DNA of 32,000 nucleotides. Origin: Candidatus Kuenenia stuttgartensis. Lineage in GTDB: Bacteria > Planctomycetota > Brocadiia > Brocadiales > Brocadiaceae. How positions within the stretch are numbered: the stretch's first letter is position 1; each line of letters begins with the position of its first letter. The position numbers and the translations under genes were made by a program. Below, in pieces: positions 1-32,000 of this stretch. The DNA is taken from the NCBI RefSeq assembly GCF_900232105.1, contig NZ_LT934425.1:390001-422000 (forward strand), read 5' to 3'. Under the pieces are notes generated by a model. The model had not been told where the DNA came from, did no database searches, and worked only from the letters and a program-made list of their open reading frames with translations.

Positions 1-6
1 TACTTA

Positions 7-1606
7 CCACTCTCAAAAGACTAAAAAAACGAAATACAACGTCGGTTTTCTACTGAAAAACTACATCCAGTGACATGCGTTCCCACTTTTCCCATTCCTC
101 CTGATGGAGAAATTTCTCCGGCAATTTTAATGTCATCTGCCGGCTTCTCTCCACCAGTTTCCCTGCCACACGGATTAACCACAGTCTCATCGTCTTTACT
201 TCCCACTGTTGTATCACTCCACCACTGAGCAATCCCATCCACTTCAAAAGATTATACGCTAACACCGCACACTGAAATAGCGCAGCATTGGCCAAAAATT
301 CACCCGTACGTATGTGCCCCGCATTCATCTGTCCTTTACTCTCTTCTATCAAAGTCTCGCAGGTAGCCCTCTTTCCATAACAACGATGCGCTTCCATCGG
401 ACTTAACCGCTCCGTTGTAACGTAACAAAAATACTCATACACGGACACTTCTACTAATTTCTTTTCTCTTTTGACCAATTGCCGCACTGCCACAAAACGT
501 CTCGCACGATCCCACCCTGCACATCGATACCAAAATTCAGCCTGTTCCCATCCTGGCTCCCCTTTCACCTCATTCCATTTCTGCCCTTCAAGCAATCCTT
601 CCAGATTCTTCAGCTTTACCTTAATCAGATATCCCGCCAATATTGACTCAAGGTATTCAAGTAATTCTCCGGTAAAAAAACCGCTGTCTCCTCGAAATAC
701 CACCCTTACCCCCTTATTCATGTACGCCATACATTCCTTCATGAACTCTACTACTCCGTTACTCGTGTAGGCGCTTCCACAGCGGAACCAACTATGTAAT
801 ACCTCCTTTGTTTCTGCAATAAATGCCATTAAGGGATGATACGCCTTCTGCCCCTTCTTGTGCGGATTATATCCTACCTCTGCACCCTCCTGTTTCCCAT
901 ATACACCATCTACGGTAGAATCAACATCTATCCATACTTCGCAAAGAGCACTCCTGAGTTTATGGCCTGATCTCACCGCACGCTTCCATATCTTTCCCCT
1001 AAACCGGTGGATCACCCCCGTCAGTTCCACTATATCTCCCTGACTCGCCAGCTTCATAATACGTCCTATCGTAGTATCTACAGGTACCTCTTTCCACCCG
1101 GACATCTTCTTCAATACCTCATCTGTACACACCTTCATCACCTCTACCATCGATGTCGCCCCTGCTATCAACCCTATCACTACCATTTGTACCGCATCGA
1201 CAAACTGATACCGGGCATTTGCTCCACGATCCTTATGGACCGCTTCATGGACTCTCTCCCGGAACATCAGCTTACCCATAAAATTCAATACCGGTAAAAG
1301 CCCTGCATGTACCGTTAAGCCTTTCCCGCTCATCTCTGCCTTGATTTTCGGTTGTCTTTTGCTGTATTTTTTTGCTATATTCTTCATCGAAATGGTGAAT
1401 CTCCTTTCAGGTGTTTTTTGTTATCAATATACCGCCGAATACCTTGGAAATCCTACCATTTCAATCCTATTCCTGCAACAAGGCTTTGCCTTGTTTGCAG
1501 GATTTAGGTTTTATTTTCTATTGCCTTATTATACTTTACTATACTTGAAGTTTAGTGCACAAATCCAACTTTTTGTAACACTTTAGTTTTTTGAAAAAGT
1601 AGGGGC
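7..1606 (-). mobile_element. Putative IS1380-family insertion sequence (boundaries tentative)
   Basis: The transposase ORF is flanked by inverted, degenerate copies of one AT-rich motif: ccactctcaaaagactaaa at 7-25, and tttagttttttgaaaaagtagggg at 1583-1606 (reverse complement cccctactttttcaaaaaactaaa). The roughly 1.6-kb span fits this family. The motif is low-complexity, also occurs alone elsewhere, and no direct repeats could be confirmed because the left end lies at the window edge. Confidence 0.3.
50..1387 (-). CDS. IS1380-family DDE transposase
   Basis: Intact 445-aa ORF. By eye it resembles IS1380-type (DDE_Tnp_1-like) transposases: VWIDVDSTVDGVYGKQEGAEVGYNPHKKGQKAYHPL, a later RGDSGF block, and a C-terminal region with GKRATCETLIEESK. 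Family assigned from memory of these motifs, not from a search. Confidence 0.85.
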   Translation of the reverse strand: MKNIAKKYSKRQPKIKAEMSGKGLTVHAGLLPVLNFMGKLMFRERVHEAVHKDRGANARYQFVDAVQMVVIGLIAGATSMVEVMKVCTDEVLKKMSGWKEVPVDTTIGRIMKLASQGDIVELTGVIHRFRGKIWKRAVRSGHKLRSALCEVWIDVDSTVDGVYGKQEGAEVGYNPHKKGQKAYHPLMAFIAETKEVLHSWFRCGSAYTSNGVVEFMKECMAYMNKGVRVVFRGDSGFFTGELLEYLESILAGYLIKVKLKNLEGLLEGQKWNEVKGEPGWEQAEFWYRCAGWDRARRFVAVRQLVKREKKLVEVSVYEYFCYVTTERLSPMEAHRCYGKRATCETLIEESKGQMNAGHIRTGEFLANAALFQCAVLAYNLLKWMGLLSGGVIQQWEVKTMRLWLIRVAGKLVERSRQMTLKLPEKFLHQEEWEKWERMSLDVVFQ

Positions 1607-1671
1607 GAAGCATTTGCCCGTTTGGATATGAACGCATTTATGACAATTTACAGCAAATGCTTCGCCCCTAC
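1599..1671. repeat. 73-bp palindromic element, family A, copy 1
   Basis: 19-bp terminal inverted arms gtaggggcgaagcatttgc (1599-1617) and gcaaatgcttcgcccctac (1653-1671) around a 35-nt core. A second 73-bp copy lies in the opposite orientation at 13217-13289, about 93% identical by eye. Confidence 0.85.
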
Positions 1672-1716
1672 ACTGCGATTATTGGAAACAGTTTAGATTT
1701 TTGGAAAAACAAAAAT

Positions 1717-1757
1717 GCTCGTTCCCAAGCTCCGGCTTGGGAACGTAATTGCGTTAG
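1717..1757. repeat. Palindromic hairpin repeat, family B, copy 1
   Basis: Perfect 11-bp stem cgttcccaagc/gcttgggaacg (1720-1730 and 1735-1745) with loop tccg, followed by conserved gtaattgc. Related copies at 17295-17330, and at 2068-2082 plus 2233-2251 where it is split by an insertion. Confidence 0.8.
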
Positions 1758-1852
1758 AAGCTCTGGCTTCCATTTAGCCGGCAAGCGAAACTTCGTGTAT
1801 TATTCGATTCAAAAGAGGTTTTCCAAATATCTTGGGTAACATACAGAAAAAC

Positions 1853-1994
1853 GGGTGCATTCCCGATTGTTTGTAAGCGTTCATGGAGTCGGGGCAAAAC
1901 AACCCTGACAGGGTTTGAAACCCTGTCAGGGTTAACACTACTGCAACGTTTCATTAAAACATGGCGGAAATCACAAAAAATCGGGAATACACCC
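1853..1994. mobile_element. 142-bp MITE, family C, copy 1, with 9-bp target-site duplication
   Basis: Terminal inverted repeats gggtgcattcccgatt and aatcgggaatacaccc. Central hairpin ccctgacagggtttgaaaccctgtcaggg. Perfect 9-bp direct repeat cagaaaaac at 1844-1852 and 1995-2003. Near-identical inverted copy at 5615-5757. Confidence 0.85.
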
Positions 1995-2082
1995 CAGAAA
2001 AACCTCCAGGCTGACATCATGGGTTCATTCCCTTTTCCATTCGAAGCTGGAGCTTCGCAAACAATCCCGTTCCCAAGCCGGA

Positions 2083-2232
2083 CAGACTGGGTCAAATGAA
2101 AAATTTTATCCTATTTTACGACAGGCATTCTCCACTTTAATGGTAAAACAGCACTAAATAGGGTCTAAAACAGGCATAATGCGAGGAGTTGCCCCCACTT
2201 TTGAGACAACAAAGTTCATTTGACCCAGTCTG
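2083..2232. mobile_element. 150-bp MITE, family D, inserted into the loop of a family-B hairpin, with 4-bp duplication
   Basis: Perfect 18-bp terminal inverted repeats cagactgggtcaaatgaa (2083-2100) and ttcatttgacccagtctg (2215-2232). Flanking direct repeat cgga at 2079-2082 and 2233-2236. Removing the element and one cgga restores cgttcccaagccggagcttgggaacg, the exact reverse complement of the intact hairpin at 1720-1745. Confidence 0.8.
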
Positions 2233-2370
2233 CGGAGCTTGGGAACGAGCGATTTTTTTTCATAGGACTAAAGTGTTACGATTATTGGAATTTTTCAAAA
2301 AACTAATGTATTACTACTTTTTAGTAAATAGGCAATTTTGAAATATGGCAAGAAGGAGATACGTGGAATA

Positions 2371-3735
2371 ATGTTTGAAGAGATTCGTAAGGAACAATTG
2401 CAGACATGGGACAAGACCTACCTCTGGCATCCTTTTACCCAAATGCAGGAGTACGTGAAGGAAACCCCTCTTGTTATTGCGGAAGGAAAGGGGATTTACC
2501 TGAAAGATATTGATGGCAACGAATACATTGACGGGGTTTCCTCTATGTGGTGTAATCTTCACGGCCATCGCAAAAAAGAAATCGATGACGCCATAAAGGC
2601 ACAGCTTGACAAAATCGCGCACAGCACCTTTTTAGGCCCTACCAATATCCCCGCTTCAGAACTTGGTAAAAAACTTATCGAAATCGTACCAAACGGTTTA
2701 AGCAAAGTGTTTTACTCTGACAATGGCTCCACCGCAAATGAAGTTGCCCTGAAAATGGCCTTTCAATATTGGCAGCATAAAGGCAGAAGAGATAAAACAC
2801 AATTCATTGCATTACAGTATGGGTATCATGGAGACACTATAGGCACGATGGCGGTGGGCGGGATTGATATATACCATAAAGTATTTAGCCCCCTTTATTT
2901 TAAAACACATTTTGCACCTTCTCCTTATTGTTATCGCTGTCCATTAAATAAAATTCCGGAAGATTGCAGCATGGAATGTCTCGGTACACTGGAAAAGATT
3001 TTACAGGAACATGCGGATAATGTCGCTGCAATGATTATGGAACCCCTTGTACAGGGTGTAGGCGGTATGTTAATGCATCCAAAGGGCTATCTGGCAGGAG
3101 TCAGCAAACTATGTAAGCAATACGATGTACTACTTATTCTGGATGAGGTAATGACGGGATTTGGACGAACGGGAAAAATGTTTGCCTGCGAACACGAATG
3201 TGTCGTCCCCGACCTTATGCCTCTGTCAAAAGGGATTAATGGCGGATATATGCCTCTGGCGGCTACGCTTGCAACGCAGGAAATATATGACGCCTTTTTA
3301 GGAGAATATACCCATTTGAAAACCTTCTTTCATGGACATACCTATACAGGGCATCCCCTCGGATGTGCAGCGTCCCTGGCAAGTATACACCTCTTCGAAA
3401 AAGAAAACATTCTGGAAAATTTACAGCCGAAAATAAAGCACCTGAAAGAGAAGTTATCATCTTTCAAGGTATTAAAACATGTCGGTGAAATACGGCAGTG
3501 TGGTTTAATCGCCGCAATTGAATTAGTAAAAGATACGAAAACAAAAGAACCTTATTCATGGGTTGAACGCATAGGAATACAAATCTGTCTTGAGGCAAAG
3601 AAACAGGGGGTATTAATACGTCCATTAGGCCATATCATTGTCATCATGCCGCCGTTGATTATTACCACTGCTGAATTGGACAGATTACTTGGCGTTATTT
3701 ACGAGTCTATACGGACGGTTACGGAAAAAGTGTAA
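2371..3735 (+). CDS. bioA: Adenosylmethionine-8-amino-7-oxononanoate aminotransferase (class III PLP aminotransferase)
   Basis: N-terminus (LWHPFTQMQ) is typical of BioA. PLP-aminotransferase blocks YSDNGSTANEVALKMA, LDEVMTGFGRTG and the lysine region LSKGINGGYMPL. bioD follows directly. The ORF track opens at TTG 2338; ATG 2371 preferred (AAGGAG at 2353-2358, and the length matches BioA N-termini). Confidence 0.9.
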   Translation: MFEEIRKEQLQTWDKTYLWHPFTQMQEYVKETPLVIAEGKGIYLKDIDGNEYIDGVSSMWCNLHGHRKKEIDDAIKAQLDKIAHSTFLGPTNIPASELGKKLIEIVPNGLSKVFYSDNGSTANEVALKMAFQYWQHKGRRDKTQFIALQYGYHGDTIGTMAVGGIDIYHKVFSPLYFKTHFAPSPYCYRCPLNKIPEDCSMECLGTLEKILQEHADNVAAMIMEPLVQGVGGMLMHPKGYLAGVSKLCKQYDVLLILDEVMTGFGRTGKMFACEHECVVPDLMPLSKGINGGYMPLAATLATQEIYDAFLGEYTHLKTFFHGHTYTGHPLGCAASLASIHLFEKENILENLQPKIKHLKEKLSSFKVLKHVGEIRQCGLIAAIELVKDTKTKEPYSWVERIGIQICLEAKKQGVLIRPLGHIIVIMPPLIITTAELDRLLGVIYESIRTVTEKV

Positions 3736-3756
3736 AAAAGAATTGTTATTAATTAA

Positions 3757-4476
<720 letters not shown>

Positions 4477-4524
4477 AACGCCATTGTTTGCCGCATTTTT
4501 GTAGCTTTTTGTGGAGGAATTATC

Positions 4525-5469
4525 ATGCCGCCCGTAGGTGAAAGGGTTGATAACCTGGAACAAATACTCGCAGAGTTCATCAGGAACGTTGGCAATGCAC
4601 AAATGCAGACGGAGAGGGAAATCCGTGAATTTAAGGACGAAATGCAACGGGACAGGGAAAACTCCAAAATCGAAATGAAGTTATTCAGGGAGGAGATGCG
4701 GAGTTTCAGGGACGAAATGCAACGGGATAGAGAAAACTCTAAAATTGAAATGAAGATATTCAGAGAGGAGATGCAGCAGGACAGGGAAAACTCCAAAATC
4801 GAAATGAAGGTATTCAGGGAGGAGATGCAACAAGACAGGGAAAACTTCAAAAATGAGATGCGGAATTTCAGAGACGAAATGCAACATGATAGAGAAAACT
4901 CTAAAATTGAAATAAAAGAATTCAGGGAAGAGATGCAACAGGACAGAGAAAACTCCAAAAACGAAATGACTGAATTCAAGGAGGAGATGCGGAAAGACAG
5001 GGCAAGGGCATTTAAACAATGGGGAGAAATCACCAACAAAATGGGCACGTTGGCAGAGGATTTTGTAGCCCCAAACGTTGGGGAAATCGCCATGCGGTAT
5101 TTCTGCTGTGAGGAAGGCAGCGAAGAAGATTTCATGGTCAGAAGATTTAAAAGAAAGCCAAAAACGAAGAGCAAGAGAAGAGAGTTTGACGTAATTGCAG
5201 TGTATGATACCAAAATTATTCTTGTAGAAGTAAAATCCACTCCCAGAATACAGTACATAGATGATTTTGCGGAAACTTTAAAGGAAGTGTACGAGTACTT
5301 TCCAGAATATATAAACAAAAAGATCATTCCTGTTTTTGCATCCCTTTATTTACCAGATGAAGTAATTGCATACCTCACAAAGAAAAACATTTTTGCAATG
5401 GCAATCAGAGATGACATGATGGATTTGATGAATTTCGGGGAAGTACATCAGGCCAGGGCAAACACATAA
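4525..5469 (+). CDS. Coiled-coil tandem-repeat protein with a C-terminal PD-(D/E)XK-like (restriction-endonuclease-fold) domain; function unknown
   Basis: GGAGG lies 7 nt before the ATG. The gene is 48 nt after bioD on the same strand. Residues about 35-160 are 18-aa repeats (FREEMQQDRENSKIEMKx). The C-terminal part has a D...ExK pattern: REFDVIAVYDTKIILVEVKS preceded by helix GTLAEDFVAPNVGEI. Fold assignment is inference. Confidence 0.75.
   Translation: MPPVGERVDNLEQILAEFIRNVGNAQMQTEREIREFKDEMQRDRENSKIEMKLFREEMRSFRDEMQRDRENSKIEMKIFREEMQQDRENSKIEMKVFREEMQQDRENFKNEMRNFRDEMQHDRENSKIEIKEFREEMQQDRENSKNEMTEFKEEMRKDRARAFKQWGEITNKMGTLAEDFVAPNVGEIAMRYFCCEEGSEEDFMVRRFKRKPKTKSKRREFDVIAVYDTKIILVEVKSTPRIQYIDDFAETLKEVYEYFPEYINKKIIPVFASLYLPDEVIAYLTKKNIFAMAIRDDMMDLMNFGEVHQARANT
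4627..5005 (+). repeat. In-frame 54-bp tandem repeat, about 6.5 units plus one 21-bp heptad insert
   Basis: Units begin ttcag(g/a)ga(g/c)ga(g/a)atgca... and each encodes 18 aa. Two nucleotide sub-variants alternate (...gatagagaaaactctaaaattgaaat... and ...gacagggaaaactccaaaatcgaaatg...). Confidence 0.9.
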
Positions 5470-5614
5470 TAATCGCTGTAAAATCAACGAGATATTTCCA
5501 ACGTGTTCTGTTTTGCAACCCATGAGTTTATTCGGGGAATAGCACTCTGTATGACTATCCGCCAACTCCTTGTTTTTTATGTTGGAATCCAGGTGAGCAA
5601 TGGTGAAATAAATA

Positions 5615-5757
5615 GGGTGTATTCCCGATTTTTTGTGATTTCCGCCATGTTTTAATGAAACGTTGCAGTAGTGTTAACCCTGACAGGGTTTCAAACCCTG
5701 TCAGGGTTGTTTTTGCCCCGACTCCATGAACGCTTACAAACAATCGGGAATGCACCC
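5615..5757. mobile_element. 143-bp MITE, family C, copy 2, inverted relative to copy 1, with 9-bp target-site duplication
   Basis: Matches the reverse complement of 1853-1994 apart from one T-run indel. Perfect 9-bp direct repeat aaataaata at 5606-5614 and 5758-5766. Confidence 0.85.
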
Positions 5758-5805
5758 AAATAAATACTAGTACATCGTTTCGTTAAAATGTGTACGTAAA
5801 AAAAT

Positions 5806-5885
5806 GTCATTGCGAGTAGTGGAGTGACGAAGCAATCTCTTGTTCCCAAAAAACTTAAGATTGCTTCGCTGTCGCTAGCAATGAC
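5806..5885. repeat. Imperfect 80-bp palindrome, family E (gtcattgcgag...cgaagcaatct / agattgcttcg...gcaatgac)
   Basis: Arms 5806-5838 and 5858-5885 are complementary at both ends (gtcattgc/gcaatgac and gaagcaatct/agattgcttc) with an internal bulge. It lies 100 nt upstream of the ThiC-family gene. Confidence 0.7.
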
Positions 5886-5985
5886 GGTATCAATGTAGAT
5901 ATTTTAATGAAACGCTATACTAGAAAACGGTGGTTTTTAGTTTGAGAAAGTTTTTAAAGGCTTAATTAATTTGGAGTAAAAATAG

Positions 5986-7317
5986 ATGAAAACTCAGTTA
6001 GAACTTGCACGCGATGGTGTTATAACGGAAGCCATGAAAGAGGCTGCTGTATATGACGACGTCACCCCGGAATTTATCCGAGAAGGCATTGCAAAAGGAC
6101 AGATCGTTATTTATGGAAATCCGAACAGAAAGGCGCGTGTGATTGGCATCGGCAAGGGACTCAAAACAAAGGTAAATGCCAGCATCGGCACTTCCCCCGA
6201 TATTATTGACGCCGAGATGGAAGTGAAAAAGGCGCAAACCGCTGAAAAATACGGTGCGGATACACTGATGGAGCTTTCAACAGGCGGTGACTTGGTCAAA
6301 ATCAGAAAACGGGTGTTGGACTCCATTTCTCTTACAGTAGGTACCGTGCCCCTTTACCAGGCGGCAATAGAAACCAATAAGAAAAAGGGTTCTGTAGTAC
6401 ACATGGAGGCTGATTTCCTCTTTGATGTTATAGAACAGCAGGCGGAAGAGGGTATTGGTTTTATGGCTATCCACTGCGGCATTAATTTAATCACCTTAGA
6501 GCGATTAAGAAGGCAAGGTTATCGTTATGGCGGCCTGGTGAGCCGCGGCGGTTCGTTTCTGACCGCATGGATGAATCATAATAAAAAAGAGAATCCCCTC
6601 TATGAACAGATCGACCGTCTTATTGATATTATGAAAAAACACGACGTTATTCTCAGCCTTGGAAATGGCTTACGGGCAGGAGCAGTTCATGACAGTACTG
6701 ACCGCGCACAGATACAGGAACTTATTATCAATTCCGAAATTGCGGAATATGCCCAAAGCAAAGGGGTTCAAATTATCGTTGAAGGACCTGGACACATCCC
6801 CATCGATGAGATCGAGGCAAACGTTTTGATACAAAAACGACTCAGCAACAACGCCCCTTTCTACATGCTTGGCCCTATTACTACCGATATAGCCCCCGGA
6901 TATGACCACATTTCATCTGCCATTGGCGCTGCCTTATCTTCACGTTACGGCGCAGACTTCATTTGCTACGTTACACCGCCTGAACACCTTGCCCTTCCAG
7001 GACCTGACGACGTGCGTGAAGGCGTTATGGCCGCTCGTATCGCCGCCCACGTAGGTGATATGGTAAAACTAAAAGACAAGGCGAAAAACTTAGACCTCAA
7101 AATGGGTATTGCACGCAGAGACCTCGACTGGAAGACTCAATACGAAACAGCCATCACCAAGGAACGTGCACAGGAAATTCGCAATAGCCGTCCTCCCATG
7201 GATGAGGATACATGCACAATGTGTGGCAGTCTGTGTTCACTCAAAGGTGTGATGAAATACTACGAAGAAGACCTGAATAAAAGCCGCAAGAAAAGCGCTG
7301 CCACTGCAGCATTTTGA
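5986..7317 (+). CDS. thiC: ThiC-family radical SAM enzyme: phosphomethylpyrimidine synthase ThiC, or a paralogous 5-hydroxybenzimidazole synthase (BzaF type)
   Basis: Collinear by eye with short-form ThiC: GIGKGLKTKVNASIGTS, TVGTVPLYQA, VSRGGSFL, NKKENPLY, TDRAQIQEL, VEGPGHIP, TDIAPGYDHI, YVTPPEHLALP, and the C-terminal cluster motif CTMCGSLCSLK. See findings for why the ThiC-versus-BzaF question is open. Confidence 0.88.
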   Translation: MKTQLELARDGVITEAMKEAAVYDDVTPEFIREGIAKGQIVIYGNPNRKARVIGIGKGLKTKVNASIGTSPDIIDAEMEVKKAQTAEKYGADTLMELSTGGDLVKIRKRVLDSISLTVGTVPLYQAAIETNKKKGSVVHMEADFLFDVIEQQAEEGIGFMAIHCGINLITLERLRRQGYRYGGLVSRGGSFLTAWMNHNKKENPLYEQIDRLIDIMKKHDVILSLGNGLRAGAVHDSTDRAQIQELIINSEIAEYAQSKGVQIIVEGPGHIPIDEIEANVLIQKRLSNNAPFYMLGPITTDIAPGYDHISSAIGAALSSRYGADFICYVTPPEHLALPGPDDVREGVMAARIAAHVGDMVKLKDKAKNLDLKMGIARRDLDWKTQYETAITKERAQEIRNSRPPMDEDTCTMCGSLCSLKGVMKYYEEDLNKSRKKSAATAAF

Positions 7318-7448
7318 ACCTGAAGGTCAAAAGCATAACGATTTTTTGCTATCAGTCATAATTATCACTACAGCGACATATTATTCTTACGCCCTGCTCA
7401 ATAATTATGCCTGGTATATTAATCCTGTCAGGGTTGTTTCGTTAATTA

Positions 7449-9146
7449 TTGCAAATTTCAAAAGGATCTATTGCCTTGTCGATTGTCTTGCTCGAACACC
7501 CACGTTTAAATAATTCAGTCCGATGTGAGGAAGTAGTGAATGCCCCGTTATCAGCATGCCTGTTTACAGGATATATTGCCTCTGTTTTACGGGAAAACAA
7601 GCTTACGGTCGAAGTTGCCAATGCACATCTTTATGACTGGTCAATAGAAGAAACCATTACACATATCATCGCAAACAAACAATTACAGCTTCTGTGTGTC
7701 CATACCGTATATCTGTGGGAAAGGACCATGGATATATTTGATATGCTCTCAACACTGAAAACGGCGAATGAAGCCTTACACATCAATCTCTACGGTTATT
7801 TTCCCACGTTTGCTTATAAAAATATTCTTACTGATTATCCATTTGTTGATTCTGTGACGGTTGGCGAACCTGAATTTACAACCCTTGACCTTGCAAGAGG
7901 TATTGTATCGGGAAATCGTACTTCAACGGAAATCCAGGGAAGCAATACATTATTAAAAAAGAAGAGAAACCCCCTCTCTTGCCCCCCCCTTGCGAATCCG
8001 GGGAATGAGGTAAGAAGAAGTGTATTCCCTGATGGAATGAATATTGCCGGGCTTGCTTCCAAGGATAAAGACGGGAGGGTCGTTTTTACGCCCAGGCCTC
8101 CTATCCATAATTTAGACCAGCTACCCTATCCTTGCCGGCAGGATGTTACTCTCTGTCAGAAAAAGGGTATTGTTACGTATATACAAGGAAGCCGGGGATG
8201 TTACGGGCATTGTGCCTTTTGCTACCTGAATCCCTTTTATGAGCAAACAAGCCTATGGCGCGGCAGAAGCGCAAATAATATATTTGATGAAATCTTCAAA
8301 TTACACACCAAATACTCTATTGAAAACTTCTATTTTTCAGATGCTAACTTTTTTGGCCCCGGGAAATATGGAAGTGAACGTGCGTCTGCCCTTGCGGATC
8401 TTATTCTTGCAAACGGTTTAAATATCCGATTCGGCTTTGAATGCCGCGTCAACGATATTGAAGAAAAAACAATAGAAAAACTGGTCATGGCAGGACTTGC
8501 CAATGTATTTCTTGGTCTGGAAAGCGGCGATGACAATTCTCTGAAACGATTTAAAAAACACACAACTTCTGAGGAAAATAAAAAGGCTATTCGTCTGTTA
8601 AGAAATTACGGAATAGAGCCAACCTTTGGTTTTATTATGTTTGAACCACATGCTACCATGCAAAGCATACGCAATAATTTTGAATTTCTGAAAGAAACAG
8701 GCATTATGACTTCACCAGCAGTCACCGCTCATTTGCTCCACCACAGGCAAACAGTTTTCCAGGGAACGCCTGCATATCAATCAATGATGCAATCGCAGAC
8801 AAAACTTGATGACTCATTTTCACCCTATGAAATCTTTTATAAAATAAAGGATTTAAAGGCGGATGCATTTTCCGTAATTATTACAAACATATGCAAAGAT
8901 ATTTTAGCCCTCTTGCCTCATACCTTTGTTGAATGCAACGACATGTTATCGGATACCCGCTTTGATTATCCTTTATTAAAAAAATTAAACGACGCATTGA
9001 TCACCGCATTTGAAGATATCCTGCATAAATTCGAAAGTGCCTCCATTGTTCCCAACGGTGAATATTTTCATTCCACACACAGGGAAATAATAAACGATAT
9101 TCAATCATTACTGTTGCATGCAAATGCCTTACATGAGACCAAATGA
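7449..9146 (+). CDS. Cobalamin-binding-domain (class B) radical SAM protein, probable methyltransferase
   Basis: N-terminal Rossmann-like B12-domain signature ending VTVGEPEFTTLDL. Radical SAM motif GSRGCYGHCAFCY (CxxxCxxC). Downstream GLESGDDNSLKRFKK. There is no in-frame ATG near the N-terminus; TTG 7449 is the track start. Confidence 0.85.
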   Translation: MQISKGSIALSIVLLEHPRLNNSVRCEEVVNAPLSACLFTGYIASVLRENKLTVEVANAHLYDWSIEETITHIIANKQLQLLCVHTVYLWERTMDIFDMLSTLKTANEALHINLYGYFPTFAYKNILTDYPFVDSVTVGEPEFTTLDLARGIVSGNRTSTEIQGSNTLLKKKRNPLSCPPLANPGNEVRRSVFPDGMNIAGLASKDKDGRVVFTPRPPIHNLDQLPYPCRQDVTLCQKKGIVTYIQGSRGCYGHCAFCYLNPFYEQTSLWRGRSANNIFDEIFKLHTKYSIENFYFSDANFFGPGKYGSERASALADLILANGLNIRFGFECRVNDIEEKTIEKLVMAGLANVFLGLESGDDNSLKRFKKHTTSEENKKAIRLLRNYGIEPTFGFIMFEPHATMQSIRNNFEFLKETGIMTSPAVTAHLLHHRQTVFQGTPAYQSMMQSQTKLDDSFSPYEIFYKIKDLKADAFSVIITNICKDILALLPHTFVECNDMLSDTRFDYPLLKKLNDALITAFEDILHKFESASIVPNGEYFHSTHREIINDIQSLLLHANALHETK

Positions 9147-9194
9147 ATATAAATTCATCACTATCCTTTACCCCATTTTAAACAGGAACGATTC

Positions 9195-10196
9195 ATGAAT
9201 GAAATAAATCATTTACAATTTGAGTACTTACTTCAACTCAGCTCCGCCTACTGGAAGTCACAAGTACTATTTACCGCAATAGAATTAGATATCTTCACCG
9301 CCATTGGCAATAAACATTTAGCCGCAGAAGAACTCGCGCATAGCATTAATGCAAATGCAAAGGCAACGGAAAAGATACTCGACGCCCTTGTTTCACTCGA
9401 TCTCCTTGTGAAACAGGAAAAGCTTTATCAAAATTCACCAATAGCGAATTCCTATCTCATCAAAGGGAAACCCTTTTACCAGGGTAACGCCATCCACCAT
9501 TTTAACAATATCGCTGAAAACTGGACTATGCTGTCCCAAACGGTGAAAACTGGAGAGGCGGTCGTGTTAAAAGATTTGCCGGAAGAGGCAGACCCGCATG
9601 ATTTAAAAGACTTTATTACCGCAATGCAAAATATTGCATCGGTAAAATCACACGATATATGCGCCACAATACCTTTAAAGAACCCTAGAAATATGCTTGA
9701 TATTGCCGGAGGCCCGGGCACGTATTCCATCGAATTTGTAAAGAAATATCCTGAATTGCACGCGGTAATCTTTGACCTGAAACACGTAACAAAATTAACA
9801 CATGATTTTATTCAGGCCGCAGGGTTACAGGAAAGGATAAAAGTACAGGCGGGAAACTGCCTTGAAGATGATTTTGGCACTAATTGTTACGACACAATTC
9901 TCGTTTCCAATTTATTACACATATACAACCCTGAGAATAATATAACAATACTCAAAAAATGCTGGAAGGCATTGCAAAATGAGGGCACGTTAATTATTCA
10001 TGAATTTGTTCTTGATGAAACAAAAACACATCCTCAGTTTGCCGCACTTTTTAGTCTTAATATGCTCATCGGTACACAGGAAGGGGCGTCTTATAGCGAG
10101 ACAGAGTATCGTTCCTGGCTGAAAACAGTTGGTTGTAACAAAATCACACGCACCGATCTGCAATCAAACTCTTCGTTAATTATTGGCAAAAAATAA
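9195..10196 (+). CDS. SAM-dependent O-methyltransferase, family 2, with N-terminal winged-helix dimerisation domain
   Basis: N-terminal YWKSQVLFTAIELDIFTAI...LVSLDLLVK is dimerisation-domain-like. SAM motif I is LDIAGGPGTYSIEF, followed by VIFDL and a C-terminal LLHIY...L block. The gene starts 48 nt after the class B radical SAM gene. Confidence 0.85.
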   Translation: MNEINHLQFEYLLQLSSAYWKSQVLFTAIELDIFTAIGNKHLAAEELAHSINANAKATEKILDALVSLDLLVKQEKLYQNSPIANSYLIKGKPFYQGNAIHHFNNIAENWTMLSQTVKTGEAVVLKDLPEEADPHDLKDFITAMQNIASVKSHDICATIPLKNPRNMLDIAGGPGTYSIEFVKKYPELHAVIFDLKHVTKLTHDFIQAAGLQERIKVQAGNCLEDDFGTNCYDTILVSNLLHIYNPENNITILKKCWKALQNEGTLIIHEFVLDETKTHPQFAALFSLNMLIGTQEGASYSETEYRSWLKTVGCNKITRTDLQSNSSLIIGKK

Positions 10197-10627
10197 ACAA
10201 TCGTAATGACCGAATAAAATAAAGTAACGGATTTCATCCTCCTTCACAAGCAACAGTTCATGGAGGGCTCATAATAAAAAAGAATTGCAAAAACGTTTTT
10301 ATGACCAATAAGGGCAAAAACGTTACTGGTTCAAATTACTTGAAATAAGTCCTTTTATTTGATAACTTAGCACACATTTTCCCGCGATTTATACTATTGT
10401 TTTAAATTACATGTATGAATAGTGAATTTTTGTAGCAATTTAGTTTTTTTCGAAAAATTCCGATAATAGGGATGTTTGTCACATATCGTAGAATTTTTTT
10501 AAATGGGCAATCCATCTAACACTTTTATCAAGAAGAAAGGAGAAAGTAGAAAGTAGAGATTTACCACTGATTACTAGCTATTTTATTTTGTTTTACCGCT
10601 TATTTATCATAAGGAAAGGGGAATTTG

Positions 10628-12442
10628 ATGATAAAAAAACGCTTTTTAGGGCTACCTTTAGTATCTGTTTTACTTTTTACAATGACATTCTTATGTATAA
10701 ACGATCATATCGCTTATGGTCAATTGCCACAGCCAACAAGAACTCAGCCTCAACCAGGATTTTCTCCAAGGCCTCAGCCTACTGGCACTCAGCCGCAACC
10801 AGGATTTTCTCCAAGGCCTAGGCCTACTGGCACACAGCCTCAACCGGGATTTTCTCCACGACCTCAGCCTACTGGCACTCAGCCTCAACCGGGATTCTCT
10901 CCACGGCCTCAGCCTACTGGCACTCAGCCGCAACCAGGATTTTCTCCAAGGCCTAGGCCTACTGGCACTCAGCCTCAACCGGGATTCTCTCCACGGCCTC
11001 GGCCTACAGGCACCCAGCCTCAACCAGCACCTACACCTGGTGTTGTAACTCCTCAAATATCGGGTGGATGGTCTCATTCGTTAGCACTAGACTCCGAAGG
11101 AAAGTTATGGGCGTGGGGACTTAATGAAGACGGGCAGTTGGGCGATGGCACAAACGACAGCCAAACAACCCCTGTAGCTGTTCAAATAAATGCTCTTACT
11201 ACCATTACTGCCGTAGATTGTGGTGGAGATCATAGTATGGCGCTTGACTCACTCGGCAGAGTTTGGGCATGGGGTTATAACGGTGACGGAGAGCTTGGCG
11301 GTGGAACAACGGAGAATAACAGTAATGTTCCCGTTCCCGTTCCCGTACCTAACCTTACCGATATAATTGCCATTTCTGCCGGAGGCGAATACAGTATTGC
11401 TTTATCATCTGACGGTTCTGTTTTAACATGGGGTGCAAACAGTGACGGGCAGCTCGGCAATGGCAATACTGACCAGAATAGCGTTCCTACTAAAATAAGC
11501 AGCCTACCATTGATGAAAGGAATTTCTGCCGGAGAAGCTCATAGTCTTGCCGTAACAGAAGACGGCTTTGTTTATGCCTGGGGATTAAATGATGAAGGGC
11601 AAATTGGCAATGGCGAAAAGAGCGCGGACAATCCTGTTTTAAATCCTGTACAAGTTCAAGGATTGACTGATATTGATGCAGTTTGCGCAGGAGCCACATT
11701 CAGTTTGGCGCTCGGCATTGACGGAAGGGTATGGGCATGGGGACTTAATGATGAAGGACAATTAGGTGATGGCACGAATACCAACAGCACCACACCCGTA
11801 GAAGTTACAAACCTTGCAAAAATTTCCGCAGTTGCCTGTGGAAGTGACCACAGCCTTGCAATACGAAATGGCAAAGTAAAATCCTGGGGATTAAACGATG
11901 AAGGACAGCTTGGCGACGGTTCAACGAGAAGCAGTTCTGCACCTCTTGACGTTACCGGTTTGTCGGACATCGTATATGTTGCAGCAGGAGAATCTCATAG
12001 CCTGGCAATCACCTCAAAAGGCAACATATATGTGTGGGGATTAAATGGAGATGGTCAATTGGGCGATGGGACGAACAGGAGCAGCAGGACGCCAAAAACG
12101 ATTGATTTGAATCTCGGCGTGACTGCAGTTGAAGGTCCCGGGGAATGCGAAACAGACGACATTGAAGCAGACCCAAAAAAGTTAAAGCTCAAAGTCGGAA
12201 AAAGCACAGAAGTAACATTAACATTAACGGGAGAAGATGGTTGTCTGGTTGAAGGAGAAAGTATTACGGTAAAACTGAATTCATCCGGAAAACGACGTGT
12301 TTCTATCTCTCCGAGCAAGCTAACATCAGACGAAAATGGCAATGCATCCTTTACCGCTACCGCAAATGCGAAAGGCAAAGCCAAGATCACTGCCAAAGCC
12401 GGCAGCAGTAAGGTGAAAATAAAGGTAAAAGTTAAGGAATAA
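10628..12442 (+). CDS. Secreted protein: proline-rich 15-aa repeats, seven-bladed RCC1-like beta-propeller and a C-terminal Ig-like domain
   Basis: Signal peptide MIKKRFLGLPLVSVLLFTMTFLCINDHIAYG. Six full TQPQPGFSPRP(Q/R)PTG units. Seven RCC1 repeats of the form HSLAL..dG.vwaWGlN.dGQLGDGT. C-terminal beta-rich segment KLKLKVGKSTEVTLTLTGEDG...ASFTATANAKGKAKITAK. GGAAAGGGGA precedes ATG 10628 (the track start TTG 10625 is one codon earlier). Confidence 0.85.
   Translation: MIKKRFLGLPLVSVLLFTMTFLCINDHIAYGQLPQPTRTQPQPGFSPRPQPTGTQPQPGFSPRPRPTGTQPQPGFSPRPQPTGTQPQPGFSPRPQPTGTQPQPGFSPRPRPTGTQPQPGFSPRPRPTGTQPQPAPTPGVVTPQISGGWSHSLALDSEGKLWAWGLNEDGQLGDGTNDSQTTPVAVQINALTTITAVDCGGDHSMALDSLGRVWAWGYNGDGELGGGTTENNSNVPVPVPVPNLTDIIAISAGGEYSIALSSDGSVLTWGANSDGQLGNGNTDQNSVPTKISSLPLMKGISAGEAHSLAVTEDGFVYAWGLNDEGQIGNGEKSADNPVLNPVQVQGLTDIDAVCAGATFSLALGIDGRVWAWGLNDEGQLGDGTNTNSTTPVEVTNLAKISAVACGSDHSLAIRNGKVKSWGLNDEGQLGDGSTRSSSAPLDVTGLSDIVYVAAGESHSLAITSKGNIYVWGLNGDGQLGDGTNRSSRTPKTIDLNLGVTAVEGPGECETDDIEADPKKLKLKVGKSTEVTLTLTGEDGCLVEGESITVKLNSSGKRRVSISPSKLTSDENGNASFTATANAKGKAKITAKAGSSKVKIKVKVKE
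10727..11026 (+). repeat. In-frame 45-bp tandem repeat, about 6.7 units
   Basis: The unit cctcaaccaggattttctccaaggcctcagcctactggcactcag recurs with a few synonymous or Q/R substitutions. It produces spurious ORFs on other frames. Confidence 0.9.
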
Positions 12443-12464
12443 CCGTTTTACCTTGCAAGTAATT

Positions 12465-12508
12465 TAAAAAAGGGGTATTTCATTTAAAATGAAATACCCC
12501 TTTTTGTT
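12465..12508. terminator. Bidirectional Rho-independent terminator between convergent genes
   Basis: Perfect 13-bp stem ggggtatttcatt/aatgaaatacccc (12471-12499) with a 3-nt loop. An A-run (12465-12470) lies on one side and a T-run (12500-12504) on the other. Confidence 0.8.
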
Positions 12509-12531
12509 TATGCCTTTTCTCCAAATAATCT

Positions 12532-13152
12532 CTAAACAGACAGATTTTTAATCTGCATCATGATTTCATTCGTGATTTCAACCACTCTTTCCCTGTCATC
12601 CTTCCCTATTCCCACATTCTCAAAAGTAACGGGTAGTCCAAAGTATATTTTAATTTTTGTTCTTTTGGGTATCTTTGCCCCTTTTGGTAATGCTTCATAT
12701 GTACCTGCTATGAATGCAGGCACAACCGGGGCGCCACTTTTAAGCACAAAGAAACCTATGCCCGGGTTTCCCGGTTGCAATATTCCTTCCTTACTAACGC
12801 CGCCTTCCGGAAAAATCCCTAAAACACCTTTTTTTTTAAGCACACCTAACCCCTCTCTTATTGAAGAAGTATTTGGTCCGCTCTGCCGCACACAAATACA
12901 ATGTAACAACTTGAAAAACCATTTCAACTTCCCTTCATAATACAACTCGGTCATTAAAAACGAAATACGCCTCGAAAACATTGCCTGAAGCACAATTGGG
13001 TCCATATAGCTGAAATGATTTGCCGCAACGATAAGCGGGCCGGTACGAGGTATGTAATCCTTATTTACCGATTCTATCTGATAAATTGCCTTTAACAAAA
13101 CAATACCCAGGAGCTTTAAAATCAGGAAAAAACACTCGTTTAAAATACTCAC
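12532..13152 (-). CDS. plsC: 1-acyl-sn-glycerol-3-phosphate acyltransferase (LPLAT family)
   Basis: HX4D motif AANHFSYMDP, FPEGG motif, N-terminal membrane helix. The track ORF runs to 13266, but its first 38 codons translate repeat family A. An in-frame GTG at 13152 preceded by AAGGAGAAAGAGAGAGG is the likelier start. Confidence 0.8.
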   Translation of the reverse strand: MSILNECFFLILKLLGIVLLKAIYQIESVNKDYIPRTGPLIVAANHFSYMDPIVLQAMFSRRISFLMTELYYEGKLKWFFKLLHCICVRQSGPNTSSIREGLGVLKKKGVLGIFPEGGVSKEGILQPGNPGIGFFVLKSGAPVVPAFIAGTYEALPKGAKIPKRTKIKIYFGLPVTFENVGIGKDDRERVVEITNEIMMQIKNLSV

Positions 13153-13216
13153 ATCCTCTCTCTTTCTCCTTAGTAAAATAATCTTTTTAAAAAAATCGCG
13201 GTATTTGCCGCATATT

Positions 13217-13313
13217 GTAGTGGCGAAGCATTTGCTATAAATTGTCATAAATGCATTCATACCCAAACGGGCAAATGCTTCGCCCCTACTTTTTCAAAAA
13301 ACTAAATTATCAC
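13217..13313. repeat. Family A palindromic element, copy 2 (13217-13289), plus adjacent 24-bp motif tttttcaaaaaactaaattatcac
   Basis: Inverted copy of 1599-1671 with the same 73-bp length. The flanking motif matches the reverse complement of 1583-1598. It recurs as an exact 26-bp direct repeat at 13486-13511 and as a 16-mer at 2291-2306. Confidence 0.85.
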
Positions 13314-13525
13314 AAAGTGTTACTTTTTTTAAAAAAATCTTTTAAAAACACCGCATAAAACAGTAAATAGAGCGCTGCATTGCATCTTATAAAGCGATAT
13401 TGTATCATTTGGATATATTCAATCTACTTAATTAAATGCTTAAGCAGCCCAATCTTTTCGCTAGGCAAAGAACAAACCCAAACCCACTTTTTCAAAAAAC
13501 TAAATTATCACTGGAAAATCAGATA

Positions 13526-16500
13526 ATGTATGAACCTATTGATCGTAAAATACGGGAGTTAGCGGTATCGGAACAACACAAAAATATTGTGCTTACCGCC
13601 GGTGCAGGAACGGGGAAAACAACTATCCTCGTACAAAGGATACTCCACCTGCTTCTGGCACATAAAAGCCTCCAATCCGAAGAAAGCCCTATTCTAAAAA
13701 TTATTGCGTTAACCTTTACAGAAAAGGCGGCAAGTGAAATGAAAATCCGTCTTATGGAGGAACTGGAAAAAATCGTGGCCGCAATGAAAGGTATATGCAG
13801 ACCAGAAGAAAGCTCACAAGTCAATAATTTTATCTCCGACTTGCAAACCACTTATCACACGACATACAGTGAGATTGAACGCCGGGCAGTACAATCTCTG
13901 GCAGATATGGACAAGGCTATGATTTGTACAATTCACAGTTTTGCCGCATATATTTTACGCATGTTTCCGATAGAATCGGGAGTAGCGCCAGGTTTCACCG
14001 TTGATGAAGGGTCTGTATTCGAAGATCTTTTTGAGAAAGAATGGTCTGACTGGCTGGAACTGGAATTGTCGCTTACCTCAAAAAATACCGTAACATGGAA
14101 AAATGTGCTAACGAGAACCGAGCTGGAAACAATTAAGTCGTTTGCAAAACGTTTATCAGATTTTACGATTCCCTTGGATACGCTGACACAGAAAACCGGC
14201 GATCCCGCAGTTCTTGATGTTTTATTAAATTCCTATTGCGACAGTATCAACGCCCTTCTCCTAAAATGCGGGAAACCGGACAATAAACTCTTATTACAAC
14301 TACAGGAATTTCTTACTATTTTTAATGAACTAAAAACCCAAGGCTTTCATTACTTAAGCAGTTTACATTATAACTTCGGGAAAACAATCTCTAAGGCGAA
14401 AAGCGGTTGGGAGGAAGCAGATGTACTTGTTGCGCAGGACATTGTTAAAAAATGCCGTATTCTTTTAAGAAAATTGCAACGTGTTGACGAATCTTTCATT
14501 ACTACGGCGCTAAACCTTGTTTTGCCATTTTGCAAAACCTTTCGACAAACATATCTGTCCCAGGGATACATCTCATTTGACGGGCTTCTTACCCTTGCCA
14601 GAAATTTGCTGCAAAACAACGCTTATCGCTCTATAAGGACATCGCTCAAAAAGAATTTTTCGGCAATCCTCGTGGATGAATTTCAGGATACAGATCCCAT
14701 CCAATACGATATCATCCTCTTTCTTTCCGAAATGGTAAACCACCACAGCGACACCATACACGGTATTCCACTTGAACCCGGGAAACTCTTTATCGTTGGA
14801 GACCCGAAACAATCTATTTACTCCTTTCGCAGGGCGGATATCGAAGCATACGAACACGTTGTCAAACAAATTTGTAATAATGAAGCGCCTCTCAGTCTGC
14901 TGGAAAATTTTAGAAGCCATTCCGGTATTGTAAACGCAGTAAACGATCTTTTCGGTGAAAAAATAATTACCGAACAACAAGGGTTACAACCCAAATACAT
15001 TCCTATTCATGCAAAACGCATTCAGTCAGACCCCTTTCAAAGAATTGAAATTATCAGTGTTTCTGATACAAATGGAGAAGAACTGACTGCAGAAGCGGCA
15101 AGAGAGGCTGAAGCGGATTGGATAGCAAAATGGATAAAAAATAATGTCTTTTACGACAATGGAGGAGATACGTCTGCCGATGCTGCTACCTCTTACAAAT
15201 TGAAATATAAAGACATCGCCTTGCTTTTGCGTTCATTTACACAGATACGGCCCTATGTTGAATCATTTAAAGAACATGACATACCGTTTATTGCAGAAGG
15301 GGAGAAATATTTTTATACCACCCAGGAAGTTATTGATTTTATGAATCTTTTGCGGACGATTGAAAACCCTTATGATACCATCGCCCTGGTGGGTACCTTA
15401 CGTTCGCCCTTCGCCGGTTTGACGGATAATGAAATATATCTCCTCAAGATAAATGACCTTCTCGATTATCGCAAAACAATTTCAGATAACATTGACATAG
15501 ACGCGACTATAGGCGACTTTTACTCATTTCTCAGGAAATATAATGTACGTTCGCGGATTATACCCGTCTCTCACCTCATTTCAGAAATCATCAATGATCC
15601 CCGCTTTGCCGGCATAACAGCAAGCGCATGGCAGGGAGAACAAAAACTTGCGAACCTTAAGAAATTTTACCGGACAGCATGCAAGTTGGAGCAAATTCAG
15701 GGTATTTCACTTAAACATTTTATAAACAATATGAAAAAATACATCGATGAGGCAAGAGAAGAAGGAGAAAGCCCGCTTTCCGATGAGACACTAGATGTGG
15801 TAAAAATCCTTACTATCCATAAATCAAAAGGGTTGGAATTCCCTGTTGTAATTCTGGGCAATCTGCACGGTGAAGCAAAAAAGGAGAATGAGACCCTGGA
15901 TTCCGTCGCATTTGACTGGAACACCTCCACCACGGGAATAGTACTTGGCAAAGGGGAGCAACAACTGAGGAATCTGCAGAGCATCATTCTTGAAAACAAA
16001 ATAAATGAACGTACGTGGGAAGAAGAAAAACGGGTCTTGTATGTCGCCATGACAAGGGCTAAGGAACGGCTGATTCTCACCGGTGCATTAAAGGATAACG
16101 ACAAATCTTATATTGGATTAATTATGAAATCTTTATCTGATGCGTATGACATATCGCTTAACAACGAACCCGAAACGCCTTCCGGCCATGTCAGGAAAAT
16201 AGTTTTTGGAAATAGCGAAATATTTCTTGAAAATTTCAACTATACCGGCGCGAGACGCTTTGTTTCAAAAACCGCAGAAAAAACGTGGGATATTGACTGG
16301 AATTCATTTGTCCGAATATGGAATGACCGGAAACAATCAATGTTTGCAGAAACAGAAAAACCATTATTTACTTCTCCTTCTGCTTTAAGTGAAGAAATAT
16401 CACCAGTGCACTATGAAACTCCCACACACAACAAACACATTGATTCTGCGGAAATACAGCAGGAATATGCCGCTGCAATTGGTTCTTTATGCCATCAGAT

Positions 16501-17032
16501 TTTAGAGAAATGGGACTTTCAGGGAACGTTGCAGGCACTTTATGATTTGATAACATCTTCAGTCACAATACATTTCACCAATGCAAGCCTTCACCACACG
16601 ATAATTCATCTTATAAAAACAGAAGCTGTTACTATACTTACTGCTTTTTTTCATTCGAAGGCATACAATGAACTAAAGAATGCAAGGATACTTGGACGTG
16701 AAATACCAATACTTCTGCATTGGGAAGGGCAAATAATGAGAGGTACAATTGATATTATTTATGAATTTGAAAATCAAATAATTATCGCCGATTATAAGAC
16801 AGACTACGCTTCATCGATTGAGGATAACCCTGCTCTAACAAACACCTGCCATGAAGAAGATGCATTCAGTAATGCGGAAAAAATAAACATGAATATTTCC
16901 TCTCCAACATACACGCCCAAATACCATCACCAAAAAACCATTTATACGGAAGCGGTAAAACGTTGTCTTAAAATTAACAATCCTCTATTTAAACTCATTT
17001 TCCTGCGAAACGGAACGTCTGTATTCATTTGA
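13526..17032 (+). CDS. UvrD/AddA-type superfamily-1 helicase with C-terminal RecB-family (PD-(D/E)XK) nuclease domain
   Basis: Walker A LTAGAGTGKTT, motif II VDEFQDTDPIQ, GDPKQSIYSFRRA, TIHKSKGLEFPVV, YVAMTRAKERL, and C-terminal nuclease motif RGTIDIIYEFENQIIIADYKTD. The track start at 13436 reads through the repeat motif; ATG 13526 (MYEPIDRKIRELAV...) preferred. Confidence 0.88.
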   Translation: MYEPIDRKIRELAVSEQHKNIVLTAGAGTGKTTILVQRILHLLLAHKSLQSEESPILKIIALTFTEKAASEMKIRLMEELEKIVAAMKGICRPEESSQVNNFISDLQTTYHTTYSEIERRAVQSLADMDKAMICTIHSFAAYILRMFPIESGVAPGFTVDEGSVFEDLFEKEWSDWLELELSLTSKNTVTWKNVLTRTELETIKSFAKRLSDFTIPLDTLTQKTGDPAVLDVLLNSYCDSINALLLKCGKPDNKLLLQLQEFLTIFNELKTQGFHYLSSLHYNFGKTISKAKSGWEEADVLVAQDIVKKCRILLRKLQRVDESFITTALNLVLPFCKTFRQTYLSQGYISFDGLLTLARNLLQNNAYRSIRTSLKKNFSAILVDEFQDTDPIQYDIILFLSEMVNHHSDTIHGIPLEPGKLFIVGDPKQSIYSFRRADIEAYEHVVKQICNNEAPLSLLENFRSHSGIVNAVNDLFGEKIITEQQGLQPKYIPIHAKRIQSDPFQRIEIISVSDTNGEELTAEAAREAEADWIAKWIKNNVFYDNGGDTSADAATSYKLKYKDIALLLRSFTQIRPYVESFKEHDIPFIAEGEKYFYTTQEVIDFMNLLRTIENPYDTIALVGTLRSPFAGLTDNEIYLLKINDLLDYRKTISDNIDIDATIGDFYSFLRKYNVRSRIIPVSHLISEIINDPRFAGITASAWQGEQKLANLKKFYRTACKLEQIQGISLKHFINNMKKYIDEAREEGESPLSDETLDVVKILTIHKSKGLEFPVVILGNLHGEAKKENETLDSVAFDWNTSTTGIVLGKGEQQLRNLQSIILENKINERTWEEEKRVLYVAMTRAKERLILTGALKDNDKSYIGLIMKSLSDAYDISLNNEPETPSGHVRKIVFGNSEIFLENFNYTGARRFVSKTAEKTWDIDWNSFVRIWNDRKQSMFAETEKPLFTSPSALSEEISPVHYETPTHNKHIDSAEIQQEYAAAIGSLCHQILEKWDFQGTLQALYDLITSSVTIHFTNASLHHTIIHLIKTEAVTILTAFFHSKAYNELKNARILGREIPILLHWEGQIMRGTIDIIYEFENQIIIADYKTDYASSIEDNPALTNTCHEEDAFSNAEKINMNISSPTYTPKYHHQKTIYTEAVKRCLKINNPLFKLIFLRNGTSVFI

Positions 17033-17210
17033 CGCTTCAAAAGGACACGAGTTTTGTAACTTCTCAAAAAGTTGTAGTAGTTGCAGTTGGTAGAAGGTAG
17101 AAGGGGAAATTCATTGAGGGACAAGTTTTGCCTCCATTAACTCCGCACTTCAGTGCGAAGATACCGTAAAATACCCCGGCGTTAGTCATGACTTTCAGCT
17201 ATGCCGTAAC

Positions 17211-17243
17211 CCTGACAGGATTTTCAAGCCCTGTCAGGATTAA
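17211..17243. repeat. Solo diverged copy of the family-C central hairpin
   Basis: ccctgacaggattttcaagccctgtcagg compared with ccctgacagggtttcaaaccctgtcaggg in the MITEs. A half-copy (cctgtcagggttgttt) lies at 7425-7440. Confidence 0.6.
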
Positions 17244-17294
17244 AACCGGCAATTACTTATTCATTAAAACGCATTTGGTTAACGTTGCTTTCGT

Positions 17295-17330
17295 GCTCGC
17301 ACCCAAACTCCTGTTTGGGAACGTAATTGC
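17295..17330. repeat. Family B repeat, diverged copy
   Basis: gctcgcacccaaactcctgtttgggaacgtaattgc aligns with gctcgttcccaagctccggcttgggaacgtaattgc at 1717-1752. Confidence 0.65.
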
Positions 17331-17437
17331 ACTGGAAACTACATTCGTGGGTTCAGGCTTCGTCTGGAATTCAGGCAAACGGTTGCAAACCTGAACCCAC
17401 CGGGAGTCGTGTAATGTTTACGCCGAATAGTAACTAT

Positions 17438-17809
17438 TTATTTCTTCTTTTTTGCACTTGGTTTTGCAGTTGCCTTTGATTGTGTTTTCGGTTTTGCTTT
17501 TGGTTGTTGTTGTGATTTTGCTTGTGGTTTTGTTTTTACAGCTTTTTTTGTAACGGTTGTTCCTGTTTTTTTCTTTTCTTTTGCTAATGGCGCAGGATTA
17601 CAGAGTTGGTCCCGTTTGGAAGCAATGCGACCGCAGGAATTACATACATATTTAAGTGTCACAAGCTTAGGCGCACACACATGGCGCGGGTCGCTGGTTA
17701 ACGCACCGCAATAATAACATGCTATCGCCCTTTGCATCTCGATAGGTTTACATAAATGCCCTTTGTTCGTTGTCGTCATACCACACGTTTCACACGTATA
17801 AACAGCCAT
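17438..17809 (-). CDS. Small protein with three periodic Cys modules and a lysine-rich C-terminal tail; function unknown
   Basis: Strong SD (GGAGGAG, 6 nt before the ATG) overlapping the stop codon of the upstream gene. Three C-x2-C-G-x9-C-x-P modules with an exact 25-residue period (Cys 6/9/20, 31/34/45, 56/59/70). Residues 73-123 are rich in K, P, A, T and Q. Confidence 0.8.
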   Translation of the reverse strand: MAVYTCETCGMTTTNKGHLCKPIEMQRAIACYYCGALTSDPRHVCAPKLVTLKYVCNSCGRIASKRDQLCNPAPLAKEKKKTGTTVTKKAVKTKPQAKSQQQPKAKPKTQSKATAKPSAKKKK

Positions 17810-17819
17810 AATTCTCCTC

Positions 17820-19337
17820 CTATATCTGACCTTTTTTCGATCTATAATAAGTTAAAAGATATTGATAAACTTCATCCTCTGTCGCAAATACTTTTTTCAA
17901 ATAAGAAACAGCCTCTTCAATATTTCCCTTCTCTAAAAATATTAAACCAATATTTCCATAAGCAGCAGTGAGATTCTCATCAAACAGAATAGCTTTTTTA
18001 TATTCTTTTATCGCTTCATCATACTCTCCTTTCCGGTAGTAAACAGTCCCTATATTATTTCGCAAAACGGCATTTTCAAGGTCTTCCGCAATCAACGCCT
18101 TATACTCATTTATTGCTTCTTTGTAGTTGCCGTTGTTTTTATATGCCAAAGCAAGCGCAGTATGTATTTGTTTATTTGATGGATATTCATTCATTGCATC
18201 TCTATATGTCAAAATTGCCTTGTCATATTCCGTTACACCCATAAACCTATTGCCCCGCATTAACAGGCGTGTTTCATGCGGTGTTATCGTCCCCCAACAC
18301 CATACAAACGTTAACAATAGCATCAAACTCAATACCAGAAAACTTCTATTTTGCGGAGTAAATTCTGTTATTGTTATACGCTTCTTCTCAACTATTTTTA
18401 CTATCATCACGGCAAAACATAATCCCCATACAGCGCCAAGCAACGTTTGGAAACTACCAAGATACTTTTGTGTATAAAATGCCGTGATTATTCCGCAAAA
18501 GACAAGAAACAACTCAACGTATATACTATAATTGCCCGATTCAGGAATCAACCATCTGAACTTACGGGTCAAAGACAAGGCGCTCATGCCGGATTTGTAA
18601 CCTAATGTCCCGTTTTTACATGCATCCTTACACGAAAGGCAGCGTATACAATTTGCATTGACAACCGCGCTATGCTTGGCAATCTCTTCGTGTACCGTTA
18701 TTCCCATAATACAATTTCTCGTGCAATTCATACATCCGGTACATTCCCTGATTTTCCTTATCCGCCAAAAACTAATATTCTCAAATAGTGCAAGCAGAGG
18801 AGCCCATGGGCACACGTATCTGCAGAATGCCCTTGATCCCATAAGATAAATGAAGAGAAAGGCGTCAAATAAGAGAAAGGATGCAATAATAGCAGGGCTT
18901 CGGGGGAGGTCTGACGTCATAACCTGCGTATCACTGATATTAATATGAAACTGAGGAATGCCATAAATATACCAGAATTCAAAAATGGCAGTTATCGTTT
19001 TCAGGAGAAATACATACTGTATGATATTTGCTCTGGAATGAATAATTGAGGGATTTATTCCACACTTATTAAGCACCCGTAAAGCAAATTCCTGGAAAAA
19101 AGCAAAGTGGCATCCCCATCCACAGAATACCCTTCCAAAAAACACTGTTATTAATACAATAATAATAAAAAAAGCGGCGGCGGAATTCAGCAGGCCAAAA
19201 CCTAAAAGGGTGACAATACCATTCATGCTAAAGGTTCCTACCTTCTGAAATCCATATTTATACCACAGCAGAATATGGACTATTATGAATACATTTATTG
19301 AAAATAGTACAATTAACCTTTTTTTATTGATATTCAT
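17820..19337 (-). CDS. NapH/NosR-like membrane 4Fe-4S (polyferredoxin) protein fused to C-terminal TPR repeats
   Basis: Multiple TM helices. Membrane-proximal motifs FCGWGCHF and FCRYVCPW. Two ferredoxin motifs CTGCMNCTRNC and CIRCLSCKDAC. More TM helices follow, then about four TPR-like repeats (e.g. YKNNGNYKEAINEYKALI, YYRKGEYDEAIKEYKKAI). Confidence 0.8.
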   Translation of the reverse strand: MNINKKRLIVLFSINVFIIVHILLWYKYGFQKVGTFSMNGIVTLLGFGLLNSAAAFFIIIVLITVFFGRVFCGWGCHFAFFQEFALRVLNKCGINPSIIHSRANIIQYVFLLKTITAIFEFWYIYGIPQFHINISDTQVMTSDLPRSPAIIASFLLFDAFLFIYLMGSRAFCRYVCPWAPLLALFENISFWRIRKIRECTGCMNCTRNCIMGITVHEEIAKHSAVVNANCIRCLSCKDACKNGTLGYKSGMSALSLTRKFRWLIPESGNYSIYVELFLVFCGIITAFYTQKYLGSFQTLLGAVWGLCFAVMIVKIVEKKRITITEFTPQNRSFLVLSLMLLLTFVWCWGTITPHETRLLMRGNRFMGVTEYDKAILTYRDAMNEYPSNKQIHTALALAYKNNGNYKEAINEYKALIAEDLENAVLRNNIGTVYYRKGEYDEAIKEYKKAILFDENLTAAYGNIGLIFLEKGNIEEAVSYLKKVFATEDEVYQYLLTYYRSKKGQI

Positions 19338-19508
19338 AACATGATAAAATCAACCAAACGAATAATATCTTTTGAAGATTACTATTTTTAGGCGTGAGGG
19401 TAGAGGCTTGCCGTATGACGAAGATTTGAAACATTCGGGGGAGGCAACTGTAAAGAGGCCTTTTGAACTTTATCATCAAAGACCTCTTTATTGGTTAACT
19501 TCATAATA

Positions 19509-19581
19509 TACCCCCAAGGGGATTTGAACCCCTGTCTCCAGGCTGAGAACCTGGCATCCTGGGCCTCTAGACGATGGGGGC
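19509..19581 (-). tRNA. tRNA-Glu (anticodon CUC)
   Basis: Minus-strand sequence gcccccatcgtctagaggcccaggatgccaggttctcagcctggagacaggggttcaaatccccttgggggta folds as a cloverleaf. Anticodon stem ccagg/cctgg with loop ttCTCag; T-arm agggg-ttcaaat-cccct. Closely resembles canonical bacterial tRNA-Glu. CCA is not encoded. Confidence 0.9.
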
Positions 19582-19637
19582 GCTTCAGGTCAAAATATCA
19601 TTGTCAAAATAATATGTCGGAAAACGAATAGCTTACA

Positions 19638-19666
19638 AACTTACAACATTTATTTTCTTATGTCAA
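19638..19666 (-). promoter_or_regulatory. Putative sigma-70-type promoter for tRNA-Glu
   Basis: On the minus strand: TTGACA (19666-19661), 17-nt spacer, TAAGTT (19643-19638), about 50 nt upstream of the tRNA 5' end. Confidence 0.35.
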
Positions 19667-19704
19667 CAAAATTCATCCTGTTGCCTGAAATTCCTTTCTC
19701 TGAT

Positions 19705-20481
19705 TCAAAAAGAAACCCTTCTCCCCGATTTTGTGATTGCAGTTTTTCCAAAATCGGGCATCTTTCCTAATGCCTCTGCGTTAAAAACCGGTCCGTCAAT
19801 ACATATTCGCTGCCCACTACAGTCGCATTGGCCGCAAATGCCAAACCCACATTTAATATATCTTTCAATTGATACTTCACAATCAATATGGCGTTCATTG
19901 CATAATTCGAATATTTTGTACAACATTTTTTCAGGACCGCATGCATATATCTTTTTATAATTATGTTGCCCTGTTAATTCTCTCAACAAATCAACCGTTG
20001 TTCCTCTGTAACCAAAAGAACCATCATCTGTACATAATTTCATCTCTCTGAAGCGATGTTGAAAAAGCAATTCCGGCATAGTCCTTGCCCCCTGAATGAT
20101 TGTCGTATTTTTCTGCATATCCGCTAAACACGCAATAGAAGCCATTCCAATACCACCGCCTACAATACACGTAGCCGCATTGTTTTCAGGCAAGCCATAT
20201 CCCATGCCATACGGCCCCCTGATACCTATTTGATCTCCCTTTTTCTTTGTATGCAAGGTTTTTGTAAATTCACCTCTTTTTAATACAGTTATCCCGGCAA
20301 CATTTCCATCAATATAGGAAATAGTAAATGGTTTCTCGTCATTTAGCGGAACCCAAACCATAATAAACTGCCCCGGCTCATACTGTCCGGCATACTCAAA
20401 GAAAAACGTTTTTACGTTTGGAGTCTCATCTATGATATCGTATATTTTTACCATTTTTGGCTGTTCAATCATGGGCAACAC
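19705..20481 (-). CDS. pyrK: Dihydroorotate dehydrogenase (class 1B) electron-transfer subunit, FAD/2Fe-2S
   Basis: Ferredoxin-reductase-like fold (PGQFIMV, RGPYG, GGGIG) and the C-terminal 2Fe-2S motif CGFGICGQCDCSGQRIC. It overlaps the pyrD stop by 17 nt. Confidence 0.9.
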   Translation of the reverse strand: MLPMIEQPKMVKIYDIIDETPNVKTFFFEYAGQYEPGQFIMVWVPLNDEKPFTISYIDGNVAGITVLKRGEFTKTLHTKKKGDQIGIRGPYGMGYGLPENNAATCIVGGGIGMASIACLADMQKNTTIIQGARTMPELLFQHRFREMKLCTDDGSFGYRGTTVDLLRELTGQHNYKKIYACGPEKMLYKIFELCNERHIDCEVSIERYIKCGFGICGQCDCSGQRICIDGPVFNAEALGKMPDFGKTAITKSGRRVSF

Positions 20482-21385
20482 CTACAAGCTCATTAATAGT
20501 GTTATACCCGTTTTCAATCATCCACTGCTTCATTTCAGCGCACACCTTGCTGAAAACATTAATTCCTCTTGTGTAAACGCCGGTTCCAATGCCAACAGCC
20601 GAAGCCCCTGCCATCATCATCTCTATCGCGTGCCTTCCTGTGGATATGCCCCCTACTCCGATAATTGGAATTTTCACCGCCTGGTAAACGTCATACACAC
20701 AACGTACGGCAATCGGCCGCAAGGCGTCCCCGGTGACGCCCCCGACCTTAAACCCTAACACAGGTTTCTTTGATTCAATATTAATTACCATTCCAGGACC
20801 CATTGAATTCACGGCGGTAATGCCGTTTGCCCCTGCATCCTCTGCTGCTTTTGCAATTGAGGTGATTTCAGGCACGTTTGGTGATATTTTCACAAATATA
20901 GGCACATTTGTTTTTCGTCTCACCGCATAGGTTATTTCGTAGGTAGCCTTTGGAGTTCCCTGTCCGGACAGAAGGCCAAAACCAGGAGTATGAGGACAAG
21001 AAAGCGGTATTTCGATAGCGGAAAACCCGGATGCTGACAGCCCCTCTGCAACCTCAATGAAATCATCCGTACAGGTTCCAATAATACTGGCAATTACAGG
21101 AACGCCTATTTCATTAAGGTTCGAATATTCGATACGTGCGGCCTCAACACCAGGGTTCGAATATCCTACGGCATTTAACATTCCCGCCTCGTAGGTAATA
21201 ACCGTCGGATTATGATGGCCTTCCCTTGAATCCTTACTTACGGATTTAATCGTTACCGCACCGGCTCCACTTTCTGCCACTCGTTTTAATAATGTCTTTG
21301 TGGTTCCCAGTATTCCCGAAGCCAGCACCGTTGGATTCGACAATCGCATACTACACAAATTTATTGATAATGTTACCTCTGTCAT
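20465..21385 (-). CDS. pyrD: Dihydroorotate dehydrogenase catalytic subunit (class 1B)
   Basis: LSNPTVLASG, MLNAVGYSNPG, IEIPLSCPHT (active-site Cys), GGVTGDALRPIA and IIGVGGI blocks. The partner gene pyrK is adjacent. Confidence 0.9.
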   Translation of the reverse strand: MTEVTLSINLCSMRLSNPTVLASGILGTTKTLLKRVAESGAGAVTIKSVSKDSREGHHNPTVITYEAGMLNAVGYSNPGVEAARIEYSNLNEIGVPVIASIIGTCTDDFIEVAEGLSASGFSAIEIPLSCPHTPGFGLLSGQGTPKATYEITYAVRRKTNVPIFVKISPNVPEITSIAKAAEDAGANGITAVNSMGPGMVINIESKKPVLGFKVGGVTGDALRPIAVRCVYDVYQAVKIPIIGVGGISTGRHAIEMMMAGASAVGIGTGVYTRGINVFSKVCAEMKQWMIENGYNTINELVGVAHD

Positions 21386-21386
21386 T

Positions 21387-22127
21387 TTACCAGTCGCCTT
21401 TTAAGGTTGCGATGAATTCTCTTAACTTGCATACCCGCATCTCAACTTCTGCATAATACCCCATGCCAAAAATGCCTGACAAACCATTATGAGCAACAAT
21501 AATATCAAGGTTTCTTTCCAGAAAATCAGGCAGACCATTAGGGTCATACCCTGCATTACAGGCATAGAACACCCCTTTTGTATCCGCCTCTGCCTCAAAC
21601 TCCCTGAGATGGTTTTCCAACGATAACGCTGCAACCTCATCCCAATTAGCATTATTTTGCTGTGAGAAAACATTCTTAAGTTCCCGGTAAAATTTTGATG
21701 CATGCCTCAGTGATAAATGTGCAATTTCATGACCTATAATACAAGCCAACTCATTTTCATTTTTCGTTAATTGTAACAAGCCTTTTGTAATATAGATATG
21801 CCCGCAGGAAGAAGAGAAAGCATTGATAGAATAGGATTGAATTATACTGCAAATGTACGGAAGGGTTTTTCTCTCTGAAACTGCAACGATTGATTGTGTA
21901 ATATCATTTATTTTTTTATTCAGTTCTGCATCTGTATCAAAATGACATCCACGGCTTAAATATTCATCAACTTTCCTGCCAAGCTCTATCTCTTCTTCTT
22001 CGCTCAATCCAGTATTATCACCGTTCAGTTGCCATTCGTCATTCGCAAAACAGCATACACCGGAGAAGAAAATAGCATCTGCTACCAAAAGAATAAAAAT
22101 GGCAAAAAAGATTCTTTTCCATTCCAT
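21387..22127 (-). CDS. M48-family zinc metallopeptidase, exported
   Basis: N-terminal hydrophobic signal or anchor (IFFAIFILLVADAIFF). Zinc motif IIGHEIAHLSLRH (HExxH) with downstream EFEAEAD. The stop is separated from the pyrD start by 1 nt. Confidence 0.75.
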   Translation of the reverse strand: MEWKRIFFAIFILLVADAIFFSGVCCFANDEWQLNGDNTGLSEEEEIELGRKVDEYLSRGCHFDTDAELNKKINDITQSIVAVSERKTLPYICSIIQSYSINAFSSSCGHIYITKGLLQLTKNENELACIIGHEIAHLSLRHASKFYRELKNVFSQQNNANWDEVAALSLENHLREFEAEADTKGVFYACNAGYDPNGLPDFLERNLDIIVAHNGLSGIFGMGYYAEVEMRVCKLREFIATLKGDW

Positions 22128-22258
22128 CGTATCATCTTACCGTAACTATTGTATGAGATTATCTGCGGGTGCGGGCTTGAAACTTAAACCTCATATTTTA
22201 TGCTGTTTACCTCGCCCAAATGATTGTATTCCGGCATGATTGTTAATTATATCATTTA

Positions 22259-23023
22259 TCATTTCAACAATTCCAAAAACTTTTTATTAAAAGAATCGTT
22301 AAATAGTTTGTTCTGCATTTCACGTGCAACCTCATACCAATCATCTATTAACATATCTTTTACTGTGCCTCTCAGTGTACATTGGAAACTTATTACCTGT
22401 TTATTTTCTTTTGTTGTAGCGGTATTTATCGAGACTATGGCATATCCGCCTATTTTTTCTACAGGCAGTGTGTATTTACTAAAAATATTATTAGGAGAAT
22501 ATATCCTGCCATTGTCGTTTATTGCTGGCAATATGATTTTCATAATCTTGTTTATCTCAGAAAGGTCATCAATATGTTCCTGCCAAAATATTCTATCCTG
22601 GTATGTTAATTCGCAAAACTTAACAGGAAATTCTGAATGCAGGTTATTTTGGATAAACGCTGCCAATTGTGCATATCTCTTGTAAATACTGGTAAAGCCG
22701 GGATAATCCTTCTCTCTTTCTTCATCTTTTTTAATCCAATTGAAGAATATTTTGTTAAATTGCAATTGTACCAGCCAATTTGTATCAATGGTGCTAAGCC
22801 GGTACAATACCGGCCCGGTATAATTATAATCAATTTTAGGCTCTAAACTGTAATCAACCATTTCAAGATCTTCCAATGGATTCCCATATCGAATTAGCGG
22901 ATAATCATTTTTAAAAGCATTGATTATTTCATATATTAACCCGTTTTTCCCTAAAACGGGTTGTTTGAGAGTAATCCCCATAATTACTTCAGACAAAGGC
23001 GCCTTTGAATACGTATTATCCAT
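22259..23023 (-). CDS. Hypothetical protein (possibly TIGR04255-like)
   Basis: 254-aa ORF with no recognisable catalytic motif. The N-terminus YSKAPLSEVIMGITLK and the length recall, from memory only, the uncharacterised TIGR04255 family. The RBS is weak. Confidence 0.55.
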   Translation of the reverse strand: MDNTYSKAPLSEVIMGITLKQPVLGKNGLIYEIINAFKNDYPLIRYGNPLEDLEMVDYSLEPKIDYNYTGPVLYRLSTIDTNWLVQLQFNKIFFNWIKKDEEREKDYPGFTSIYKRYAQLAAFIQNNLHSEFPVKFCELTYQDRIFWQEHIDDLSEINKIMKIILPAINDNGRIYSPNNIFSKYTLPVEKIGGYAIVSINTATTKENKQVISFQCTLRGTVKDMLIDDWYEVAREMQNKLFNDSFNKKFLELLK

Positions 23024-23205
23024 ATTTCACCATTTCTTAAAAACAAAAATTCAATACTAAAGTGTTACGTTTGTTTTTGTTATTCAGGATCACGACATGT
23101 GCAAAACCCGTCCCCTGCTATCACACATTTAAAACAGCAAGTGAATATCATTTAATCGGGAATTATACAATTGTTCAGGTTAAACTACGATGGTATTTTG
23201 TGAAA

Positions 23206-23279
23206 TGGAGCGGGCGATGGGAATCGAACCCACATATCTAGCTTGGGAAGCTAGTATTCTACCACTGAATTACGCCCGC
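23206..23279 (-). tRNA. tRNA-Gly (anticodon CCC), CCA encoded
   Basis: Minus-strand gcgggcgtaattcagtggtagaatactagcttcccaagctagatatgtgggttcgattcccatcgcccgctcca. Acceptor gcgggcg/cgcccgc; anticodon stem ctagc/gctag with loop ttCCCaa; T-loop ggttcgattcc. Confidence 0.92.
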
Positions 23280-23280
23280 C

Positions 23281-24303
23281 TTAAAACCCTATGATATGTA
23301 ATCTTGATTCGTTTAAATTTGGTTTTTGACTACTGTTTATTATCGTTGAAGCGTCACAAAGACTCCCCTGATACGCACCTCTTTTTTCCAACTCCTGTGT
23401 AATCATTGTTGTGATGCTCGACTTACCGGCTTTCCACACGGGAGATATAAGGAAGTTGCCATGAGTATCACCTACTAATCTTTGTATCGTAACATCCGGA
23501 GGTATACGTTCCAGAAAATCTGCAGCCAGCCGCACATATTCATGAATATCCAGGGTTGTCACATTCCCTTTAAAATATTCTTCAGCCAATGCGGTATTCT
23601 TTGCCACATACAGATGATGCAATTTGATCCCCTGTATACCCATCTCCGCAACCGCATCCGCGGTCTTCATCATATCATCGTCAGTCTCGAAGGGGAGTCC
23701 CAAGATAACATGAACGCATATATTTATGCAAGTTTTTTTTGTAAGGTTTATTGCTTCAACAAAAGATTTATAATCGTGCCCTCTGTTAATGCGCTTCAAA
23801 GTTTCTTCATGTATGGATTGAAGCCCGTATTCAATCCATACATGATATTTTTCCGTGTAGCTATTGATAAGATTTAAAATGTCCTCATTAACGCAATCAG
23901 GCCTGGTACCAATGGAAAGGCCAACTACATCACTGTCTGACAATGCCTCTTCATAGCATGCTTTTAGTGTATGAAAATCAGCATACGTGTTGGTAAACGA
24001 TTGAAAGTAGGCGATAAATTTTTCAGCGCCATACCTTTGTTTTTGAAACGATTTCCCTTTTCTAATCTGTTCCGTTATCGATAAAGAAGGTTTCCTTACA
24101 TTTGGACTAAAACTTTCATTCGCGCAATACGTACATCCGCCCACTCCGGACCGCCCATCCCGATTTGGGCAGGTAAAACCCGCATGAAGCGCTATTTTAT
24201 GCACTTTGAAAGGAAACTGTTGTTTTAGATATTCGCCAAAAGAGAAAAATCGATATTTATACGAATAATCCGTTTGAGTCTTTAAAACAGACATTTTATT
24301 CAT
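23281..24303 (-). CDS. Radical SAM protein, TIGR01212 (YhcC-like) family
   Basis: Characteristic N-terminal motif HAGFTCPNRDGRSGVGGCTYC, then GTRPDC, EYGLQS and GLP blocks. About 340 aa. Confidence 0.85.
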   Translation of the reverse strand: MNKMSVLKTQTDYSYKYRFFSFGEYLKQQFPFKVHKIALHAGFTCPNRDGRSGVGGCTYCANESFSPNVRKPSLSITEQIRKGKSFQKQRYGAEKFIAYFQSFTNTYADFHTLKACYEEALSDSDVVGLSIGTRPDCVNEDILNLINSYTEKYHVWIEYGLQSIHEETLKRINRGHDYKSFVEAINLTKKTCINICVHVILGLPFETDDDMMKTADAVAEMGIQGIKLHHLYVAKNTALAEEYFKGNVTTLDIHEYVRLAADFLERIPPDVTIQRLVGDTHGNFLISPVWKAGKSSITTMITQELEKRGAYQGSLCDASTIINSSQKPNLNESRLHIIGF

Positions 24304-24432
24304 GCGGCAAATCTAACAAGAATATGAGGCATTATCAAATACAAAACATTCCGGCTCACTATTAAACTGTCAAAATTTCCAAAGGAAACGCTATTGATTG
24401 TAATTGTATCCGAATCTGTCTTATGAAAATAT

Positions 24433-24459
24433 AAAAAAAGAGGGTTTAAAACCCTCTTT
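24433..24459 (-). terminator. Rho-independent terminator after the TPR lipoprotein gene
   Basis: Minus-strand hairpin gagggtt/aaccctc (24440-24456), followed on that strand by a run of 7 T (A-run 24433-24439 on plus). It lies about 55 nt past the stop at 24510. Confidence 0.7.
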
Positions 24460-24509
24460 CTCTAATAAGTTATATTTTGTTTCTCTTGTGCAAAATACCC
24501 TTATTAACA

Positions 24510-25781
24510 TTAATCCAAGCAATTATGTATCAATCTCTTATATTCCGAATATTCCATTTGCGCTTCTTCTTTCATCCCTTTTCGTTCGTATATAAGGGCT
24601 AAACCATAATGTGCTTTTGCAAAATTGGGGTCAATGCGAATCGTCTCTTCAAGCGCTCTGGCAGCCTCGTCCAATCTCCTGTCTTGTGAATATGCATTCC
24701 CCAGGTCAAAGTATATTTCAGGATTGTATGGATTTATTTCGATCGCCATCTGTAATGAAGTAATCGCTTCATCTAATGCCCTCTTATCTGAATAAGGGTT
24801 TTTTATATTATAATGTGCTGAAGCCGCTTTTTGAACTGAAGAAACGGCTTTAACAAGTGTTCGTTTATTTGCGTATGCCAAACCCAGCCTGTAATGAGCG
24901 TCGGCATTATCGGGGTCAAGTTTTACAACAGTTCGAAATTCTTCAATCGCATTATCAAATAATTTTTCATCAGAATATACAATTCCCAGGCTATAGTGCA
25001 CCTGTGGATTCTTAGCATCGATTTCTATCGACTTTTTGTAAGAAGCCACAGCCCCATCAACGTTTCCCTTTTCATAAAATGTCAAACCAAGATGATAATG
25101 TGCCAGTGCGTGCCTGGGATTTATCTCTGTAACTTTGCTAAACGCATTCAACGCGTTATCAGGAAGTCCGTTATTCAGATATATTTGCCCCAGAAAAAAA
25201 TGGGCATCGGTATAATTAGGATTTATCCCAACAGCATCTAACAGAGTTTGAATTGCTTCTTCAGTTTGATCGTTATTTACATAAACAACACCAAGATTGT
25301 ACATTGTTTCAACGGCTTTTGGATTTATTTTCAGGGCGTTTTTGTATTCAGAAACAGCCTCGGAATATTCCCCCTGCACACGGTACACATCCCCAAGTTT
25401 CTCATGCGCCAGGAAACTATCGGTATCTAATTGCAGTGAAGAACTAAGGGTGGCTTTCGCATTATCCCACATTTCTTTTTCCATATAAAGCAACCCTAAC
25501 TGAAGATATGCTTCTTTATATTTAGGATTTATTTCAACCGCTTTTACAAGTGCTGAAATCGCTTCGTCCAGCATTGTCCGGCTATTATATGCAATTGCAA
25601 GATTAAAATGCGCCTCTGCCAGCCCGGGATTAATGCGAATCGCTTTTTGGTAAGAACTAATTACTTCATCAGGCATATCCACCTTTGAACACCCGCATAT
25701 GCCAAGAGAAACTAATACTGCCATTATTATCGGTCTGTAAAATGGCCATACTAGATTCTTTATCATTACAGATTCTCCCAT
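24510..25781 (-). CDS. TPR-repeat lipoprotein
   Basis: Signal peptide with Cys lipobox region (VLVSLGICGCSK). About ten tandem TPR units follow (recurrent A..hyNLG.aY...g..deAi..y.kAieInP). Confidence 0.85.
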   Translation of the reverse strand: MGESVMIKNLVWPFYRPIIMAVLVSLGICGCSKVDMPDEVISSYQKAIRINPGLAEAHFNLAIAYNSRTMLDEAISALVKAVEINPKYKEAYLQLGLLYMEKEMWDNAKATLSSSLQLDTDSFLAHEKLGDVYRVQGEYSEAVSEYKNALKINPKAVETMYNLGVVYVNNDQTEEAIQTLLDAVGINPNYTDAHFFLGQIYLNNGLPDNALNAFSKVTEINPRHALAHYHLGLTFYEKGNVDGAVASYKKSIEIDAKNPQVHYSLGIVYSDEKLFDNAIEEFRTVVKLDPDNADAHYRLGLAYANKRTLVKAVSSVQKAASAHYNIKNPYSDKRALDEAITSLQMAIEINPYNPEIYFDLGNAYSQDRRLDEAARALEETIRIDPNFAKAHYGLALIYERKGMKEEAQMEYSEYKRLIHNCLD

Positions 25782-25968
25782 AAAAGTGCTGTCAGTAAAC
25801 TATTAAGCAAATACAATTACTTTGAGAATTGATTACACTTATATACCTACGCTAAAACCCGTTGCCCATTGAGAAAAAGAGTCAAACACTTATGCATTGG
25901 ATTATTTATCATCTTAATGATTTGTTTTCTTACAAAGAAACCATGCTCTTTGCCGTTAGGTTTAAGGG

Positions 25969-25997
25969 AATATATCAAATAGCCTATATATTGTCAA
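25969..25997 (-). promoter_or_regulatory. Near-consensus sigma-70-type promoter upstream of the TPR lipoprotein gene
   Basis: On the minus strand: TTGACA (25997-25992), exactly 17 nt spacer, TATATT (25974-25969). It lies about 190 nt upstream of start 25781 and just downstream of the MgtC stop. Confidence 0.45.
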
Positions 25998-26035
25998 ATG
26001 TTTATTTTATAGCTATTTAGACAATTTAGAGGCTG

Positions 26036-26737
26036 TTATTCCCAACCAAGTTTTCTTATTTCTTTAATAGATCGAACAAACTCCTCAGACACTTTTGAAA
26101 CCGAAATACTCTCCTTAAATCTCACACTAATATCATACAAAATTTCATCTTTTACCAGGTCTCTTTCGAATCCATAATGTTGCATTTCCATTGAATTTTT
26201 TCTCAATATTTCCAAAATCACTTCCAGGCACGATTGCGTGCCCGCGATACACAATTTTAATGTCTGATATTTATCCCGCCTTACGTTCTTTTCGAAAAAA
26301 GGCACAAAGAATAATGTGAAGAACACTATCACCGTTGTAATCAGCGCAGGGATAAAACAATTACTCCCTATCGCCAATCCAATGCCGGCGACCACCCATA
26401 AGGATGCCGCAGTAGTCAATCCCCTCACCGATGCCTTAAATCTCATAATTGTTCCTGCCCCTAAGAACCCAATACCAGTCACTACCTGAGCCGCTATCCT
26501 GGCAGGATCAATCCTAATGACCGAATCATCAGAATATATTTTATATTTTTCAAACATGTTTTCCGAAACCACCATCATTAACGTCACACCAACACATACC
26601 AGGATGTGTGTTCGTAATCCTGCCGGCCTACCCCTTGTTTCTCTTTCCCATCCGATAATTCCTCCTAAAATAACCGCCAGCAGGAGTTTTCCAATGGCAG
26701 TTTCAAATCCACTCAATATGCTTAAAATATGACACAT
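26036..26737 (-). CDS. mgtC: MgtC/SapB-family membrane protein
   Basis: N-terminus LLLAVILGGIIGWERETRGRPAGLRTHILVCVG is the hallmark MgtC block. Four to five TM helices and a soluble C-terminal domain. AAGGAGAG RBS. Confidence 0.85.
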   Translation of the reverse strand: MCHILSILSGFETAIGKLLLAVILGGIIGWERETRGRPAGLRTHILVCVGVTLMMVVSENMFEKYKIYSDDSVIRIDPARIAAQVVTGIGFLGAGTIMRFKASVRGLTTAASLWVVAGIGLAIGSNCFIPALITTVIVFFTLFFVPFFEKNVRRDKYQTLKLCIAGTQSCLEVILEILRKNSMEMQHYGFERDLVKDEILYDISVRFKESISVSKVSEEFVRSIKEIRKLGWE

Positions 26738-26884
26738 AATCTCTCCTTATCTCCCAAAACACACCGTTTGTTTTCTTCGCTTATTGAACAACCTGGAATA
26801 ACGCATGTTGTTATTTTTTACCGCGCATATAACTACAAAATATAATTACCCAATATCCTGTGGAAAATAAAGAATTCCTTCCAA

Positions 26885-26906
26885 AATTCCCCCTTAATAA
26901 AGGGGG
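26885..26906 (-). terminator. Possible Rho-independent terminator after the HD-GYP gene
   Basis: Hairpin ccccctt-aata-aaggggg (26889-26906), followed on the minus strand by aatttt. The T-run is short. Confidence 0.4.
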
Positions 26907-26944
26907 ATTGAGGGGGGTTGTTACCGCAAGATACCGGGTAATTA

Positions 26945-28633
26945 CTACAAACTATACTCATCCTTATACTCTTCTGCAATTTCAGCAAATATATGCTTAA
27001 TCTCTAAAAATGCATTCACGATAACCGGATCAAAGTGAGCGCCGGAACACGCTTCAATCTCTTTTACCGCTTCTTCATGCGTCCATGCCTGTTTGTAGGG
27101 ACGCCTGCATCGCAAGGCGTCGTATGCATCCGCAAGGGCGATAATCTTTGCGTGCAATGGAATCTCCTCTCCGGCTAATCCTTGCGGATATCCAGTGCCA
27201 TCAAATTTTTCATGATGCATATAAACTATGCCCGCCGCCATTTCCAGCATTGGTTTTCCCCTTAACAATTCATACCCCAAAAGTGTGTGATTTTTCATTA
27301 TTTCATACTTTTTTTTAGTTAATCTTTTTTTATCAAGCAATATTGTATCAGGAATCCCCATTTTTCCAATATCGTGCAGTGGAGAAAACAGTTCGATATC
27401 TTCACAATATTTTTTCGGCATATCAAGATGTTCTGCGATTCTCCGTGAATACATACCAACACGTATTACATGCTTTTCCGACTCGTCGTCCCTCATTTCA
27501 GCAATGTCAGCTATAGCACGGTAAACATCCATGCGGATATTCACCTCATCTTTTGTTCTGTCCGTTACATCGAGTGGAAACCAAATATAGTTGATAATGT
27601 TGCCTTTTATATCAAAAATGCCATTAATTATCAAATGTACCCAGACAAGAGAACCCTCTTTTGATCTGTTTGGCAGTTCTCCTTCCCAAAACGCAATTTC
27701 GGGATTCGCAAGGGAATCCCATAGTTCTTTAAAAAACACTTCATACCCTTTTTCTGAAATACCCAAATCACCATAGACTGAACGGTCAGGATTAATAATA
27801 TTGACATTTTCCCCTATCATTTCATCCTGCGAAAACCCGTATACCTTTTCAATAGCCGGATTAACAAATACCATCTTCCCCGCCGTATCAGTTATTATTA
27901 TGCCTTGCATTGACTTGCATAGCACTTCAAAATAAAGCCTGCGTTCATTATTTGCCTTCGATAGATGTTTATCAATCTGATCTAAATCGATATTTGCCAT
28001 TTCCAAATCACGTTCATATCTTCTAATAATAAAACCTGCAAATATATACGTTGCCAATCCCAATATAACCGATACCATAACGCCAATAATTACATGAGTA
28101 TAGACAAAGCTTTTCAATTTTGTTTTTAACTCCGGGAAGTGCTGATGAACAAAAAGACGAATATCCGTATTATCAACCATAGACATTGCAACAATAGTAA
28201 CGGCGTCTCCTTTATAGAAGACCCCTTCAAAGATATTATTATCGGCAAAATCCTGGTACCGGTATTTTTCAGGACTGTTTAATCTTGTAAAATAACCGTC
28301 ATTTACATTGAGATTGCTTTTCAGTTCAAGACCTGGCATTGCGATGACTCTTCCTTCGCCATCCACAGCACAAACAAACCCTTTATTCGGGATTATAACT
28401 TCATTGCAAATATTCTGTATCAAGTGGATCTGCCTTGGCCTGGGCAATTCAGATAACATATACCTGGCAAAAGATTTTATAATCGTATTTGCTATGGTTT
28501 TATTATCCTGCACTATTTGATGCTTTAATTCGCGTAAAACAGATTTATACGACACGCCTACAAATAACGCAGCACCTATGAGTGCTATTAACAAAACACT
28601 ACCCGACAAAATCCATTGCATCCTTAATTTCAT
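26945..28633 (-). CDS. Membrane sensor HD-GYP domain protein (probable c-di-GMP phosphodiesterase) with extracytoplasmic sensor, PAS and HD-GYP domains
   Basis: TM1 (WILSGSVLLIALIGAALFVGV), a roughly 170-aa extracytoplasmic segment, and TM2 (VIIGVMVSVILGLATYIFAGFII). PAS-like region (GIIITDTAGKMVFVNPAIEKVYGFSQDEMIG). HD-GYP motifs PLHDIGKMGIPD and HHEKFDGTGYPQGL. The track start is TTG 28708; ATG 28633 (MKLRMQWIL) preferred. Confidence 0.85.
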   Translation of the reverse strand: MKLRMQWILSGSVLLIALIGAALFVGVSYKSVLRELKHQIVQDNKTIANTIIKSFARYMLSELPRPRQIHLIQNICNEVIIPNKGFVCAVDGEGRVIAMPGLELKSNLNVNDGYFTRLNSPEKYRYQDFADNNIFEGVFYKGDAVTIVAMSMVDNTDIRLFVHQHFPELKTKLKSFVYTHVIIGVMVSVILGLATYIFAGFIIRRYERDLEMANIDLDQIDKHLSKANNERRLYFEVLCKSMQGIIITDTAGKMVFVNPAIEKVYGFSQDEMIGENVNIINPDRSVYGDLGISEKGYEVFFKELWDSLANPEIAFWEGELPNRSKEGSLVWVHLIINGIFDIKGNIINYIWFPLDVTDRTKDEVNIRMDVYRAIADIAEMRDDESEKHVIRVGMYSRRIAEHLDMPKKYCEDIELFSPLHDIGKMGIPDTILLDKKRLTKKKYEIMKNHTLLGYELLRGKPMLEMAAGIVYMHHEKFDGTGYPQGLAGEEIPLHAKIIALADAYDALRCRRPYKQAWTHEEAVKEIEACSGAHFDPVIVNAFLEIKHIFAEIAEEYKDEYSL

Positions 28634-28868
28634 AATTTGCGCCTTATTTTGCCTAAAAAACATTTTACGATGTACGAATTCTTCCCTCCCCCTTTTGGGA
28701 TAGGCCAAGGGGTGATCGTATTACAATTGTAGTTTCTTTTTTATTAATTATAGTATCTTCCAAAAAAAAGGGGTAACATTAATCAATGATAATGTCACCC
28801 CTCTTTATAATCCACCTGAAAGAAACTCAGAAACAATTTATTTTTCTGCTATTTCATAATCCGATTTA

Positions 28869-29369
28869 CTATTCATCTTCATCCTCATCTTCATCCTCGT
28901 CAACATCTTCGTCCTCTTCGTCCTCTTCGTCGTCTTCGTCCTCTTCCGCCATTTTCCCTTCTATTTTTTCCTTCACCTCAGCTCTTTTTGTTTCTATCTT
29001 CTCTTTAATATCCTTCTTTTTCGTTTCTATTTCTTCCTTCACTTCAGATCTCTTCATTTCAACATCTTCTTTTATTTTTGCCCTTTTTTCTTCTACAACC
29101 TCTATAGGTTCATCACGTCTCTTTCTTACCTCTGCTTTTTTTACTTCCTGTTCAATCTTTTTTTCTTTAGCCTTTACTTTATTTTCTGCCTTTTTCTTTT
29201 CAATTTTTGCTTTTTTCCTCGCGCGCTTCTCATCCGGAGATAACTTCTTATATTCATCCTTCTCCAATTCTTCGTAAGTCTTAGCATCCACTTTATTAAC
29301 TACCGGACTTTGCAACCATAAAAGTGAAAACATAAAAGTTGCAAATACAACAAAAAAAACGTTCCTCAT
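28869..29369 (-). CDS. Secreted, highly charged Lys/Glu-rich protein with 11-residue repeats and a polyacidic C-terminal tail
   Basis: AAGGAG lies 6 nt before ATG 29369. Signal peptide MRNVFFVVFATFMFSLLWLQSPVVNKVDA. Four hendecads: IKEDVEMKRSE, VKEEIETKKKD, IKEKIETKRAE, VKEKIEGKMAE. The last 25 residues are almost all D or E. The track ORF starts 12 codons earlier. Confidence 0.75.
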   Translation of the reverse strand: MRNVFFVVFATFMFSLLWLQSPVVNKVDAKTYEELEKDEYKKLSPDEKRARKKAKIEKKKAENKVKAKEKKIEQEVKKAEVRKRRDEPIEVVEEKRAKIKEDVEMKRSEVKEEIETKKKDIKEKIETKRAEVKEKIEGKMAEEDEDDEEDEEDEDVDEDEDEDEDE

Positions 29370-29478
29370 TATAACTCCTTCTAAATAGTACATTTTTGAA
29401 ACCAAAGGGATTCACATCCCTATTTTTTCAATATTTAAGCCGACATAGCCAGAACCAAACAAACACAAAAACAGTCCT

Positions 29479-29527
29479 TAATCTGCAATCTGCAATTTGC
29501 CGACTGCCGACTGTAGATTGCTGACTG
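29479..29527. repeat. Seven consecutive heptamers ending in (c/t)tg(c/t)
   Basis: aatctgc aatctgc aatttgc cgactgc cgactgt agattgc tgactgc, in the divergent intergenic region between the Lys/Glu-rich gene and ygiQ. Confidence 0.7.
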
Positions 29528-29812
29528 CGGAAGGCGTAATTAAACATTTTGCCAAAAAGCACGCACTGACGAATGGAAGTGTGCAAAGAAATTACTGATA
29601 CTGATAAGAGTCTGATATGCTTTCAAATGCTATAGAAATCAACAAATATTGTCAAGTGGTATCTCCAGATATAACTTGTGTAGATTAGGCTCATGGTTTG
29701 GGAACGCTCTGTATTTTTCTATAAAAAGGTATTATACTTTTACTTCCATATGCATTGTTATATCAACCGGAAAGAATTGCTCCTCGATGAGCGTGATTGT
29801 TTAACTTCTCTC

Positions 29813-31747
29813 ATGCCTGCCGTTATGAATAAACAAAACGAAATAACAAAATGGCTTCCTGTTACCAAAAAAGAAGTGGAAATGCGGGGATGGGGCCAAC
29901 TGGACGTCATTCTTATATCAGGCGACGCATACGTTGACCATCCGGCATTTGGAGCTGCGGTGATAGGCAGGATTATCGAAAAAGAAGGATACAGGGTTGC
30001 AATTATTCCTCAACCAAATTGGCGTGACGATCTGCATGATTTCAAAATACTTGGCGCACCGGTATATTTTTTCGGGGTAACCTCTGGTTGTATGGACTCT
30101 ATGGTGAACCATTACACTGCCAACAAAAGGCTCCGTTCCACGGATGCTTACAGCCCTGGCGGAAAAACAGGGTTGCGCCCTAACTATGCCGCCGTCACGT
30201 ATACAAAAATATTGAAATCTCTCTACCCCGATGTCCCCGTCATCATTGGCGGTATTGAAGCTTCCTTACGAAGGGTGACGCACTATGATTACTGGTCGGA
30301 CAAACTGATGCCTTCTCTTCTTGAAACAAGCGGAGCCGATTTACTGGTGTATGGAATGGGAGAAATGCCCGTGAGAGAAATCCTTAAACTTTTAAAAAAA
30401 GGGGTACCCCTCCACCAACTGACTATGGTGAAACAAACGGCTTATCTCCGGAATCAAGGCAACGGCATGCCAAAAAACAAGCATTGGAACGACATTTATA
30501 TACATTCCCACCAGAAATGTTTGGAAGATAAAAAGGCATTCGCCGCAAATTTTAAACAAATAGAACAGGAATCAAATAAGGTTTTTGCCGACCGCATTAT
30601 CCAAACTATTGGAGAAAAAACGCTGATTATCAATCCGCCATTTCAAACAATGACCGAAGAAGAAATTGACGCTTCTTTCGAACTGCCTTACACAAGACTC
30701 CCCCATCCGATATATAAAACGCTTGGCGCTATTCCCGCGTATGAAATGATTAAATTTTCGATCAACACGCATCGCGGATGTTTCGGCGGATGCAGTTTTT
30801 GCACCATCTCTGCGCATCAGGGAAAGTTCATTGCCAGCCGTTCACAGTCTTCTATTATGAGAGAAGTGGAACAGGTAACCAACATGCCGGATTTCAAAGG
30901 CTATATTTCAGACCTTGGCGGCCCATCCGCCAACATGTATAAAATGAAAGGCAGAATACAGGAAATATGTGATAAATGCATCCGCCCTTCATGCATTTAT
31001 CCCGCTGTTTGTGACAATCTCAATACAAACCATTCTCCGATAACCGAAATTTATCGCAAAGCCGATGCGCATCCAAAGGTGAAAAAGGCATTTGTAGGCA
31101 GCGGCATCCGGCACGATTTATTGACAAAAAGCTATAATAAAAAAGCCGACACATCCATTTACGACTATTTGGAACAGCTTTTAACCCGGCATGTTTCCGG
31201 GAGGTTAAAAGTTGCCCCTGAACATACTTCCCCGACAATCCTTAAATTGATGAGAAAACCGTCATTTGAACATTTTAAGGAATTTAAAAAGCTATTTGAC
31301 CGTATTGATAAACAACACGGACTCAATCAACAGCTTGTCCCCTACCTCATCTCCAGCCACCCGGGATGCACGGAAGACGACATGGCAACCCTTGCCGCAG
31401 AAACCAGGGAACTCGGATTCCATCTGGAACAGGTGCAGGATTTTACTCCCACACCCATGACCGTTGCAACCGTCATGTACTACTCCGGCTACCATCCCTA
31501 TACGCTTAAAGAATATTACGTACCCAGATCAATCCGTGAAAAAAAGGAACAGCATCGTTTCTTTTTCTGGTATAAGAAAGAAAATCAGGATTGGTTAAGG
31601 AAGAAACTTTTTGCGTTGAAAAAACCGGATTTGCTCAAAAGGCTTTTCCCCTTCGGGAAAACAAAATCACACCCGCAAACAAAACCCATCAGTGAAATAA
31701 TGTCCCACAGACCGCCTAAACAAAAGCAGCGAAGGGATGCGTTCTAA
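29813..31747 (+). CDS. ygiQ: YgiQ-family (UPF0313) radical SAM protein
   Basis: N-terminal WLPVTKKEVEMRGWGQLDVILISGDAYVDHPAFG block typical of YgiQ. Radical SAM motif HRGCFGGCSFCTI. Basic C-terminal tail. The track start at 29693 is probably too early; ATG 29813 or 29825 is the likely start. Confidence 0.88.
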   Translation: MPAVMNKQNEITKWLPVTKKEVEMRGWGQLDVILISGDAYVDHPAFGAAVIGRIIEKEGYRVAIIPQPNWRDDLHDFKILGAPVYFFGVTSGCMDSMVNHYTANKRLRSTDAYSPGGKTGLRPNYAAVTYTKILKSLYPDVPVIIGGIEASLRRVTHYDYWSDKLMPSLLETSGADLLVYGMGEMPVREILKLLKKGVPLHQLTMVKQTAYLRNQGNGMPKNKHWNDIYIHSHQKCLEDKKAFAANFKQIEQESNKVFADRIIQTIGEKTLIINPPFQTMTEEEIDASFELPYTRLPHPIYKTLGAIPAYEMIKFSINTHRGCFGGCSFCTISAHQGKFIASRSQSSIMREVEQVTNMPDFKGYISDLGGPSANMYKMKGRIQEICDKCIRPSCIYPAVCDNLNTNHSPITEIYRKADAHPKVKKAFVGSGIRHDLLTKSYNKKADTSIYDYLEQLLTRHVSGRLKVAPEHTSPTILKLMRKPSFEHFKEFKKLFDRIDKQHGLNQQLVPYLISSHPGCTEDDMATLAAETRELGFHLEQVQDFTPTPMTVATVMYYSGYHPYTLKEYYVPRSIREKKEQHRFFFWYKKENQDWLRKKLFALKKPDLLKRLFPFGKTKSHPQTKPISEIMSHRPPKQKQRRDAF

Positions 31748-32000
31748 TCTGGTGGGTGCACTCCGATTTACCCATCATTACATACAAATGATGGTTCTCA
31801 CGCGGGTTTTAGGCCTTGTAGCCTGCCCCCAGGTTTATGCAGTCAATTTCCGAAAAGAGGGATACGTGGGAAGGAACAACCTGGAAATCACTACGAATAA
31901 GACAGTTTTAATGCAATTATTCCTGCCACTATCAGCAGTACCGATACTATCCTCAAAATATTTGCCGGGTCTTTGAACATAATTATGCCAATAATAAATG

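Follow-up and report, generated by a model that had tools for sequence, protein, structure and literature searches.

A bzaF gene linked to radical SAM and O-methyltransferase genes in Candidatus Kuenenia stuttgartiensis: a candidate gene set for a methylated benzimidazole lower ligand

In a 32,000-nucleotide stretch of Candidatus Kuenenia stuttgartiensis (contig NZ_LT934425.1, positions 390,001 to 422,000; hereafter the window), we identify a ThiC-family gene as bzaF and find it linked, in an arrangement conserved among anammox bacteria, to a class B radical SAM gene and a family-2 O-methyltransferase gene (Table 1). The best overall explanation, to which we assign a probability of roughly 0.55, is that bzaF and a conserved anammox set of the two partners make a methylated benzimidazole lower ligand. 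In this proposal, BzaF would convert aminoimidazole ribotide (AIR) into 5-hydroxybenzimidazole, the benzimidazole made first on the anaerobic cobamide lower-ligand route; the O-methyltransferase would methylate the 5-hydroxyl to give 5-methoxybenzimidazole, the radical SAM enzyme may methylate a ring carbon to give 5-methoxy-6-methylbenzimidazole or an isomer, and cob genes at other sites would join the product to the corrin. DMB is not expected from the trio, because it contains only a single class B radical SAM gene.

Table 1. Features of the bzaF locus, in window coordinates
Feature	Coordinates	Strand	Details
Terminator-like hairpin	5675..5709	+	16-bp stem and T-run; terminator scan
bzaF leader/promoter region	5710..5985	+	Rfam; 7-lineage alignment
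bzaF	5986..7317	+	443 aa; kuste4200 / KSMBR1_0396; public annotation thiC_1
Class B radical SAM gene	7476..9146	+	kuste4199 / KSMBR1_0397; annotated bchE_1
Family-2 O-methyltransferase gene	9195..10196	+	333 aa; kuste4198 / KSMBR1_0398; annotated tcmO; N-terminal dimerisation domain

Identity of the ThiC-family gene

The kuste4200 product carries a ThiC_Rad_SAM domain (607 bits in a profile search) and shares with ThiC 40-50% identity, the overall fold, the zinc histidines and the C-terminal Fe-S cysteine motif. Unlike ThiC, it lacks the catalytic Asp and Cys, with Asn at the position of Asp383, Ser at that of Cys474 and R-A-G replacing R-P-G (numbering checked via the zinc histidines, Cc417/At426). 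Asp383 of AtThiC is the Asp of GDGLRPG and hydrogen bonds to N3 of AIR, BzaF having Asn at this position (PMC12661338; PMC11117688), and Cys474 of CcThiC is an essential catalytic Cys, no HMP-P being formed by the C474S mutant (PMC11117688). The blocks LSLGNGLRAG and RLSNNAPFY, which the initial annotation had noted as deviating from ThiC, are both confirmed in the protein and fall on the very residues that separate BzaF from ThiC according to the literature and to the HMM that Shelton et al. 2019 published for BzaF. The consensus of this HMM reads LSLGNG(L/I/M)RAGA and KKR(M/L)SNAAPFY, the model disfavours Asp, Pro and Cys, and the Asn, Ser and R-A-G of kuste4200 agree with it in 3/3 cases. 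The same HMM gives 607-612 bits, above its trusted cutoff of 564.1, for the ThiC homologs of Brocadia sinica, B. fulgida, Brocadia sp. 40 and Jettenia caeni; the anammox BzaF orthologs that we retrieved are 83-95% identical to the kuste4200 product.

In a neighbour-joining tree, all proteins with the Asn-Ala-Ser combination form a single clade that unites the anammox proteins with P0241 and the P0242 group, and the kuste4200 protein lies outside the clade with Asp-Pro-Cys, the residues found in ThiC and BzaB. A cobalamin riboswitch (64-120 bits) lies upstream of five P0242-group loci; the gene order at L023 is riboswitch-cobC-cobU-cobT-cobS-bzaF-cobD/Q, and L029, a cob operon of the P0242 group, additionally contains cbiB. 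Nor is kuste4200 the only ThiC homolog of its genome, as thiC_2 (KSMBR1_0949) is located elsewhere and presumably serves thiamin synthesis. Collectively, the residues, the HMM consensus, the tree and the second homolog bear out the original proposal of a BzaF-type rather than a thiamin gene, and on this sequence evidence we regard the gene as very probably bzaF, not thiC, with a predicted 5-hydroxybenzimidazole synthase as its product and AIR as the substrate.

BzaF is the 5-hydroxybenzimidazole synthase of Geobacter sulfurreducens and Desulfuromonas acetoxidans (Hazra et al. 2015; Mehta et al. 2015). The Kuenenia protein resembles it in its ThiC-family radical SAM fold, its Asn/Ser/R-A-G residues, its encoding by one gene without a bzaA/bzaB pair, and its common clade with proteins embedded in cob operons. 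However, the Kuenenia gene, whose activity is predicted, has neither adjoining cob genes nor an upstream cobalamin riboswitch; its linkage is instead to biotin genes and a pair of tailoring-type enzymes restricted to anammox bacteria.

That kuste4200 is the thiamin pyrimidine synthase ThiC with unrelated neighbours, as NCBI and the genome authors annotate it, is highly improbable. Every public name of the gene is ThiC, partial activity is left in AtThiC D383N (PMC11117688), and the protein exceeds the NCBIfam ThiC equivalog cutoffs (599 vs 410 and 582 vs 460). These models, however, cannot split BzaF from ThiC, because P0242 clears them as well, and so does the L023 protein, which is encoded inside a riboswitch-controlled cob operon. 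The Ser in place of the essential Cys474, the placement outside the Asp-Pro-Cys clade, the second thiC homolog and the lack of a TPP riboswitch or thi neighbour all argue against a thiamin role.

The radical SAM and O-methyltransferase partners

The radical SAM open reading frame was first called at 7449-9146 (565 aa), which gave the 131-nt gap to bzaF stated initially. Because its orthologs start with MSIILLEHP, we place the conserved start at the TTG at 7476, which follows AAAGGA; the protein then has 556 aa and the gap becomes 158 nt, with the common orientation of the three genes and the 48-nt gap to the O-methyltransferase gene standing as described. The protein contains a Radical_SAM domain (67.6 bits) with GCYGHCAFC as the CX3CX2C motif. 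The cobalamin domain that it had been said to carry is weak in the Kuenenia protein (PF02310, 13.8 bits, E 0.05, residues 33-133), and is better supported by the orthologs, which score 26-32 bits over matching residues, and by the fold: the best PDB matches of the AlphaFold model are the cobalamin-dependent radical SAM enzymes OxsB, TsrM, MgmA, TokK and CysS, together with the related AprD4. BzaD, itself a class B radical SAM enzyme, is predicted to be a Csp2 methylase (PMC12931638). Like BzaD and BzaE, kuste4199 combines a cobalamin-binding Rossmann domain with a CX3CX2C-bearing radical SAM barrel and is encoded directly after a ThiC paralog, yet only this class B architecture is common to them. 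The Kuenenia protein, at about 556 aa, exceeds BzaD and BzaE (about 440 aa); it scores 34 bits on the BzaD model TIGR04385 (cutoff 450) and is nearer to BchE (103 bits), HpnJ (84), ArsL (83) and OxsB, at low scores, with all profile scores far under their cutoffs. We therefore reject membership in the BzaD/BzaE family. All of its best 120 database matches (120/120) belong to Brocadiales, and the enzyme may be a benzimidazole C-methylase.

The kuste4198 product consists of a Dimerisation domain (69.9 bits) and a Methyltransf_2 domain (91.8 bits), and the domain scores confirm the enzyme classes given at the outset to all three products. A catalytic-type His242 and the SAM-binding motif are invariant. 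The best fold matches include RedM, ASMT and PigF, which act on hydroxy-indole and pyrrole-type substrates. Nearly all of its best 120 database matches come from anammox bacteria; outside this group, the closest relatives are fused to a 2Fe-2S ferredoxin and encoded in non-cob contexts. BzaC of the bzaABCDE operon is also a family 2 O-methyltransferase (Shelton et al. 2019), with the catalytic domain after an N-terminal domain of ~85-100 aa and the gene beside a ThiC paralog, as here. However, the anammox enzyme has no DUF2284 fusion, and the Brocadia and Jettenia genomes receive no call from the bzaC, bzaD or bzaE HMMs of Shelton et al. 2019; orthologs of both partners are present in other Brocadia genomes. 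With the Brocadia and Jettenia orthologs not called BzaC by the authors' own HMM, the BzaC family assignment is rejected, and kuste4198 is better described as a putative 5-hydroxybenzimidazole O-methyltransferase.

A class B radical SAM enzyme is likewise paired with a Methyltransf_2 enzyme in BchE/BchQ/BchR and BchU, and the top NCBIfam names of the two partners are BchE and BchU, respectively. Both scores nevertheless lie far under the cutoffs (BchE, 103 vs 481; BchU, 58 vs 276) and no further bch genes are nearby. To our knowledge, anammox bacteria make no bacteriochlorophyll.

Conservation, linkage and control of the trio

Both partners occur in every anammox genus sampled, and bzaF and the two genes lie inside 6 kb in six of the seven lineages with a contig long enough (K. 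stuttgartiensis, Kuenenia sp., a Lake Tanganyika MAG, a Brocadiaceae MAG, L011 and L012). No clustered lineage, from Scalindua-type to Kuenenia, has lost the bzaF-radical SAM adjacency, while the flanking genes vary on both sides. Across these lineages the radical SAM proteins are 43-62% and the O-methyltransferases 44-81% identical, with bzaF far more conserved (83-91%). In Brocadia sensu stricto, the two partners are found at separate loci with bzaF not within 10 kb of them, so co-transcription of the trio is not required. A comparable trio is absent at the nearest non-anammox O-methyltransferase relatives and at non-anammox bzaF loci. The housekeeping neighbours bioA, bioD, SAM_HAT and hemB are likewise syntenic across anammox lineages, indicating that gene order here is partly conserved whatever the function. 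The reading of the trio as one functional set gains support from its clustering in most lineages and from the joint presence of the genes throughout the anammox genera sampled; the bzaD/E and bzaC family assignments initially attached to it are not supported.

The hairpin upstream of bzaF is built from a palindromic intergenic repeat (six copies in the window vs 0 expected) and sits between bzaF and an upstream repeat-protein gene; inside the trio, the terminator scan revealed no convincing + strand terminator. The bzaF leader has a mean identity of 41% over seven anammox lineages, with a GGAG ribosome-binding site as the sole conserved element, and no Rfam match at E<0.2. No TPP or cobalamin riboswitch is found by Rfam in the window or the leader at E<=10, nor a riboswitch at the seven other anammox loci checked, and no thiamin or cob genes are present among the scanned ORFs, which cover nearly all window ORFs with 120 aa or more, in agreement with the first inspection, which had seen no thiamin genes, cobT or riboswitch of either kind. 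In contrast to canonical bza operons, the anammox loci have no cobT, cobS or cobalamin riboswitch nearby. Transcripts are detected for all three genes, the values for the two partner genes differing from that of bzaF by about 3- to 5-fold.

Proposed pathway and alternatives

The two partners share enzyme classes with BzaD and BzaC, the classes needed for the known next bza steps. The odds are about even that they are non-orthologous functional analogues of BzaD and BzaC, methylating 5-hydroxybenzimidazole. It is possible, but clearly less probable than the methylated-ligand proposal, that bzaF is genuine and the partners act in an unrelated anammox-specific pathway, such as lipid, quinone or other small-molecule tailoring, with the gene order simply inherited; the anammox cobamide ligand would then be plain 5-hydroxybenzimidazole, as implied by the bzaF-only calls in the table of Shelton et al. 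The separate partner loci in Brocadia sensu stricto fit such a scheme, as do the missing bzaC, bzaD and bzaE calls in Brocadia and Jettenia, the top radical SAM scores on BchE, HpnJ and ArsL rather than BzaD, the contrast in conservation (83-91% for bzaF vs 43-81% for the partners) and the synteny of the housekeeping neighbours. However, the bzaF-radical SAM adjacency outlasts changes of flanking genes in all clustered lineages, both partners are of the class that fits the next bza steps, and our search for another pathway context found none for either enzyme, an epimerase lead having failed.

Improbable is a product outside cobamides, i.e., another benzimidazole- or AIR-derived metabolite, or a benzimidazole whose methylation pattern is unlike that of the BzaC/D/E products. 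The non-orthology of the partners to BzaC/D/E, their best database matches being nearly all anammox, the missing linkage to cob genes or riboswitches, and the C-terminal helical region of the radical SAM protein, whose nearest solved relative OxsB is not a methylase, could be read in this way. Yet the products of every characterised BzaF go into cobamide synthesis, the sister clade of anammox BzaF lies within cob operons, and anammox bacteria need cobamides and express the synthesis genes (PMC5460018). Taken together, the interpretation in the initial annotation is partly supported, and we favour bzaF with two conserved partners as the source of a methylated lower ligand; if this is true, the anammox trio would represent a second route to methylated benzimidazole.

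Identity of the ThiC-like gene

We assign the ThiC-like gene of the window to bzaF with a probability of about 0.9; its predicted product is BzaF-type on four independent lines, namely catalytic residues, the BzaF profile, precedent and a context-anchored phylogeny. Asp383 of AtThiC hydrogen-bonds N3 of the substrate and is Asn in BzaF (PMC12661338, PMC11117688). This residue is the Asp of the ThiC block GDGLRPG, a numbering checked by the zinc histidines (Cc His417 = At His426), where the window protein reads GNGLRAG (within LSLGNGLRAG), placing Asn at Asp383 and Ala for Pro in R-P-G. Cys474 of CcThiC is described as an essential catalytic cysteine, and the C474S mutant yields no HMP-P (PMC11117688); at its position the window protein carries Ser, in QKRLSNNAPFY, so that both catalytic residues are absent. 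The stretches of the BzaF HMM (Shelton et al. 2019) that span these blocks have the consensus L-S-L-G-N-G-(L/I/M)-R-A-G-A and K-K-R-(M/L)-S-N-A-A-P-F-Y and disfavour Asp, Pro and Cys at the diagnostic positions, and within them RLSNNAPFY and RAG of the window protein agree with the emission consensus. Because these stretches contain both blocks, the two departures from ThiC given in the initial annotation turn out to sit on consensus features of the BzaF family. Of the three active-site differences between BzaF and ThiC, one position only is traced in the literature, next to the HMM consensus over those stretches.

As for precedent, Table S8 of Shelton et al. lists as bzaF the ThiC homologs of Brocadia sinica, B. 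fulgida, Brocadia sp. 40 and Jettenia caeni, which reach 607–612 bits against a BzaF trusted cutoff of 564.1, scores that belong to those homologs and not to the window protein; the anammox orthologs we retrieved are 83–95% identical to it. All public annotations examined name the gene ThiC; its product scores 607 bits on the Pfam family ThiC_Rad_SAM (PF01964) and does pass the NCBIfam ThiC equivalog cutoffs (599 versus 410 and 582 versus 460). That test is uninformative, since P0242, a representative from our database search, and a protein encoded in a cob operon (L023) pass too, the latter making the ThiC name unreliable here. An assignment to BzaB or BzaA was rejected: on the BzaB model the protein reaches 557, below both the cutoff of 700 and the 733 of P0245, a true BzaB representative, and the locus has one ThiC-family ORF and no adjacent bzaA/bzaB pair.

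Relatives were drawn from 1.84 billion representative proteins. The nearest two non-anammox clusters, P0241 (63% identity) and P0242 (55%), both carry Asn-Ala-Ser at the three positions; representatives beyond them have other combinations, mostly Asp-Pro-Cys. The Asn-Ala-Ser combination is not the signature of BzaB, because P0245 has Asp-Pro-Cys and lies above the BzaB cutoff. A look-up of clusters for named anchors gave no informative names. With P0242 as query, a metagenome scan returned 15 loci, five of them with an upstream Cobalamin riboswitch (64–120 bits versus a gathering score of 31.5). The order at L023 is riboswitch-cobC-cobU-cobT-cobS-[Asn/Ser ThiC-like]-cobD/cobQ, while L029, a related locus, has cbiB as well. 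A neighbour-joining tree unites the anammox proteins, P0241 and every riboswitch-linked sequence in a single Asn-Ala-Ser clade, which groups the window protein with cobamide-context proteins rather than with ThiC; the phylogenetic check proposed for the 443-aa protein thus places it outside ThiC and beside cob-operon sequences.

The initial annotation had named being the only ThiC homolog of the genome as speaking against a bza role. This does not apply, because a second one, thiC_2 (KSMBR1_0949), lies elsewhere in the Kuenenia MBR1 genome according to a genome table (PMC7438415); its transcript level is about twice that of the window bzaF. Rfam scans at gathering and permissive thresholds found no TPP or cobalamin riboswitch in the window or in the 516-nt bzaF leader, and in an alignment of leaders from seven lineages the ribosome-binding site is the sole conserved part; on these results a riboswitch in this leader was rejected. 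The window ORFs scanned include no thiamin or cob genes. The initial annotation's observations on this point, that thiamin genes and a TPP-riboswitch leader are missing from the window, and its caveat that cobT and a cobalamin riboswitch are missing too, both hold within the window. Of the marks looked for in a ThiC, the gene lacks a TPP riboswitch, a thi context and sole-homolog status. The scope of the cobalamin result is wider: neither a riboswitch nor a cob gene turned up in the window or at seven other anammox loci, so that bzaF itself lacks cob context there.

Organization and conservation of the gene trio

The three ORFs, their common strand and the gaps of 131 and 48 nt described initially were recovered in the window, which comes from Candidatus Kuenenia stuttgartiensis. 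The radical SAM gene has its conserved start at 7476, where a TTG follows the ribosome-binding site AAAGGA; this start lengthens the first spacer to 158 nt. A strong hairpin terminator precedes the bzaF leader, and a plus-strand terminator scan inside the trio found no convincing terminator; the bzaF-radical SAM spacer is no more stably folded than its shuffled versions (z = 0.03). Transcripts are present for all three genes, bzaF lying roughly 3- to 5-fold above both partners. CP049055.1 and five further assemblies encode an identical 443-aa protein, and in each of them the same two genes follow it. Upstream lie an IS1380 transposase gene, bioA, bioD and a tandem-repeat protein gene; downstream lie genes for an RCC1-repeat surface protein, an acyltransferase and an AddA-like helicase.

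Features of the trio, its surroundings and related loci, with coordinates in the window or in the fetched locus named
Feature	Sequence	Position	Strand	Remarks
IS1380-family transposase	window	50-1387	-	upstream of bioA
Repeat AACCCTGACAGGGTT	window	1900-1934		full hairpin copy
kuste4202 (DUF8196)	window	4525-5469		314 aa
Repeat AACCCTGACAGGGTT	window	5675-5709		full hairpin copy; terminator before bzaF leader
bzaF (kuste4200)	window	5986-7317	+	KSMBR1_0396 in MBR1 genome, annotated thiC_1; 443 aa
Repeat AACCCTGACAGGGTT	window	7424-7436		half copy, within bzaF-radical SAM spacer
Radical SAM gene (kuste4199)	window	7476-9146	+	KSMBR1_0397 in MBR1 genome, annotated bchE_1; 556 aa
OMT gene (kuste4198)	window	9195-10196	+	KSMBR1_0398 in MBR1 genome, annotated tcmO
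RCC1-repeat protein	window	10625-12442		
Repeat AACCCTGACAGGGTT	window	17207-17219		half copy
MnmL/YtqA-type radical SAM gene	window	23281-24303		tRNA modification enzyme
YgiQ-family radical SAM gene	window	29693-31747		
SAM_HAT (DUF62)	L001	2554-3426		SAM hydroxide adenosyltransferase
SAM_HAT (DUF62)	L014	515-1303		
SAM_HAT (DUF62)	L011	6984-7814		
SAM_HAT (DUF62)	L009	8894-9790		
Ferredoxin-fused OMT relatives	L015, L016	10001-11356		
DUF2284 gene	L012	18783-19322		stand-alone

A tblastn survey of all fetched loci found the trio within 6 kb, with bzaF adjoining the radical SAM gene and the OMT gene at most 3.5 kb from bzaF, in six lineages: K. stuttgartiensis, another Kuenenia species (L013), a MAG from Lake Tanganyika (L014), a Brocadiaceae MAG (L017; gap between the partners only 32 nt), an anammox contig of 5.1 Mb (L011; 0.6- and 1.6-kb gaps) and a Scalindua-type MAG (L012; epimerase and DUF5658 genes inserted). 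Two Scalindua contigs (L007, L008) show bzaF, the radical SAM gene and DUF5658 before they end. The three genes are conserved and linked, and their flanks vary by lineage, with bioA/bioD or hemB/HD on one side and RCC1, DUF218, S21 or SurA on the other. Brocadia sensu stricto keeps both partners, and bzaF is carried by Brocadia genomes; there the radical SAM gene adjoins a SAM_HAT gene (L009) and the OMT gene stands alone (L019), and neither has bzaF within 10 kb. In Brocadia the SAM_HAT gene immediately precedes the radical SAM gene, whereas at Kuenenia-type loci, L014 and L011 it lies 2–8 kb upstream of bzaF; it is either a leftover of the ancestral arrangement or a fourth partner in function.

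Several other features of the neighbourhood were recorded. The palindromic intergenic repeat, with two full and two half copies, has 6 matches observed against 0 expected by chance and resembles a REP-type element of Kuenenia. Tandem repeats of 54 and 162 nt in kuste4202 encode heptad-like units of the "EMQQDRENSKIEMK" type; this gene is one of the more strongly transcribed in the neighbourhood, and the length of its protein varies by strain (271 versus 314 aa). At its N terminus the RCC1-repeat protein carries an array of 45-nt repeats (PQPGFSPRPxPTGTQ), and its C-terminal Ig-like domain is similar to the tail of Kustd1514, an anammox S-layer protein; predicted lengths of this ORF run from 401 to 619 aa across Kuenenia assemblies. 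The IS1380 element is a strain-specific insertion near the cluster, as it is absent from five other K. stuttgartiensis assemblies, and GCA_027493735.1 (L006) has a 449-aa transposase at the corresponding position. The two further radical SAM genes of the window are unrelated to the trio, a caution against pooling all its radical SAM genes in one pathway.

The radical SAM and O-methyltransferase partners

The radical SAM partner scores 68 bits against Pfam Radical_SAM and carries a CX3CX2C motif. Its cobalamin-binding domain gives only a faint signal in the Kuenenia protein (13.8 bits) and a clear one, of 26–32 bits, over the same residues in orthologs; the best PDB matches to its AlphaFold model (pLDDT 77.9) are OxsB, AprD4, TsrM, MgmA, TokK and CysS. 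Motif, ortholog domain scores and predicted fold together indicate a cobalamin-dependent (class B) architecture. Its best 120 database matches are all Brocadiales (Kuenenia, Brocadia, Jettenia, Wunengus, Loosdrechtia and Scalindua; 44–93% identity), an exact-peptide-word scan of a genome collection returned two loci, and its best solved relative by sequence is OxsB (74 bits). Its NCBIfam scores are low for every named family (HpnJ 84 against a cutoff of 578, ArsL 83 against 450). It gives 34 bits on the BzaD model TIGR04385 (cutoff 450), over the radical SAM core only, the BzaD HMM of Shelton et al. having a trusted cutoff of 511.6; at the sequence level the protein thus lies outside the BzaD/BzaE family, and Table S8 lists neither bzaD nor bzaE for Brocadia or Jettenia. 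BchE (103.5 versus 481) and the ladderane-associated B12 radical SAM family TIGR04072 (61.2 versus 360) were likewise rejected.

The OMT combines Dimerisation (PF08100, 70 bits) and Methyltransf_2 (PF00891, 92 bits) domains, with an invariant His242 and SAM-binding glycine motif, and its model (pLDDT 89.7) matches RedM, human ASMT, PigF and other small-molecule methyltransferases (TM 0.83–0.88, 24–26% identity). Among its best 120 matches it is present in all anammox genera sampled (44–98% identity); the next relatives, at 39–40%, are mostly 2Fe-2S-ferredoxin fusions of about 450 aa, some unfused, and three of their loci showed no cob context. At L015 and L016, a thioredoxin-like 2Fe-2S ferredoxin domain lies N-terminal to the dimerisation and Methyltransf_2 domains, an unusual architecture, with sugar-nucleotide epimerase genes alongside. 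A sugar or lipid role suggested by such epimerases was dropped, because the three epimerases beside the OMT gene in L012, L019 and the outgroup L015 are not orthologous (no hit or 23–28%). BchU was rejected as well (58.2 versus 276).

BzaC hits in Table S8 are annotated "O-methyltransferase, family 2" and aligned to a 279-position HMM from about residue 82–88. Since BzaC is thus a family 2 domain beginning near residue 85, the OMT shares its Pfam family and layout, and like BzaC it has an N-terminal extension and is encoded in a bza cluster. Table S8 has no bzaC rows for Brocadia or Jettenia, all rows there being bzaF only; Brocadia genomes other than those of Table S8 do contain OMT orthologs, 61–63% identical to the window OMT, and radical SAM orthologs too. 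This indirect evidence suggests that the OMT is not a BzaC family member. The initial description of the trio as bzaF, bzaD-or-E-like and bzaC-like genes therefore stands for bzaF, by residues and tree, and for the enzyme classes of both partners, but not for family membership, given the scores and the bzaF-only rows of Table S8. BzaC is sometimes fused to DUF2284 (Table S8), and the Thermincola potens BzaC, one of the long forms (508–511 aa), is annotated DUF2284 (Shelton et al.). At the Scalindua-type locus the OMT gene is followed, 3 kb further downstream, by a gene for DUF2284 (metal-binding), which has no homolog in the other fetched loci.

Proposed pathway and significance

The anaerobic pathway starts with BzaF or BzaA/B, which form 5-hydroxybenzimidazole. 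BzaC, which prefers the ribotide, O-methylates this product; the predicted reaction of BzaD is the addition of a methyl group at a ring Csp2 carbon to give 5-methoxy-6-methylbenzimidazole, and DMB requires BzaE (PMC12931638, PMC6461909); the late steps have been termed an open question (PMC12931638). The window bzaF product is predicted to convert AIR to 5-hydroxybenzimidazole, and the anammox trio would supply one enzyme for each of the first three bza enzyme classes. The simplest reading would be a bza-like pathway running via non-orthologous tailoring enzymes, whose substrates we infer, and ending at 5-methoxybenzimidazole or 5-methoxy-6-methylbenzimidazole. Both ligands occur in acetogens that use the Wood-Ljungdahl pathway, which anammox bacteria also use. 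Cobamide synthesis genes are expressed by anammox bacteria (PMC5460018).

The main rival reading is that the partners act elsewhere, their position beside bzaF reflecting inherited gene order. Pointing that way are the dispersal of the partners in Brocadia, the missing cob or riboswitch linkage, the very unlike conservation across lineages of bzaF (83–91% identity) and its partners (radical SAM protein 43–62%, OMT 44–81%), and the co-conservation of unrelated neighbours (bioA/bioD, hemB and SAM_HAT). Weighed together with the clustering in six lineages and the varying flanks, this explanation seems to us less likely than the bza-like pathway. More speculative, and rather improbable, is a benzimidazole tailoring evolved within anammox bacteria independently of BzaC, BzaD and BzaE, in which the radical SAM protein of an uncharacterised lineage and the distinct family-2 OMT would reach 5-methoxy-6-methylbenzimidazole by convergence or set a new methylation pattern, giving a cofactor specific to the Wood-Ljungdahl and methyl-transfer machinery of anammox bacteria.

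The presence of bzaF in anammox bacteria has been recorded before, though only as supplementary-table rows, and public annotations still read ThiC. The literature searched makes no mention of a conserved bzaF partnership with an anammox-restricted radical SAM protein and a distinct family-2 OMT, of kuste4198–4200 or of any link between Kuenenia and benzimidazole. ThiC annotations feed inferences on anammox vitamin exchange (e.g., PMC9530715), in which anammox MAGs are said to make thiamin, with thiCD present; such claims may count bzaF as thiC. The bzaF reading corrects the annotation: the window gene should be treated as belonging to cobamide synthesis, with thiamin capacity judged from thiC_2. 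With the pathway via non-orthologous enzymes, the gene set predicts a methoxy-, possibly methyl-substituted benzimidazole, in contrast to the plain 5-hydroxybenzimidazole implied by HMM surveys. If the partners do act on benzimidazole, they would be non-orthologous replacements for BzaC and BzaD, and an uncharacterised cobalamin-dependent radical SAM lineage would join the bza pathway.

Follow-up and report, generated by a model that had tools for sequence, protein, structure and literature searches.

The subject of this report is a small protein, KSMBR1_0402 (kuste4193), whose gene lies on the minus strand at 17438..17809 of the window, by which we mean the whole 32,000-nucleotide stretch of the Kuenenia stuttgartiensis genome that was analysed. 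It is a real, conserved and well transcribed gene, its 123-aa product carries a Cys/His core and a Lys-rich tail, and it belongs to a widespread Cys/His family without a name in Pfam or NCBIfam. Our favoured reading, which we hold tentatively and with a little less than even confidence, is that KSMBR1_0402 is a rubredoxin-like redox or oxidative-stress metalloprotein. The conservation, ligand pattern, host range, gene neighbourhoods, fusions and transcript level are observations, and from there we infer its metal identity, redox activity, partners and tail role. What we picture is a stand-alone, cytoplasmic, putative metalloprotein whose ~75-residue core would consist of three tandem knuckle modules of the rubredoxin or zinc-ribbon type, each comprising a Y-x-C-x2-C-G hairpin and then a turn with [H]-x-C-x-P, and together offering two Cys3His sites and one Cys3 site. 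Such a protein might serve as a small metal-thiolate carrier, delivering electrons from Fe-S or flavin donors to the enzymes with which strict anaerobes defend themselves against oxygen and NO, with flavodiiron protein (FDP), rubrerythrin and superoxide reductase (SOR) as candidate acceptors. In Kuenenia and Brocadia, it would be co-transcribed with a NapH-like membrane polyferredoxin, whose cytoplasmic Fe-S domain is a plausible local, quinol-linked donor. The Lys-rich tail, for its part, may be an accessory electrostatic anchor, one that family members have acquired, lost or shifted from one terminus to the other, and its target is probably a polyanionic surface, either nucleic acid or the anionic face of a membrane.

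Anammox bacteria and syntrophic Desulfobacterota grow slowly, are sensitive to oxygen and matter both to the environment and to engineering, and little is known of how electrons reach their oxygen and NO defences. The genomic company of the family, which includes FDP, a rubrerythrin lacking a rubredoxin domain and a fusion with SOR, points to a role in oxidative-stress defence. A redox-active metal in the Cys3His modules would make the family a further entry among the few small electron carriers; zinc, together with nucleic-acid binding, would make it a bacterial finger of a new type. Since KSMBR1_0402 is short, soluble and easy to express, its function should be quickly resolvable.

The small Cys/His protein and its family

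Translation of the open reading frame (its locus tags are those of PMC7438415 suppl. 2) places cysteines at 6/9/20, 31/34/45 and 56/59/70, giving the exact 25-residue period that the initial annotation had described and a module pattern, C-x2-C-x8-[H]-x-C-x-P, that is repeated three times. Module 1 (residues 4-22; 17744..17800, minus strand) reads Y-x-C6-x2-C9-G-x5-K-G-H18-L-C20-x-P22, module 2 (residues 29-47; 17669..17725, minus strand) reads C31-x2-C34-G-x5-P-R-H43-V-C45-x-P47, and module 3 (residues 54-72; 17594..17650, minus strand) reads Y54-x-C56-x2-C59-G-R-x8-L-C70-x-P72. The earlier assignment of the histidines was likewise correct: His18 lies in GHLC and His43 in RHVC, and module 3, with three Cys only, has Gln68 at the equivalent position (DQLC). 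As read from the sequence, the candidate ligand sets are Cys3His for modules 1 and 2 and Cys3 for module 3. Beyond the core, the polycationic tail (residues 73-123; 17441..17593, minus strand) has 18 Lys, 8 Ala, 7 Thr, 5 Pro and 5 Gln among its 51 residues, so that the tail is indeed Lys-rich, and the count of about 20 Lys first given for it was close to the actual figure.

Conservation was gauged in two samples, with family counts drawn from 135 representatives and residue invariance from 40 sequences spanning several phyla. In the 40 sequences, the invariant positions include C6, C9, G17, H18, L19, C20 and P22 of module 1, C31, C34, R42, H43 and C45 of module 2, and Y54, C56, C59, G60, R61 and C70 of module 3. 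With every one of the nine Cys, the two His and a number of other residues fixed in this manner, the Cys pattern is, on sequence grounds, far beyond chance. Among the representatives, modules 1 and 2 each keep their His in 133/135, the C-x2-C-x8-H-x-C spacing is retained in 124-135 of 135, and module 3 has a His in only 15/135, the residue being otherwise L, A, E, D or Q; the ligand pattern is, then, under strong constraint in the family. Non-conservation of the small ORF, or free variation of its cysteines among homologs, had been named at the outset as grounds for giving up the idea, and what we found was a conserved ORF with fixed Cys/His positions.

The family is present in 37/40 Brocadiales genomes, covering all five Brocadiales families sampled, and in about 0/283 of the genomes searched from other Planctomycetota. 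It recurs in 55/301 genomes of a Desulfobacterota-type phylum, with further hosts in the Nitrospirota, Omnitrophota and Riflebacteria; these hosts, like the anammox bacteria, belong to anaerobic lineages (in the case of the Desulfobacterota, those of syntroph type). The clusters to which ten relatives belong are called either 'hypothetical protein' or by the name of a fused domain only. Our literature searches found no mention of kuste4193, kuste4192, KSMBR1_0402 or KSMBR1_0403, no match for an 'RCKP' rubredoxin-like protein and nothing specific on the anammox nucleoid or anammox small proteins. Expression was taken from published RPKM tables for K. stuttgartiensis MBR1 under two conditions, in which KSMBR1_0402 stands at 499/794 (PMC7438415 suppl. 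2), several-fold above neighbouring housekeeping genes. A promoter and terminator scan of 17100-19800 returned fewer promoter-like sites than shuffled sequence did, and it favours neither the presence nor the absence of an internal promoter.

Profile searches reached no curated family for KSMBR1_0402 or for the membrane protein encoded upstream of it, in agreement with the initial annotation, which recognised neither as characterised. For KSMBR1_0402, no Pfam or NCBIfam model was matched at its cut-off. Rubredoxin PF00301 (cut-off 23 bits) is absent among the E<=1 matches of KSMBR1_0402 and 15 relatives, and where the Fe(Cys)4 domain of that model has two C-x2-C-G knuckles, each family module has one C-x2-C plus [H]-x-C. 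Across 40 members, the most consistent sub-threshold matches are to the RCKP-type rubredoxin-like model NF045720 (13.7-17.3 bits against a curated 45, over model positions 1-19 of 34 only), which is weakly matched by 31/40 with a best E of 6.8e-5, and to the desulforedoxin FeS4 domain (28/40). Zinc ribbons (PF13248, PF09723, PF12773 and relatives) do no better, the best being Zn_ribbon_3 with 20.7-22.9 bits against a cut-off of 27, and their two CxxC knuckles compare with a single CxxC per family module. C2H2 fingers (PF00096) score 15.7-18.2 bits, below the threshold of 25.2, and their C-x2-4-C-x12-H-x3-5-H spacing is not that of the family; HC2 (PF07382, cut-off 40 bits) gives no match for KSMBR1_0402. 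Structure prediction yielded AF2 models that are only moderately confident (pLDDT 68-74): the full-length model has pLDDT 68, falling below 60 in the tail, and the core model, built with 40 sequences, has pLDDT 74 and pTM 0.54. Foldseek comparison of both models with the PDB found no match at E<0.5, finger arrays included.

Genomic company and competing readings

The classical reductant of flavodiiron protein, rubrerythrin and SOR is rubredoxin, and these three enzymes recur around the family. An FDP gene lies immediately downstream in ~25 Syntrophia-type loci, with IscU and PmbA/TldD beyond, and this adjacency was found again in 4/40 evenly drawn genomes; the gaps of 39-341 nt mean that an operon link is not established there. 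In five genomes, the gene for an acidic family member without a tail is preceded, at 23-40 nt, by that for a 167-aa rubrerythrin that lacks a rubredoxin domain, and all five genomes (5/5) are without a PF00301 rubredoxin, which 263/301 genomes possess; these five are probably close kin and so amount to about one event. In addition, a single protein (P0148) fuses a rubredoxin-like domain, desulfoferrodoxin (SOR) and the family domain. Taken together, FDP adjacency, rubrerythrin adjacency and SOR fusion are three independent links in support of a rubredoxin-like protein. The redox reading gains further support from a 2x[4Fe-4S] ferredoxin fused to the family domain (L101), from a dodecin-family fusion that occurs twice, from ferritin and NapH-like polyferredoxin genes among the further neighbours, and from the sub-threshold rubredoxin-like and desulforedoxin matches.

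Kuenenia itself has genes for 2 FDPs, for at least 5 members of the rubrerythrin family and for 1 SOR, KSMBR1_2244, and the SOR gene adjoins one ferredoxin gene and two Hsp20 genes, so that the same three partners that are fused to the family domain in other organisms are clustered here. We also count in favour of the redox reading the anaerobic nature of the hosts, together with the transcript level of KSMBR1_0402 set against that of the two canonical Kuenenia rubredoxins, which reach 0-11 RPKM in the published tables (SOR has ~300 RPKM).

There are, of course, arguments on the other side. The Cys3His/Cys3 sets are unlike Fe(Cys)4 and more typical of structural zinc, no rubredoxin model is reached at cut-off, and classical rubredoxins are acidic, whereas the family has basic cores and, in half of its members, H1-like tails. 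Fusions with Hsp20 and with a response-regulator receiver domain, both of which occur, fit an electron carrier poorly. Chance alone, moreover, should place some family genes beside Fe-S and redox genes, which are plentiful in anaerobes. The idea that the family is a general replacement for rubredoxin was tested and found no support, because rubredoxin is missing from 8/55 genomes with the family and from 30/246 without it (301 genomes in all); this lack of anticorrelation counts against a redox role, and the absence of rubredoxin is limited to the rubrerythrin-linked lineage.

The main rival, which we regard as possible but doubtful, is that KSMBR1_0402 is a zinc-finger protein that binds nucleic acid: three structural Zn sites would hold together a small basic fold, and the protein, helped by its H1-like Lys/Ala/Pro tail, would be an abundant companion of the nucleoid or of RNA, coating DNA or RNA or acting as its chaperone. 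Charge is the natural starting point for this argument, given a pI of 9.96 for the whole protein and 8.8 for its core, in addition to the 18 Lys of the tail. Tail length and position differ among homologs (N-terminus 37, C-terminus 28, both ends 3, none 67 of 135 representatives), and basic tails at one or the other terminus in 68/135 suggest selection for charge and not for sequence, but half of the family is accordingly tail-less, and although cores are mostly basic (median pI 8.4; net positive in 101/133), 30/133 members are acidic overall. The tail of one relative (P0034) matches HC2, a histone H1-like model, at 31 bits, still below its cut-off of 40. A family profile does find tandem C2H2 arrays such as that of PRDM9 in the PDB with E 1.4e-10, but the alignment covers the hairpin only and the aligned His is a non-ligand His of C2H2 fingers; with ligand positions that fail to align, wrong spacing and a PF00096 score below cut-off, we rejected C2H2 membership. 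The receiver fusion puts the family domain in the usual position of an output domain, the family gene in Omnitrophota follows a DEAD-box helicase gene at a distance of 6 nt, and the KSMBR1_0402 transcript, at 5-9x gyrA and about half of the main Csp, would suit an abundant nucleic-acid binder. Set against these are the SOR, ferredoxin and dodecin fusions and the rubrerythrin/FDP operons, which are hard to explain by a zinc finger, and the surveyed neighbourhoods, which hold no conserved linkage to replication, transcription or ribosomal genes. KSMBR1_0402 may bind nucleic acid, but the domain fusions and the wider context favour a part in redox chemistry or oxidative stress.

A bolder proposal, and in our opinion an unlikely one, is that the family represents a new cofactor class, an alternative to rubredoxin with three mononuclear Cys3His/Cys3 iron or small Fe-S sites, wired to quinol and localised by its tail. 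Were this true, the family would feed SOR, FDP and rubrerythrin in strict anaerobes, the anammox version would be tied to the quinol pool via a dedicated NapH-like membrane protein, and a tail on the nucleoid or membrane would provide localised oxygen and NO defence.

We give still less weight to a zinc-thiolate redox switch or stress sensor of the Hsp33/RsrA type, in which the Cys sites would react with oxidants or NO and give up metal, altering the binding of partners such as chaperones, regulators or, via the tail, DNA. Such a switch would account for links that span stress proteins generally, from the Hsp20 and receiver fusions to FDP, rubrerythrin, ferritin, IscU and nitroreductase neighbours; module 3, with its three Cys, might offer an open or labile coordination position, and the hosts are anaerobes, among which anammox cells handle NO. 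Profile searches, however, linked the protein by sequence to none of the known switch families, the transcript shows no differential expression across the two published Kuenenia conditions, and its constitutively high level suits a partner needed in stoichiometric amounts more than it suits a sensor.

The membrane protein encoded upstream

KSMBR1_0403 (kuste4192; 17820..19337, minus strand) encodes a 505-aa fusion of a NapH-like polyferredoxin, three transmembrane (TM) helices and tetratricopeptide repeats, with matches to Fer4_5, a 4Fe-4S dicluster model (Fer4_9) and TPR models. Its NapH-like part (residues 1-262; 18552..19337, minus strand) has four hydrophobic helices preceding the Fe-S clusters and carries the motifs FCGWGCHF, FCRYVCPW, CTGCMNCTRNC and CIRCLSCKDAC, in keeping with the NapH/MauN arrangement of four TM segments, two motifs of C-x3-C-P type and two [4Fe-4S] motifs; in CGWGCH, a His replaces the Pro of C-x3-C-P, and the other motif is CRYVCP. 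The Fe-S domain takes up residues 170-262. It is not a NapH equivalog by score, with 67.8 bits against a cut-off of 213 for TIGR02163 napH (aligned residues 57-248) and 58 bits against 234 for NF007013. Three extra predicted TM helices follow (~270-290, 294-316 and 331-351; 18282..18545, minus strand, by hydropathy scan), and then a C-terminal TPR domain (residues ~355-505; 17823..18275, minus strand; TPR_2, TPR_8 and TPR_11 matches). Profiles and hydropathy thus uphold the architecture that was first proposed for this protein; calling it unusual was less apt, since NapH-like plus TPR proteins recur among distant proteins at 26-33% identity. Full-length KSMBR1_0403 orthologs occur in only part of the Brocadiaceae.

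The neighbours of KSMBR1_0403 are tRNA-Glu, pyrK, pyrD, KSMBR1_0402 and an AddA-like helicase gene, without a gene for a periplasmic reductase, and none of napA, napG or nosZ is found among the listed ORFs around it. The tRNA-Glu(CTC) gene (19509..19581, minus strand, by ARAGORN; annotated as KSMBR1_0404 in PMC7438415 suppl. 1) sits between pyrK and KSMBR1_0403 and splits the KSMBR1_0403/0402 pair from the pyrD-pyrK unit. We considered synteny with pyrD-pyrK as a functional link and judged it to be inherited order, confined to Brocadiaceae and tRNA-interrupted in Kuenenia.

How close, then, is the association between the two proteins? On the minus strand, the junction reads ...CAG ATA TAG GAGGAGAATT ATG, with an intergenic gap of 10 nt and a Shine-Dalgarno sequence, GGAGGAG (17814..17820, minus strand), that ends 4 nt before the ATG and overlaps the upstream stop codon exactly as first noted, its first G being the last base of TAG. 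A NapH-TPR gene lies directly upstream of the family gene in 16/44 anammox loci, with a gap of 2-18 nt in 15/16 of these, which are of Kuenenia and Brocadia types; the remaining anammox loci have other upstream neighbours, mostly across gaps of 190-466 nt, and one genus, represented by genome G012, has both genes 1.47 Mb apart. Synteny of the pair, which the initial annotation had made a test of its idea, consequently holds tightly in Kuenenia and Brocadia and fails elsewhere, and the suggestion that the two form a membrane redox module was not supported as first put, with the small protein found in five Brocadiales families and in other phyla beside different neighbours. Pairing with the NapH-like/TPR protein is lineage-specific and not a defining module.

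Membrane topology bears on the same question. The loop between the second and third extra helices is rich in Lys/Arg and predicted to be cytoplasmic by the positive-inside rule, which, with the odd number of added helices, leads us to predict a non-cytoplasmic TPR domain, and this would put it beyond reach of a leaderless, cytoplasmic KSMBR1_0402. The view that KSMBR1_0402 is a dedicated subunit of the NapH-like/TPR protein, translationally coupled to it and docking on the TPR domain, consequently strikes us as very unlikely despite the tight junction, because the family also reaches phyla where no full-length NapH-TPR ortholog was found, because the pair is so often apart within the anammox bacteria, and because KSMBR1_0403 has a published RPKM of just 107/174, the values of the small gene being 4.6 times as high. 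KSMBR1_0402 is more likely to act as a redox partner of rubredoxin type than to be a constant component of the KSMBR1_0403 protein.

Likeness to known systems

Rubredoxin, and the related domains of rubrerythrin, desulfoferrodoxin and flavorubredoxin, share with the family the Y-x-C-x2-C-G knuckle hairpin and small size, and they resemble it further in having FDP, rubrerythrin and SOR as genomic neighbours and fusion partners. The differences are that rubredoxin has two CxxC knuckles, whereas a family module has one CxxC plus H-x-C (or x-x-C), and that the family has three tandem modules, is mostly basic and often bears polycationic tails.

Tandem C2H2/C2HC arrays such as PRDM9, and Ros/MucR, offer a second point of reference: they have a near-constant period of 28 residues, compared with 25 in the family, and C2H2 fingers share the hairpin and a 'K-x-H-L' stretch, but the family's C-x2-C-x8-H-x-C leaves no room for a ligand-bearing helix. 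The tails recall those of Chlamydia Hc1/HC2 (PF07382), being similarly Lys/Ala/Pro/Thr-rich, of low complexity and highly basic, except that the family tail is dispensable in half of members and can sit at either terminus. KSMBR1_0403 finds its counterparts in NapH, MauN, NosR and CcoG, with which it shares four TM helices, two C-x3-C-[PH] motifs and two CxxCxxCxxxC clusters, and it departs from NapH in its three extra TM helices and TPR domain.

Finally, the bacterial metallothionein SmtA holds a Zn4Cys9His2 cluster, and it equals the family in the number of its conserved ligands (nine Cys and two His), which lie in a core of similar size. The family has no detectable sequence similarity to SmtA, and its strict 25-residue period and fixed non-ligand positions would fit three modules that fold separately better than a single metal-thiolate cluster.

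A family of three-module Cys/His proteins

In our opinion, the main point of interest here is the family to which the small protein belongs, not the operon pair. The 123-aa protein (17438-17809, minus strand) does carry the cysteines that the initial annotation had placed at 6/9/20, 31/34/45 and 56/59/70, together with His18 and His43 two residues ahead of the last cysteine of modules 1 and 2 and a glutamine at that position in module 3. Its lysine-rich tail is equally real, with 18 lysines in 51 residues rather than the 'about 20' first counted, and the computed pI of the whole protein is 9.96. The small ORF is conserved, as had been anticipated, in 37/40 Brocadiales genomes representing all five sampled families; of 299 Planctomycetota genomes sampled, all 14 Brocadiales have it and, barring two weak partial matches, none of the roughly 283 others does. 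A scan of GTDB species genomes found relatives, at 50-55% identity, in Brocadiales, Nitrospirota, Nitrospinota, Omnitrophica, one Bacillota and MAGs labelled Thermodesulfobacteriota/Deltaproteobacteria (Syntrophaceae, Syntrophorhabdus), and 55 of 301 genomes drawn evenly from the phylum of one such MAG carry the family. When 1.84 billion representatives were searched with a profile, 180 clusters matched at E<=1e-10, rising to 407 at E<=1e-3. Few of the anammox genomes searched lack the family, which is also common among other anaerobes.

Cysteine positions are nearly fixed among homologs, again as expected: the C-x2-C-x8-[H]-x-C spacing is retained in 124, 134 and 135 of 135 family representatives (modules 1, 2 and 3), and the ligand-position histidine in 133, 133 and only 15. 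Proline lies two residues past the last cysteine in 127, 94 and 132, and several non-ligand residues are also invariant in the alignment. No Pfam or NCBIfam model matches the family at its cut-off, and the source names are 'hypothetical protein' only. We regard it as an uncharacterised family of three-module Cys/His metalloproteins, metal binding being predicted from these motifs. The gene is tandem-duplicated in two non-Brocadiaceae genomes of the anammox order (L067, G031:C2:180545-181155; G024:C108:7802-8414), and four tail-less proteins of 166-173 aa (P0039, P0047, P0051, P0060) have six modules in two domains, some having regained the module 3 histidine.

AF2 models of moderate confidence (full length, pLDDT 68 with a disordered tail; core, pLDDT 74 and pTM 0.54) predict that each module opens with a short strand and a knuckle, continues with a bridge strand and a one-turn helix directly before H-x-C, and closes with a third strand, which makes it a zinc-ribbon or rubredoxin-like hairpin with its second knuckle shortened. 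Foldseek searches with these models gave no match at E<0.5. The family profile does match PRDM9-type C2H2 arrays in the PDB (E 1.4e-10). C2H2 membership was rejected, since the aligned 'K-x-H-L' histidine is not a C2H2 zinc ligand and the alignment is limited to the hairpin and that stretch; the 3-residue insertion required per repeat also disfavours it, and the match probably reflects hairpin resemblance.

Gene neighbours, domain fusions and possible functions

Gene contexts vary by lineage, yet share a recurrent theme. About 25 Syntrophia-type loci have the order lipoprotein, small protein (83 aa), flavodiiron protein (FDP), IscU and PmbA/TldD, often with a nitroreductase gene upstream, and this FDP order recurs in 4/40 evenly drawn genomes. 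In 5/40, an acidic, tail-less family member is encoded 23-40 nt downstream of a 167-aa rubrerythrin that lacks a rubredoxin domain, in the shared order aldehyde dehydrogenase, rubrerythrin, family member, aminotransferase (L136, L139, L143, L146 and L147, in genomes G553, G493, G611, G583 and G523). PF00301 rubredoxin is found in 0/5 of these genomes, as against 263/301 overall, and the five are probably kin, so that they count as about one event; related genomes supply many of the context counts, which therefore overstate independence. Elsewhere the gene adjoins one for ferritin, LarC or a DEAD-box helicase. In a Nitrospirota MAG (L079:4428-5606), a long-tailed member (159 aa) precedes a LarC-type nickel-insertion protein by 1 nt. 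The family domain is also fused to a rubredoxin-like domain plus desulfoferrodoxin (superoxide reductase, SOR), to dodecin (two cases), to a receiver domain, to a 2x[4Fe-4S] ferredoxin in Omnitrophota and to Hsp20 in Riflebacteria.

FDP, rubrerythrin and SOR are the three enzymes of anaerobe oxidative-stress defence for which rubredoxin is the classical reductant, and fusions of each to a rubredoxin-like domain are frequent. Kuenenia encodes two FDPs, at least five rubrerythrin-family proteins and one SOR. The SOR is expressed at about 300 RPKM, and the two annotated canonical rubredoxins are barely transcribed, at 0-11 RPKM (PMC7438415 supplement). Next to the SOR gene lie one for a ferredoxin and two for Hsp20, partners also seen in the family's fusions; all four genes (KSMBR1_2244-2247), which are not in the window, are expressed at 150-320 RPKM (PMC7438415 supplement).

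Because of these contexts and fusions we favour, tentatively and at somewhat short of even confidence, a rubredoxin-like redox role in an oxygen/NO defence network; the proposed link to rubredoxin-dependent defence enzymes is testable, and in Kuenenia and Brocadia the small protein could plausibly receive its electrons at the membrane, from the NapH-like Fe-S domain. Against this role stand the Cys3His/Cys3 ligand set, more typical of zinc, the mostly basic cores (median pI 8.4), the H1-like tails that half the family bears at either terminus, and the receiver-domain fusion, which suggests an output or binding domain; nor does the family show a general phylum-wide anticorrelation with rubredoxin, which is missing from 8/55 genomes with it and 30/246 without. 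A zinc-finger nucleic-acid binder is a serious rival, if a less likely one, and a zinc-thiolate stress switch seems improbable.

A local pairing with NapH-TPR

In the window, the small gene lies 10 nt after that of NapH-TPR, a 505-aa membrane protein (17820-19337, minus strand), and is convergent with an AddA-like helicase gene; GGAGGAG stands 4 nt 5' of its ATG and has one base in common with the TAG stop of NapH-TPR. Gene order and annotation agree with those of Kuenenia stuttgartiensis MBR1, in which both genes are annotated 'hypothetical protein' (KSMBR1_0402/kuste4193 and KSMBR1_0403/kuste4192; PMC7438415 supplements). A tRNA-Glu(CTC) gene (19509-19581) in the 367-nt gap between pyrK (19705-20481) and NapH-TPR, all on the minus strand as is pyrD (20465-21385), sets the pair apart from pyrD-pyrK, and the pair may be transcribed with the tRNA or from a promoter within 19338-19508.

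NapH-TPR has the motifs attributed to it (CGWGCH, CRYVCP and two CxxCxxCxxxC), matches Fer4_5, dicluster and TPR models and contains three extra hydrophobic helices. Its NapH-like/TPR fusion, first thought unusual, is not so, since the domain order recurs in proteins at 26-33% identity; full-length orthologs occur in only part of Brocadiaceae. The initial annotation, which suggested a membrane redox module coupled to a metal-binding protein that probably binds nucleic acid or another polyanion, stands in what it observed and is partly supported in its interpretation. The operon pairing is real but local: of the 44 anammox-type loci whose upstream sequence could be used, 16 have NapH-TPR immediately 5' of the small gene (gap 2-18 nt in 15/16), and in the other 28 that place is taken by pyrK, a 168-aa exported protein, an FmdB-type zinc ribbon or another gene, at gaps of mostly 190-466 nt. 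The FmdB-family protein, with a Gly/Cys-rich C-terminus, is directly upstream in Scalindua-/Anammoxibacter-type loci (L082, L096, L099, L105, L106, L108), and the Anammoxibacter-type small-protein homolog has ...GGCCGGGCS in place of the basic tail. In many Brocadiaceae a conserved protein of about 90 aa (C-x2-C...C-x2-C, CLMCG...RRCxKCNQ; no Pfam match) is encoded 3' of the small gene (L044:4968-5237 and relatives); its Kuenenia homolog is 345 kb away (L109, G000:C1:752204-752440).

From helix count and the positive-inside rule, the Fe-S domain is predicted to be cytoplasmic and the TPR domain to lie across the membrane from it, so that the leaderless small protein could reach the former, not the TPRs. 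A protein of 168 aa that matches no Pfam model and begins with a signal-peptide-like stretch, encoded directly upstream of NapH-TPR at L044:1844-2350 and 12 other Brocadia-type loci and missing at the corresponding Kuenenia site, is a candidate partner of the predicted extracytoplasmic TPR domain. That the small protein is an obligate subunit of NapH-TPR, as their adjacency might imply, is very doubtful: one genome (G012) has both genes 1.47 Mb apart, and RPKM values of 499/794 for the small gene and 107/174 for NapH-TPR in Kuenenia (NH4-limited/NO2-limited; PMC7438415 supplements) mean that the two are not simply stoichiometric.

The four readings are not fully exclusive. If the small protein does join a redox core to a tail that binds polyanions, it would resemble Dps in its logic.
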